From IMG/VR virus record IMGVR_UViG_3300016484_000752, positions 1 to 40,534 of that record: DNA of 40,534 nucleotides. The stretch is one strand, 5' to 3'. The notes beneath the pieces were generated by a model. That model was not told where the DNA came from. It searched no databases and saw nothing but the letters and a program-made list of their open reading frames with translations. Of this stretch, positions 1 to 40,534 are shown piece after piece (the first letter of the stretch is position 1; each line of letters opens with the position of its first letter). The DNA comes from a virus. Taxonomy: Duplodnaviria > Caudoviricetes. The position numbers were made by a program, and so were the translations under genes.

Positions 1-1
1 C

Positions 2-130
2 GGTACGACGATAATACTCGTACGTCTTTATAGACTTACCAGCGCTGCCGCAGGCAGCTTCAATGGTCATACCTTCTGCGACACAGCCAAGAATAATTCT
101 CTTGGCTATATCGGCACTGTTATCCGGCAT
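2..130 (-). CDS. 5' fragment of a foreign phage gene, probably a terminase with an N-terminal HTH; runs off the window edge
   Basis: Not in the ORF track. AGGAG SD, ATG at 130, reads MPDNSADIAKRIILGCVAEGMTIEAACGSAGKSIKTYEYYRRT. From memory it resembles terminase N-termini of uncultured freshwater actinobacterial phages. Confidence 0.55.
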   Translation of the reverse strand, partial: MPDNSADIAKRIILGCVAEGMTIEAACGSAGKSIKTYEYYRRT

Positions 131-284
131 TGGACTCCTGTGTTAATTCATAAGCCAGAATAGCCGCCGCGATTTTGCGGCGTGCTTCTGGTCGGCCAGC
201 TAGTGCTTTAGCACTGCGTGATATCAAGTAGTGCTTCTTATATTTAGTGGCGCGGATCTTAACTACAGGTTCTGCCTTCTTCAT
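120..284 (-). CDS. Small basic hypothetical protein (54 aa) in the foreign AT-rich fragment
   Basis: GGAGGA SD at 291-296, ATG at 284, reads MKKAEPVVKIRATKYKKHYLISRSAKALAGRPEARRKIAAAILAYELTQESNAG*. Overlaps the next gene's start. Confidence 0.5.
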   Translation of the reverse strand: MKKAEPVVKIRATKYKKHYLISRSAKALAGRPEARRKIAAAILAYELTQESNAG

Positions 285-710
285 AAGTAGTCCTCCACAG
301 ACTAGGCGCGAAGCGCCGCGAAATCAATTTTCATTTATACCAAGTTGAGTATCTCATTTATATACCCGGTAGATAGATACAACTATCCCTACTAAAAAGC
401 ACCGCTAGGGAGCAAAGCTCCCGAACGAGCCACAGCGAAGTGAGGGGTAGATACCGCTTCGGCCTAGGGGCCTACGCGGAGGGTTTAACCCGTAGCGTAA
501 CGGGTCGTAAAACATACTTCCCCCGTTTTACTCCCCTACTATATATAAGGCAGGAAATTTGGTCAATTTCCCGCTTTCTGGTAAAAAACTTTAGTTTTTG
601 TGGCGTATATCACAGATATCCGCTATATACGACCCATAATATTTGACTTTAGGAAAAATATTTATTTGGGGAGTATTAGACACCAACGCCCGCCAATTAA
701 CAATGCGGGG

Positions 711-990
711 TCTGCTCTGCTCGCAGGGGCGAGATCCTGCGGAAGCGTTTGAAGCGACAACTCCGAACGGCATGCCGGTCCAGCATCCCAGGTACCAGAT
801 CCTGAAAAGCGAGCGCCAGATGATGTACGCGCTGCTCGCCAAGTTCGGCCTGAGCCCATCAGAGCAGGCCAATGTCACCACCGCAATCCGCGCTCAGCTC
901 AAGTTGTTCGAGAACCCAGGTCCCGTAACTCCACCATCGCCGACTGAGCCGCCGCGCGGCGCGCCACGAGGATTCAGCGAATTCGTATGA
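711..990 (+). pseudogene. terS: Terminase small subunit (P27-type), C-terminal part only; 5' end lost at the junction
   Basis: TPNGMPVQHPRYQIL...KFGLSPSEQANV matches the P27-family TerS C-terminal pattern. ATGA overlap with terL. The upstream part of ORF 643..990 lies in AT-rich foreign DNA. Confidence 0.75.
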
Positions 991-2687
991 CTCTCTCGTA
1001 TTTCGACCGCGCCAAAGCGTACGCGCACCGTGTCGTCGAAGGATTGGAGATTGCCGGGAAATACGAAGTCCTGGCCTGCAAGCGATTTCTGAAAGACCTG
1101 GATCGGCAGGGGACGGATGAATTCCCCTATGTGCTCGATGAGCGCCTCGGCTCTCGGGAGTGCCAGTTCCTTGAGCTGCTCCCCCACATCAAGGGGGAGT
1201 GGGCGAAGCCGATCTACGTCGACGGCATGATCACCTATGCCAGGATCAAGCTGGAAGACTGGCAGGTCTTCACAGAATTCCAGCTGTTCGGGTGGGTGCA
1301 CATGAGCACCAGGCTGCGCCGCTTCCGCCGCAGCTACGAAGAGATCGCCCGCAAGAACGCCAAGAGTACCCGCTTGGCAGGGCGCTGCCTGTACCTGGCA
1401 TTCGCGGACAGCGAACCAGGCGCGCAGGTATACAGCGCAGCGACCACTGGCGAGCAGGCCAAAGAGGTCTTCGACACCGCGCGCGAAATGGTGCTGCGTG
1501 ATTCCGAATTCCGGGAGCGCTTTGGCGTCACCGTGGGCCGGTACGACATCACCTGTGCCGAGTCTGCCAGCAGCTTCAAGATCATGAACGCCGAGGCCTC
1601 CACCCAGGACGGCCTCAACGTGCACGGCGCGGCCGTGGACGAAATGCACGCCCACAAAAAGCGTGATCTCTGGGACGTGATCGAGTCGGCAGACGGCGCG
1701 CGCTCACAGCCATTGATCAGCGCGATCACCACCGCGGGCAAAGACACCGGCGGCATCTGCTACGAAATGCGCGGCTACACCATCAAGGTGCTGGAAGGCA
1801 CGCACGTCGACGAAACCTGGTTCGGGATCGTGTACACGATTGATGAGGGCGACGACTGGAAAGACCAGCGCGTCTGGCGCAAGGCCAACCCGAACATCGG
1901 CATCAGCGCCAAGCTGGACAAGCTGATCGCCACCTGCACCAAGGCCATCGCCACGCCCTCGGCCAGAGGAAACTTCCTCACCAAGCACCTTAACGTCTGG
2001 ACCAATGCCGGCGTTGCCTGGATGGACATGGAAAGGTGGAACGCCTGTGCCGACCGAACGCTGAAAGAAGAAGACTTCTCTGACTGCAAGGCGTTCTGCG
2101 GCGTTGACCTGGCCGAAAAACACGACTTCGCAGCAAAAGTCAAGGTCATCGAACGCGACGGCATCTGGCACGTGTTCACGCGCCTGTATTACAACGAAGT
2201 CGCCGCCTCTGAAAGCAAGACGGCCCAGCTCCCGGGCTGGATCGAAGACGGACACGTCAGGGTGAGCCCTGGAAACCTGACCGACTTTGAAATGATCCGT
2301 GACGACCTCAAGGTCGACCAAGATTCACACGATCTGAGCGAAGTGGCGTATGACCCCGCGCTGTCCTCGTACTTTGCGCGCACCTTGATCGAAGACGGCC
2401 TGCCCATGGTCGAGATCACCCAGCGGTCCATGTTTTATACACAGCCGCTGCTGCAGGTGCATGCCATGGTTCTTGGTGGAAAGCTCAAGCACGACGGCAA
2501 CCCCGCCATGGACTGGATGGTCAGCAACCTGGTGGTGATCACGTCCAAATACAACGAGCTCAAGTCGCCGACCAAAGAGCGCGAAGAAAACAAGATCGAC
2601 GGACCCGTTGCGTTGCTCATGGCGCTGGGCCGGGCGCTGGCGGTCGAGCAAAACGACGTCATCGACAAAAACTTCACCTTCATCTGA
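987..2687 (+). CDS. terL: Terminase large subunit (HK97/cos type)
   Basis: Walker A IARKNAKST, Walker B AAVDEMH, coupling motif ITTAG, nuclease GVDLA and C-terminal KIDGPVALLMA. Confidence 0.97.
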   Translation: MTLSYFDRAKAYAHRVVEGLEIAGKYEVLACKRFLKDLDRQGTDEFPYVLDERLGSRECQFLELLPHIKGEWAKPIYVDGMITYARIKLEDWQVFTEFQLFGWVHMSTRLRRFRRSYEEIARKNAKSTRLAGRCLYLAFADSEPGAQVYSAATTGEQAKEVFDTAREMVLRDSEFRERFGVTVGRYDITCAESASSFKIMNAEASTQDGLNVHGAAVDEMHAHKKRDLWDVIESADGARSQPLISAITTAGKDTGGICYEMRGYTIKVLEGTHVDETWFGIVYTIDEGDDWKDQRVWRKANPNIGISAKLDKLIATCTKAIATPSARGNFLTKHLNVWTNAGVAWMDMERWNACADRTLKEEDFSDCKAFCGVDLAEKHDFAAKVKVIERDGIWHVFTRLYYNEVAASESKTAQLPGWIEDGHVRVSPGNLTDFEMIRDDLKVDQDSHDLSEVAYDPALSSYFARTLIEDGLPMVEITQRSMFYTQPLLQVHAMVLGGKLKHDGNPAMDWMVSNLVVITSKYNELKSPTKEREENKIDGPVALLMALGRALAVEQNDVIDKNFTFI

Positions 2688-2694
2688 GAGACCC

Positions 2695-2889
2695 ATGACA
2701 GCCACCACGTTCAATGCCGCCATGCTGGTGGGCCTGCTGCTGGTGGTGGTGGGTGTCGGGTGGGAATGGTCAGTGCCACTGGCGCTGATCGTGGGCGGCA
2801 CGCTTGTGCTGTTCGTCACCCTGCTGCTGGCATTCAAGGCCGGCGTCATCGCTGCTGCACAAAAAGGCCGAACCCATGTTTCTGACTAA
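2695..2889 (+). CDS. Small two-TM membrane protein between terL and portal
   Basis: 64 aa with two hydrophobic stretches (MLVGLLLVVVGVGW; VPLALIVGGTLVLFVTLLLAF). This position is typical in HK97-like phages. Confidence 0.75.
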   Translation: MTATTFNAAMLVGLLLVVVGVGWEWSVPLALIVGGTLVLFVTLLLAFKAGVIAAAQKGRTHVSD

Positions 2890-4348
2890 CCTGCGGGCCG
2901 GCCCGCCAGCCGGAGACGACTTCTGGTTCAGCAGCCTTGATGGCGCTGCACCCACGCTGTCCGGTGCACACGTCAGCACAGACACCGCCATGCGGCTGAG
3001 CACGGTGTACAAATGCATCAAGGTCATCTCCGAAACGATCGGCATGCTGCCGCTGCACCTGTACCGCACCGAAGACGGTCGCCGCCGCCGCGTCACGGAC
3101 CACCCGCTGGCCAAACTCCTGGCCACGCGGCCCAACCCGTGGCAAACGCCGATGCAGATGCGTGGCATGCTGGAAGCGCACCGCAGCTTGCGCGGCAACG
3201 GCTACGCCCGCATCTACACCGATGCGGGGGGCGAGCCCACGGCCATCGTTCCCCTGCACCCTGATCGCGTCACGCCCGAGCTGGCCGACAACGGCACACC
3301 GCGCTACCGCATCACCAACGCGCAGGGCTTGTACGAAGCCACGCTGCTGCCTGGCGAAGTGCTGCACCTGTGCGGTCTGACGCTGGACGGCTATGTCGGC
3401 GTGAACCCCATCGCTTTCGAGCGCGAAGCCATCGGCAGCGCGATCGCCGCGCGAGACTACGGCAGCCGCTTCTGGAACAACGACGCCCGCCCGCCGTTCT
3501 GGGTCAAGTTCCCCGGGACGATGAAAGACCCCGAGGCCCGCGCCAACGTCCGTGCCGAATGGCAGGAGATGTACGGCGGATCCAACCGCGGCAAACCGGC
3601 CATCCTGGACCGAGGCATGGAGATCCACGAGCTCGGCCTCACCAACGCCGATTCTCAATGGATCGATGCGCGCAAGTACAGCGACGTCGACATCTGCGGC
3701 CTGTTCCGTGTGCCGCCCCACAAGATCGGCATTCTGGACCGCGCCACCTGGGGCAACATCGAACACCAAAACATCGAGTTCGTCACCGACTGCATCTTGC
3801 CCCTGTGCGTCAGCTGGGAGCAAACCGTCTTTCGTGACGCCATCATCGACGAAAACCTGTTCGTCGAACACATCCTGGAAGTGCTGTTGCGCGGCGACAC
3901 CACCAGCCGCTTCAACGCCTACGGCAAAGCCATCCAGGACGGCTGGATGACCCGCAACGAAGCCCGCCGGCTTGAGAACCGCGACCCACTCCCGGGGCTG
4001 GACGAACCGCTGCAGCCGCTGAACATGACCACCGCCGGCGCCAGAGCCATGGCTACCCCACCGCGCCAGACCTCACCCGGCCGAGCTGCAGCCCTGCTGC
4101 AGGCCAACGCGGCGCGGGTGGCGCGCAAAGAGGCGGGCCTGATTGCCGGGGCCTTCAAGGCCGGCCGCCCGATGGTCGAAGCCTTTGCAGACCACGCCCG
4201 GTTTGTGGCTGACGTCATGGCCGTCAGTGCTGAAACCGCCGCCGCCTACACCGCCACCGCTGTGCAGCGGGCTGAAGGCGCCAACACCACCACCATCGAG
4301 CAATGGGTAGCAGCCCAAACCGCAGCCCTGCTGCAACTGGAGACCTGA
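2876..4348 (+). CDS. Portal protein (HK97 family)
   Basis: Motifs VYKCIKVISETIGMLPL, RPNPWQT, LRGNGY, ICGLFRVPPHKIG, GWMTRNEARRLE. Start moved to ATG 2876 after AAAGG. Confidence 0.96.
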   Translation: MFLTNLRAGPPAGDDFWFSSLDGAAPTLSGAHVSTDTAMRLSTVYKCIKVISETIGMLPLHLYRTEDGRRRRVTDHPLAKLLATRPNPWQTPMQMRGMLEAHRSLRGNGYARIYTDAGGEPTAIVPLHPDRVTPELADNGTPRYRITNAQGLYEATLLPGEVLHLCGLTLDGYVGVNPIAFEREAIGSAIAARDYGSRFWNNDARPPFWVKFPGTMKDPEARANVRAEWQEMYGGSNRGKPAILDRGMEIHELGLTNADSQWIDARKYSDVDICGLFRVPPHKIGILDRATWGNIEHQNIEFVTDCILPLCVSWEQTVFRDAIIDENLFVEHILEVLLRGDTTSRFNAYGKAIQDGWMTRNEARRLENRDPLPGLDEPLQPLNMTTAGARAMATPPRQTSPGRAAALLQANAARVARKEAGLIAGAFKAGRPMVEAFADHARFVADVMAVSAETAAAYTATAVQRAEGANTTTIEQWVAAQTAALLQLET

Positions 4349-4350
4349 TC

Positions 4351-5292
4351 ATGATGCTGATCCTTGCCGAGTTCTACAGCACCCCCTGGGTGCTGGACCC
4401 CGACACCTACGCCCAGATGCAACTCATCCTGGAGCGCTGGGCCAGCGGCGTGCGCCTGCCGCAAGCCGAGATCCAGGCCGCCATCGGCGACGCCCCCCAG
4501 GCCGCCGCCGATCGCCGCGCCCAGGCCGGCCAGGCGGGGCAGGGCGCGGTCGCCGTCGTCCCTGTGTACGGCGTCATCACCCACCGTGCACGCGACCTGT
4601 CTGTCAGCACCCCCATGACCAGCACCGAGCTGCTCACCCAGCAGCTGCGCAGTGCGGCCCACAACCCAGACATCAGCGCCATCGTGCTGGACGTCGACAG
4701 CCCGGGCGGCAGCGTGTTCGGCGTGCAGGAGGTGGGTGACACCATCCAGGCGCTGCGCGGCACCAAGCCAATCATCGCCGTGGCCAACGCCAAGGCGGCC
4801 AGCGGCGCGTACTGGATCGCGTCGCAGGCCGACGAACTGGTCATCACCCCCAGCGGAGCGGTCGGCAGCATTGGCGCCCTCATGGTGCACCGAGACCAAA
4901 GCGCCAAAAATGAGCGCGACGGTGTCAAGACCACCTACGTGCACGCCGGCAAATACAAGGTCGAAGGCAACCCCGACAACCCGCTGGACGCCGAAGGCCA
5001 GACCCACCTGCAGGGTATGGTCGACCACTACTACAGCACCTTCGTGCGTGCCGTCGCCAAAGGCCGCGGCGTCAGCGTCGACACCGTGCGCGGCGAGAGC
5101 TTCGGCCAGGGCCGCATGGTGCTGGCCAAAGACGCCGTTGCCGCCGGCATGGCCAACCGCATTGGTACGCTGGATCAGGTCATTGCCGACCTGGCCAAAC
5201 CCAAGCGCCGGCCCATGGGGCAGCAAGCCATGGGCGGCATGCACGCCAGCACAGCCGCCGCACAGCTGGCCGTGCTGCAGGCCAGCGCCTGA
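4351..5292 (+). CDS. Prohead maturation protease, S49 (SppA/lambda gpC) family
   Basis: LDVDSPGG, AASGAYWIAS (catalytic Ser), GSIG, AGKYK. Lies between portal and capsid. Confidence 0.93.
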   Translation: MMLILAEFYSTPWVLDPDTYAQMQLILERWASGVRLPQAEIQAAIGDAPQAAADRRAQAGQAGQGAVAVVPVYGVITHRARDLSVSTPMTSTELLTQQLRSAAHNPDISAIVLDVDSPGGSVFGVQEVGDTIQALRGTKPIIAVANAKAASGAYWIASQADELVITPSGAVGSIGALMVHRDQSAKNERDGVKTTYVHAGKYKVEGNPDNPLDAEGQTHLQGMVDHYYSTFVRAVAKGRGVSVDTVRGESFGQGRMVLAKDAVAAGMANRIGTLDQVIADLAKPKRRPMGQQAMGGMHASTAAAQLAVLQASA

Positions 5293-5438
5293 AGCCCACG
5301 GCGTTCACCCCCATTCACCCGAGTCCGCGGTCCGTCAGCACCGCACCGCACCGGCCCGCAGGCACGGTGCGCAGCCCAACGGCTGGCGCTGACACACCAC
5401 CACCACAACCGCACCCCACCACCTCAAGGAAACACACC

Positions 5439-6926
5439 ATGCAACGCAGCACCTACCCCCGCTTCGGCCTGCTCCTGGCAGCCACCGTCGCCATCGTCGC
5501 CGTCATCGCCGGCCCGGCATTCGCCAGCCCGCTCGACGGCATCGCCCTGGCCGGCGCCCTGTTCGGCGACAACGGCCTCACCACCGGCCAACTGCTGGGC
5601 CTGGCAGCCGCCGGCACCATCAAGCAGCTCGGCACCCTGCAGGCACGGCGCAAAGACTTGGTCGCGCAGATGACGGCCATCACCAACGCCGCAGCGGCCC
5701 GTGAAGACGGCATGCTCACCGCCGAAGAACGCACCGCCTTTGACACCGCGTCCGCCAGCGTCACCGCACTGGACGAAGACATTGCCCGCGTGCGCGCATC
5801 CATTGAAGCCACCCGCACCGGCGGCGGGGTCGAAATCGGCAACGGTGCCATCAACACCACCGACAACCTGCGTGAAGCCAAGAACCATGGCTTTCGCAGC
5901 TTCGGCGAGTTTGCCAACGCCTGCGTGCGCGCCGCTGTGGACCCGACCGCTGCGGATGACCGCCTGCAGATCGGCGCGGCCAGCACCGCCCCGGGCAGCT
6001 ACGGCAACACGCAAAGCGGTGCCGATGGCGGCTACCTGGTGCCGCCCGAGTTCAGCACCACCATCGTGCAGACGGCCTACAACCAGAACGACAGCTTTGT
6101 GCCCATGACGGACAACACCCCCGTCAGCGGAAACAGCATGACGTTCCCGGTGGACGAAACCACCCCATGGGGCAACAGCGGCATCAAAGCCTACTGGACG
6201 GATGAAGCTGGCGCCAGCACCGAATCCAAAGGCGAGTTTTACCCCGCCACGCTGCGCCTGAAAAAGCTCACCGCGCTGGTCCCCATCACCGAAGAGATGA
6301 TGGCCGACGCCCCCGCGCTGGGCGCCTACATCCAGGCCAAAGTGCCCGAAGCCATTGCCTTCAAGACCAATGAGGCCCTGTGGTCCGGCTCCGGTGCTGG
6401 CAAGCCCAAAGGCTTCTACACATCCAGCGGGCTGCTTGTCAGCGTGGCCAAGGAAAGCGGCCAGGCGGCAGACACCATCGTGGCGCTCAACCTGTCCAAG
6501 ATGCGCGCCCGCATGTCCGCCCGCAGCTACCGCCGCGCCATCTGGCACATCAACAACGACTGCCTGCCCCAGCTCGACGCCCTGGTGTTCGCCACCACCG
6601 CCACCAACGGCCAGATCTACAACCCCAACGGCGGGCGCTTCGGCTACGGCACCATCCTGGGCCGCGACGTCATGGTCACCGACTTCAACGAAACCGTTGG
6701 CGACAAAGGCGACATCGTCCTGGCTGACTGGGGCATGTACCGCACCATCACCAAGAGCGGCGGCGTCGAGACGGCCACCAGCATGCACTTCTGGTTCGAC
6801 CGGGGCATCACCGCCTTCCGCACGACGTTCCGCATCGACGGCCAGCCCAGCATCGCGGCACCGGTCACGCCAAACAAAGGCTCGGCCACGCTGTCGCCCA
6901 TCGTCACGCTGGACGCCCGCGCCTGA
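5439..6926 (+). CDS. Major capsid protein, HK97 fold, with a signal-peptide-like N-terminal extension
   Basis: AAGGA SD before ATG 5439. Coiled-coil delta domain, then DGGYLVPPEF, KKLTALVPITEEMMAD, GSGAGKPKG, ILGRDV, FRTTFRIDGQP. Confidence 0.95.
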   Translation: MQRSTYPRFGLLLAATVAIVAVIAGPAFASPLDGIALAGALFGDNGLTTGQLLGLAAAGTIKQLGTLQARRKDLVAQMTAITNAAAAREDGMLTAEERTAFDTASASVTALDEDIARVRASIEATRTGGGVEIGNGAINTTDNLREAKNHGFRSFGEFANACVRAAVDPTAADDRLQIGAASTAPGSYGNTQSGADGGYLVPPEFSTTIVQTAYNQNDSFVPMTDNTPVSGNSMTFPVDETTPWGNSGIKAYWTDEAGASTESKGEFYPATLRLKKLTALVPITEEMMADAPALGAYIQAKVPEAIAFKTNEALWSGSGAGKPKGFYTSSGLLVSVAKESGQAADTIVALNLSKMRARMSARSYRRAIWHINNDCLPQLDALVFATTATNGQIYNPNGGRFGYGTILGRDVMVTDFNETVGDKGDIVLADWGMYRTITKSGGVETATSMHFWFDRGITAFRTTFRIDGQPSIAAPVTPNKGSATLSPIVTLDARA

Positions 6927-7017
6927 TTCCAGGCCGTGAAGCCGCCACGCCCCGCCGCCATCCATGGCCGGTCGGGCGTGGCCCAACACCCCAACCCCAC
7001 ATCACCGGAGCATCATC

Positions 7018-7455
7018 ATGCAAGGCAAACTCACCGAAGCGCTGGCGCTGGTCGCCACCATCGACCCCCAGACCCTGGCCAGCACCGAAACCTTCACCGA
7101 CGTCGTCGACATGGGTGCCAACACCCAGGCCGTCGCCATCCTGCTGACCGGCAACATGGCTGCGGAAACCATCGACTTCAAGGCCTACAGCTGCGACAGC
7201 GACGGCAGCAACGCCGCCGCCATCACCGGCCGCGCGGCCACCCAACTGGCTGGCCACGCCACCAACAACGACAACAAGCAGATCATCATCAATCTGCGCG
7301 ACACAGACCTGACCGCCAGCGGCAAACAGCACGTCAAGTTCGGCTTCGTCACCGGTGGCGCCACGGGCGGCCCGGTATCCGTCGCCGTGCTGGCCACTCC
7401 GCGCCAGGGCATTGCCAGCGGCAGTGACATCGCCAGCGTCGCCGAAATCGTCTGA
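7018..7455 (+). CDS. Virion structural protein, probable head decoration protein
   Basis: GGAG SD, 145 aa, beta-rich. Directly after the capsid gene and before a terminator. Confidence 0.6.
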   Translation: MQGKLTEALALVATIDPQTLASTETFTDVVDMGANTQAVAILLTGNMAAETIDFKAYSCDSDGSNAAAITGRAATQLAGHATNNDNKQIIINLRDTDLTASGKQHVKFGFVTGGATGGPVSVAVLATPRQGIASGSDIASVAEIV

Positions 7456-7479
7456 CCAACCACCCCAGACCCCCGCGTG

Positions 7480-7505
7480 AAACGCCCTCCCCGTGAGGGC
7501 GTTTT
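7480..7505 (+). terminator. Intrinsic terminator after the head genes
   Basis: AAACGCCCTC-cccgt-GAGGGCGTTT-T hairpin. Confidence 0.7.
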
Positions 7506-7586
7506 GCATGGGCGCCTGCGCGCCTGATTGCCAAAAAGCCCGATCGCCCAAACGCCTGCCCGTCCCCCGCCGTACAGACACCCGCC

Positions 7587-8165
7587 ATGCCCACCACCCG
7601 CATCACCGACGCCGCCACCGAGCCCCTCACCGTGGCCGTGGCCAAGCGCCACCTGCGCGTGGACGACACCGACTCAGACACCACCACCGACATCAGCGCC
7701 GCCATCACCGCCGCGCGGCACGATGCCGAGCACCGCCTGCAGCGCACCCTCATCACCACCACCTGGGAGCACGTGCGCGACACATTCCCCGGCGCGTGCG
7801 AGGGGTACACCATCAGCCTGCCCATGGGCACCGTGCAAGCCATCAGCAGCGTCAAGTACGTGGACGAAGCCGGCACCCTGCAGACCCTGGCGTCCGATCA
7901 ATACCAGCTCTCTGGCGACCGCCTGGCGCCAGCCTACGGCTGCAGCTGGCCCGCCACCCGCTCGGGCGATCTGGGTGCCGTGCGCGTGCGCTACACCGCA
8001 GGGTACGGTGCCGCGTCCACCGACGTGCCCGCGCCCGTCATCGCGTGGATCAAGCTGGCCTTGGGCGACCTGTGGGACCAGCGCGCCCGCAGCAGCGACA
8101 AACCGGCCGTGCCCCAGCACTTTGCCGACGGCCTGCTCGACGCCTACCGCATCTGGGCACTGTGA
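7587..8165 (+). CDS. Head-tail connector (HK97 gp6-like)
   Basis: EPLTVAVAKRHLRVD, AARHDAEH, VRVRYTAGYG, VPAPVIAWIKL, LLDAYRI. Confidence 0.9.
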   Translation: MPTTRITDAATEPLTVAVAKRHLRVDDTDSDTTTDISAAITAARHDAEHRLQRTLITTTWEHVRDTFPGACEGYTISLPMGTVQAISSVKYVDEAGTLQTLASDQYQLSGDRLAPAYGCSWPATRSGDLGAVRVRYTAGYGAASTDVPAPVIAWIKLALGDLWDQRARSSDKPAVPQHFADGLLDAYRIWAL

Positions 8166-8175
8166 GGGGGCCGCC

Positions 8176-8541
8176 ATGTTTGCCATCGACCCCGGCCGGT
8201 TTGACCGCCGCATCACCATCCAGCGCAAAAGCACCACACAAGACGCCACCTACGGCACCGAGGTGGTGACGTGGGTCACCCACTGCAGCGCCTGGGCGCA
8301 GCTGCTGGACCAACTGCCCAGCAAAGCCGAGGGCAACGCCGGCGGCATCGACATCGCCGCGCGCCCGGTGCGCGTGCGCATGCGCTACCAGGCCGGCATC
8401 ACCAGCGACATGCGGTTCACGCTGGCCGATCGCGGCACGCGCACCTACCGCCTGCTCACCCAGCCGGCGGAAATCGGCGGGCGCCGCTCCTACCTCGAAT
8501 TCATGGCCGAAGAGCTCACCACCTCGGGCACCGCAGCATGA
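8176..8541 (+). CDS. Head closure protein (SPP1 gp16-like)
   Basis: PGRFDRRITIQ, YGTEVVTW, WAQ, RMRYQAGITSDMR. GAGG SD. Confidence 0.88.
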   Translation: MFAIDPGRFDRRITIQRKSTTQDATYGTEVVTWVTHCSAWAQLLDQLPSKAEGNAGGIDIAARPVRVRMRYQAGITSDMRFTLADRGTRTYRLLTQPAEIGGRRSYLEFMAEELTTSGTAA

Positions 8542-9041
8542 CCGCCACCGACATCCATGTCAAAGGCCTTGCCGAGCTGCAGCGCTACCTGCAGGCCCTG
8601 CCCGCCAAGATCGAGGCCAACGTGCTGCGCGGCGCGCTGCGTGCGGGCGCCCGTGAAGTGCAGGCCGAAGCCCGCCGCATGGTGCCGCGCAAAAGCGGCC
8701 GCCTGCGCGCCGGCCTCAAGATCAGCACCAGCAACCGGCGCGGCGTGGTGTCTGCCAAGGTCAAGGCCACGGGCAAACACGCATTCCTGGCGCCGTGGCT
8801 TGAGTTCGGCACCCGGCCGCACGTCATCAAGCCCGGCAAACGCCGCCGCGCGCTGGCCGTCAACGGGCGCGTCATCAGCGCCATTGACCACCCGGGTGCG
8901 CAGCCCAAGCCCTTCATGCGCCCCGCGCTCGACAGCCGGGCCCGCGCCGCCGTGCTGGCGGTCGGCGCCCACATCAAAAAACGCCTGGCCACCAAACACG
9001 GCATCGACACCGCAGACATCCAGCTGGAAGCCGACGCATGA
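8538..9041 (+). CDS. Neck protein, HK97 gp10-like
   Basis: VKGLAEL, PRKSGRLR, LEFGT, HPGAQPKPFMRPALD. ATGA overlap with the previous gene. Confidence 0.9.
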   Translation: MTATDIHVKGLAELQRYLQALPAKIEANVLRGALRAGAREVQAEARRMVPRKSGRLRAGLKISTSNRRGVVSAKVKATGKHAFLAPWLEFGTRPHVIKPGKRRRALAVNGRVISAIDHPGAQPKPFMRPALDSRARAAVLAVGAHIKKRLATKHGIDTADIQLEADA

Positions 9042-9550
9042 CCACCCCGCACCGCATTACCGCCATCTGGCCCGGCGCCACCGTCGCCGTGCTGGCCAGC
9101 GGGCCCAGCCTCACGCAAGACCGCGTGGCCAAGCTGCGGCGCCTGGCCACGCACGTCATCGCCGTCAACGACGCCATCCGCCTCGCGCCGTGGGCAGACA
9201 TGCTGGTGGCGCTGGACGGCAACTGGCCCGAGCACTACCGCGCCTTTGCCGGCCTGCGCGTCACCGGCGTGGCGGACGACACGCTCGACGCCCTGTACAT
9301 CGGCCCCCGGTTCGAGACCATCCGCCTGTCTGCCGGCCACCAGATCGAAGTCGCCAACAGCGGCCTCACAGCCGTGCGCCTGGCGGCAGACCTGGGCGCC
9401 GCCCGCGTGCTTCTGGCCGGCTTCGACTGGCCGGCGCAGACCGGGCACTTTTACGACGAAGTGGTTGAAGACTACCCCGGCAACGTCGAAGGCCTGGCCG
9501 CCATCGTGGCCGACCTGCGCGGGCGCGGCATAGAGGTGGACGCACCATGA
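9038..9550 (+). CDS. Sialyltransferase/Maf (DUF115)-like glycosyltransferase-fold protein
   Basis: VAVLASGPSL...VIAVND...NSGLTAVRLAADLGAARVLLAGFD...GHFYD follows the GT42/GT29/Maf motif order. ATGA overlaps on both sides. Confidence 0.7.
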   Translation: MTTPHRITAIWPGATVAVLASGPSLTQDRVAKLRRLATHVIAVNDAIRLAPWADMLVALDGNWPEHYRAFAGLRVTGVADDTLDALYIGPRFETIRLSAGHQIEVANSGLTAVRLAADLGAARVLLAGFDWPAQTGHFYDEVVEDYPGNVEGLAAIVADLRGRGIEVDAP

Positions 9551-9948
9551 GCGCCGCCGTCGCTGCCGTGCGCGCCCTGCTGGTGGCCAACGCCAGCCTG
9601 ACCGCCACCGTGCCCGCCACCCGCATCATGGCTGGCGTGCTACCCCAGGGCACCACCGTCCCGGCCATCGGCCTGACGCTCATCAGCCGCACCACCGCGC
9701 GTGACCCGGTGGCCGGCAACGCGGCCAACCTGTACACCAGCCGCGTGCAAGTCACCGTACTGGCCGGCACCTATGCTGCCCTGCGCGCCGCCGTCACGCT
9801 GGTGCTGGCCGCGCTGCCGCGCAGCCGCGGCACCTACGGCGGCGCCAAGGTGGACGCACTCATGTTCGACGCCGAAGGCCCCGAATTCATGACCGACGAA
9901 GGCATCCACCAGACCTCGGTGGACGTCATGGTCAAGACCATCGAATAA
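9547..9948 (+). CDS. Tail terminator/completion protein (DUF3168-like)
   Basis: 133 aa, RIMAGVLPQGTTVPAI...SRVQVTV. Located just before the tail tube gene. Confidence 0.8.
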   Translation: MSAAVAAVRALLVANASLTATVPATRIMAGVLPQGTTVPAIGLTLISRTTARDPVAGNAANLYTSRVQVTVLAGTYAALRAAVTLVLAALPRSRGTYGGAKVDALMFDAEGPEFMTDEGIHQTSVDVMVKTIE

Positions 9949-10004
9949 CCGGCCGGCGCCACCCATGGCGCCCACGCCGCCCCCAGATTCGCCGCAAGGC
10001 GAAC

Positions 10005-10038
10005 AGCCCGCCCGCCTGCGTCCTGCTGGCGGGCTTTT
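10005..10038 (+). terminator. Hairpin or weak terminator before the tail tube gene
   Basis: AGCCCGCC...GGCGGGCT-TTT, preceded by a TTCGCC-GCAA-GGCGAA tetraloop hairpin at 9988-10003. Confidence 0.45.
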
Positions 10039-10069
10039 GCACTTGTGACCGCAGAAAGGAAACCCTGAA

Positions 10070-10552
10070 ATGACCGAACGCACCACCGTTCAATCGATGC
10101 TCGGCGCCACCGTTGCCATCAGCGCCAGCCTCCCCGCCACCTACAACGCCGCTGGCTACGGCGCCACCGGCATGACGTACACCACCGTCGGCCAGGTCGA
10201 AAACTTTGGCAACCACGGCGTCAAGGCCAACGTGCTGACCTTCACGCCCGTCGCCACCGGCGTCATCAACAAGCTCAAGGGCAGCAAAGACTACGGACAA
10301 AAGGCCTTCGTGCTTGGCTGCCTGCCCAGCGACTCCGGCCAGGATTTGCTGCGCACCGCGTCCGAGTCCACCGCACACTACAGCGTCAAGATCACCTACC
10401 CCCTGGGCGAGGGCGAAGCCACCGGCGAGATCCACTACCTGGACGTGCTGGTCTCCAGCTTCGAGAACCAGGACGGCGACGTACAAAACGTCCGCCGCGT
10501 GGCCACCACGCTGGAAGTCTGCCGCGCCCCCGTCATCGTTGACGCCACCTGA
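10070..10552 (+). CDS. Major tail (tube) protein
   Basis: AAAGGA SD, 160 aa, VGQVENFG, KLKGSKDYG, DSGQDLLR. Position fits. Confidence 0.85.
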   Translation: MTERTTVQSMLGATVAISASLPATYNAAGYGATGMTYTTVGQVENFGNHGVKANVLTFTPVATGVINKLKGSKDYGQKAFVLGCLPSDSGQDLLRTASESTAHYSVKITYPLGEGEATGEIHYLDVLVSSFENQDGDVQNVRRVATTLEVCRAPVIVDAT

Positions 10553-10688
10553 CACCCGGTGGCTCTGATCGGCGCGCGCCGCCGGTCACCCACCGCACCC
10601 CGGCACCGGCCCGGCTGCTGTCGCCCTCGCAGGGCGCGGCGGCTGGGCACGGGCACCTGCAACCCAACCCCCTGCGAGAACACCACCC

Positions 10689-11117
10689 ATGAGCGTATCC
10701 ACCGACCACGTCCCCTTCGACGTGCGCTTTTTTGAAGCCCAGGACACCGCCACCCTTGACGTCCTCACCGTGCACGGCACGCCGCTGCTCGGCGACGGCG
10801 GCCTGCCCGTGCGCATTGAGCTCTACGGCCCCGGCAGTGAGGCCTACGCCGCCGCCACCGCCGCCGTCACCAGCGCCGTGCAGGCCCGCACCTTTGCCGC
10901 GCTGCGCGCCAAAGGCGACAAAGACACCCGCGACGCCGAACACGCCGTCGACGAAGCCACCCGCGCCAAGCTCGTGGCCTGCACCAAGGCCATCCACAAC
11001 TTCCCCGTCGCGCCGGACGCCCTGTACGCCAACCGCCGCCTGGCGTGGATCACCTCACAGGTTTCCCGGTTTGTGGAGGACTGGGGCAATTTTTTGCCCG
11101 GCTCGAAGCCGACCTGA
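10689..11117 (+). CDS. Tail assembly chaperone (gpG-like)
   Basis: Lies between tube and tape measure genes. Ends ...DWGNFLP with a slippery heptamer. Confidence 0.85.
   Translation: MSVSTDHVPFDVRFFEAQDTATLDVLTVHGTPLLGDGGLPVRIELYGPGSEAYAAATAAVTSAVQARTFAALRAKGDKDTRDAEHAVDEATRAKLVACTKAIHNFPVAPDALYANRRLAWITSQVSRFVEDWGNFLPGSKPT
11090..11096 (+). other. Programmed -1 frameshift site T TTT TTG
   Basis: In-frame AAT TTT TTG. The -1 frame stays open to 11590. Same heptamer as P2 E/E'. Confidence 0.8.
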
Positions 11118-11590
11118 CGCTGTGGGTGCGCCACGGCGCGTGGTACCACGCGCCCCTGCGCCCACCGCCTGAAGACAGCGCCAAGACCGCCCGCCAGCAC
11201 AAAGCCGCAGCGCCGCCCGCCACCCGCATCGCCAAAGCGCGCACCCAGCGCAAGCGGCCTGACTGGCAGCCCGACATGCCGCCCGTGCCGCCGTGTGCCG
11301 AGCAGCTGCTGGCCTGGCTGTTCGACGCCGGGCCCTGCATGCCGGGCGCCAACGGCCCGGTGCCACTCAGCGCACAAGAGCTGCAGGCCTGGCAGCGCGG
11401 GCAGTGCCTGCGCCTCTCGCCCTGGCAAGAGCGCACGCTGCGTCGCCTCTCGCGTGCGTACGCCGCCGAGCTCGTGACCGCCGCCGCACCCGACGCCCCA
11501 GCGCCCTGGGACTCCGGCGGCCAGGACGGCGCCCGCGTAGACATTGCCCTCGACATGCGCGCCCAGATGCGCGCCCTGGCGGCCGACTGA
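11090..11590 (+). CDS. Tail assembly chaperone extension (gpGT-like), read by -1 frameshift
   Basis: -1 frame ORF with no good start of its own: LLAWLFDAGP...ELQAWQ...LSPWQ...LRRLSRAYAAE. Confidence 0.8.
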   Translation, partial: FFARLEADLTLWVRHGAWYHAPLRPPPEDSAKTARQHKAAAPPATRIAKARTQRKRPDWQPDMPPVPPCAEQLLAWLFDAGPCMPGANGPVPLSAQELQAWQRGQCLRLSPWQERTLRRLSRAYAAELVTAAAPDAPAPWDSGGQDGARVDIALDMRAQMRALAAD

Positions 11591-11652
11591 CCACCGGCCC
11601 GCCGCCGCCTGCCACCCGCCACACCGCACCGCACCGCACGAAAGCCGCCGCC

Positions 11653-14600
11653 ATGACAGATAAGACCAACGTCGGCACCCTTGAGATCCAGCTCATGGCG
11701 GACGTGGCGCGGCTGCGCCAGGACGTGCAGCAGGGCGTCAACGTCGTCAACAAGGGCGCCGAGCAGATGCGCCAGGCGGCGCAAGCGGCACAGACCGCCC
11801 TGGGCGCCATCGGCGCCGGGCTGTCGGTGGCTGGCTTCACCGCCTTTATCAAGGCCGCCATCGACACCCTCGACAGCCTGGACGACATGGCCGAAAAGAC
11901 GGGCATCGCCGTCGAAGAGCTGGCCGCCCTGCGCTACGCCGGCGAGGTGGCCGGCACCAACACCGAAAGCCTGGCCAAAGGCATTCAAAAGCTCACGCTC
12001 AACATGGCCGCCGCGGCCGGTGGCGGCAAAGAACAGGCCGCCGTGTTTGACACCCTGGGCGTGCGCGTCAAGAACCTGGACGGCACCCTGCGCGGCACCG
12101 ACGCCGTGCTGGGCGACGTGGCCGACCGCTTCGCCAGCTTCCGCGACAGACCGGAAAAGGCCGCCCTGGCCGTCGAGCTCTTTGGCAAATCCGGCGCGGA
12201 GCTGATTCCCGTGCTCAACCGTGGTAGCGCCGGCATTGCCGACCTGCGCGCCGAAGCGCAACGCCTGGGCGTGGTCATGGATGGTGACGTGGCCGGACAG
12301 GCCGCGGCCTTCAACGATGACTTGGTGCGCATGCGCCTGAATGCCGAGGCTGCTGCAAGCACCATTGCGCGCGAGCTGCTGCCGACGCTCAACGCGCTGA
12401 CGGGCGAATTTCTGGCCGCTCAAAACGGAGAGGCTGCGTTGTCGTCTGGCATTGGCTCAGGCCTGAACACCGTGCTGCAAGCCACCAGCGTCGTGGCTGC
12501 CAACGTCTCCTTTGTGCTCAAAAGCATGGGCCGCGAGGCCGGCGCCGTTGCCGCACAAATGGCGGCCCTGGCGCGGCTGGACATTGACGGCTTCAACGCC
12601 ATCTCGGACGCCGTCAAAGAAGACGGCGTGCGCGCTCGCGCAGAGCTGGAAGACCTTGAGCGCAAGATTCTGGGGTTGCCCAGCCTGAACGCCGGTGGCG
12701 GCCGTGGCACCGCCGCCGATCCGCGTGCGCTGGGGGCCGTAGGCAGCATCAAAGAGCAGGCCGCCGCATGGGCGCTGGTGGCGCCGGTGATCCAAAAGGC
12801 CGGCGACGCCGCCCGCGCCACTGAATCCGACTACGACAAACTCATCAAGCGCATCGGCACCGACCTGGCGAAAGCCAACGCCGACGCCGCCGCCGCCCAG
12901 ATGGGCTACAACAAGGCGCAGGCCGACTTCCTGGTGCTGGCCGCATCGCCCGAATGGGCCGCGCTCACCAACCAGCAGCGCGCCACCGTGGCGGCCCTGT
13001 ATGAGCAGCGCATCGCGGCCGAGCAACTCAAAACCGCCGAAGAGACCGCCCTCAAAACCGCCCTGAAGGCCGCCGAAGACCGGCAGCATGCCCGCCAGGC
13101 CGAAGCCGCCGCCATCGCCGCGGCCGATCAAGCCCAGCGCGCCGCGTGGGCGTCAAGTCTCGCCAGCGTCAACGGCCGGCTGGAATCGCTCAAAGACGAA
13201 GCCGCCGCCGCCGACCTGGTGGCGCGCGGCAACGTCAGCCTGGCCGAAGCGGTCGAACTGGTCACCATCGCCCGCCTGCGCGAGAAGCAGGCCGGCTACC
13301 TGCCGGGCTCTGAGGCCTACGAAGCCGTCGAGCGCGAACTCGCCGCCCGGCGCGAACTGCTGGGCCTGATCGGCCAGGCCGAGGCCCGCAAGGCGAACGA
13401 AGACGCCGCCAAGAAAGCCGCTGACGACTGGCAGCGCACAGCCGGCCAAGTCAACCAAAGTCTGACAGACGCCATCATGTCAGCCGGTAAGTCAGGCGCC
13501 GAGTACCTGGCTGACTATTTCCGAACCGTCGAGCTGCGTCCTATTGTCAGCGCCGTGGTGCAGATCGGAACCACAACAATCGGCAACGCGATCGGCTTAA
13601 ACATGCCGGCCACTTCAGTCGGGCAGCTTGGCCCGCTTGGGACGGCACTGGGCCTGTCCGGCCTGCTCGGTGGCGGGCAGTCCGGCATGCTCGGCAGCCT
13701 GCTGGGCTTTGGCGGCAGCGCCGCAGCGGCCACGGGTGTGGCCACGAACATCGGCCTGGGCGTGCAGGCTGGCCTCTCCGTGGGCGAAGCCGCTGCCGCG
13801 GCCAACGCCGCCAGCGCAGCCGGCGCCAGCGCGGCCGGTGCGGGTGGGTTGTCTGGGGCCATGTCGGCCGCCGGGCCTTACCTCGCCGCCCTGGCCGTCG
13901 TGTCCAGCCTGTTCAAGGACGATTCCGGCACCTACCACACCGGCGCCAGCAGCCGCTACAGCGCCGCGCAGGGCCTGTCTGGCGCCACGCCCAACGATCA
14001 GGGCTGGTTTGCCGGCATGGCCGGCATGGCCGACGCGGTGTTCAGCGCCCAGACGCAAAGCACCACAGACACGCTGGTGAAAAGCATCGTCGGCGTGCTC
14101 GACGCCACGGCCACCAGCTTCGGCAAGCAGGCCGGCTACAGCGCCGCCACCGCCTTTGCGGACGACACCTCCAAAGACGGCGCCTGGGGCGCCCTGTCCA
14201 TCAACCTCGACGGCAAATCCATCATCGACTGGTCCGCCACCCAGACCAGCCGCTGGGCGCCCAAAGAGTTTGCCGACGGCGCCGCCGGCCAGGCGCAGTA
14301 CACGGCGGCTGTGGCCGCCAGCGTGCGCGACACCCTGCGCGCCATGGATCTGCCAGGCTGGGCCGCCAGCGTGCTTGACCAGCTGGGCAACGCCCCCACA
14401 CTGGAGGCCCTCAGCGCGGCGCTCGATGGCATCAACGCCACCCAGACGGCCATGCACCGCCTGGGCGACACCATGGGCGCCTTCGCGGGCCTGTCTGACC
14501 GATCGGTCACCGCGCTGCTGGCGGCCACGGGTGGCATCAACAACCTGGCGGCCGCGGCTGACGCGTACTACCAGACGTACTACAGCGAGTCCGAGCGCGT

Positions 14601-15507
14601 CGCCACCTCCACGCGCCAGATGACCGAAGCGCTGGCCGCCGTTGGCCTGCAGCTGCCCACCAGCACCCAGGCCCTGCGCACCATGCTGGAAACCGCCGCC
14701 GCTGCTGGTGAATCTGGCATGGCGCAGGTTGCCGCGCTGCTGCAAATCCAGGGCACCTTCCAGGCCGTCACCAAGGCCAACGCCGAGGCCGAAGCCAACC
14801 GCAAGGCGCTGGCAGCAGACCCCGTGCTGGCGGGCCTGAGCGACGCGCAGCGCGCCGCGCTGGCCGAAGCCATGGGCGGCGTCAGCGCCCTGCAAAGCGC
14901 CACGTCCAGCTACCTCGGTCGGTTCTACACCGATGCAGAGCAGGCCGCATTCAAGGCCAAAACACTGGCCGACAGCCTCGCAGAGGTGGGCCTGCAAATG
15001 CCGGCCACGGTGGGTGAGTTTGATGCCCTGCTCAAAACCAGCTTGGCGCTGGGCGACACCGACGCCGTCGCAGCCCTGCTGAAAGCATCGGACGCCTTCG
15101 ACCAAGTGGCCGCCAGCGCATCCGCCGTCACCGAAGCGGCCCTCGACCAAGCCCGAGCCAACGCCACCACCCTGGTGGACTACCAGCGCGCCGTGGCCCG
15201 CATCCGCATTGGGGAGGGCGCCGGCACCAGCGCCGCATCCACCGCGCTGCCCTCCAGCGCGCTCGGCTTCGACGCCTACACCACCAGCGCCGTGACGGCC
15301 GCCAGCTACACCGCACCCGCCGCAGTGGCCAGCACGGCGGGCGCTGACGCATCTGCCGCGCTGGCCGCCGAAGTGCGCGCCCTGCGCACTGAGGTGGAGG
15401 GCCTGCGCGCCGAAGCGCGCGCCACCGCGCTCAACACCGCCGCCACCACCCGGCTGCTGGACCGCGTCAGCGAAGGCGGCGACGCCGTGCGCACCGTGGC
15501 CGCCTGA
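11653..15507 (+). CDS. Tail tape measure protein (1284 aa)
   Basis: Long Ala-rich helical ORF. N-terminus VGTLEIQLMAD, LFGKSGAELIPVLN, Gly-rich hydrophobic middle, two ~100-aa repeats near the C-terminus. Confidence 0.93.
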   Translation: MTDKTNVGTLEIQLMADVARLRQDVQQGVNVVNKGAEQMRQAAQAAQTALGAIGAGLSVAGFTAFIKAAIDTLDSLDDMAEKTGIAVEELAALRYAGEVAGTNTESLAKGIQKLTLNMAAAAGGGKEQAAVFDTLGVRVKNLDGTLRGTDAVLGDVADRFASFRDRPEKAALAVELFGKSGAELIPVLNRGSAGIADLRAEAQRLGVVMDGDVAGQAAAFNDDLVRMRLNAEAAASTIARELLPTLNALTGEFLAAQNGEAALSSGIGSGLNTVLQATSVVAANVSFVLKSMGREAGAVAAQMAALARLDIDGFNAISDAVKEDGVRARAELEDLERKILGLPSLNAGGGRGTAADPRALGAVGSIKEQAAAWALVAPVIQKAGDAARATESDYDKLIKRIGTDLAKANADAAAAQMGYNKAQADFLVLAASPEWAALTNQQRATVAALYEQRIAAEQLKTAEETALKTALKAAEDRQHARQAEAAAIAAADQAQRAAWASSLASVNGRLESLKDEAAAADLVARGNVSLAEAVELVTIARLREKQAGYLPGSEAYEAVERELAARRELLGLIGQAEARKANEDAAKKAADDWQRTAGQVNQSLTDAIMSAGKSGAEYLADYFRTVELRPIVSAVVQIGTTTIGNAIGLNMPATSVGQLGPLGTALGLSGLLGGGQSGMLGSLLGFGGSAAAATGVATNIGLGVQAGLSVGEAAAAANAASAAGASAAGAGGLSGAMSAAGPYLAALAVVSSLFKDDSGTYHTGASSRYSAAQGLSGATPNDQGWFAGMAGMADAVFSAQTQSTTDTLVKSIVGVLDATATSFGKQAGYSAATAFADDTSKDGAWGALSINLDGKSIIDWSATQTSRWAPKEFADGAAGQAQYTAAVAASVRDTLRAMDLPGWAASVLDQLGNAPTLEALSAALDGINATQTAMHRLGDTMGAFAGLSDRSVTALLAATGGINNLAAAADAYYQTYYSESERVATSTRQMTEALAAVGLQLPTSTQALRTMLETAAAAGESGMAQVAALLQIQGTFQAVTKANAEAEANRKALAADPVLAGLSDAQRAALAEAMGGVSALQSATSSYLGRFYTDAEQAAFKAKTLADSLAEVGLQMPATVGEFDALLKTSLALGDTDAVAALLKASDAFDQVAASASAVTEAALDQARANATTLVDYQRAVARIRIGEGAGTSAASTALPSSALGFDAYTTSAVTAASYTAPAAVASTAGADASAALAAEVRALRTEVEGLRAEARATALNTAATTRLLDRVSEGGDAVRTVAA

Positions 15508-15539
15508 TGACCTGACGCCACACACACCGATCGCCCGCC

Positions 15540-17009
15540 ATGCAAGTCATCAACCCCGTCGCCGTCACCACAGCCGCCGTCCACACCCGCGCCAGCACCG
15601 GGAACGCCTGGGACGTGGCCGGCACGCTGACCAGCTACGCATCCGACGTCGCACGCTACCAGTGGAACCCCGCCACCGGCACGTTCGAGGGCGTGCTGTG
15701 GGAGCCCGCCCGCACCAACCTGTTTTTGAACAGCGCCACGCTGTCCACCCAGACCCGCACCGTCACCAGCGGCACCGTCTACACCGTCAGCTTCTACGGC
15801 ACCGGGTCATTGACCATCACCGGCACCACCACGGTGGACGGCTCCAGCGCCAGCAGCCGCGTGCTCTCCGGCACCGGCGCCACCACGCGCGTCAGCCTCA
15901 CGTTCACAGCCGGCGCGGCCAGCCTCACGTTCACCGTGGCGGGGTCGGTCACCAAAGCTAACCTGGAGGCCGGCAGCTTCGCCACCAGCTGGATCACCAC
16001 CACCGGCACCAGCGCCACCCGGGCCGCGGACACCTTCACCGGCACCGGCATGTTCAACACCACGTTTATGGACAGCACGCCGACCTACGCCGGCGGCACC
16101 ACCTACTCGCGTGGCGACGTGGTGCAGAAAGACCGGCGCCTGTACGAGAGCATGCACGCCAGCAACACCGGCAACACGCCCGTGTCCACGGCCGACGCTT
16201 ACAACCCAGGTGCCACATACACCACGGGCGACCAGGTCATGGACGACGACGGCATCGTCTACACCAGCACCAGCGCCAGCAACACCGGCAACACCCCCGC
16301 CACCACACCGGGCAGCTGGGCCATCCACTGGATCGACATCGGCCCGACGAACGACTTTGCCATGTTCGACCGCGAGCAGAGCACGTCCAGCGTCGCCAGC
16401 AACGGCTACCCCGTCTTCAGCTTCTACGTGCCGGAAGAGGTCAACGCCGTGGCCTTCCACGGCATCGAGGCTGACACCGTCCACGTCGCCGTCAGCAACG
16501 GCGCGGGCGGCCTGGCCACCCAGACCGTCACCGTGTCTGGCGGCAGCGCCTGGTGCGGCAGCCTGTCGGTACCCGGCGGCACCACCGGCGGCGCCGTGGT
16601 CAGCGTGTACCTGGAGCGCGCCGCAGGCGTCGCCACCGTCGGCGAATTTGTGCCCGGCACCATCCACACCATCGGCGAGGCGCTCACCGGCGCCAGCTAC
16701 GGCACCACCAGCTACAGCCGCAGCAAAGAAGACGCCTGGGGCCGCACCAAATGGCGCCGTGGCGGCTTTAAAAAGCTGCTGCGCGCCCCGGTGCTGATCA
16801 ACACCACCGGCAACGACGAAGACCTGAACAACATTGCCGCCTTGCTCGACTACCTGCGCGACACCCCCTGCAGCTGGAGCCTGTCGGACCAGCCGAAGTT
16901 TGCCTACATCGGCACCGTCTACGGCGTGCTGATCACCCACGACGTGGCGGTGCAGTACGAAAACGCCCAGCTGCTCAACGTCGAGATTCAGGGCCTGCTG
17001 CAGAGCTGA
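15540..17009 (+). CDS. Tail tip protein (Dit-like scaffold) with an inserted fibre-like domain and two CBM5/12-like repeats
   Basis: First gene after TMP. WEPARTNLFLNS...LEAGSFATSWITT..TRAAD; repeats YAGGTTYSRGDVV and YNPGATYTTGDQV; WIDIGPTNDFAMFD; C-terminal SYSRSKEDAWG...EIQGL. Confidence 0.65.
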   Translation: MQVINPVAVTTAAVHTRASTGNAWDVAGTLTSYASDVARYQWNPATGTFEGVLWEPARTNLFLNSATLSTQTRTVTSGTVYTVSFYGTGSLTITGTTTVDGSSASSRVLSGTGATTRVSLTFTAGAASLTFTVAGSVTKANLEAGSFATSWITTTGTSATRAADTFTGTGMFNTTFMDSTPTYAGGTTYSRGDVVQKDRRLYESMHASNTGNTPVSTADAYNPGATYTTGDQVMDDDGIVYTSTSASNTGNTPATTPGSWAIHWIDIGPTNDFAMFDREQSTSSVASNGYPVFSFYVPEEVNAVAFHGIEADTVHVAVSNGAGGLATQTVTVSGGSAWCGSLSVPGGTTGGAVVSVYLERAAGVATVGEFVPGTIHTIGEALTGASYGTTSYSRSKEDAWGRTKWRRGGFKKLLRAPVLINTTGNDEDLNNIAALLDYLRDTPCSWSLSDQPKFAYIGTVYGVLITHDVAVQYENAQLLNVEIQGLLQS

Positions 17010-17056
17010 CGCCACCCGCCACCACACACCACCCAGACCCCAGGAGCACCCACACC

Positions 17057-17446
17057 ATGACCACCCCCACCCTCGGCACCAAAGGCGCGGCCCTGAACCT
17101 GCTGGTGCGCCAGGGCGCCACCTACGGCCCGCAGAACATGCTGATCAAAGGCAGCGACAGCCTGCCCATCGACGTCACCGGCTACACCTTCCGCGGCCAG
17201 GTGCGCAAAGAAAGCGACAGCGCCAGCGTCGCGGCCAGCATCACCTTTGTGGTCAACGACGCAGCCAACGGCGACGTGTCCTGGAGCATCGCCGCCACCG
17301 CCACCGCCAGCCTCACCTGCGACCCTGACGACGAAACGGTCGAGGCGTCGCAGTACGTGTATGACATCGAAATGGAATCCGGCGCCGGCGTGGTCACGCC
17401 GCTGCTGTACGGCACCGTCAGCGTCTACCGCGAGGTGACCAAGTGA
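17057..17446 (+). CDS. Fibre attachment/collar protein (BppU-N / T5 p132-like)
   Basis: AGGAG SD, 129 aa: LLVRQGATY, PIDVTGYTFRGQVRK, YVYDIEM, LLYGTVSVYREVT. Confidence 0.65.
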   Translation: MTTPTLGTKGAALNLLVRQGATYGPQNMLIKGSDSLPIDVTGYTFRGQVRKESDSASVAASITFVVNDAANGDVSWSIAATATASLTCDPDDETVEASQYVYDIEMESGAGVVTPLLYGTVSVYREVTK

Positions 17447-18903
17447 CCGACCTTGTCATCAACACCGGCACCGCCGACATCCAGCTGACGGTTGACACCG
17501 TCACCCAACAGGTCACGCTGGAGCTCGCCGAACAGCCCGGTTACATCCTCTACGTCAACACCGGCGTTCCGGGCGGCGTCACGGCCGACGGCGTGCAAAG
17601 CCTGTCCAACAAAACCCTGCTGGACCCAAAGCTCGACGACGCCATCCTCGACGCCGCAGGCGCCGTGCTGCTGCAGTCCAGCGCCACGGCCAGTGCGGTG
17701 AACTACGTGTCCGTCTCCAACGCCGCCACCGGCAGCGGCCCCACACTCAGCGCCGCCGGCACTGACACCAACATCGACCTGAACCTGGCCGGCAAAGGCT
17801 CCGGCAGCGTCAAGATCGGCACCTACGTGGTGCTGACCACCAACACCGGCGTCACGCCGTCCGGCGCCCAGACGCTCAACGACAAAACGCTGGCCAGCGC
17901 CAAGATCACCACCGGCCTGTTCGACAGCAACGGCAACGAGCTGATCAAGATCACCGCCACCGCCAGCGCCGTGAACGAAATCACCGTGGCCAACGCCGCC
18001 ACCGGCAGCGGCCCGACCATCAGCGCGACCGGTGGCGACACCAACATCGACCTGAACCTCGCCGGCAAGGGCTCAGGCGGCGTCAAGGTCGGCACATACG
18101 AGGTGCTCACCACCAACACCGGCGTGACGCCCGCAGGCACACAGACGCTGACGAACAAAACGCTCACCAGCCCGAAGGTCGGCACCGCCGTGCTGGACAC
18201 CAACGGCAATGAGCTGATCAGCGTCACCGCCACCGCCAGCGCCGTGAACGAAATCACCGTTGCCAACGCCGCCACCGGCAGCGGCCCGACCCTCAGCGCC
18301 ACCGGGGGCGACACCAACATCGACCTGAACCTGGCGGCCAAAGGCACCGGCGCGGTCAAGATCGGCGGCAGCGTCATTCAGACCGCCGGCAAACAAACCG
18401 CCTGGGTGCCCGCGCTGGCCATGACGCCGCGCACCACCAACGGCGCAGCGCGCGGATCGGTGGAGACCACCACCAACAAGGTCATGATCTCCACGCTCGA
18501 CTTTGATGCCGCGGTGGTCGAATACGCGCAATTCAGCGCCAAGATGCCCAAGGGCTGGAACGAAGGCACGGTGTCTGCCGTGTTCGAGTGGTCCCACGCG
18601 GCCACCACCACCAACTTCGGCGTGGCCTGGAGCCTGGCCGCCGTGGCCATCAGCGACGGCGACGCCATCGACGCCGCGCGCGGCACCGCGCAGACCGCCA
18701 CCGACACCGGTGGCACCACTGACACCAAATACAGCACGTCCGAGACATCGGCCGTCACCATTGCCGGCACGCCGGCTGTGGGTGACTGGGTGGTGTTCGA
18801 GGTGGCCCGCCAGGTAGCCAACGCGGGCGACACCCTGGCCATCGACGGGCGCCTGCACGGCCTGTGGCTGCTCTACACCACAGACGCCACGAACGACGCG
18901 TGA
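17443..18903 (+). CDS. Tail fibre protein with three 91-aa tandem repeats
   Basis: Thr/Ser/Gly-rich. QTLTNKTL...NAATGSGPT..DTNIDLNL..KG occurs three times, followed by a C-terminal beta-sandwich-like domain. Confidence 0.8.
   Translation: MTDLVINTGTADIQLTVDTVTQQVTLELAEQPGYILYVNTGVPGGVTADGVQSLSNKTLLDPKLDDAILDAAGAVLLQSSATASAVNYVSVSNAATGSGPTLSAAGTDTNIDLNLAGKGSGSVKIGTYVVLTTNTGVTPSGAQTLNDKTLASAKITTGLFDSNGNELIKITATASAVNEITVANAATGSGPTISATGGDTNIDLNLAGKGSGGVKVGTYEVLTTNTGVTPAGTQTLTNKTLTSPKVGTAVLDTNGNELISVTATASAVNEITVANAATGSGPTLSATGGDTNIDLNLAAKGTGAVKIGGSVIQTAGKQTAWVPALAMTPRTTNGAARGSVETTTNKVMISTLDFDAAVVEYAQFSAKMPKGWNEGTVSAVFEWSHAATTTNFGVAWSLAAVAISDGDAIDAARGTAQTATDTGGTTDTKYSTSETSAVTIAGTPAVGDWVVFEVARQVANAGDTLAIDGRLHGLWLLYTTDATNDA
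17578..18366 (+). repeat. Three tandem 273-bp coding repeats
   Basis: GTGAACGAAATCACCGT occurs at 17971 and 18244 (period 273 bp). A more diverged copy lies upstream. Confidence 0.9.
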
Positions 18904-18915
18904 GGGACGCCGCAC

Positions 18916-19977
18916 ATGCTGCAAATCAACCAACTCACGGGCTTCGGCGCCACGTCCGACGCGGGCGGCGGCCCCACGTCACAGACGTTTCTGGCGCTGG
19001 CGCACAGCGGCTCGCCCTATGTGTCGGTGTACACCTTTGGCGCGTCGGGGTTTGGCTCGCGCTACAGCGACGCGGCCACGCCGCCGGCCAACATCGGGCG
19101 CGGTGTGGCGTTCTCCCCTGCGGGCACGGAGGTGGCGGTGGCGCACAGCATCACGCCCTTTGTCAGCGCGTGGCCGTGGGCGCCCGGGTTTGGCACCAAG
19201 TTCTCCGACCCGGCCACGCTGCCCGCCAGCACCGGCAACGCGGTGGCCTTTGCCGACAACGGCGCGGCCATCGCGGTGGCGCATGCCACCACGCCGTTTG
19301 TCAGCGCCTACGGGTGGTCCAGCAGCGGGTTTGGGTCCAAGTTTTCCAACCCCGCCACACTGCCGGCCAGCACGGGCAACGGCGTGGCCTTTGCGCCCGG
19401 CAGCGGCGCCATTGCGGTAGCCCACAACACCACGCCGTTTGTCAGCGCCTACCCGTGGTCCGGGTCCGGCTTTGGCACCAAGTTTTCCAACCCCGCCACA
19501 CTGCCGGGCACCCAGGGCTGGGCCGTGGCGTTCAGCCCTGCGGCAGACGCCATCGCGGTGGCGCACGCGGCCTCTCCCTACGTCAACGCCTACCCGTGGT
19601 CAGGGTCCGGCTTTGGCACCAAGTTTTCCAACCCCGCCACGCTGCCGCCCGCCCTGTGCCGTGCTGTGGCCTTCAGCCCGGACGGAGCCACGCTGGCCGT
19701 CACCAGCGACAGCTCGCCCTATGTGCTGGCCTACCCGTGGTCCGGGTCCGGATTTGGCACCAAGTTTTCCAACCCGGCCACGTTGCCGGCCGGCGCTGGG
19801 TACGGCGTGGCATTCAGCGACGCCAGCGACGCCATTGCGGTGGCGCATGCCACCACGCCGTTTGTCACCGCCTACCCGTGGACGTCTGGCACCGGCTTCG
19901 GCACCAAACACGCCAACCCATCCAGCCTGCCCGCCGGGCAGGGCATCGGGGTGGCCTTCAAAACCATTGCCGTGTGA
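18916..19977 (+). CDS. Seven-bladed repetitive beta-propeller (WD40-like), probable receptor-binding protein
   Basis: Seven ~47-aa repeats IAVAHxxxPFVSAYPWSGSGFGTKFSNPATLPxxxGxxVAF, after a short leader MLQINQLTGFGA. Confidence 0.8.
   Translation: MLQINQLTGFGATSDAGGGPTSQTFLALAHSGSPYVSVYTFGASGFGSRYSDAATPPANIGRGVAFSPAGTEVAVAHSITPFVSAWPWAPGFGTKFSDPATLPASTGNAVAFADNGAAIAVAHATTPFVSAYGWSSSGFGSKFSNPATLPASTGNGVAFAPGSGAIAVAHNTTPFVSAYPWSGSGFGTKFSNPATLPGTQGWAVAFSPAADAIAVAHAASPYVNAYPWSGSGFGTKFSNPATLPPALCRAVAFSPDGATLAVTSDSSPYVLAYPWSGSGFGTKFSNPATLPAGAGYGVAFSDASDAIAVAHATTPFVTAYPWTSGTGFGTKHANPSSLPAGQGIGVAFKTIAV
18988..19960 (+). repeat. Seven tandem ~141-bp coding repeats
   Basis: AAGTTTTCCAACCC at 19339, 19480, 19621 and 19762 (period 141 bp). 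Confidence 0.92.
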
Positions 19978-19990
19978 TCGGCCCCAGCCC

Positions 19991-20299
19991 ATGAACTACA
20001 CCCAACTGGACGAACCCGCCTACCGCCACGCCGTCATTGCCGACGCCGTGCACGCCCGCGAGGTCGAGCACTGGCACTACGCCTTCGACGCCGCCAACTT
20101 CCGCCGCCTGCTCGAAACCGAGCCTGAGGGCGTGTACCGCGAAGAGCTGCTGACGCGCCTGCACGACACCCAGGTGCAAATGGGCCGCGTGGCCGCCATC
20201 CGCGCCGCGCTGCTCGCCCAGGTGACCGACACCGCCGCCTATGCCGCCGCCTGCCGCGCTGCCGCCGCCCGCCGCGCCGCCACCCCAGCCCAAGGATGA
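19991..20299 (+). CDS. Helical hypothetical protein, possible chaperone of the propeller
   Basis: 102 aa starting MNYTQLDEPAYRH. Phage-like codon usage. ATGA overlap with the next gene. Confidence 0.65.
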   Translation: MNYTQLDEPAYRHAVIADAVHAREVEHWHYAFDAANFRRLLETEPEGVYREELLTRLHDTQVQMGRVAAIRAALLAQVTDTAAYAAACRAAAARRAATPAQG

Positions 20300-20832
20300 C
20301 CCACACCATGACCACCGTCACCCAACCCGTCGCGCCGTTTGCCCTGGTCGAAACCCGCGACGGCGCCACCCGCGTGCTGCGCCTGCAGGACTTCAACGGC
20401 CAGCCGCCTCTGCTGCCCGCCGAAAAGGGCCTGGAGTGGCTGCCCTGGGTGGACACCCCGCGCCCTGACTACGACCCCGCCACCCACGCCCTGCGCGAGC
20501 TGGATGTGGACACCCTCAGCGGCCGCGCCCAGCGCGTGTGGGAGGTGTACCCCCTGCCCGACGAAGTGGCCGCCGCCAACCTGCGCGGCGAAGTGCCCCA
20601 CGTCGTCACCATGCGCCAGGCGCGTCTGGCGCTGCACCGCGCCGGGCTGCTGACCAGCGTCAACGCGGCCCTGGCCGCGCTGCCCGAGCCCGCCCGCACA
20701 GAGGCGCAGATTGAGTGGGAATACGCCACCGAAGTCAGCCGCCACTATGGCCTGGTGCAGGCCCTGGGCCCCGCGCTCGGGCTGGGTGATGACCAGCTGG
20801 ACGCCCTGTTCAGCGCCGCATCGCTGCTGTGA
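20296..20832 (+). CDS. Tail fibre assembly-like protein
   Basis: PDYDPATH and C-terminal VTMRQARLAL...IEWEYATEV...QLDALF, typical of fibre-associated proteins. Confidence 0.7.
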   Translation: MTHTMTTVTQPVAPFALVETRDGATRVLRLQDFNGQPPLLPAEKGLEWLPWVDTPRPDYDPATHALRELDVDTLSGRAQRVWEVYPLPDEVAAANLRGEVPHVVTMRQARLALHRAGLLTSVNAALAALPEPARTEAQIEWEYATEVSRHYGLVQALGPALGLGDDQLDALFSAASLL

Positions 20833-20842
20833 GGCGCCCGCT

Positions 20843-21478
20843 GTGTCCACCCTCCACACCAGCGCCGCAGCCGCCCTGCTGGCCACCCTGATCGCCTGCG
20901 GTGGCGGCCTGGCCGATGACCCCGCCAGCGCCGCCACCGACGGCGCACCGGCGGCCGAAGTGCAAGGCTTCACCGCCAGCGCAGCCAGCGCCACCACCAC
21001 CCGCCGCACCCGCCCGGTGCAAGTCGCCATGTACGGCGACAGCCTCACCGTCAACCGCGTGCTGCAGATCGCCGGCGGCGCTTTCCTGGCCGCGGACTAC
21101 GCCGTGTGGGGCCAGGGCAGCTTCGCGCCCCTCAACCCCGCCGATCACGCGCCCGTGGTCGTCATCCGCTACGGCATGGCCGACTCCATCCGCCAGATGA
21201 CGCCCGCCGAAACCGTGGCCAACGTCACCGCCTTGGCCGCCCAGGTGCGCGCCCAGGGCCGCCGGCCGATCATCGTCGGCATGCCGTGCCTCGACAGCGA
21301 CCTCGGCGCCGCCACCGCCCAGGCCATGCGCGCCGTGCAAGACGTAGACGTCACACCCGGCTGTGGCCCGGTGCCCCGCACCACAGACGGCATCCACCCC
21401 ACGGCCGAAGAGCACGCGCGCATGGACGCCATCATCCGCGCCGCCGCACTGGCGGCCCTCCACGACGCCGGTCTGTGA
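20843..21478 (+). CDS. SGNH/GDSL-family esterase lipoprotein
   Basis: GAGG SD plus GTG at 20843. Lipobox LIA-C. Block I YGDSLT, block III YGMAD, block V DGIHP. Confidence 0.8.
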   Translation: MSTLHTSAAAALLATLIACGGGLADDPASAATDGAPAAEVQGFTASAASATTTRRTRPVQVAMYGDSLTVNRVLQIAGGAFLAADYAVWGQGSFAPLNPADHAPVVVIRYGMADSIRQMTPAETVANVTALAAQVRAQGRRPIIVGMPCLDSDLGAATAQAMRAVQDVDVTPGCGPVPRTTDGIHPTAEEHARMDAIIRAAALAALHDAGL

Positions 21479-21531
21479 CCGGCTGAAAGCAACCCGCACG
21501 GAAGAAAACCCAGAGCAGCAGAGCCGCCACC

Positions 21532-21885
21532 ATGACACCGCCAGCCACCGCCCACCACCAGCACCCCCCGCCGCAGGACACCGACGTGACCTTGACCCCT
21601 GAAACCCTGGCCTTTCTGGAGCAGCGCATGACGGCCGCCGTGCGCGCCGGCATCGAGGGCGCCATGACCGAAGAAACCGCCGCCGCCTTCTGGAGCGCCG
21701 GCCTGCGGGTGCTGCAAAAGCAAGCCAGCGAACACACCGGCCGCTTTGTCATCGGCGGCCTGTGGGGCCTGGCCCGCCGCGCCGGCATGTTCCTGATGCT
21801 GGGCGGCATCGTCTACGCGATCGGCGGCTGGACCGCCCTGGCCAAGCTGTGGCAAGTGCTGTGGAGCAGCGGGAGCGCGACATGA
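21532..21885 (+). CDS. Holin-like membrane protein
   Basis: C-terminal hydrophobic segments and ATGA overlap with the endolysin. Alternative GTG start at 21586 after AGGA. Confidence 0.6.
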   Translation: MTPPATAHHQHPPPQDTDVTLTPETLAFLEQRMTAAVRAGIEGAMTEETAAAFWSAGLRVLQKQASEHTGRFVIGGLWGLARRAGMFLMLGGIVYAIGGWTALAKLWQVLWSSGSAT

Positions 21886-22598
21886 CCATCCTCACCACAT
21901 CTCCCAGAGGCCTGTCCCTCATCAAACAATTCGAGGGCTTCCGCGCCCAGGCGTACCAAGACGTGGTCGGCGTCTGGACCATCGGCTACGGCTTCACAGA
22001 AGGCGTCACCGAAGGCCAGCACATGACCCGCGCGCAGGCCGACGCCCGTCTGGCAACCGAGCTGCTGCGCTACGAGGCCGCCGTGCTGGCCGCGTGCAAA
22101 GTGGAGCCGAACCAAAACCAGTTTGACGCGCTGGTCAGCCTGGCGTGGAACATCGGCCCTGGCGCCATGGCCAAATCCAGCGTCATCAAAGCCCACAACC
22201 GTGGCGACACCCAGGCCGCTGCCCGCGCGTTCGGCCTGTGGAACAAAGCAGGCGGCAAAGAATGGCCCGGCCTTGTCCGCCGCCGCGCCGCCGAGGCGGC
22301 AATCTACCTGGAACCCACGATCGGTGCCCTGCCGCAGACCATGCCGCAGCAAGTGGACGAACCCCGCACGCCGGCCAGCAGCCGCACCATCGCCGGCCAG
22401 GTGGCCGTGACCGCCGGCACAGCCGCCGCCAGCGCGGTCGAGGTGCTCACCAAAGACCTGCAGACCGCCCAGACCACATTGCAACCGCTGGTTGAGATGG
22501 CGCCCGTCCTCAAGTGGGCATTTGTGGCCGTCGTCCTGGCCGGCGTGGCGCTGACCGTCTGGGCCCGCGTGGATGACTGGCGCAACGGACGGCGGTGA
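21882..22598 (+). CDS. Endolysin, GH24 lysozyme with C-terminal hydrophobic/TM tail
   Basis: Catalytic E-x8-D-x5-T (EGFRAQAYQDVVGVWT), NQFDALVSLAWNIG, GLVRRRAAE, TM segment WAFVAVVLAGVALTVW. Confidence 0.93.
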   Translation: MTILTTSPRGLSLIKQFEGFRAQAYQDVVGVWTIGYGFTEGVTEGQHMTRAQADARLATELLRYEAAVLAACKVEPNQNQFDALVSLAWNIGPGAMAKSSVIKAHNRGDTQAAARAFGLWNKAGGKEWPGLVRRRAAEAAIYLEPTIGALPQTMPQQVDEPRTPASSRTIAGQVAVTAGTAAASAVEVLTKDLQTAQTTLQPLVEMAPVLKWAFVAVVLAGVALTVWARVDDWRNGRR

Positions 22599-22599
22599 C

Positions 22600-22755
22600 A
22601 TGCACGGCAAGCGCAAACCCCGCACCATCAAAACCGAGCGCCAGCGCGAACAGCGCCGCACCGCCCGCGAACGCCAGGACGCTGCAGACCGGCGCCAGCG
22701 GTACGAGCTGGAGAACTACCCGGTGCGGGACGATCAGCCGAGGTATCGACCGTGA
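22600..22755 (+). CDS. Small Arg-rich hypothetical protein (51 aa)
   Basis: Starts 1 nt after the endolysin stop. GTGA overlap with the next ORF. Confidence 0.5.
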   Translation: MHGKRKPRTIKTERQREQRRTARERQDAADRRQRYELENYPVRDDQPRYRP

Positions 22756-22994
22756 CCGGCGAAGAAGACAGCCTGCAAGCGTTTGAAGCCGCCATGCGCT
22801 GGCACGGCTTCAACCCGCCGGAGCGCGCCACCAGCGCGCATGCGTTCGCCCCCTACAACTCGGTCCGCGACTCCGACCGCTACCGAGGCTGGTGCATGGC
22901 GCGCGAAGCAGCCGCGGCAGAAGCTCAGCGACTGCGCAGCGTCGAGACTGCGATGGACTCAACATGCTCTACACCCACGCCGCCGCCGCCCTGA
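22752..22994 (+). CDS. Hypothetical protein (80 aa)
   Basis: GAGGT SD, coupled start, fills the gap to Rz. Confidence 0.55.
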   Translation: MTGEEDSLQAFEAAMRWHGFNPPERATSAHAFAPYNSVRDSDRYRGWCMAREAAAAEAQRLRSVETAMDSTCSTPTPPPP

Positions 22995-23416
22995 TCGCCG
23001 CCACGCTGGCCGCTGCCGGCACCTGGCGCGTGCAAGAGTGGCGCCACGCCGCCATCGATGCAGATCGCACCGCCGCCGCGCAGGAGGCCCGGCGCAACCA
23101 CGAGCGCGCCACGCGCGAGACCGAAACCCGCCGACAACGAGAGGTGACCCATGCTCAACAACAAGCCGCTGACCGCGCCAGCGTGGCGCGGCGCGATGCT
23201 GACAGCGCTCGCGCTGAGCTTGATCGGCTGCGCGACGACATCACCACAGCCCGAGCCGATGCCGTGCCCGGCAGTGCCTGCGCCGCCAGTGACCGCCGAG
23301 CCGCTGCCGCAGAGCACCTACTCGCTGAGTGCAGCGCAGCTTATCAAGGCCTGGCGCGAACGGCTGACGGCCACGCGGGAGACGTCCGCACCTTGATGCA
23401 GGCGTGGCCGAAGTAG
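22964..23416 (+). CDS. Rz: Inner-membrane spanin (Rz-like)
   Basis: N-terminal TM segment (AAAALIAATLAAAGTW), coiled coil, Cys residues. Follows the endolysin. Confidence 0.82.
   Translation: MLYTHAAAALIAATLAAAGTWRVQEWRHAAIDADRTAAAQEARRNHERATRETETRRQREVTHAQQQAADRASVARRDADSARAELDRLRDDITTARADAVPGSACAASDRRAAAAEHLLAECSAAYQGLARTADGHAGDVRTLMQAWPK
23151..23396 (+). CDS. Rz1: Outer-membrane spanin lipoprotein embedded in Rz (+1 frame)
   Basis: GAGGTG SD, lipobox LIG-C, Pro-rich mature part. Lies fully inside Rz. Confidence 0.85.
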   Translation: MLNNKPLTAPAWRGAMLTALALSLIGCATTSPQPEPMPCPAVPAPPVTAEPLPQSTYSLSAAQLIKAWRERLTATRETSAP

Positions 23417-23449
23417 CCCGGCGGCAGGTGTCAACCACCGCTTGACAAC

Positions 23450-25090
23450 TCACCCGCCCTCAACGTCTTCGGCCGCGATGCAGCGGCCGGTTTTTTTGTC
23501 GATGCGCAGCAGGCGGCCGGTGCCGCCGCGGGCGATCAGGAGCATGTCGATCTGGCCGTTGGGCGTCTCGGCCGGGCGGATGCCGTGGTGGTAGATGACG
23601 ATCGCGGCGAAGGTGTCGGCCACGAGCTGGCGGGCCTGCAGGCGGGCGTCTACGTCTTGGGCTTCGACGCCTTCGGCGAGGGTGCGCCAGGATTCGTCGG
23701 CGCCGGTCAGGTCGGCGCGGGCTGCGGCGGCCAGGTCGCGCTCTGCGGCGTCGACGGCGGCCTGGGCGCTGGCCTGCTGGGCTTCGAGCTCGCGGGCTTT
23801 GCGGGCCCAGGCCATGGGCGTACCCTCGGGGCCGGCGCTGAGCAGGGCGGCGGTGATGCGGTCGATCTGCTCGGTGATGTGGGCCAGGTGCTGGCGGGCG
23901 TTGGCCAACGTGGCGCGCGGTGCGGCGGCGCGGTCGGCGCCCTGCAGCGATTGCAGGTTGGCCAGGTCGGCGCACCAGGTCATCAGGGCGCGCTCGATCG
24001 GCGCGACGGAGACGCTGCCGGGCACGGGGCAGCGGTCGCCGTGGGTGTTGCTGGTACACAGCAGCCGGCGGTGGCCGTCGTGGATGCGGCCGTCGGGCTG
24101 GCGGCGGCGCGTGCCGATGTTCTGCCCGACGATGGCGCGGCCGCAGTACCCGCAGGTGGTGATGCCCAGCCCGGTGATGATGTGCGGGACCGGCCCGCTG
24201 GCCTTGCGCCGGCCGCGCCCGGCGGCCAGGGCCTGCAGGGCGTCCCATTCTGCTCGGCTGAGCAGGGCGGGGTAGTACCCGGGCAGGCGCCAGGCGGTGC
24301 CGTCCAGCGTGAGTTCTTTCTCACCCAGCAGGGCGCGCTGGTGGATCAGGCGGTAGATCTGCAGGCTTTGTGACCCGCGCGGCGTGAGCGACAGGCCCTG
24401 GGTGTGCAGCCGCGCCACGATGGCGCTGGCACCGTGTCCCATGCGGTACAAGCGCAAGGCCTCCAGCACGGCGGCGGCGCGCTCGGGCACGATGTGCCAG
24501 GCGTCGTCCCGGCGGGTGATCCACGCGGGGTCTTTGCCGTTGCGGATGACGCCGCGCCAGGTGCCGGCCATCCACTGCTCACACTGCCGGCGGATGGCGG
24601 CCTTGACGCGTTTGGCCTTGGTGTCGCTCTCTTCGTGCGCGCGGATCATCACCAGCAAACTGTAGACCAGGTCCATGGGGTTGACCTTGAGCCGTTCGCG
24701 GCTGTAGGCCTTGCCGTCGCTGGCTGTGACCACCGTCAGGCCGGCGTTGATGATCTGCGCCAGCTGGGCCTGCGCCTGGATGGGCTCAGCGCGTGAGAGG
24801 CGGTCCAGCGCTTCGACCACCAGCACAGAGCCGGCCGGTACGCGCCCGGCTTCGACCGCGGCCAGAAACGTGCCCAGCGCGCCCGAGCGCACATGCTGCT
24901 GGTGATAGGCGGATAATCCCTCATCCCGCAGCGTGAGCGATTCGTCCAGCACCAGACCGTGCTCGGCCGCCCAGCGCGCCGCGTAAGCGGCCTGCCGCTC
25001 GCTGCTGCTGCCCGCCGCCTGGCGCGGATCGGAAAACCGCAAATACGAATACACCCGCGCCACCCCGGCGCCACCACTGTCCACCACCAT
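23450..25090 (-). CDS. int: Large serine integrase
   Basis: YLRFS catalytic Ser, DEGLSAY, VEALDRLSR, recombinase domain, Zn ribbon CGYC...C..C, coiled coil. Confidence 0.95.
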   Translation of the reverse strand: MVVDSGGAGVARVYSYLRFSDPRQAAGSSSERQAAYAARWAAEHGLVLDESLTLRDEGLSAYHQQHVRSGALGTFLAAVEAGRVPAGSVLVVEALDRLSRAEPIQAQAQLAQIINAGLTVVTASDGKAYSRERLKVNPMDLVYSLLVMIRAHEESDTKAKRVKAAIRRQCEQWMAGTWRGVIRNGKDPAWITRRDDAWHIVPERAAAVLEALRLYRMGHGASAIVARLHTQGLSLTPRGSQSLQIYRLIHQRALLGEKELTLDGTAWRLPGYYPALLSRAEWDALQALAAGRGRRKASGPVPHIITGLGITTCGYCGRAIVGQNIGTRRRQPDGRIHDGHRRLLCTSNTHGDRCPVPGSVSVAPIERALMTWCADLANLQSLQGADRAAAPRATLANARQHLAHITEQIDRITAALLSAGPEGTPMAWARKARELEAQQASAQAAVDAAERDLAAAARADLTGADESWRTLAEGVEAQDVDARLQARQLVADTFAAIVIYHHGIRPAETPNGQIDMLLIARGGTGRLLRIDKKTGRCIAAEDVEGG

Positions 25091-25190
25091 GTCTCAATCC
25101 CCCGTGAACCCAGCCCGCGTGCCCAGTATAGGGATGGTATCGCTTGGGTGCCCGAAGGATAGGCCACTTAAACCGCCGCCCAGGACGTGA
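25089..25190 (+). other. rimO: attP region encoding a replacement 5' end of rimO (33-codon mini-ORF)
   Basis: Reads MSQSPVNPARVPSIGMVSLGCPK-DRPLKPPPRT*. (I/V)GxVSLGCPK is the RimO N-terminal signature. Imperfect dyad centred on GGG-TG-CCC (25146-25153). Confidence 0.85.
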
Positions 25191-25217
25191 AAAAGCCCGC
25201 TTTGTGCGGGCTTTTTT
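25190..25217. terminator. Bidirectional intrinsic terminator
   Basis: AAAAAGCCCGC-tttgt-GCGGGCTTTTTT, giving a U-tract on both strands. Confidence 0.9.
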
Positions 25218-25231
25218 GGGGGCGAAATTGG

Positions 25232-25272
25232 ACGCCGGCAGTCGCCAATTTGTCATCTGTTGCTATAGTTTT
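25232..25272. repeat. ~40-bp direct repeat, copy 1
   Basis: ACGCCGGCAGTCGCCAATT-N8-GTTGCTATAGTTTT. Confidence 0.85.
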
Positions 25273-25273
25273 A

Positions 25274-25750
25274 TCAAGATTCTTGCAGAAGCCCCCGCAG
25301 CTTCTCTGCCACGGCCTCAAGCTCGGCACGGCCGACGATGTAGACGGCGCCTGAGTCGCACCCGTGTTCAATCAGCATTTCTGGCTGACCATCCCAAACG
25401 CGAAAATACGTCGTGCTGTGAGTCAGCCTTAGCTTAGTTCCTTTTGGATAGCTGGCGAGCGCACCCTCTCCAGGTGGGAAATCCGGCAGTGGCATCCAGT
25501 ATTTCGGCGTCATGTGGCCGTCAAGTTTTTCTTGACTCACGCTGTTTTGCGTGTAAGACCACCAGCCCTCCCATTCTTCCAGGCTATTCCATTCGCCAGT
25601 GTGTTGGCCTGACGTATGCCACTCTTCCGAGCTTCTGTACCACGCAATGTGCGCTATGAGAACGGTAGCAAATTCAAAACAAACCATAATATCGGTCCCA
25701 TCCTTTGGTGCCGTTTCAATTGGGTTCCACTCAGGTTTTTTGGTCATCAT
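25274..25750 (-). CDS. DUF551-like phage accessory protein
   Basis: WNPIETAPKDGT...PKYWMPLPDFP plus a C-terminal extension. Lower GC than the flanks. Confidence 0.75.
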   Translation of the reverse strand: MMTKKPEWNPIETAPKDGTDIMVCFEFATVLIAHIAWYRSSEEWHTSGQHTGEWNSLEEWEGWWSYTQNSVSQEKLDGHMTPKYWMPLPDFPPGEGALASYPKGTKLRLTHSTTYFRVWDGQPEMLIEHGCDSGAVYIVGRAELEAVAEKLRGLLQES

Positions 25751-25765
25751 GCTTTTCCCTGGAAT

Positions 25766-26122
25766 TCACTTCCCGTACATCGCCCACACGGGTTGCACGG
25801 CAGCGAATGCGCTGGGGTCGTTGTCAACGTGTCCCCAGCTTTCGCAATACAAGCGCCAGCCTTTTTCGTTGTCGCCATCGTGGTCAGGCTCTGGACCGTA
25901 GTCGGCATGATCAAGCCATCCTGCCGCGAAGTCGGCCGCCTGATCAAGCGTCATCGGGTATGGCAGATCGACGGCCTTCGTAGTCTGTCTCCAGTACAGC
26001 ACCAGCTTCGTCCCGTCTGTGCTGTATCCGCTGACTTTTCGACTGGGCGGATTGAATAAACAAAGCGCTTTCTTAAGCGTCTCTGTGCCTCGGCTGGTCA
26101 TGTCAAATTGAAAGTTGTCCAT
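25766..26122 (-). CDS. Hypothetical accessory protein (118 aa)
   Basis: AAGGA SD before ATG 26122 (MDNFQFDM...PDHDGDNEKGWR...WAMYGK). Lower GC. Confidence 0.75.
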   Translation of the reverse strand: MDNFQFDMTSRGTETLKKALCLFNPPSRKVSGYSTDGTKLVLYWRQTTKAVDLPYPMTLDQAADFAAGWLDHADYGPEPDHDGDNEKGWRLYCESWGHVDNDPSAFAAVQPVWAMYGK

Positions 26123-26162
26123 GTTTGTCCTTATTTGTAGCGGGGTTTGAAAATTGAACAAC

Positions 26163-26202
26163 ACGCCGGCAGTCGTCAATTGGGGTCGGTTGCTATAGTT
26201 TT
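26163..26202. repeat. ~40-bp direct repeat, copy 2
   Basis: ACGCCGGCAGTCGTCAATT-N7-GTTGCTATAGTTTT. Overlaps the stop codon of the ASCH-like gene. Confidence 0.85.
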
Positions 26203-26792
26203 TTGAACTGTATGACCCACACCCATGGGTTGAATTCCCAGGAGTCGGGGCCGTTGATGGATTCCCACAGCGCGCTGTATTCAGCTACTGGGCCTGAGAT
26301 GACATTTAGCCCGATGCACGACAACGTGCGATTCGCTTCATTCTTGTCAATGCCCTCAGCCAGCGCATCCTCCTCACTGATGTCCTGCAACCGCTCGACG
26401 CGCAAGCCAGTGACTTCGAGCGTGATGCGGCTGGCCCAGCGGGGCATGTGGATGCTTGGGCGCCAAAGCAGGCCGCCACGGTCTTCGCTGGCGGCGTAGT
26501 GGATGCGCATCTGGTCGCACTGGATGGCGCGCGGCGGCCTTCCGTCCTCGCCGTGTGGCGCTGCCCACGTTTCCCGCACCCATAGCCTGTCGCCGGGCTG
26601 GCCGTATGGGCTCGGAATCCAACAATCTCCGTCGTTTTCACTGTCGTACATCCACGGCCACTGCGTGCCATCGTCGCGTTCTTCGATCTGATACCACGGC
26701 TTGAACTTCACCACCCGCCGCGTCTGCGTCTTGGTGCCGGCCAAGATGGCGCGCACCATCGGCGCGCTGAAGAGGATGGGACGTTCTTTCAC
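26193..26792 (-). CDS. ASCH/PUA-like phage protein
   Basis: GTG start. KERPILFSAPMVRAILAGTKTQTRR, GDRLWVRETW, WRPSIHMPRWASRI, VERLQDISEEDA, NPWVWVIQF. Confidence 0.85.
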   Translation of the reverse strand: MKERPILFSAPMVRAILAGTKTQTRRVVKFKPWYQIEERDDGTQWPWMYDSENDGDCWIPSPYGQPGDRLWVRETWAAPHGEDGRPPRAIQCDQMRIHYAASEDRGGLLWRPSIHMPRWASRITLEVTGLRVERLQDISEEDALAEGIDKNEANRTLSCIGLNVISGPVAEYSALWESINGPDSWEFNPWVWVIQFKKL

Positions 26793-27049
26793 GTTGCAGC
26801 TCCGGGTTCGATCGCGCGGCTGATCACGCGCAGGTGGCCTTTGCCGCTCAAAAGGTTGCGGTAGGCGTTGATGGCGACGGCTTCGGCTTCGCGGGCGACG
26901 GCGGGGCCGGCGGCGAGGATCTGGCCGTCTTCGGTGACGATGGCCAGGCGGGCCGGGCGGCCGTCTGTGGTGGTGATGCGCAGGCCTTCGGTGGCGGTGG
27001 CGCTGATGCTGACGCCCTGTACGGCGCCGGTGGGCTGGGGGCCGATCAT
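26789..27049 (-). CDS. Hypothetical protein (86 aa), candidate recombination directionality factor
   Basis: GGAGGT SD, coupled to the next gene. The RDF role is positional inference only. Confidence 0.65.
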   Translation of the reverse strand: MIGPQPTGAVQGVSISATATEGLRITTTDGRPARLAIVTEDGQILAAGPAVAREAEAVAINAYRNLLSGKGHLRVISRAIEPGAAT

Positions 27050-27066
27050 GGTGGGGTGACCTCCGG

Positions 27067-27531
27067 TCAGTTGTCGCCGGCCAGCCCGGCAAGTGTGAAG
27101 TCGCCGAGAAGGATGATGATGTGTTCAGGGTCCGGGCCGTCGCAGGCGCCGTCGAATTGGACGGCTTCTCCGCTGGCGATCAGGTAGTTCACGCAGTCGC
27201 TCAGGTGCTGGTCTGCTGTCAGGGCGTCGCGGGTGATCGTGTATTCGTCCGGGACGCCGGTGCTGACGCCATCAGACTCGATCAGTTCGTGCGCGGCCAG
27301 GGATGCGATGCGGTGGGCCAGTTCTGTGCGTGTGGGGTTGTCTGCCTGGCGGGTGCGCAGTTCCTGCCAGTAGGGGATCAGGTCAGCGGCAATCGTCGGG
27401 TGTTGGAGCGTCCAGACGATGAGCTGGTTGATGTGCAGCGGCAGATCGCCTCTTGATATGCCGATGCTGGAGCCGAGGGCTGTTCGGGCCCTGTAGACGG
27501 CTTCCACGGTCTGCTGGGTGTTGGCGCTCAT
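27067..27531 (-). CDS. Hypothetical protein (154 aa)
   Basis: ATGA overlap with the ParB-like gene. Part of the leftward operon. Confidence 0.7.
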   Translation of the reverse strand: MSANTQQTVEAVYRARTALGSSIGISRGDLPLHINQLIVWTLQHPTIAADLIPYWQELRTRQADNPTRTELAHRIASLAAHELIESDGVSTGVPDEYTITRDALTADQHLSDCVNYLIASGEAVQFDGACDGPDPEHIIILLGDFTLAGLAGDN

Positions 27532-29672
27532 CCCGCACCGCCTTCCCGCTTCTGCGGGTGCGGCACCAGGTCGAGCTCGGTGGTGTGGAAGACTTGCTCA
27601 TTGATGGTGTGGTCGCCTTTGGTCTTTGACCAGATGCTGACCAGCCAGGCTTCGGGTCCGGCTTTGTTGACGATGTTGCCCTGCCGTCCGGACCATTTGG
27701 TGGCTTTGGCTTTGGGGGTGACGGTGCTGTTGATCTTGACGACGGAGCCGACCCCGAGCTGTGTGCTGCCCGGGCCTGCAGCGGGTGCGGGCTGGGGGGT
27801 GGCACCGGTAGGCTGGTCGGTGGCCGGCGATGCGCCGCAGGACGCATCGCCTTCGTCCAGGCCTTGCATCGCGGCAGCGATGCCTTGAGCTGCCTCCTGG
27901 GCGGTGGTTTTGGGCTTGGGTTTGGGCGCAGCCTTGGGCGGCTTGGCCGGGGTGTTTTTGGTTTTGGGCTTTGCCCCGTCCGCATCACCGCCGGCCGGCG
28001 CAGCAGGGGTCGGGGGTGTAGGGGGCGTTTGCGCTTGGGCCTGGGCTTCGGTTTTGGCCTGGTCGAGGCTTTGGGCGCGGATTTCTTCGGCGTTGACGCC
28101 GTGCTCGCGGGCGATTTTGGAGAGGAATTCGGCGTTTGCGTCGTTCTGTGCGTCCAGATATGAAAGGGTCGCATGCTCCACGAGCAGCAGCAAAGCCAGT
28201 GCTTCGTCGGGGTCGGCTTCGTCCTGGATCCAGTTGCGGATGCCGGCACTGGTGGCCACGTTGCCGAGGTTGGCGATTTGCGCAATCAGTGCTTCTTCAG
28301 CCGGGGCGATGTAGAACTCAAGGATCATGAGCGCCAGTTGGCGCATGGCGACTTCGGGCAGGATGTAGCCGGTTTTGGAGCGCTCGCGCTCACGCTGGAT
28401 GGCCAGCCATGTTTGCTGCAGGGTGCTGAGGCGCCAGCGGGTTTCGTGCTCGGCCATGGCCTGGGCTGCGGCCTGGGCCTGGCGGTCGGCGGCGGTGGCT
28501 TGGGCGTGGGTGGGACCGGTGCCGGTGGTGCCGGCGCCTTTGGGTGGGTCGGGCAGGTGGCCGGCTTTGCGCAGCAGGTGGTCTGCGGCCTGGGTGGGCA
28601 GGACGGCGATGAGGGTGCCGGGGTTGTGGGGGTCTGCAATGTAGGTGGGGGTGCCGGCTTTGGCGATGGCGGCGTCACCCAGCAGGAAGCGCAGGGGTGG
28701 CTGGCCTTTGGGGGTGTCGCGGGCGTCGTCCAGGCGGCGGTAGCCGGGGATGGCTTTGGGGTCGGGCCGGGGCATGAGCAGCCGGGCGTCGTCGCCGTCG
28801 ATGATGGTGGCGCCTTGGGCCAGCACGGCGGCGTGCTGGCGCTGGACGTGGGCGGCGAGTTTGGCCTGGTGGCAGGGTGGGTCGGTGCAGAGGTCTGTGG
28901 CGGAGACGTCGGCGAAGAGGTCGCGGTCGGCGCCGGTGCGTTTGGGGCAGGTGCTGCAGGGCCCGGCGGCGGGGAGCAGGGTGGCATCGCTGGTGGGGAA
29001 GCACGCGTTTTCGAGCCGCAGCATGTAGTGCTGCTGGATGTGGGCGCTGGCGTCGCGGGCGCTGTAGTCGTGTTGCACCAGCTCGGCCGTGGCTTTGGCC
29101 TGCAGGGCGGTGTCGGGGATGCGGGCGAGCAGCAGGGCGCGGCTGAAGTCGATGGCGCCTTCGCGCAGGGCGGTGCGGCCTTCGTGCCCGAGCGCGAGGA
29201 GTTTGAGGCGGGCGTAGACGTAGCTGCGGCTTTTGCCGATGCGGGCGGCCAGTTCTTCGGCGCGCTGGCCGGTGGCTTGCAGGAGGTGTTCGTAGCCTTC
29301 GGCTTCGTCCAGCGGGGGCACGTCTTCGCGCTGGAGGTTTTCGATGATCTGGACTTCGAGCGCTTCGGCGTCGGTCATGTCGGTGCAGATGGCGGGGATG
29401 TCGGCCATCTTGGCGAGCTGGCTGGCGCGCAGGCGCCGTTCGCCGGTGATCAGCTCCCACGTGGGCAGCGGCTGGCCGGGAAGGCGCTGTTCAAAGGTGT
29501 CTTGCAGCCGCGCGGGCGGGATGGGGCGCACCAGTACGGGCTGGTGCACGCCGCTGGTGAGGATGCTGGCCGCGAGCTCTTCCAGGCCGGGCAGGCTGAA
29601 GTGTTTGCGCGGGTTGGTGAGGCTGGGGGTGATGGCCGCCAGCGGGAGCAGGGTGTAGGTGGGGGTAGTCAT
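27528..29672 (-). CDS. ParB/RepB/Spo0J-domain protein (714 aa)
   Basis: NPRKHF, GVHQPVLVRP, ITGERRLRA, IENLQREDV, HTH AEELAARIGKSRSYV, Cys cluster CSTCPKRTG...CTDPPC. Start moved to ATG 29672. Confidence 0.88.
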   Translation of the reverse strand: MTTPTYTLLPLAAITPSLTNPRKHFSLPGLEELAASILTSGVHQPVLVRPIPPARLQDTFEQRLPGQPLPTWELITGERRLRASQLAKMADIPAICTDMTDAEALEVQIIENLQREDVPPLDEAEGYEHLLQATGQRAEELAARIGKSRSYVYARLKLLALGHEGRTALREGAIDFSRALLLARIPDTALQAKATAELVQHDYSARDASAHIQQHYMLRLENACFPTSDATLLPAAGPCSTCPKRTGADRDLFADVSATDLCTDPPCHQAKLAAHVQRQHAAVLAQGATIIDGDDARLLMPRPDPKAIPGYRRLDDARDTPKGQPPLRFLLGDAAIAKAGTPTYIADPHNPGTLIAVLPTQAADHLLRKAGHLPDPPKGAGTTGTGPTHAQATAADRQAQAAAQAMAEHETRWRLSTLQQTWLAIQRERERSKTGYILPEVAMRQLALMILEFYIAPAEEALIAQIANLGNVATSAGIRNWIQDEADPDEALALLLLVEHATLSYLDAQNDANAEFLSKIAREHGVNAEEIRAQSLDQAKTEAQAQAQTPPTPPTPAAPAGGDADGAKPKTKNTPAKPPKAAPKPKPKTTAQEAAQGIAAAMQGLDEGDASCGASPATDQPTGATPQPAPAAGPGSTQLGVGSVVKINSTVTPKAKATKWSGRQGNIVNKAGPEAWLVSIWSKTKGDHTINEQVFHTTELDLVPHPQKREGGAG

Positions 29673-30295
29673 GGGGCGGCGTGGTGGTGGGGGGTGTGGT
29701 GGTGGCTGGGATGGCCGCGGCGTGCGTTGGGCAGGGTGCCGGTGTGGCGCAGCAGCTGGGCGAAGGGGTTGGCGGCGTTGGCGGCCATGGTGCGCAGGTG
29801 GCGCACGGTGGATTTGCTGCAGCCGATGCGGGCTGCGGCTTTGCCCAGGCTGTCGGTGCTGGTTATGGCGTCGTGCCGCTGCTCGGGGGTGAGGGCGCAA
29901 GGGCGCTGCCGGCTGGCGCGGGTGATGGCGGCGTTGCGGCGCAGCCGATCGCCCGGGGTGATGGCTTTGGCCAGCGCCGCGGCGTGTTGTGACTTGGTGC
30001 GCCGCACGATATGGTCAGGCGCGATGCACTGCGGGTGGCCGCAGGTGGTGGCGTAGACGCTGTCCACGCGGCCGGGCTTTTTGGCCTGCTTGCGCGTGAC
30101 GGGGCAGCCCTGCAGCCATTTGATGAGGCGGCGCACGGACCACATGGTGCGCACGGGTGAGATGGGGTTGGTGACGCACACTTCGGGGCGGCCACTGTGG
30201 TTGTCGCGGTAGCCCTGCCAGAGCAGGCAGTCACCGTCTTCAACGGTGTTGGCCAGCAGGCTTTCTACGGTGTGGATGGTGGGTGGCTTGGACAT
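29669..30295 (-). CDS. Degenerate HNH-like domain plus C-terminal HTH
   Basis: DGDCLLWQG...CGHPQCIAPDHI and SLGKAAARIGCSKSTVRHLR. Confidence 0.7.
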   Translation of the reverse strand: MSKPPTIHTVESLLANTVEDGDCLLWQGYRDNHSGRPEVCVTNPISPVRTMWSVRRLIKWLQGCPVTRKQAKKPGRVDSVYATTCGHPQCIAPDHIVRRTKSQHAAALAKAITPGDRLRRNAAITRASRQRPCALTPEQRHDAITSTDSLGKAAARIGCSKSTVRHLRTMAANAANPFAQLLRHTGTLPNARRGHPSHHHTPHHHAAP

Positions 30296-30307
30296 GGGGT
30301 GATGTGG

Positions 30308-31045
30308 TCAGGCGGTGGCCGCCGTCATGGCGGCCATATGGCGGCGGGTGATGGCCAGCAACTCGGCCAGGGTGGCGGCCTGGCGCTGGCATTGCTCGAT
30401 CTGCGCGGCGAGGTCGGCCAGGCTGGGGCCGGCGGTGGCGCCGGCAGGTGGCGGGGCGTTGTATTCTGGCAGGGCGACGCCGACCAGGATGCCGTTGGCG
30501 TCTTGCACGTACTTGAGCTGGCCGGCGCTGATGGCGCGGCCGAAGTAGTTGCACCAGTTGGAGCGGGGCGCGTCGTACCCGGCGATGATTTCGGCGCGGT
30601 GGATGATGGCTGTGGTGGGGTCGCCCATGCCCTGCAGCCGCAGGCGGATGCGCGCGGCGATGCTGCCCGGGCGGGCGTGGTAGCCGTCAGGGCGGAAGCC
30701 TTTGCCAAGGTAGGTCTTATGGCCGGTGCCATAGGCTTCGCTGGCGGTGCCGGCGGTGGCGCTGCCTGTTTTGGGCGCCTGGTTGGGCGCCGGGGGTGGG
30801 GCGGTGGCCGGTGTTGGGGGCGGCTCTTTTGCTACCGGTTTGATAGCTTTCGATGACCGGCTGGCGCTGGGTTTGGCCTGTTTTTGAACCAAAACCGGCA
30901 CGGGGCGCAGGATGGCCGGGGCGCTGGCCGGTGGCGGGGCCTCGGGTGGGATGGGGTTGCCGTCCAGGTCGGTGACGCGGCCGTCGCGGTAGGTGAGGCG
31001 GTTGCCGTGGCGGCTGGGGATTTCGAGGGCGTTGCGGGCGGTCAT
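30308..31045 (-). CDS. Hypothetical protein with Pro-rich linker and C-terminal coiled coil
   Basis: GAGGT SD, start MTARNALEIPSRHG, ATGA overlap. Confidence 0.65.
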   Translation of the reverse strand: MTARNALEIPSRHGNRLTYRDGRVTDLDGNPIPPEAPPPASAPAILRPVPVLVQKQAKPSASRSSKAIKPVAKEPPPTPATAPPPAPNQAPKTGSATAGTASEAYGTGHKTYLGKGFRPDGYHARPGSIAARIRLRLQGMGDPTTAIIHRAEIIAGYDAPRSNWCNYFGRAISAGQLKYVQDANGILVGVALPEYNAPPPAGATAGPSLADLAAQIEQCQRQAATLAELLAITRRHMAAMTAATA

Positions 31046-31236
31046 GGTGTGGCGACCTCGGCTGCGGGCATGGAAAGGACGGCGCGGGCGCAGTTGCGCA
31101 CTTCGGCCGTGACGGCCCAGCCGAGGTCCTCTGGGTCGAGCATGCGGCGCAGCAGCGCAAGCGCGGCTTGGTTGCGGCAGGCTTCGACGGTTTGGGCGGG
31201 CTGCGCGACGGGTGGGTGTGTGTGGGTGGTGGCCAT
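31042..31236 (-). CDS. Hypothetical protein (64 aa)
   Basis: MATTHTHPP...LLRRMLDPEDLGWAVTAEVR. Tight operon packing. Confidence 0.65.
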   Translation of the reverse strand: MATTHTHPPVAQPAQTVEACRNQAALALLRRMLDPEDLGWAVTAEVRNCARAVLSMPAAEVATP

Positions 31237-31241
31237 GGGTA

Positions 31242-31658
31242 TCAGTGGCTGTGATGGAGCTCGGTGTGGCTGGTGGCCAGGTGGCGCGCGGGGGTGTATT
31301 CGGGGCGGTCGATGTGGCGCAGCGGGGCGAGTGCACACGCAAGGACCACGGCATGCACTTCGGGAGATGGGCCCTGCCCGGCGGTGACGAAGGTGCGCAG
31401 GCGCGTGGCCTTGATGTTCAGCGGGGTGCCGGGCGTGAGGTCGGCCCGGTGGGCTTGCCAGAAGGCTTCGGCCTCGGGGCCGTCCCAGCGCAGTAGCCAG
31501 GGTTCAAGCCTGTGGGCACTGATGCGGTCGTGCGCAAACATCAGCAGGTAGAACGTGCCATCGGCCAGGTGGCTGGCCGTGGCGCCGCGCTTGCCCAGGA
31601 AGAGCATGCCGGTGGCGGCCATGGCGGTGGGGGCGGTGTCGTGCAGGTTGTAGGGCAT
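31242..31658 (-). CDS. Hypothetical protein (138 aa)
   Basis: GAGG SD, tight operon packing, globular-looking composition. Confidence 0.65.
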   Translation of the reverse strand: MPYNLHDTAPTAMAATGMLFLGKRGATASHLADGTFYLLMFAHDRISAHRLEPWLLRWDGPEAEAFWQAHRADLTPGTPLNIKATRLRTFVTAGQGPSPEVHAVVLACALAPLRHIDRPEYTPARHLATSHTELHHSH

Positions 31659-31676
31659 GGCGGGCCTCGGGTGTGA

Positions 31677-32051
31677 TCAGTGGAGGAAGCGGCCGACCGC
31701 CCAGCCGGCGGCGGTGAAGATGGCGGCGGCACCCAGGGCGCAGACCACGCCGGCGCGGGCCCAGGCCTTGATTTCGTCCACCCATTCCCACGGCGGGGGT
31801 ATCACGGGCGCGTCATCCGGGTGGGCGTGTGCACAGGTGCCGTCTGTGTTGGCCTGGTCAAGCGCGGGCGCCGGCCGGTGGCACCCGGCGCACGGCGTGG
31901 CGCTGTGCTGGCACACGCCCAGCTCGGCACAGGTGTACACACGGCGGGTGGGCAGGGCGAGCGATGCGGGCGTGATGGCCGGGCAGGTGCAGGGTTGGCG
32001 GCCCTGCTGGCTGGTGTAGCAGTCGGGGTGGCTGGGGGGGTGGGTGGTCAT
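31677..32051 (-). CDS. Cys-rich protein with a C-terminal TM helix
   Basis: CYTSQQGRQPCTC, CAELGVCQ...CAGC, hydrophobic C-terminus. Confidence 0.6.
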   Translation of the reverse strand: MTTHPPSHPDCYTSQQGRQPCTCPAITPASLALPTRRVYTCAELGVCQHSATPCAGCHRPAPALDQANTDGTCAHAHPDDAPVIPPPWEWVDEIKAWARAGVVCALGAAAIFTAAGWAVGRFLH

Positions 32052-32063
32052 GGCGTTGCCCCC

Positions 32064-32285
32064 TCACGCTTTGCTGTAGGCGCCGGTGTGGCGCGTGGGC
32101 TTGTCCAGCACCAGCCCGCTGTTGCGCGGGGAGAGCGCGGTGCGGGTGACGCCGGTTGCTGCGGCCCCGATGCGGCCTGCTTTGACGTCGGCTTTGTGCT
32201 GGTGGTACTGCGCCACTGCGGCAAAGGCGTTGCAGGCGCTGCGCGGGGTGCCGTCTGGCCAGGTGTTGGGGTTGGTGTGGGCCAT
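32064..32285 (-). CDS. Hypothetical protein (73 aa)
   Basis: Starts MAHTNPNTWPDGTPRS, 1 nt after the upstream stop. Confidence 0.55.
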   Translation of the reverse strand: MAHTNPNTWPDGTPRSACNAFAAVAQYHQHKADVKAGRIGAAATGVTRTALSPRNSGLVLDKPTRHTGAYSKA

Positions 32286-32286
32286 G

Positions 32287-32562
32287 TCACACCCCCTGCG
32301 CAATGACGGTGCGGGCCGGGCCGCGGCGGGCGGTGCACACCAGGGCGCCGTCAGGCGTCCAGCCATGGGCCACGCCGGGGCCGTGGAGCTTGACGCACAG
32401 CTGGGCGGCGGCGCGCTCTTTGCGGGCCTCGGCCTGGGCTTGTTTCTGCGCGTCGGCGGTGGTGGCGCTGACCACCGTTTCAGCGTCGAGGTGGAAGGAC
32501 AGAGAGACCAGGAGGGCGAGGCAGCCGGCCAGGGCCCAGTTCAGGGCGGTGTGGCGGGTCAT
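32287..32562 (-). CDS. Small protein with N-terminal TM/signal segment
   Basis: LNWALAGCLALLVSLSF and a Cys pair. ATGA overlap. Confidence 0.65.
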   Translation of the reverse strand: MTRHTALNWALAGCLALLVSLSFHLDAETVVSATTADAQKQAQAEARKERAAAQLCVKLHGPGVAHGWTPDGALVCTARRGPARTVIAQGV

Positions 32563-32930
32563 GCTGCGGCCTTGCTGGTGCCGTTGGCCAGCAGCGTGCG
32601 GGCCGGGTTGGTTTCGATGTCGTGGGCGGCATCGAGCAGGGCGCGGGCCAGTTCGCGCAGCTTGTCGGCGCCCAGGGCGGCAGTCACTTTGGCGGAGGTG
32701 GCGATGCCGATCTTGATGGTGACTTCCGCTTCGTCGTATTCGGCGTCACGGTAAACCGAGACTTCAGCGTGCCCGTCGACATGGCATCGCGGGTTATTCG
32801 TTTGTGGAAGCGGGAACAGGGCTGGTCTTCCAGTCTTCGGCTCTCCAAATCGCCGCTGGTAGGAGTACTGCCCTTCGCTCACGTGGGCCGGGCGGTAGGT
32901 GTGCGTGAAGGTTCTGGGGTTGGTTGACAT
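32559..32930 (-). CDS. Hypothetical protein, first gene of the leftward early operon
   Basis: GGAGG SD before ATG 32930, just downstream of the PL-like promoter. Confidence 0.7.
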   Translation of the reverse strand: MSTNPRTFTHTYRPAHVSEGQYSYQRRFGEPKTGRPALFPLPQTNNPRCHVDGHAEVSVYRDAEYDEAEVTIKIGIATSAKVTAALGADKLRELARALLDAAHDIETNPARTLLANGTSKAAA

Positions 32931-32957
32931 TTCAGCCTCCGGGGTTGGGATGGCTGG

Positions 32958-33000
32958 ATTATTGGGCAATGCCTAATAACGTGTCAAGGCAATGCCTAAT
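32958..33000 (-). promoter_or_regulatory. PL-like promoter with two repressor operators
   Basis: TTGACA-18-AATAAT on the minus strand. Palindromes ATTGGGCAATGCCTAAT (32961-32977) and AGGCAATGCCT (32987-32997). Confidence 0.85.
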
Positions 33001-33008
33001 TGAGGACG

Positions 33009-33034
33009 AAAAAAAACCGCCGGGCATGGCGGTT
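33009..33034 (-). terminator. Terminator of the repressor (immunity) operon
   Basis: AACCGCC/GGCGGTT stem followed by a run of 8 T on the minus strand. Confidence 0.8.
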
Positions 33035-33055
33035 GGGTGATGATTCAAGGGGCGA

Positions 33056-33688
33056 TCAGTTGATTGGCGCCGTGGCAAGTGATGAAGCCCAGACGTCCTC
33101 GTGAACCAGAAGGATGGGGACCCCGTTTTCTCGGTAGTGCAATGCCTTGGCAATCTTGGTGCCGAAGCTGCCGTGTTTCCATTCCGGGCTGCCGAGTCCG
33201 CCCACTACCAGGTAGTTGAGCTTTTTGGTGATGTTGTCGAACACGTCGCCGCCTCTGAGCTGGATGGCCTGCGTGCAGACGTCGCGGGGGCCAAACACGA
33301 AATCTCCGGTGAGGCAGAAGCGCCGGCCGGCGAAGTCGATGGACTGTATGTCGTCAATGGCCAGTGCGCAGACGTGGGTTGATTCGGCCAGCTCGGTCAG
33401 TGTCCCGCCCACAATTTGCTGCAGCACGCTGCTGAGGTGTGCCCGCTCGCGCTCGGTGATGGCGCCGTCGGAGATGATGGCCTGGATCTGTGGCAGCAGG
33501 GCGTTCCCTGGGAATGTGTCGGCAGCGGCTTCGTTGCGGGTCAGCCAGTCGCGCAGGAAGATGATCTCGCGGTCGTTGAGGTGGCCGTCGGCCAGCATGC
33601 CCTGGATGATGCCGATCAGCGCGCCGCAGGAGCGACGTAGGTCGTTGTTGAAGGCGATGGCGGCTTGCTGGTAGATGTTTTGCATCAT
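33056..33688 (-). CDS. BRCT-domain protein with TerB-like helical N-terminus
   Basis: GMLADGHLNDREI and IISDGAITERE repeats. BRCT motifs FCLTGDF...RGG...ITKKLNYLVVG...GTKIAKA...VHEDVW. Confidence 0.82.
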   Translation of the reverse strand: MMQNIYQQAAIAFNNDLRRSCGALIGIIQGMLADGHLNDREIIFLRDWLTRNEAAADTFPGNALLPQIQAIISDGAITERERAHLSSVLQQIVGGTLTELAESTHVCALAIDDIQSIDFAGRRFCLTGDFVFGPRDVCTQAIQLRGGDVFDNITKKLNYLVVGGLGSPEWKHGSFGTKIAKALHYRENGVPILLVHEDVWASSLATAPIN

Positions 33689-34053
33689 GGCGCGAAGTCT
33701 TCTTCGGTTGGGATGTTGGCGCTGTAGGTGACGGTTACGCCATGGCGGGTGCAGGTGAGGACGATGTCTTGCTCGGTGTCGATGTGCAGATCCTCGCCGC
33801 GCAAGCCCTGCCAGGTGGCCAGATACAGCAGGGTGCCGAACTTGGGGCGCTTGATGGGCTTGTCGACACCGCCGCGCCAGGCCAGCACGGGCAGTTCGCC
33901 GGCTTGGGCTGCTGCAGCCAGTTCAGGGGACTCCTGGCGCTTTTCGAGCCCGCGCAACCAGGAAACGATGAGCCCGGCGTCTGGGCCTTCCCATCGGTCG
34001 TGCCAGTTGTTGGAAAGCGTGGGCGGCTGTGTTACCAGTTCATGTACCAGCAT
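33685..34053 (-). CDS. Hypothetical protein (122 aa) in the immunity operon
   Basis: Lies between repressor and BRCT genes, with an ATGA overlap to the latter. Confidence 0.75.
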   Translation of the reverse strand: MLVHELVTQPPTLSNNWHDRWEGPDAGLIVSWLRGLEKRQESPELAAAAQAGELPVLAWRGGVDKPIKRPKFGTLLYLATWQGLRGEDLHIDTEQDIVLTCTRHGVTVTYSANIPTEEDFAP

Positions 34054-34089
34054 GTTCTGTACGTCTTGGGAACGGGATGATCTGGGCGC

Positions 34090-34542
34090 TCATGGCCCTT
34101 GGCTTGCCGTTGCGGCCGGTTCCGGCTGCTGGCTGCGATGCTGTTCGACGATGGATGTGATGTAGCCGTCAATGCGCCCCCGATCACTGTCGCTCAGCCG
34201 ACGGTAGTCGTCGAGAGATACGCTGAAGGGCCACGCGGGATGGGGCGGGAATTGGTACACGGGCTGTTGTTCATTCACGGCGTGGATGGGCATGGGAAGC
34301 GCGGCTGCCGGCTGGATGTCAAACCACCAGTCAAGCGGGCGACCGGACCACTCCACCAGCTGGCGGTAGCGTTCCTTGGATATGCGGCCGTGGTCCACCC
34401 AGTCGTAGACGGAGGTGGTGGCGACATCGAACGCCTTGGCCACCGCGGCGTAGTTGGCGATCAGCCCTTTCTCTTTCATCACCTCGTGGAACTTCAACCC
34501 AATGGGGTTTGACGTCTCCCGTAACTTCATTGGTTTAGGCAT
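34090..34542 (-). CDS. cI: CI-like repressor without an S24 peptidase domain
   Basis: HTH NYAAVAKAFDVATTSVYDWVDHGRI. Divergent from cro across the operators. Alternative start at 34530. Confidence 0.82.
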   Translation of the reverse strand: MPKPMKLRETSNPIGLKFHEVMKEKGLIANYAAVAKAFDVATTSVYDWVDHGRISKERYRQLVEWSGRPLDWWFDIQPAAALPMPIHAVNEQQPVYQFPPHPAWPFSVSLDDYRRLSDSDRGRIDGYITSIVEQHRSQQPEPAATASQGP

Positions 34543-34609
34543 AGCCTACTTTCACAAAGCGTGAAAATTGAGGCAATGCCTTTACTGTGACTAGGCAATG
34601 CCTTATCAT
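34536..34609. promoter_or_regulatory. OR-like region: three operators and the PR promoter
   Basis: TAGGCATAGCCTA (34536-34548), AGGCAATGCCT (34571-34581 and 34593-34603). TTTACT-17-TATCAT on the plus strand. Confidence 0.85.
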
Positions 34610-34615
34610 CCGCGC

Positions 34616-34894
34616 ATGAACGAAATCAAACGCGCATGCGAAATCGTCGGCGGCATCGGAAAGATGGCCGGATTGCTCGGCGTGTCCGGGCCAACTGTGA
34701 GCCAGTGGTGCTCTGGCGTTCGCCCGGTACCGGTTGAGCGCTGTGTGCCGATCGAGCGCGCCACCGAAGGCGCCGTGACGCGCAAGGACCTGCGGCCGAA
34801 TGACTGGGCGGAAATCTGGCCCGAACTGGCCGGCACCAGCGCCACGCCGTGTGTTTGTGCTACGCAAAGCGTAGCGACTTCCCAAGGAGTTTGA
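34616..34894 (+). CDS. cro: Cro-like (YdaS-family) regulator
   Basis: GGIGKMAGLLGVSGPTVSQW, CVPIERATEGAVTRKDLRPNDWAEIWPEL. Confidence 0.9.
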   Translation: MNEIKRACEIVGGIGKMAGLLGVSGPTVSQWCSGVRPVPVERCVPIERATEGAVTRKDLRPNDWAEIWPELAGTSATPCVCATQSVATSQGV

Positions 34895-34895
34895 G

Positions 34896-35108
34896 ATGAA
34901 CCAGCACAAGTTCTCGATCAGCCCGAGCCCGGGCATGTGCCCGGCATGCCGGGAGCCGTTGATCGATGTGACGCCAATCTGGTCGGCGGAGCGGAGGCTG
35001 TGGTGCTCTACACCTGGTTGTTCGCAAGGCGATGCAGCAGGTGCTGCGCACGCGCCAGCGCCTCGCGTTGAAGGTTCGACACCGGTTGATCGCCACGAGG
35101 GACTTTGA
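34896..35108 (+). CDS. Small Zn-ribbon-like protein
   Basis: AGGAG SD, CPAC...CSTPGC. Starts 1 nt after the cro stop. Confidence 0.5.
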   Translation: MNQHKFSISPSPGMCPACREPLIDVTPIWSAERRLWCSTPGCSQGDAAGAAHAPAPRVEGSTPVDRHEGL

Positions 35109-35214
35109 CGGTGATGTGTGCCGCCTCTCCGTTGCCGAAGTCGTGCTCCAGGCTGACCAGCCAGTGCTGGCTGTCTGTGTTGCGAATGGTGATGGTGGGG
35201 TTCAGCAGTTGCAT
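35008..35214 (-). CDS. Antisense small ORF (68 aa)
   Basis: GAAAGG SD before ATG 35214 (MQLLNPTITIRNTDSQHWLVSLEHDF...). Natural-looking beta/alpha composition. Confidence 0.55.
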   Translation of the reverse strand: MQLLNPTITIRNTDSQHWLVSLEHDFGNGEAAHITVKVPRGDQPVSNLQREALARAQHLLHRLANNQV

Positions 35215-35481
35215 GGGGTTGCCTTTCGGTGGGTGCGTGTTGAGGAACCCGCATTTTCTGCCGGCTGGCAACCCCGCCTTTTTCAACACCTCCGCCCCTC
35301 AAGGGTCGATGCCCCGAACAGTCTCCTTTGCGCTGCGCCCTGGACTGTGCAGCGCCATTGGCAGCGACCGGGCGGGTGGTGTCTTTTCTTTCCGAGGGGT
35401 GGTGTCGAGGGCTCATGGCAAAAATTTTTGCCGGGTTGAGCCTCTCAACACCACTCAACTTTTTTGAGAGGTGCCTTGGCC

Positions 35482-35850
35482 ATGACGCAGTTGGCGATTC
35501 CGGTGGATGTTTCGGTGGCGGAGGTGGCGCGCAAGGCCACGTTCGGCGGAGCCATTGATCTGTGCCTGGAGGTGGCCGGCCTGGAGCCGAAGGCGGTGCA
35601 GGCGGATCTGCGGCTGGACAAGGCGCAGTTCTCGCGCTGGGCCAGCGGGCAGGAGGGCGTGACGTGGCCGAAGCTGCAGGCTCTGATGGATTTCTGTGGG
35701 AACGATGTGCCGGTGCTGTGGATGCTGCACAAGCGCGGGTTTGATCTGCATTCAGTGCGCCGGGTGGAGACTGAGCTGCAGCGCGAGAACCGGTTGCTGC
35801 GCGAGGAGAACGCGGCGTTTCGGCGCATTCTGGCCGGGGGTGCCGCGTGA
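35482..35850 (+). CDS. CII-like HTH transcriptional regulator
   Basis: GAGGT SD, PKAVQADLRLDKAQFSRWASG HTH, C-terminal coiled coil. Position after cro. Confidence 0.75.
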   Translation: MTQLAIPVDVSVAEVARKATFGGAIDLCLEVAGLEPKAVQADLRLDKAQFSRWASGQEGVTWPKLQALMDFCGNDVPVLWMLHKRGFDLHSVRRVETELQRENRLLREENAAFRRILAGGAA

Positions 35851-36152
35851 GGCCCGCGGGCGATGTGTCGACCGCGCTGCTGGCTGCGGCCGGGGCGTTG
35901 GCCCGGGATGACTACGCGCCGACGGTGCGTGAGTTGGCCAGCCACACGGGGGTGGGCCTGAGCGCTGCCACCACGACGGTCAAAAACCTGAGCCGCGCCG
36001 GGAAGTTGCGCCAGGCGCGGATGCGTCGGGTGGATTACCGGGCCCGGCCTGTGGCGGAGTGGGAGCCGGCGCCGGCCAGCGCTGCCAGTGACCACCGGGC
36101 CGGCCATGGCTGGGTGGATTTGGGCCGCATTGTGGGTGGGTGGGCGCGGTAG
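35847..36152 (+). CDS. Winged-HTH-like protein
   Basis: PTVRELASHTGVGLSAATTTVKNLSRAGKL. GTGA overlap. Confidence 0.7.
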   Translation: MRPAGDVSTALLAAAGALARDDYAPTVRELASHTGVGLSAATTTVKNLSRAGKLRQARMRRVDYRARPVAEWEPAPASAASDHRAGHGWVDLGRIVGGWAR

Positions 36153-36189
36153 GCGCTGTTTGAGTCGATCAACAGGGGATCAATCAGGG

Positions 36190-38871
36190 ATGTCTTCACC
36201 CGCTGCTGGCGGTGCGCCGTTGCCGCCGATCAAATTCCGTGAGCTGGCCGATGCGTTGTTGGCCCATGCTGAGACGTTGGTGCCGGCCTGGCTGCCGGGT
36301 GGCCGGCGCGAGGGGCATGAGTACAAGTGCGGAAGCCTGCGCGGTGGCGATGGGCACAGCACCAGTGTGAACCTGGTCAATGGCCGCTGGGCGGACTTTG
36401 CCACGGGCGAGCAGGGCGGTGATTTGCTGAGCCTGTACGCCGCGGTGGAGGGCCTGAGCATGGCCCGGGCGGCGTTGCTGGTGGCGCGGGATGAGGGCCT
36501 GGAGGATGTGGCCGGCATTGTGCGCGGCAGCAGCCAGCCTGCCGAGCCGCGCCCGGTGCGTGTGGCGCCACCACCGGCCGCCCCAAAGCCGCGTGACCCG
36601 GAGGGCTGGACTAGTGTGGTGCCGGTGCCGGCGCATGCGCCGGAGCCGACGTTTTGGCACCACGCGCGCAAGCGCGATGACCTGGTGCACCTGGCGGAGT
36701 ACCGCCACGGGCCGGACCGGCTGATGGGGTTTGTGGCGCGCTTTCGCACCAGTGACGGGGGCAAGGACACGCTGCCGTACACGTGGGCGCAGAGTGCGCG
36801 CGACGGTGCCTGCAAGTGGCACTGGAAGACGTGGGATGAGCCCCGGCCGTTGTACTTTCCTGCCCACGCGCTGCCTGGCACCCGCACGGTGGTGCTGGTG
36901 GAGGGCGAGAAGAAGGGCGATGCGCTGCAGCGGGTGCTGGATGATCTGGCGCCCGGTGTGTACGCGGTGGCGAGCTGGCCGGGTGGCTGCAAGGCCTGGA
37001 AGAAGGCGGACTGGTCGCCGCTGGCCGGCTGCACGGTGCTGCTGTGGCCGGACTGTGATGCGAAGCGGGTGAAGCTGACGCCGACCGAGCGCAAGGCGTG
37101 CGCCGATGATGCGGCTGCGGATGCGCTGGCGGCGTTGAAGCCGCTGCTGCCGGCGGCGGAGCAGCCGGGCATGGCGGCGATGCTGGGCATTGGCGCGCTG
37201 CTGAGGGATGCGCAGGGCTGCACGGTGCAGGTGCTGCCCATCCCTGAGCCTGGCGCGGTGCCGGACGGCTGGGATTGTGGCGATGCGATCGAGGTGGATG
37301 GCTGGGATGCGTTCCGTGTGGGCGCGTTTCTGGCCCAGGCCTATGCCTTGCCCTTGGCCAGCGCAGAAAGCGGCGCCACGGGCCAGCCTGACCCCGCCGT
37401 GGGCAAAAAAACCGATGGCCCCGTTGACACTGCGGACGGGGATGGTGCCGGGTTGCCGCCTGCGGGCGGGGATGGTGGTGGCGACGACGGCGACGACAAG
37501 ATGCCGTGGTGGCTGCAGCCGTACTGGGACATGGACAAGTGCCGCTGGCTGGTGAGCCGCAAGCTGGTGATCACCGCGCTGGAACATGACCCGAAGCTGG
37601 CCGGTCTGCTGGGCCTGAACTTGCTGAGCAACAACATCGAGGCCCGGGCCGCGTGGCCGTGGGAGCACGGCAAGGCGGGGCCGATCACCGGCAGTGTGGA
37701 CCTGATGCTGGGCCAGTACCTGAGCCGGCGCTATGGGCTGCCGAGCATCAACCGGGCGGCCCTGATGGAGGCCATTGAGACGGTGGCGCATGGCCAGCCG
37801 TTCCACCCGGTGCGGGAGTACCTGCAGGGTTTGACCTGGGACGGTACGGCGCGGCTTGATAAGTGGCTGCTGTATGCGCTGGGTGAGTCGCCCACCAGCC
37901 TGCCGGCGCCGGTGGTGGAGTATTTGTGTTTGGTGGGCCGGTTCATCATGCTGGGCATGGTGTTCCGGGTGATGGAGCCGGGCTGCAAGTTTGACTATTG
38001 CCCTGTCCTGGAAGGGCCGGGCGGGCTGCGCAAGAGCACGCTGGTGGAGACGCTGGCGGGCGCGTGGTTCAGCGACACGCACTTTGACCCGGCCCGAGGA
38101 AAGGAAGGCCAGGAGCAGGTGCAGGGCCTGTGGGTGTATGAGCTGGCCGAGCTGAGCCAGTTCGGCAAGGCAGAGGTCAACCTGATCAAGGCGTTCATCA
38201 GCGCCAAGGTGGACCGGTACCGGCCGAGCTATGGGCGGGTGGTGGAGAGCTACCCGCGCCAGTGCGTGCTGTTCGGCACGACCAACCAGGACACCTACCT
38301 GCGCGACCGCACCGGAAACCGGCGGTTCTGGCCGGTGCCGGTGCGGCACACGATCAAGACGGACTGGGTGAAGCGCCAGCGCGATCAGCTGTTTGCCGAG
38401 GCGTTTGACCTGTACCTGCAGGGCGTGGCGTACACGCCGGACGGTGCGCAGGAGGCGCGGCTGTTCGGGCCGATGCAGGAGAGCCGGCTGGTGGAGACGG
38501 CTGTGCTGTCTGAGCTGCAGGCGGTGTTGACGCGTGACCCGACGGCGGCCGGCATCGGCGCGAAGGTGAACAACCTGGCGGACTTCGTGACCATGGGCGA
38601 GCTGGTGCTGGCCCTGGGCGTGGACGCTGCAAAGAGTAATGCGGCCCTGGAGGGCCAGATCCGCGACTGGATGGCCCATGAGGGCTGGGAGCGGGTCAAG
38701 AAGCAAGTGAACGGGGTGCGGGCCTGGGGCTATGCCAGGCCGAAGAATTGGCCGGCGCCGGATGCGCCGAACCCGTTCACCGACCCGAAGACCACACCAA
38801 ACACATCAACCCCGGCGCAGGGTAGCGACCCGCGCGCCATCAACGACGACGCTGAGGATGCACCGTTCTGA
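36190..38871 (+). CDS. Primase-helicase (TOPRIM plus VapE/VirE-like ATPase)
   Basis: WADFATGEQGGDLLSLYA, TOPRIM VEGEKK...WPDCD, FHPVREYL, Walker A GPGGLRKS, YELAEL, GTTN, DRTGNRRFWPV. Confidence 0.92.
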   Translation: MSSPAAGGAPLPPIKFRELADALLAHAETLVPAWLPGGRREGHEYKCGSLRGGDGHSTSVNLVNGRWADFATGEQGGDLLSLYAAVEGLSMARAALLVARDEGLEDVAGIVRGSSQPAEPRPVRVAPPPAAPKPRDPEGWTSVVPVPAHAPEPTFWHHARKRDDLVHLAEYRHGPDRLMGFVARFRTSDGGKDTLPYTWAQSARDGACKWHWKTWDEPRPLYFPAHALPGTRTVVLVEGEKKGDALQRVLDDLAPGVYAVASWPGGCKAWKKADWSPLAGCTVLLWPDCDAKRVKLTPTERKACADDAAADALAALKPLLPAAEQPGMAAMLGIGALLRDAQGCTVQVLPIPEPGAVPDGWDCGDAIEVDGWDAFRVGAFLAQAYALPLASAESGATGQPDPAVGKKTDGPVDTADGDGAGLPPAGGDGGGDDGDDKMPWWLQPYWDMDKCRWLVSRKLVITALEHDPKLAGLLGLNLLSNNIEARAAWPWEHGKAGPITGSVDLMLGQYLSRRYGLPSINRAALMEAIETVAHGQPFHPVREYLQGLTWDGTARLDKWLLYALGESPTSLPAPVVEYLCLVGRFIMLGMVFRVMEPGCKFDYCPVLEGPGGLRKSTLVETLAGAWFSDTHFDPARGKEGQEQVQGLWVYELAELSQFGKAEVNLIKAFISAKVDRYRPSYGRVVESYPRQCVLFGTTNQDTYLRDRTGNRRFWPVPVRHTIKTDWVKRQRDQLFAEAFDLYLQGVAYTPDGAQEARLFGPMQESRLVETAVLSELQAVLTRDPTAAGIGAKVNNLADFVTMGELVLALGVDAAKSNAALEGQIRDWMAHEGWERVKKQVNGVRAWGYARPKNWPAPDAPNPFTDPKTTPNTSTPAQGSDPRAINDDAEDAPF

Positions 38872-39027
38872 CCCGCTGGTCACGGTGCGTGAATCGCGCC
38901 GTGCTGCACACACCACCAGACGCAAGATTGGCAGTGGTGTGCCCGCCCGTGGATGGGCAGGGCGTGGGCCTGTGGGCCTGCGCTGTGGCGCGGTAGCGGG
39001 GACCTCGGTGCATGGGCCGATGACGTA

Positions 39028-39267
39028 GGTGTCCAGGTGTCCACGGTGTCCAGCGGTTTGCATGGAGCGCTGGTAATGCTGCTGATGACTGTTTTGGCCA
39101 GTCGAGCCGCTGCATTGTCCAGTCGATCCTGAGACCAGCGGCCAGCCTGATCTACCAACGCCGGCGGGCGTGCACACAGATGCGCAGACGCGCTCGCGCT
39201 CGCGAGCATGACCCGATCACCCGAACCCTCTATTGAAAGCACTGGACACCATGGACACTTGGACAGC
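39028..39267. repeat. Putative replication origin: two inverted triplets of GTGTCCA-type iterons
   Basis: GGTGTCCA at 39028, 39036 and 39045. TGGACAC(C/T) or TGGACAG at 39243, 39252 and 39260. Directly downstream of the primase-helicase. Confidence 0.75.
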
Positions 39268-39583
39268 AGAGAAGGAAGCCCAGGCGGCAAAGGTGGCCGA
39301 AGGGCTGGCTTTGATCAAGACGCAGATGCCCCGGGTGTATGGGCACATACAGGAGAAGGCGAAGGAGATCGGGAACCTGGCCTTTGCGCTGGTGCGCCGT
39401 GGTCTGGCCGGGCAGCCGAATTGCTTCTATGCGTTTGAGCGCGGGCATGTGGTGGGCACGCCGTTCAGCCACGGGCCGCTGCCGGATGCGGTGGCGGCGC
39501 AGATGGTGCAATTTGATATGGCGTTTGTGGCGCTGTGGGCCTGCCCTGCGGAGATCGAGGAGGCCAAACGTGGCACGCATTGA
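39251..39583 (+). CDS. Hypothetical protein
   Basis: IKTQMPRVY...VRRGLAGQPNCFYAFERGHVVGTPF. Start uncertain (39233 or 39251). Confidence 0.7.
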   Translation: MDTWTAEKEAQAAKVAEGLALIKTQMPRVYGHIQEKAKEIGNLAFALVRRGLAGQPNCFYAFERGHVVGTPFSHGPLPDAVAAQMVQFDMAFVALWACPAEIEEAKRGTH

Positions 39584-39992
39584 AGCCATTCGCCAGCGGC
39601 TGGAGAACTGGGCGCTGTGGTCTGTGCGCGGTGCGGGCGGTGGGCTGGGCTATGCCAGCGTGAACGTGCTGGCCAGCGACACCTGGAGCCGAGGCCGGTA
39701 CAACGGCGCAACCATCCCTGTGCTGGACCTGGAAGCGGAGGAGACCGACCAGGCGGTCAAGGCGCTGAGGCTGAGCCGGTCGCACCTGTACGTGACGCTG
39801 GAGCTGGTGTACATCAAGGGCATCGGCGTGCGCGGTGCGGCCAGGCGCATGCGCAGGGCGGAGAGCACCATCCACGCGCAGCTGGGTGAGGCAGACAAGG
39901 CCATCCAGGACTGGCTGTCCGACAAGGCCGAAGACCGGGAGCGGCAGCGTGTGGCGGCCGCTGCTGCCGCAAAAAAGAGTTTTACACCCTAG
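39570..39992 (+). CDS. Late gene regulator (antiterminator Q-like)
   Basis: GAGGAGG SD plus GTG. RLENWALW N-terminus and sigma-4-like HTH. Last early gene before the late promoter. Confidence 0.75.
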   Translation: MARIEAIRQRLENWALWSVRGAGGGLGYASVNVLASDTWSRGRYNGATIPVLDLEAEETDQAVKALRLSRSHLYVTLELVYIKGIGVRGAARRMRRAESTIHAQLGEADKAIQDWLSDKAEDRERQRVAAAAAAKKSFTP

Positions 39993-40008
39993 AGACTTTT
40001 GTTAGATT
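39981..40008 (+). promoter_or_regulatory. Putative late promoter (pR'-like)
   Basis: TTTACA-16-TAGATT overlapping the Q-like stop codon. Confidence 0.5.
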
Positions 40009-40063
40009 CCAGCTACCTTGTGTTCATTGCGTCCACCCCGCAGGCGCAAGGTGATCCCCCCCC

Positions 40064-40103
40064 GAGCCCGGCATGTTCCCCTGCGTGCCGGGCTCACCTA
40101 TTT
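40064..40103 (+). terminator. Strong hairpin in the late leader (tR'-like)
   Basis: GAGCCCGGCATG-loop-CGTGCCGGGCTC with a weak U-tract. Confidence 0.5.
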
Positions 40104-40115
40104 CAGGACCCGCCC

Positions 40116-40532
40116 ATGCCATCCGCCGCGCCGCGCCCTTGTACTGCGGCAGGATGCGGAGCTTTGGTGCGTGACGGGTCCGGCCGGTGCGACAAGCACC
40201 GCCGTGCGGAGCGCCAGGCGCTGGATGCACGGCGTGGGTCAAGCACTGAGCGCGGCTACAGCTACGCATGGCAGAAGGCGCGCGAGGGCTTCTTGCGCAG
40301 TCACCCGCTGTGCCGCGCGCATGAAGCGCGGGGCGAGGTGGAGCCGGCAACGGTGGTCGACCACATCGTGCCGCACCGTGGAGACAAAGCGCTGTTCTGG
40401 GATTCGTCGAACTGGCAGCCGCTGTGCAAGCGGTGCCACGACGTCAAGACCGCCCGCGAAGACGGAGCCTTCGGTCGCCCCTCCCGCCCGCAGGGGAGGG
40501 GGGCCTCAGAACTTCCCACCCCATCGCTCTAG
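40116..40532 (+). CDS. HNH endonuclease (HK97 gp74-like terminase cofactor)
   Basis: PRPC...GC, ERGYSYAW, VDHIVPHRGD..LFWDSSNWQPLCKRCHDVKT. Confidence 0.92.
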   Translation: MPSAAPRPCTAAGCGALVRDGSGRCDKHRRAERQALDARRGSSTERGYSYAWQKAREGFLRSHPLCRAHEARGEVEPATVVDHIVPHRGDKALFWDSSNWQPLCKRCHDVKTAREDGAFGRPSRPQGRGASELPTPSL

Positions 40533-40534
40533 AC
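40492..40534 (+). other. Probable cos region / right genome end
   Basis: G-run AGGGGAGGGGGG then CTCTAGAC at the end of the HNH gene, the usual cos context between HNH and terS in HK97-like phages. Confidence 0.5.

Follow-up and report, generated by a model that had tools for sequence, protein, structure and literature searches.

A highly probable phage attachment site carrying a replacement 5' end of the host gene rimO next to a large serine integrase gene

The stretch of DNA analysed here, referred to as the window, comprises the 40,534 nucleotides of virus record IMGVR_UViG_3300016484_000752 from a tailed phage (Duplodnaviria; Caudoviricetes). Divergent from a large serine integrase gene on the minus strand (int, 23450-25090), a short reading frame on the plus strand (25089-25190) starts with a RimO-like N-terminus encoded at 25089-25148, and its translation, MSQSPVNPARVPSIGMVSLGCPKDRPLKPPPRT*, confirms the RimO-like peptide described in a first-pass annotation of this DNA. 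Genes for terminase, portal, head, tape-measure and lysis functions lie to the left of the site, while ParB-like, primase-helicase and HNH genes are found to its right. This mid-genome place between the integrase and the early genes is as expected of an attP. The individual features are as follows.

23450-25090, minus strand: large serine integrase, 546 amino acids as the longest open reading frame, with an in-frame GTG at 25063 as alternative start (Pfam domains, PHROG integrase, identity to the JC1 enzyme, start survey).
25089-25148, plus strand: replacement rimO 5' end of 20 codons, from Met to the Gly before Cys, within the predicted attP P arm (translation; arm survey; an almost identical arm, ARVPSIGMVSLG, joined to the complete rimO in genomes G407 and G408).
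25125-25130, minus strand: TATACT box, 19-24 nt from the core and part of AGT ATA in the rimO frame; predicted to be the outer motif bound by the integrase and possibly the -10 box of int, both functions being putative (of 87 arms, 40 have TATACT and 38 TATACG; TATAC mirrored in the P' consensus).
25137-25141, minus strand: GATAC inner dyad box, GTA TC in the rimO frame (GATA mirrored in the P' arm consensus).
25149-25150, plus strand: predicted crossover dinucleotide TG, with which the Cys codon begins (dyad peak; sole sequence common to attL and attR in 16 of 16 two-ended lysogens).
25151-25190, plus strand: P' arm with GATA at 25158-25161 and TAAACC at 25169-25174, whose stop codon TGA at 25188-25190 would terminate the host-derived stub at attR (a stop within 15 codons in 42 of 47 P' arms; amino acids not conserved).
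25190-25218, no strand assigned: hairpin flanked by an A-tract and a T-tract and predicted to act as a bidirectional intrinsic terminator (int-sense polarity better conserved; annotated terminator at the equivalent place in JC1).

The product of 23450-25090 is assigned to integrase in PHROG and contains a Resolvase domain (PF00239; 47.6 bits versus a cut-off of 23.3, E 2e-12) as well as a Recombinase domain (PF07508; 28.7 bits versus 21.1, E 2e-6). The zinc ribbon Zn_ribbon_recom (PF13408) scores 22.5 bits, which is under the cut-off of 25.3, and C313, C316, C345 and C354 are invariant in ten sequences. Also invariant, in integrase alignment A1, is a Y-x-R-x-S motif which we take to be the catalytic motif. 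Over 98% of its length, the protein is 58% identical to the serine recombinase of phage JC1. As the nearest in-frame start of int usually lies 7-10 codons before Y16 (71 of 87 cases surveyed), GTG 25063 is a real alternative to ATG 25090.

Within the window, the pattern G.[VI]SLGC occurs a single time across all six frames, and rimO itself was sought in the 40,534-base record and not found. The imperfect dyad described earlier for the Cys codon indeed has its centre at TG 25149-25150 and shows 14 matches over 25 ungapped positions. This is weak alone, and the dyad score by itself was rejected as evidence for an attP because 143 of 40,474 window positions score equally. Compared with Pfam and NCBIfam, the 33-residue peptide alone gave no family match. 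With a peptide lacking a family match and a weak dyad, the case rests on the comparison with relatives, where it goes far beyond chance. Two side observations concern the surroundings of the site: a 790-residue open reading frame with a ParB-like domain (27528-29900, minus strand) occurs in a phage that also integrates, and contigs from three other runs match the int-att-terminator stretch up to 25271-25272 and then diverge, marking a module boundary.

For this comparison, 194 loci were pooled (the window, L001-L020 and L041-L213), two of the underlying searches contributing their best 80 each, and duplicates across collections being included. An integrase N-terminal motif is present in 189 of the 194 loci, and among the 139 with at least 150 bp upstream, SLGC adjoins int in 109. 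In bacterial genomes, all four loci with an integrase homologue show a complete rimO in head-to-head orientation, and a family-level sample yielded the integrase in 13 of 401 genomes, with a phage arm fused to rimO at 11 of the 13 loci. SLGC does not adjoin int everywhere: 30 of the 139 are without adjacent motif, 14 of them having a rimO 5' motif further off and 16 having none in the DNA fetched, which indicates that part of the integrase family has another layout or target. In one subgroup (L009, L018, L081, L084, L087, L091, L094, L109, L176, L178, L180, L186, L187 and L200) the rimO-type arm is situated further from the integrase gene, and phage LPPA36 (L018) has a 402-codon gene separating the two. 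Another set (L163, L182, L192, L195, L196, L198 and L017, the latter being phage Bcep176) displays a GG(C/T)TGCC-like core and TATAT boxes 50-100 bp upstream of int, with no rimO reading; these integrases probably form a subfamily with another target. Xanthomonas phage Rb1 (L020, about 1380-1480) carries a rimO-type attP arm beside its integrase.

Both ends of integrated relatives, attL with the phage arm joined to rimO and attR with the host stub joined to the phage P' arm, were seen in ten virus records and six genomes, and they are 38-47 kb apart in the five genomes that have both on one contig. Sphaerotilus natans ATCC 13338 is a natural lysogen whose two prophage ends are separated by 43 kb. 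While attL and attR of individual pairs have 3 to 16 bases in common, the intersection over all 16 pairs is exactly TG, a result that is independent of the one pair originating from an unpublished genome (G003). Host stubs at attR, which the first-pass annotation had placed at the other prophage end, reach a stop within 2-17 codons in 16 of 16 cases. The attR search covered 30 of the stub-pattern matches as loci, corresponding to a part of the 13 integrase-bearing genomes; with the first stub pattern, no attR was matched in G001 or G002. Near-identical elements exist both free and integrated (L065 versus L064 and L235; L041 versus L201 and L251). For this phage, attL and attR junctions were sought in the contigs of four runs, a search that can establish presence and not absence; none was found, only the attP form being assembled, and contigs from three other runs span int, att and terminator without a joint. 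Close relatives of this phage are integrated in rimO, among them those whose arms are fused to full rimO in G407 and G408; in G408, the P arm at attL is almost as in the window and the terminator at attR is very similar to that of the window. As a separate observation, rimO at the attL of L139 reads SLGCAKALTDSE, the phage Ala codon after Cys being kept past the TG crossover. This does not agree with a clean TG crossover unless a host allele, gene conversion or an assembly chimera accounts for it.

Wherever the attL of a relative provided enough DNA, the phage arm was in frame with rimO, giving at least 400 open codons (35 of 35 loci). The product from the lysogen of one relative (L004) scores 524 bits with TIGR01125, for which the cut-off is 357, and this L004 product aligns to PDB entry 4JC0 from residue 14, i.e. 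from the replaced strand onward. The crossover Cys is the first of the UPF0004 motif Cys-x35/36-Cys-x~30-Cys (spacing read in four attL loci), and the relevant passages of PMC5352715 describe this Cys motif as binding the second cluster of RimO and the function of uS12 methylthiolation as remaining to be established. Hence, the statement that integration into the 5' end of rimO rebuilds a full gene, being the repair half of what the first-pass annotation had proposed in its title, is supported by the in-frame rimO at the attL of relatives and by the experimentally shown integration of JC1 at rimO (PMC9144972, section 3.9). The rewiring half is unsupported.

On this comparative evidence, the site is very probably a real attP of the neighbouring large serine integrase that carries a replacement rimO start. 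The integrase would recombine attP with host rimO at the TG of the first Fe-S-binding Cys codon, whereupon RimO would obtain a new start codon and its first β-strand from the phage arm, and the lysogen would likely keep a working RimO. The arm would be read twice, as integrase-binding DNA (GATAC, TATAC) and as the protein segment P-x-I-G-hydrophobic-V-S-L-G. A promoter located in the initial codons of int may drive the rebuilt rimO, and int may be transcribed from a separate promoter on the retained arm; the hairpin may serve mainly to keep phage early transcription from passing through att. The purpose would then be gene rescue, not regulation.

Across the arm survey, the new rimO ATG is located 11-68 bp from int codon Y16, so that the promoter most likely overlaps the int coding sequence. 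To this extent, the geometry agrees with the earlier idea of rimO being transcribed from inside int; no such promoter was detected in the window, in which a scan for sigma-70 consensus promoters gave none inside int and one site downstream at 25242-25269, and in which the TAAACT/TATACT hexamer present inside int in many relatives is absent. The CATG at 25088-25091 is indeed common to the ATG of the rimO frame and that of the longest integrase open reading frame, but was rejected as a conserved design, since an in-frame shared CATG is found in only 20 of 84 arms. The bidirectional terminator suggested earlier to follow the stop codon has the expected build, with 100% complementary arms (25190-25200 and 25206-25216), an A-tract before and a T-tract after, although the hairpin at 25190-25216 was not called in a simple terminator scan of the window and its two polarities are not equally conserved: among 26 attPs, the A-tract, which would terminate transcription on the int-sense strand, occurs in 17 and the T-tract, which would do so on the rimO-sense strand, in 11, with 6 having no perfect stem. 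Because the int-sense polarity is better conserved, the more likely role of the hairpin is to protect int from read-through out of the early genes in the free phage, and int protected in this manner would have its own promoter in the att region; the TATACT on the retained arm is a candidate for its -10 box. The earlier point that int loses its upstream phage sequence on integration has to be corrected accordingly, as int is likely insulated from upstream phage transcription already in the free phage.

The alternative of regulatory rewiring, in which integration would alter the expression or activity of rimO together with int expression so that lysogeny tunes uS12 methylthiolation, is considered unlikely. 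It can draw on the loss of the native upstream region of rimO, where many native loci have a GACAAT-like box shortly before the ATG, on the preference of phage arms for Met at the residue before VSLGC, which is Phe in 28 of 28 native RimOs of one family sample, and on a putative -35 region of int that would straddle the crossover. In another family sample, however, 9 of 28 native RimOs have Met at this place, and the phage-type N-terminus thus falls within natural variation; Gly-Met had to be rejected as a phage-only signature for the same reason. A control of uS12 modification or of int expression by lysogeny is unsupported. According to the passages of PMC9144972 on the JC1 lysogen, moreover, streptomycin resistance was the same and the modest differences in growth were not linked to rimO. 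The terminator and the TATACT box additionally suggest an int that is insulated in both states. Among the native loci L272-L299, many have the GACAAT-like box only 6-8 nt before the rimO ATG, which suggests leaderless transcripts. The gene upstream of rimO in these loci is presumably phaR.

Whether the arm is conserved as protein or as DNA was assessed with 87 non-redundant P arms, for which Ser-Leu-Gly was part of the search pattern and is therefore left out as evidence. Over 14 codons, the rimO frame is free of stops in 87 of 87 P arms, and an in-frame ATG is present in 84, as compared with 2 and 0 in the other two frames; among 47 P' arms, 16 contain stops in the mirrored register. Gly-6 (84 of 87) and Pro-9 (76 of 87) lie outside the search pattern, are encoded by all four codons and are unmirrored in P'. 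The ATG, the open frame and the synonymous Gly-6 and Pro-9 on the P side, none of which is mirrored in P', argue for selection acting on the protein, in line with the earlier conclusion from the preserved peptide. The codons described as atypical are rare in the window (AGT 3.4%, ATA 2.7%, GTA 5.6% and CTT 8.5% of their synonyms in ten long open reading frames), but they do not represent recoding for its own sake. Read on the opposite strand, AGT/CGT ATA and GTA TC give TATAC(T/G) and GATAC, two boxes found again in P' at an equal distance, and hence the atypical codons are mostly due to the attP dyad boxes at those positions; the CTT codon is not conserved (14 of 87 arms). From the anatomy of serine-integrase attP sites, GATAC and TATAC are predicted to be the inner and outer integrase-binding motifs, respectively.

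A peptide that is not under selection as protein and arises solely because integrase binding requires attP and attB to be similar in DNA sequence would be compatible with this explanation of AGT ATA and GTA TC by boxes mirrored in P', and with the part of the inner motif that the host B arm has in common. It is nevertheless very improbable and largely refuted by the in-frame ATG, the lack of stops and the P-side restriction of synonymous Gly-6 and Pro-9, given that the mirrored P' arm retains the boxes and not the amino acids. Even less credible is a captured host rimO fragment or a mis-assembled prophage end (attR), as which a rimO-like start running into unrelated sequence and a stop might be taken, because phage genes flank the site on both sides, its left arm is phage-type and adjoins int, unlike the host-type K/R-V/I-G-F arms of attR stubs, and the contigs of three other runs cross it without a joint. 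As an attP with a replacement rimO start, the site offers a clear case of DNA serving both as recombination site and as protein code.

The rescue mechanism is already published for JC1 and is common in this integrase family. In the passages of PMC9144972 concerned, the serine recombinase gp1 of JC1, a Burkholderia phage of the genus Lessievirus, integrates into the rimO 5' end, and a phage ATG maintains the reading frame of RimO, of whose first 10 residues 6 are altered and whose function is predicted to be retained. Both phages exhibit the same head-to-head layout with SLGC arm and terminator. JC1, however, is a 61-kb podophage with an arm of 13 codons, whereas the present 40.5-kb record has tape-measure and major tail genes and an arm of 20 codons, and the 18-bp overlap given for JC1 in PMC9144972 is narrowed to TG by the family comparison. 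The same source, in the part drawn on, describes other Bcep22-like phages as being without the attP of JC1; contrary to this statement, Bcep22 (L019, about 1400-1480) has an equivalent rimO-type arm, MTKAKSIHFISLGCP*, adjoining its integrase, which adds an attP-like arm in that phage. In a further system, the dusA-associated integrases (DAI), elements are described in passages of PMC4482086 as inserting into the dusA 5' end and supplying a replacement first β-strand and a putative promoter. Here too, the element enters the 5' end of a translation-modification gene with the same kind of rescue, but the DAI are compared with tyrosine recombinases and target dusA/dusB, while a large serine recombinase and rimO are involved in the present case. 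Insertions in the same target gene have been listed for the serine-type Variovorax prophage J1_pp_2 of 39.8 kb (PMC9658991, Table 2), for islands of Acidithiobacillus ferrooxidans (PMC10322971) and for an element of Polaromonas CJ2 (cited in PMC4482086); the passages in question give the insertion site alone, without replacement N-terminus or crossover analysis. Since the core trick is already published, the site itself is an ordinary further example. What the comparison adds is the exact crossover and, for a family of serine integrases with its site in a widely conserved gene, a large number of natural attP/attB pairs. Moreover, that rimO has been preserved repeatedly and independently implies that uS12 methylthiolation is of value for fitness.

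Upstream of the host stub, three attR ends have DNA resembling the 5' end of an integrase gene on the opposite strand. A pattern built from this DNA matched 2 of 401 genomes of the order and 16 of 201 genomes of one family. In the relic loci read, rimO is uninterrupted past the core in 15 of 15, and a close family integrase was not found in any of these 15 genomes, one of which has a 35% identical recombinase elsewhere. Over 41 bases, the 15 relic loci have 28-36 in common with phage int 5' ends, and a profile of 90 int segments retrieved 8 of the 15 at E<0.01 versus 0 of 28 in each of two sets of other native loci, a test that is partly circular because an 8-base anchor stood in the search pattern. 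Two further profile matches in the second control set belong to loci with long integrase matches, which are lysogens. Independent of the anchor, L304 keeps decayed integrase residues 6-102 (E 2e-7) and L302 residues 48-83 (E 5e-6), while tblastn of the integrase against the short upstream stretches was too weak for most relics. Four relic loci are identical at their 5' end, letter for letter, to the JC1 host rimO primer, and their N-terminus differs from that of JC1 at 6 of the first 10 residues, as PMC9144972 reports for its host in the passage concerned; primer identity and residue difference together point to a Burkholderia-type relic lineage.

These relics allow a tentative interpretation, which we rate as somewhat short of an even chance: the first codons of int may hide an outward promoter driving rebuilt rimO, which Burkholderia-type hosts may have domesticated by keeping the decayed int 5' end after loss of an ancestral prophage. 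If so, the 'native' attB would be an old phage arm, which would also explain the unusually long 18-bp attP/attB overlap of JC1. The relic may work as a rimO promoter, in which case one could trace how a host gene acquired its regulatory region from the coding sequence of an integrase. A literature search for a description of the relic or of the family as a whole, which covered sources other than subscription papers and the supplements of integrase surveys, returned only the JC1 report, the dusA paper and site listings. In L300-L314, L215, L225 and L226, the relic is located about 45-75 bp upstream of the rimO ATG.
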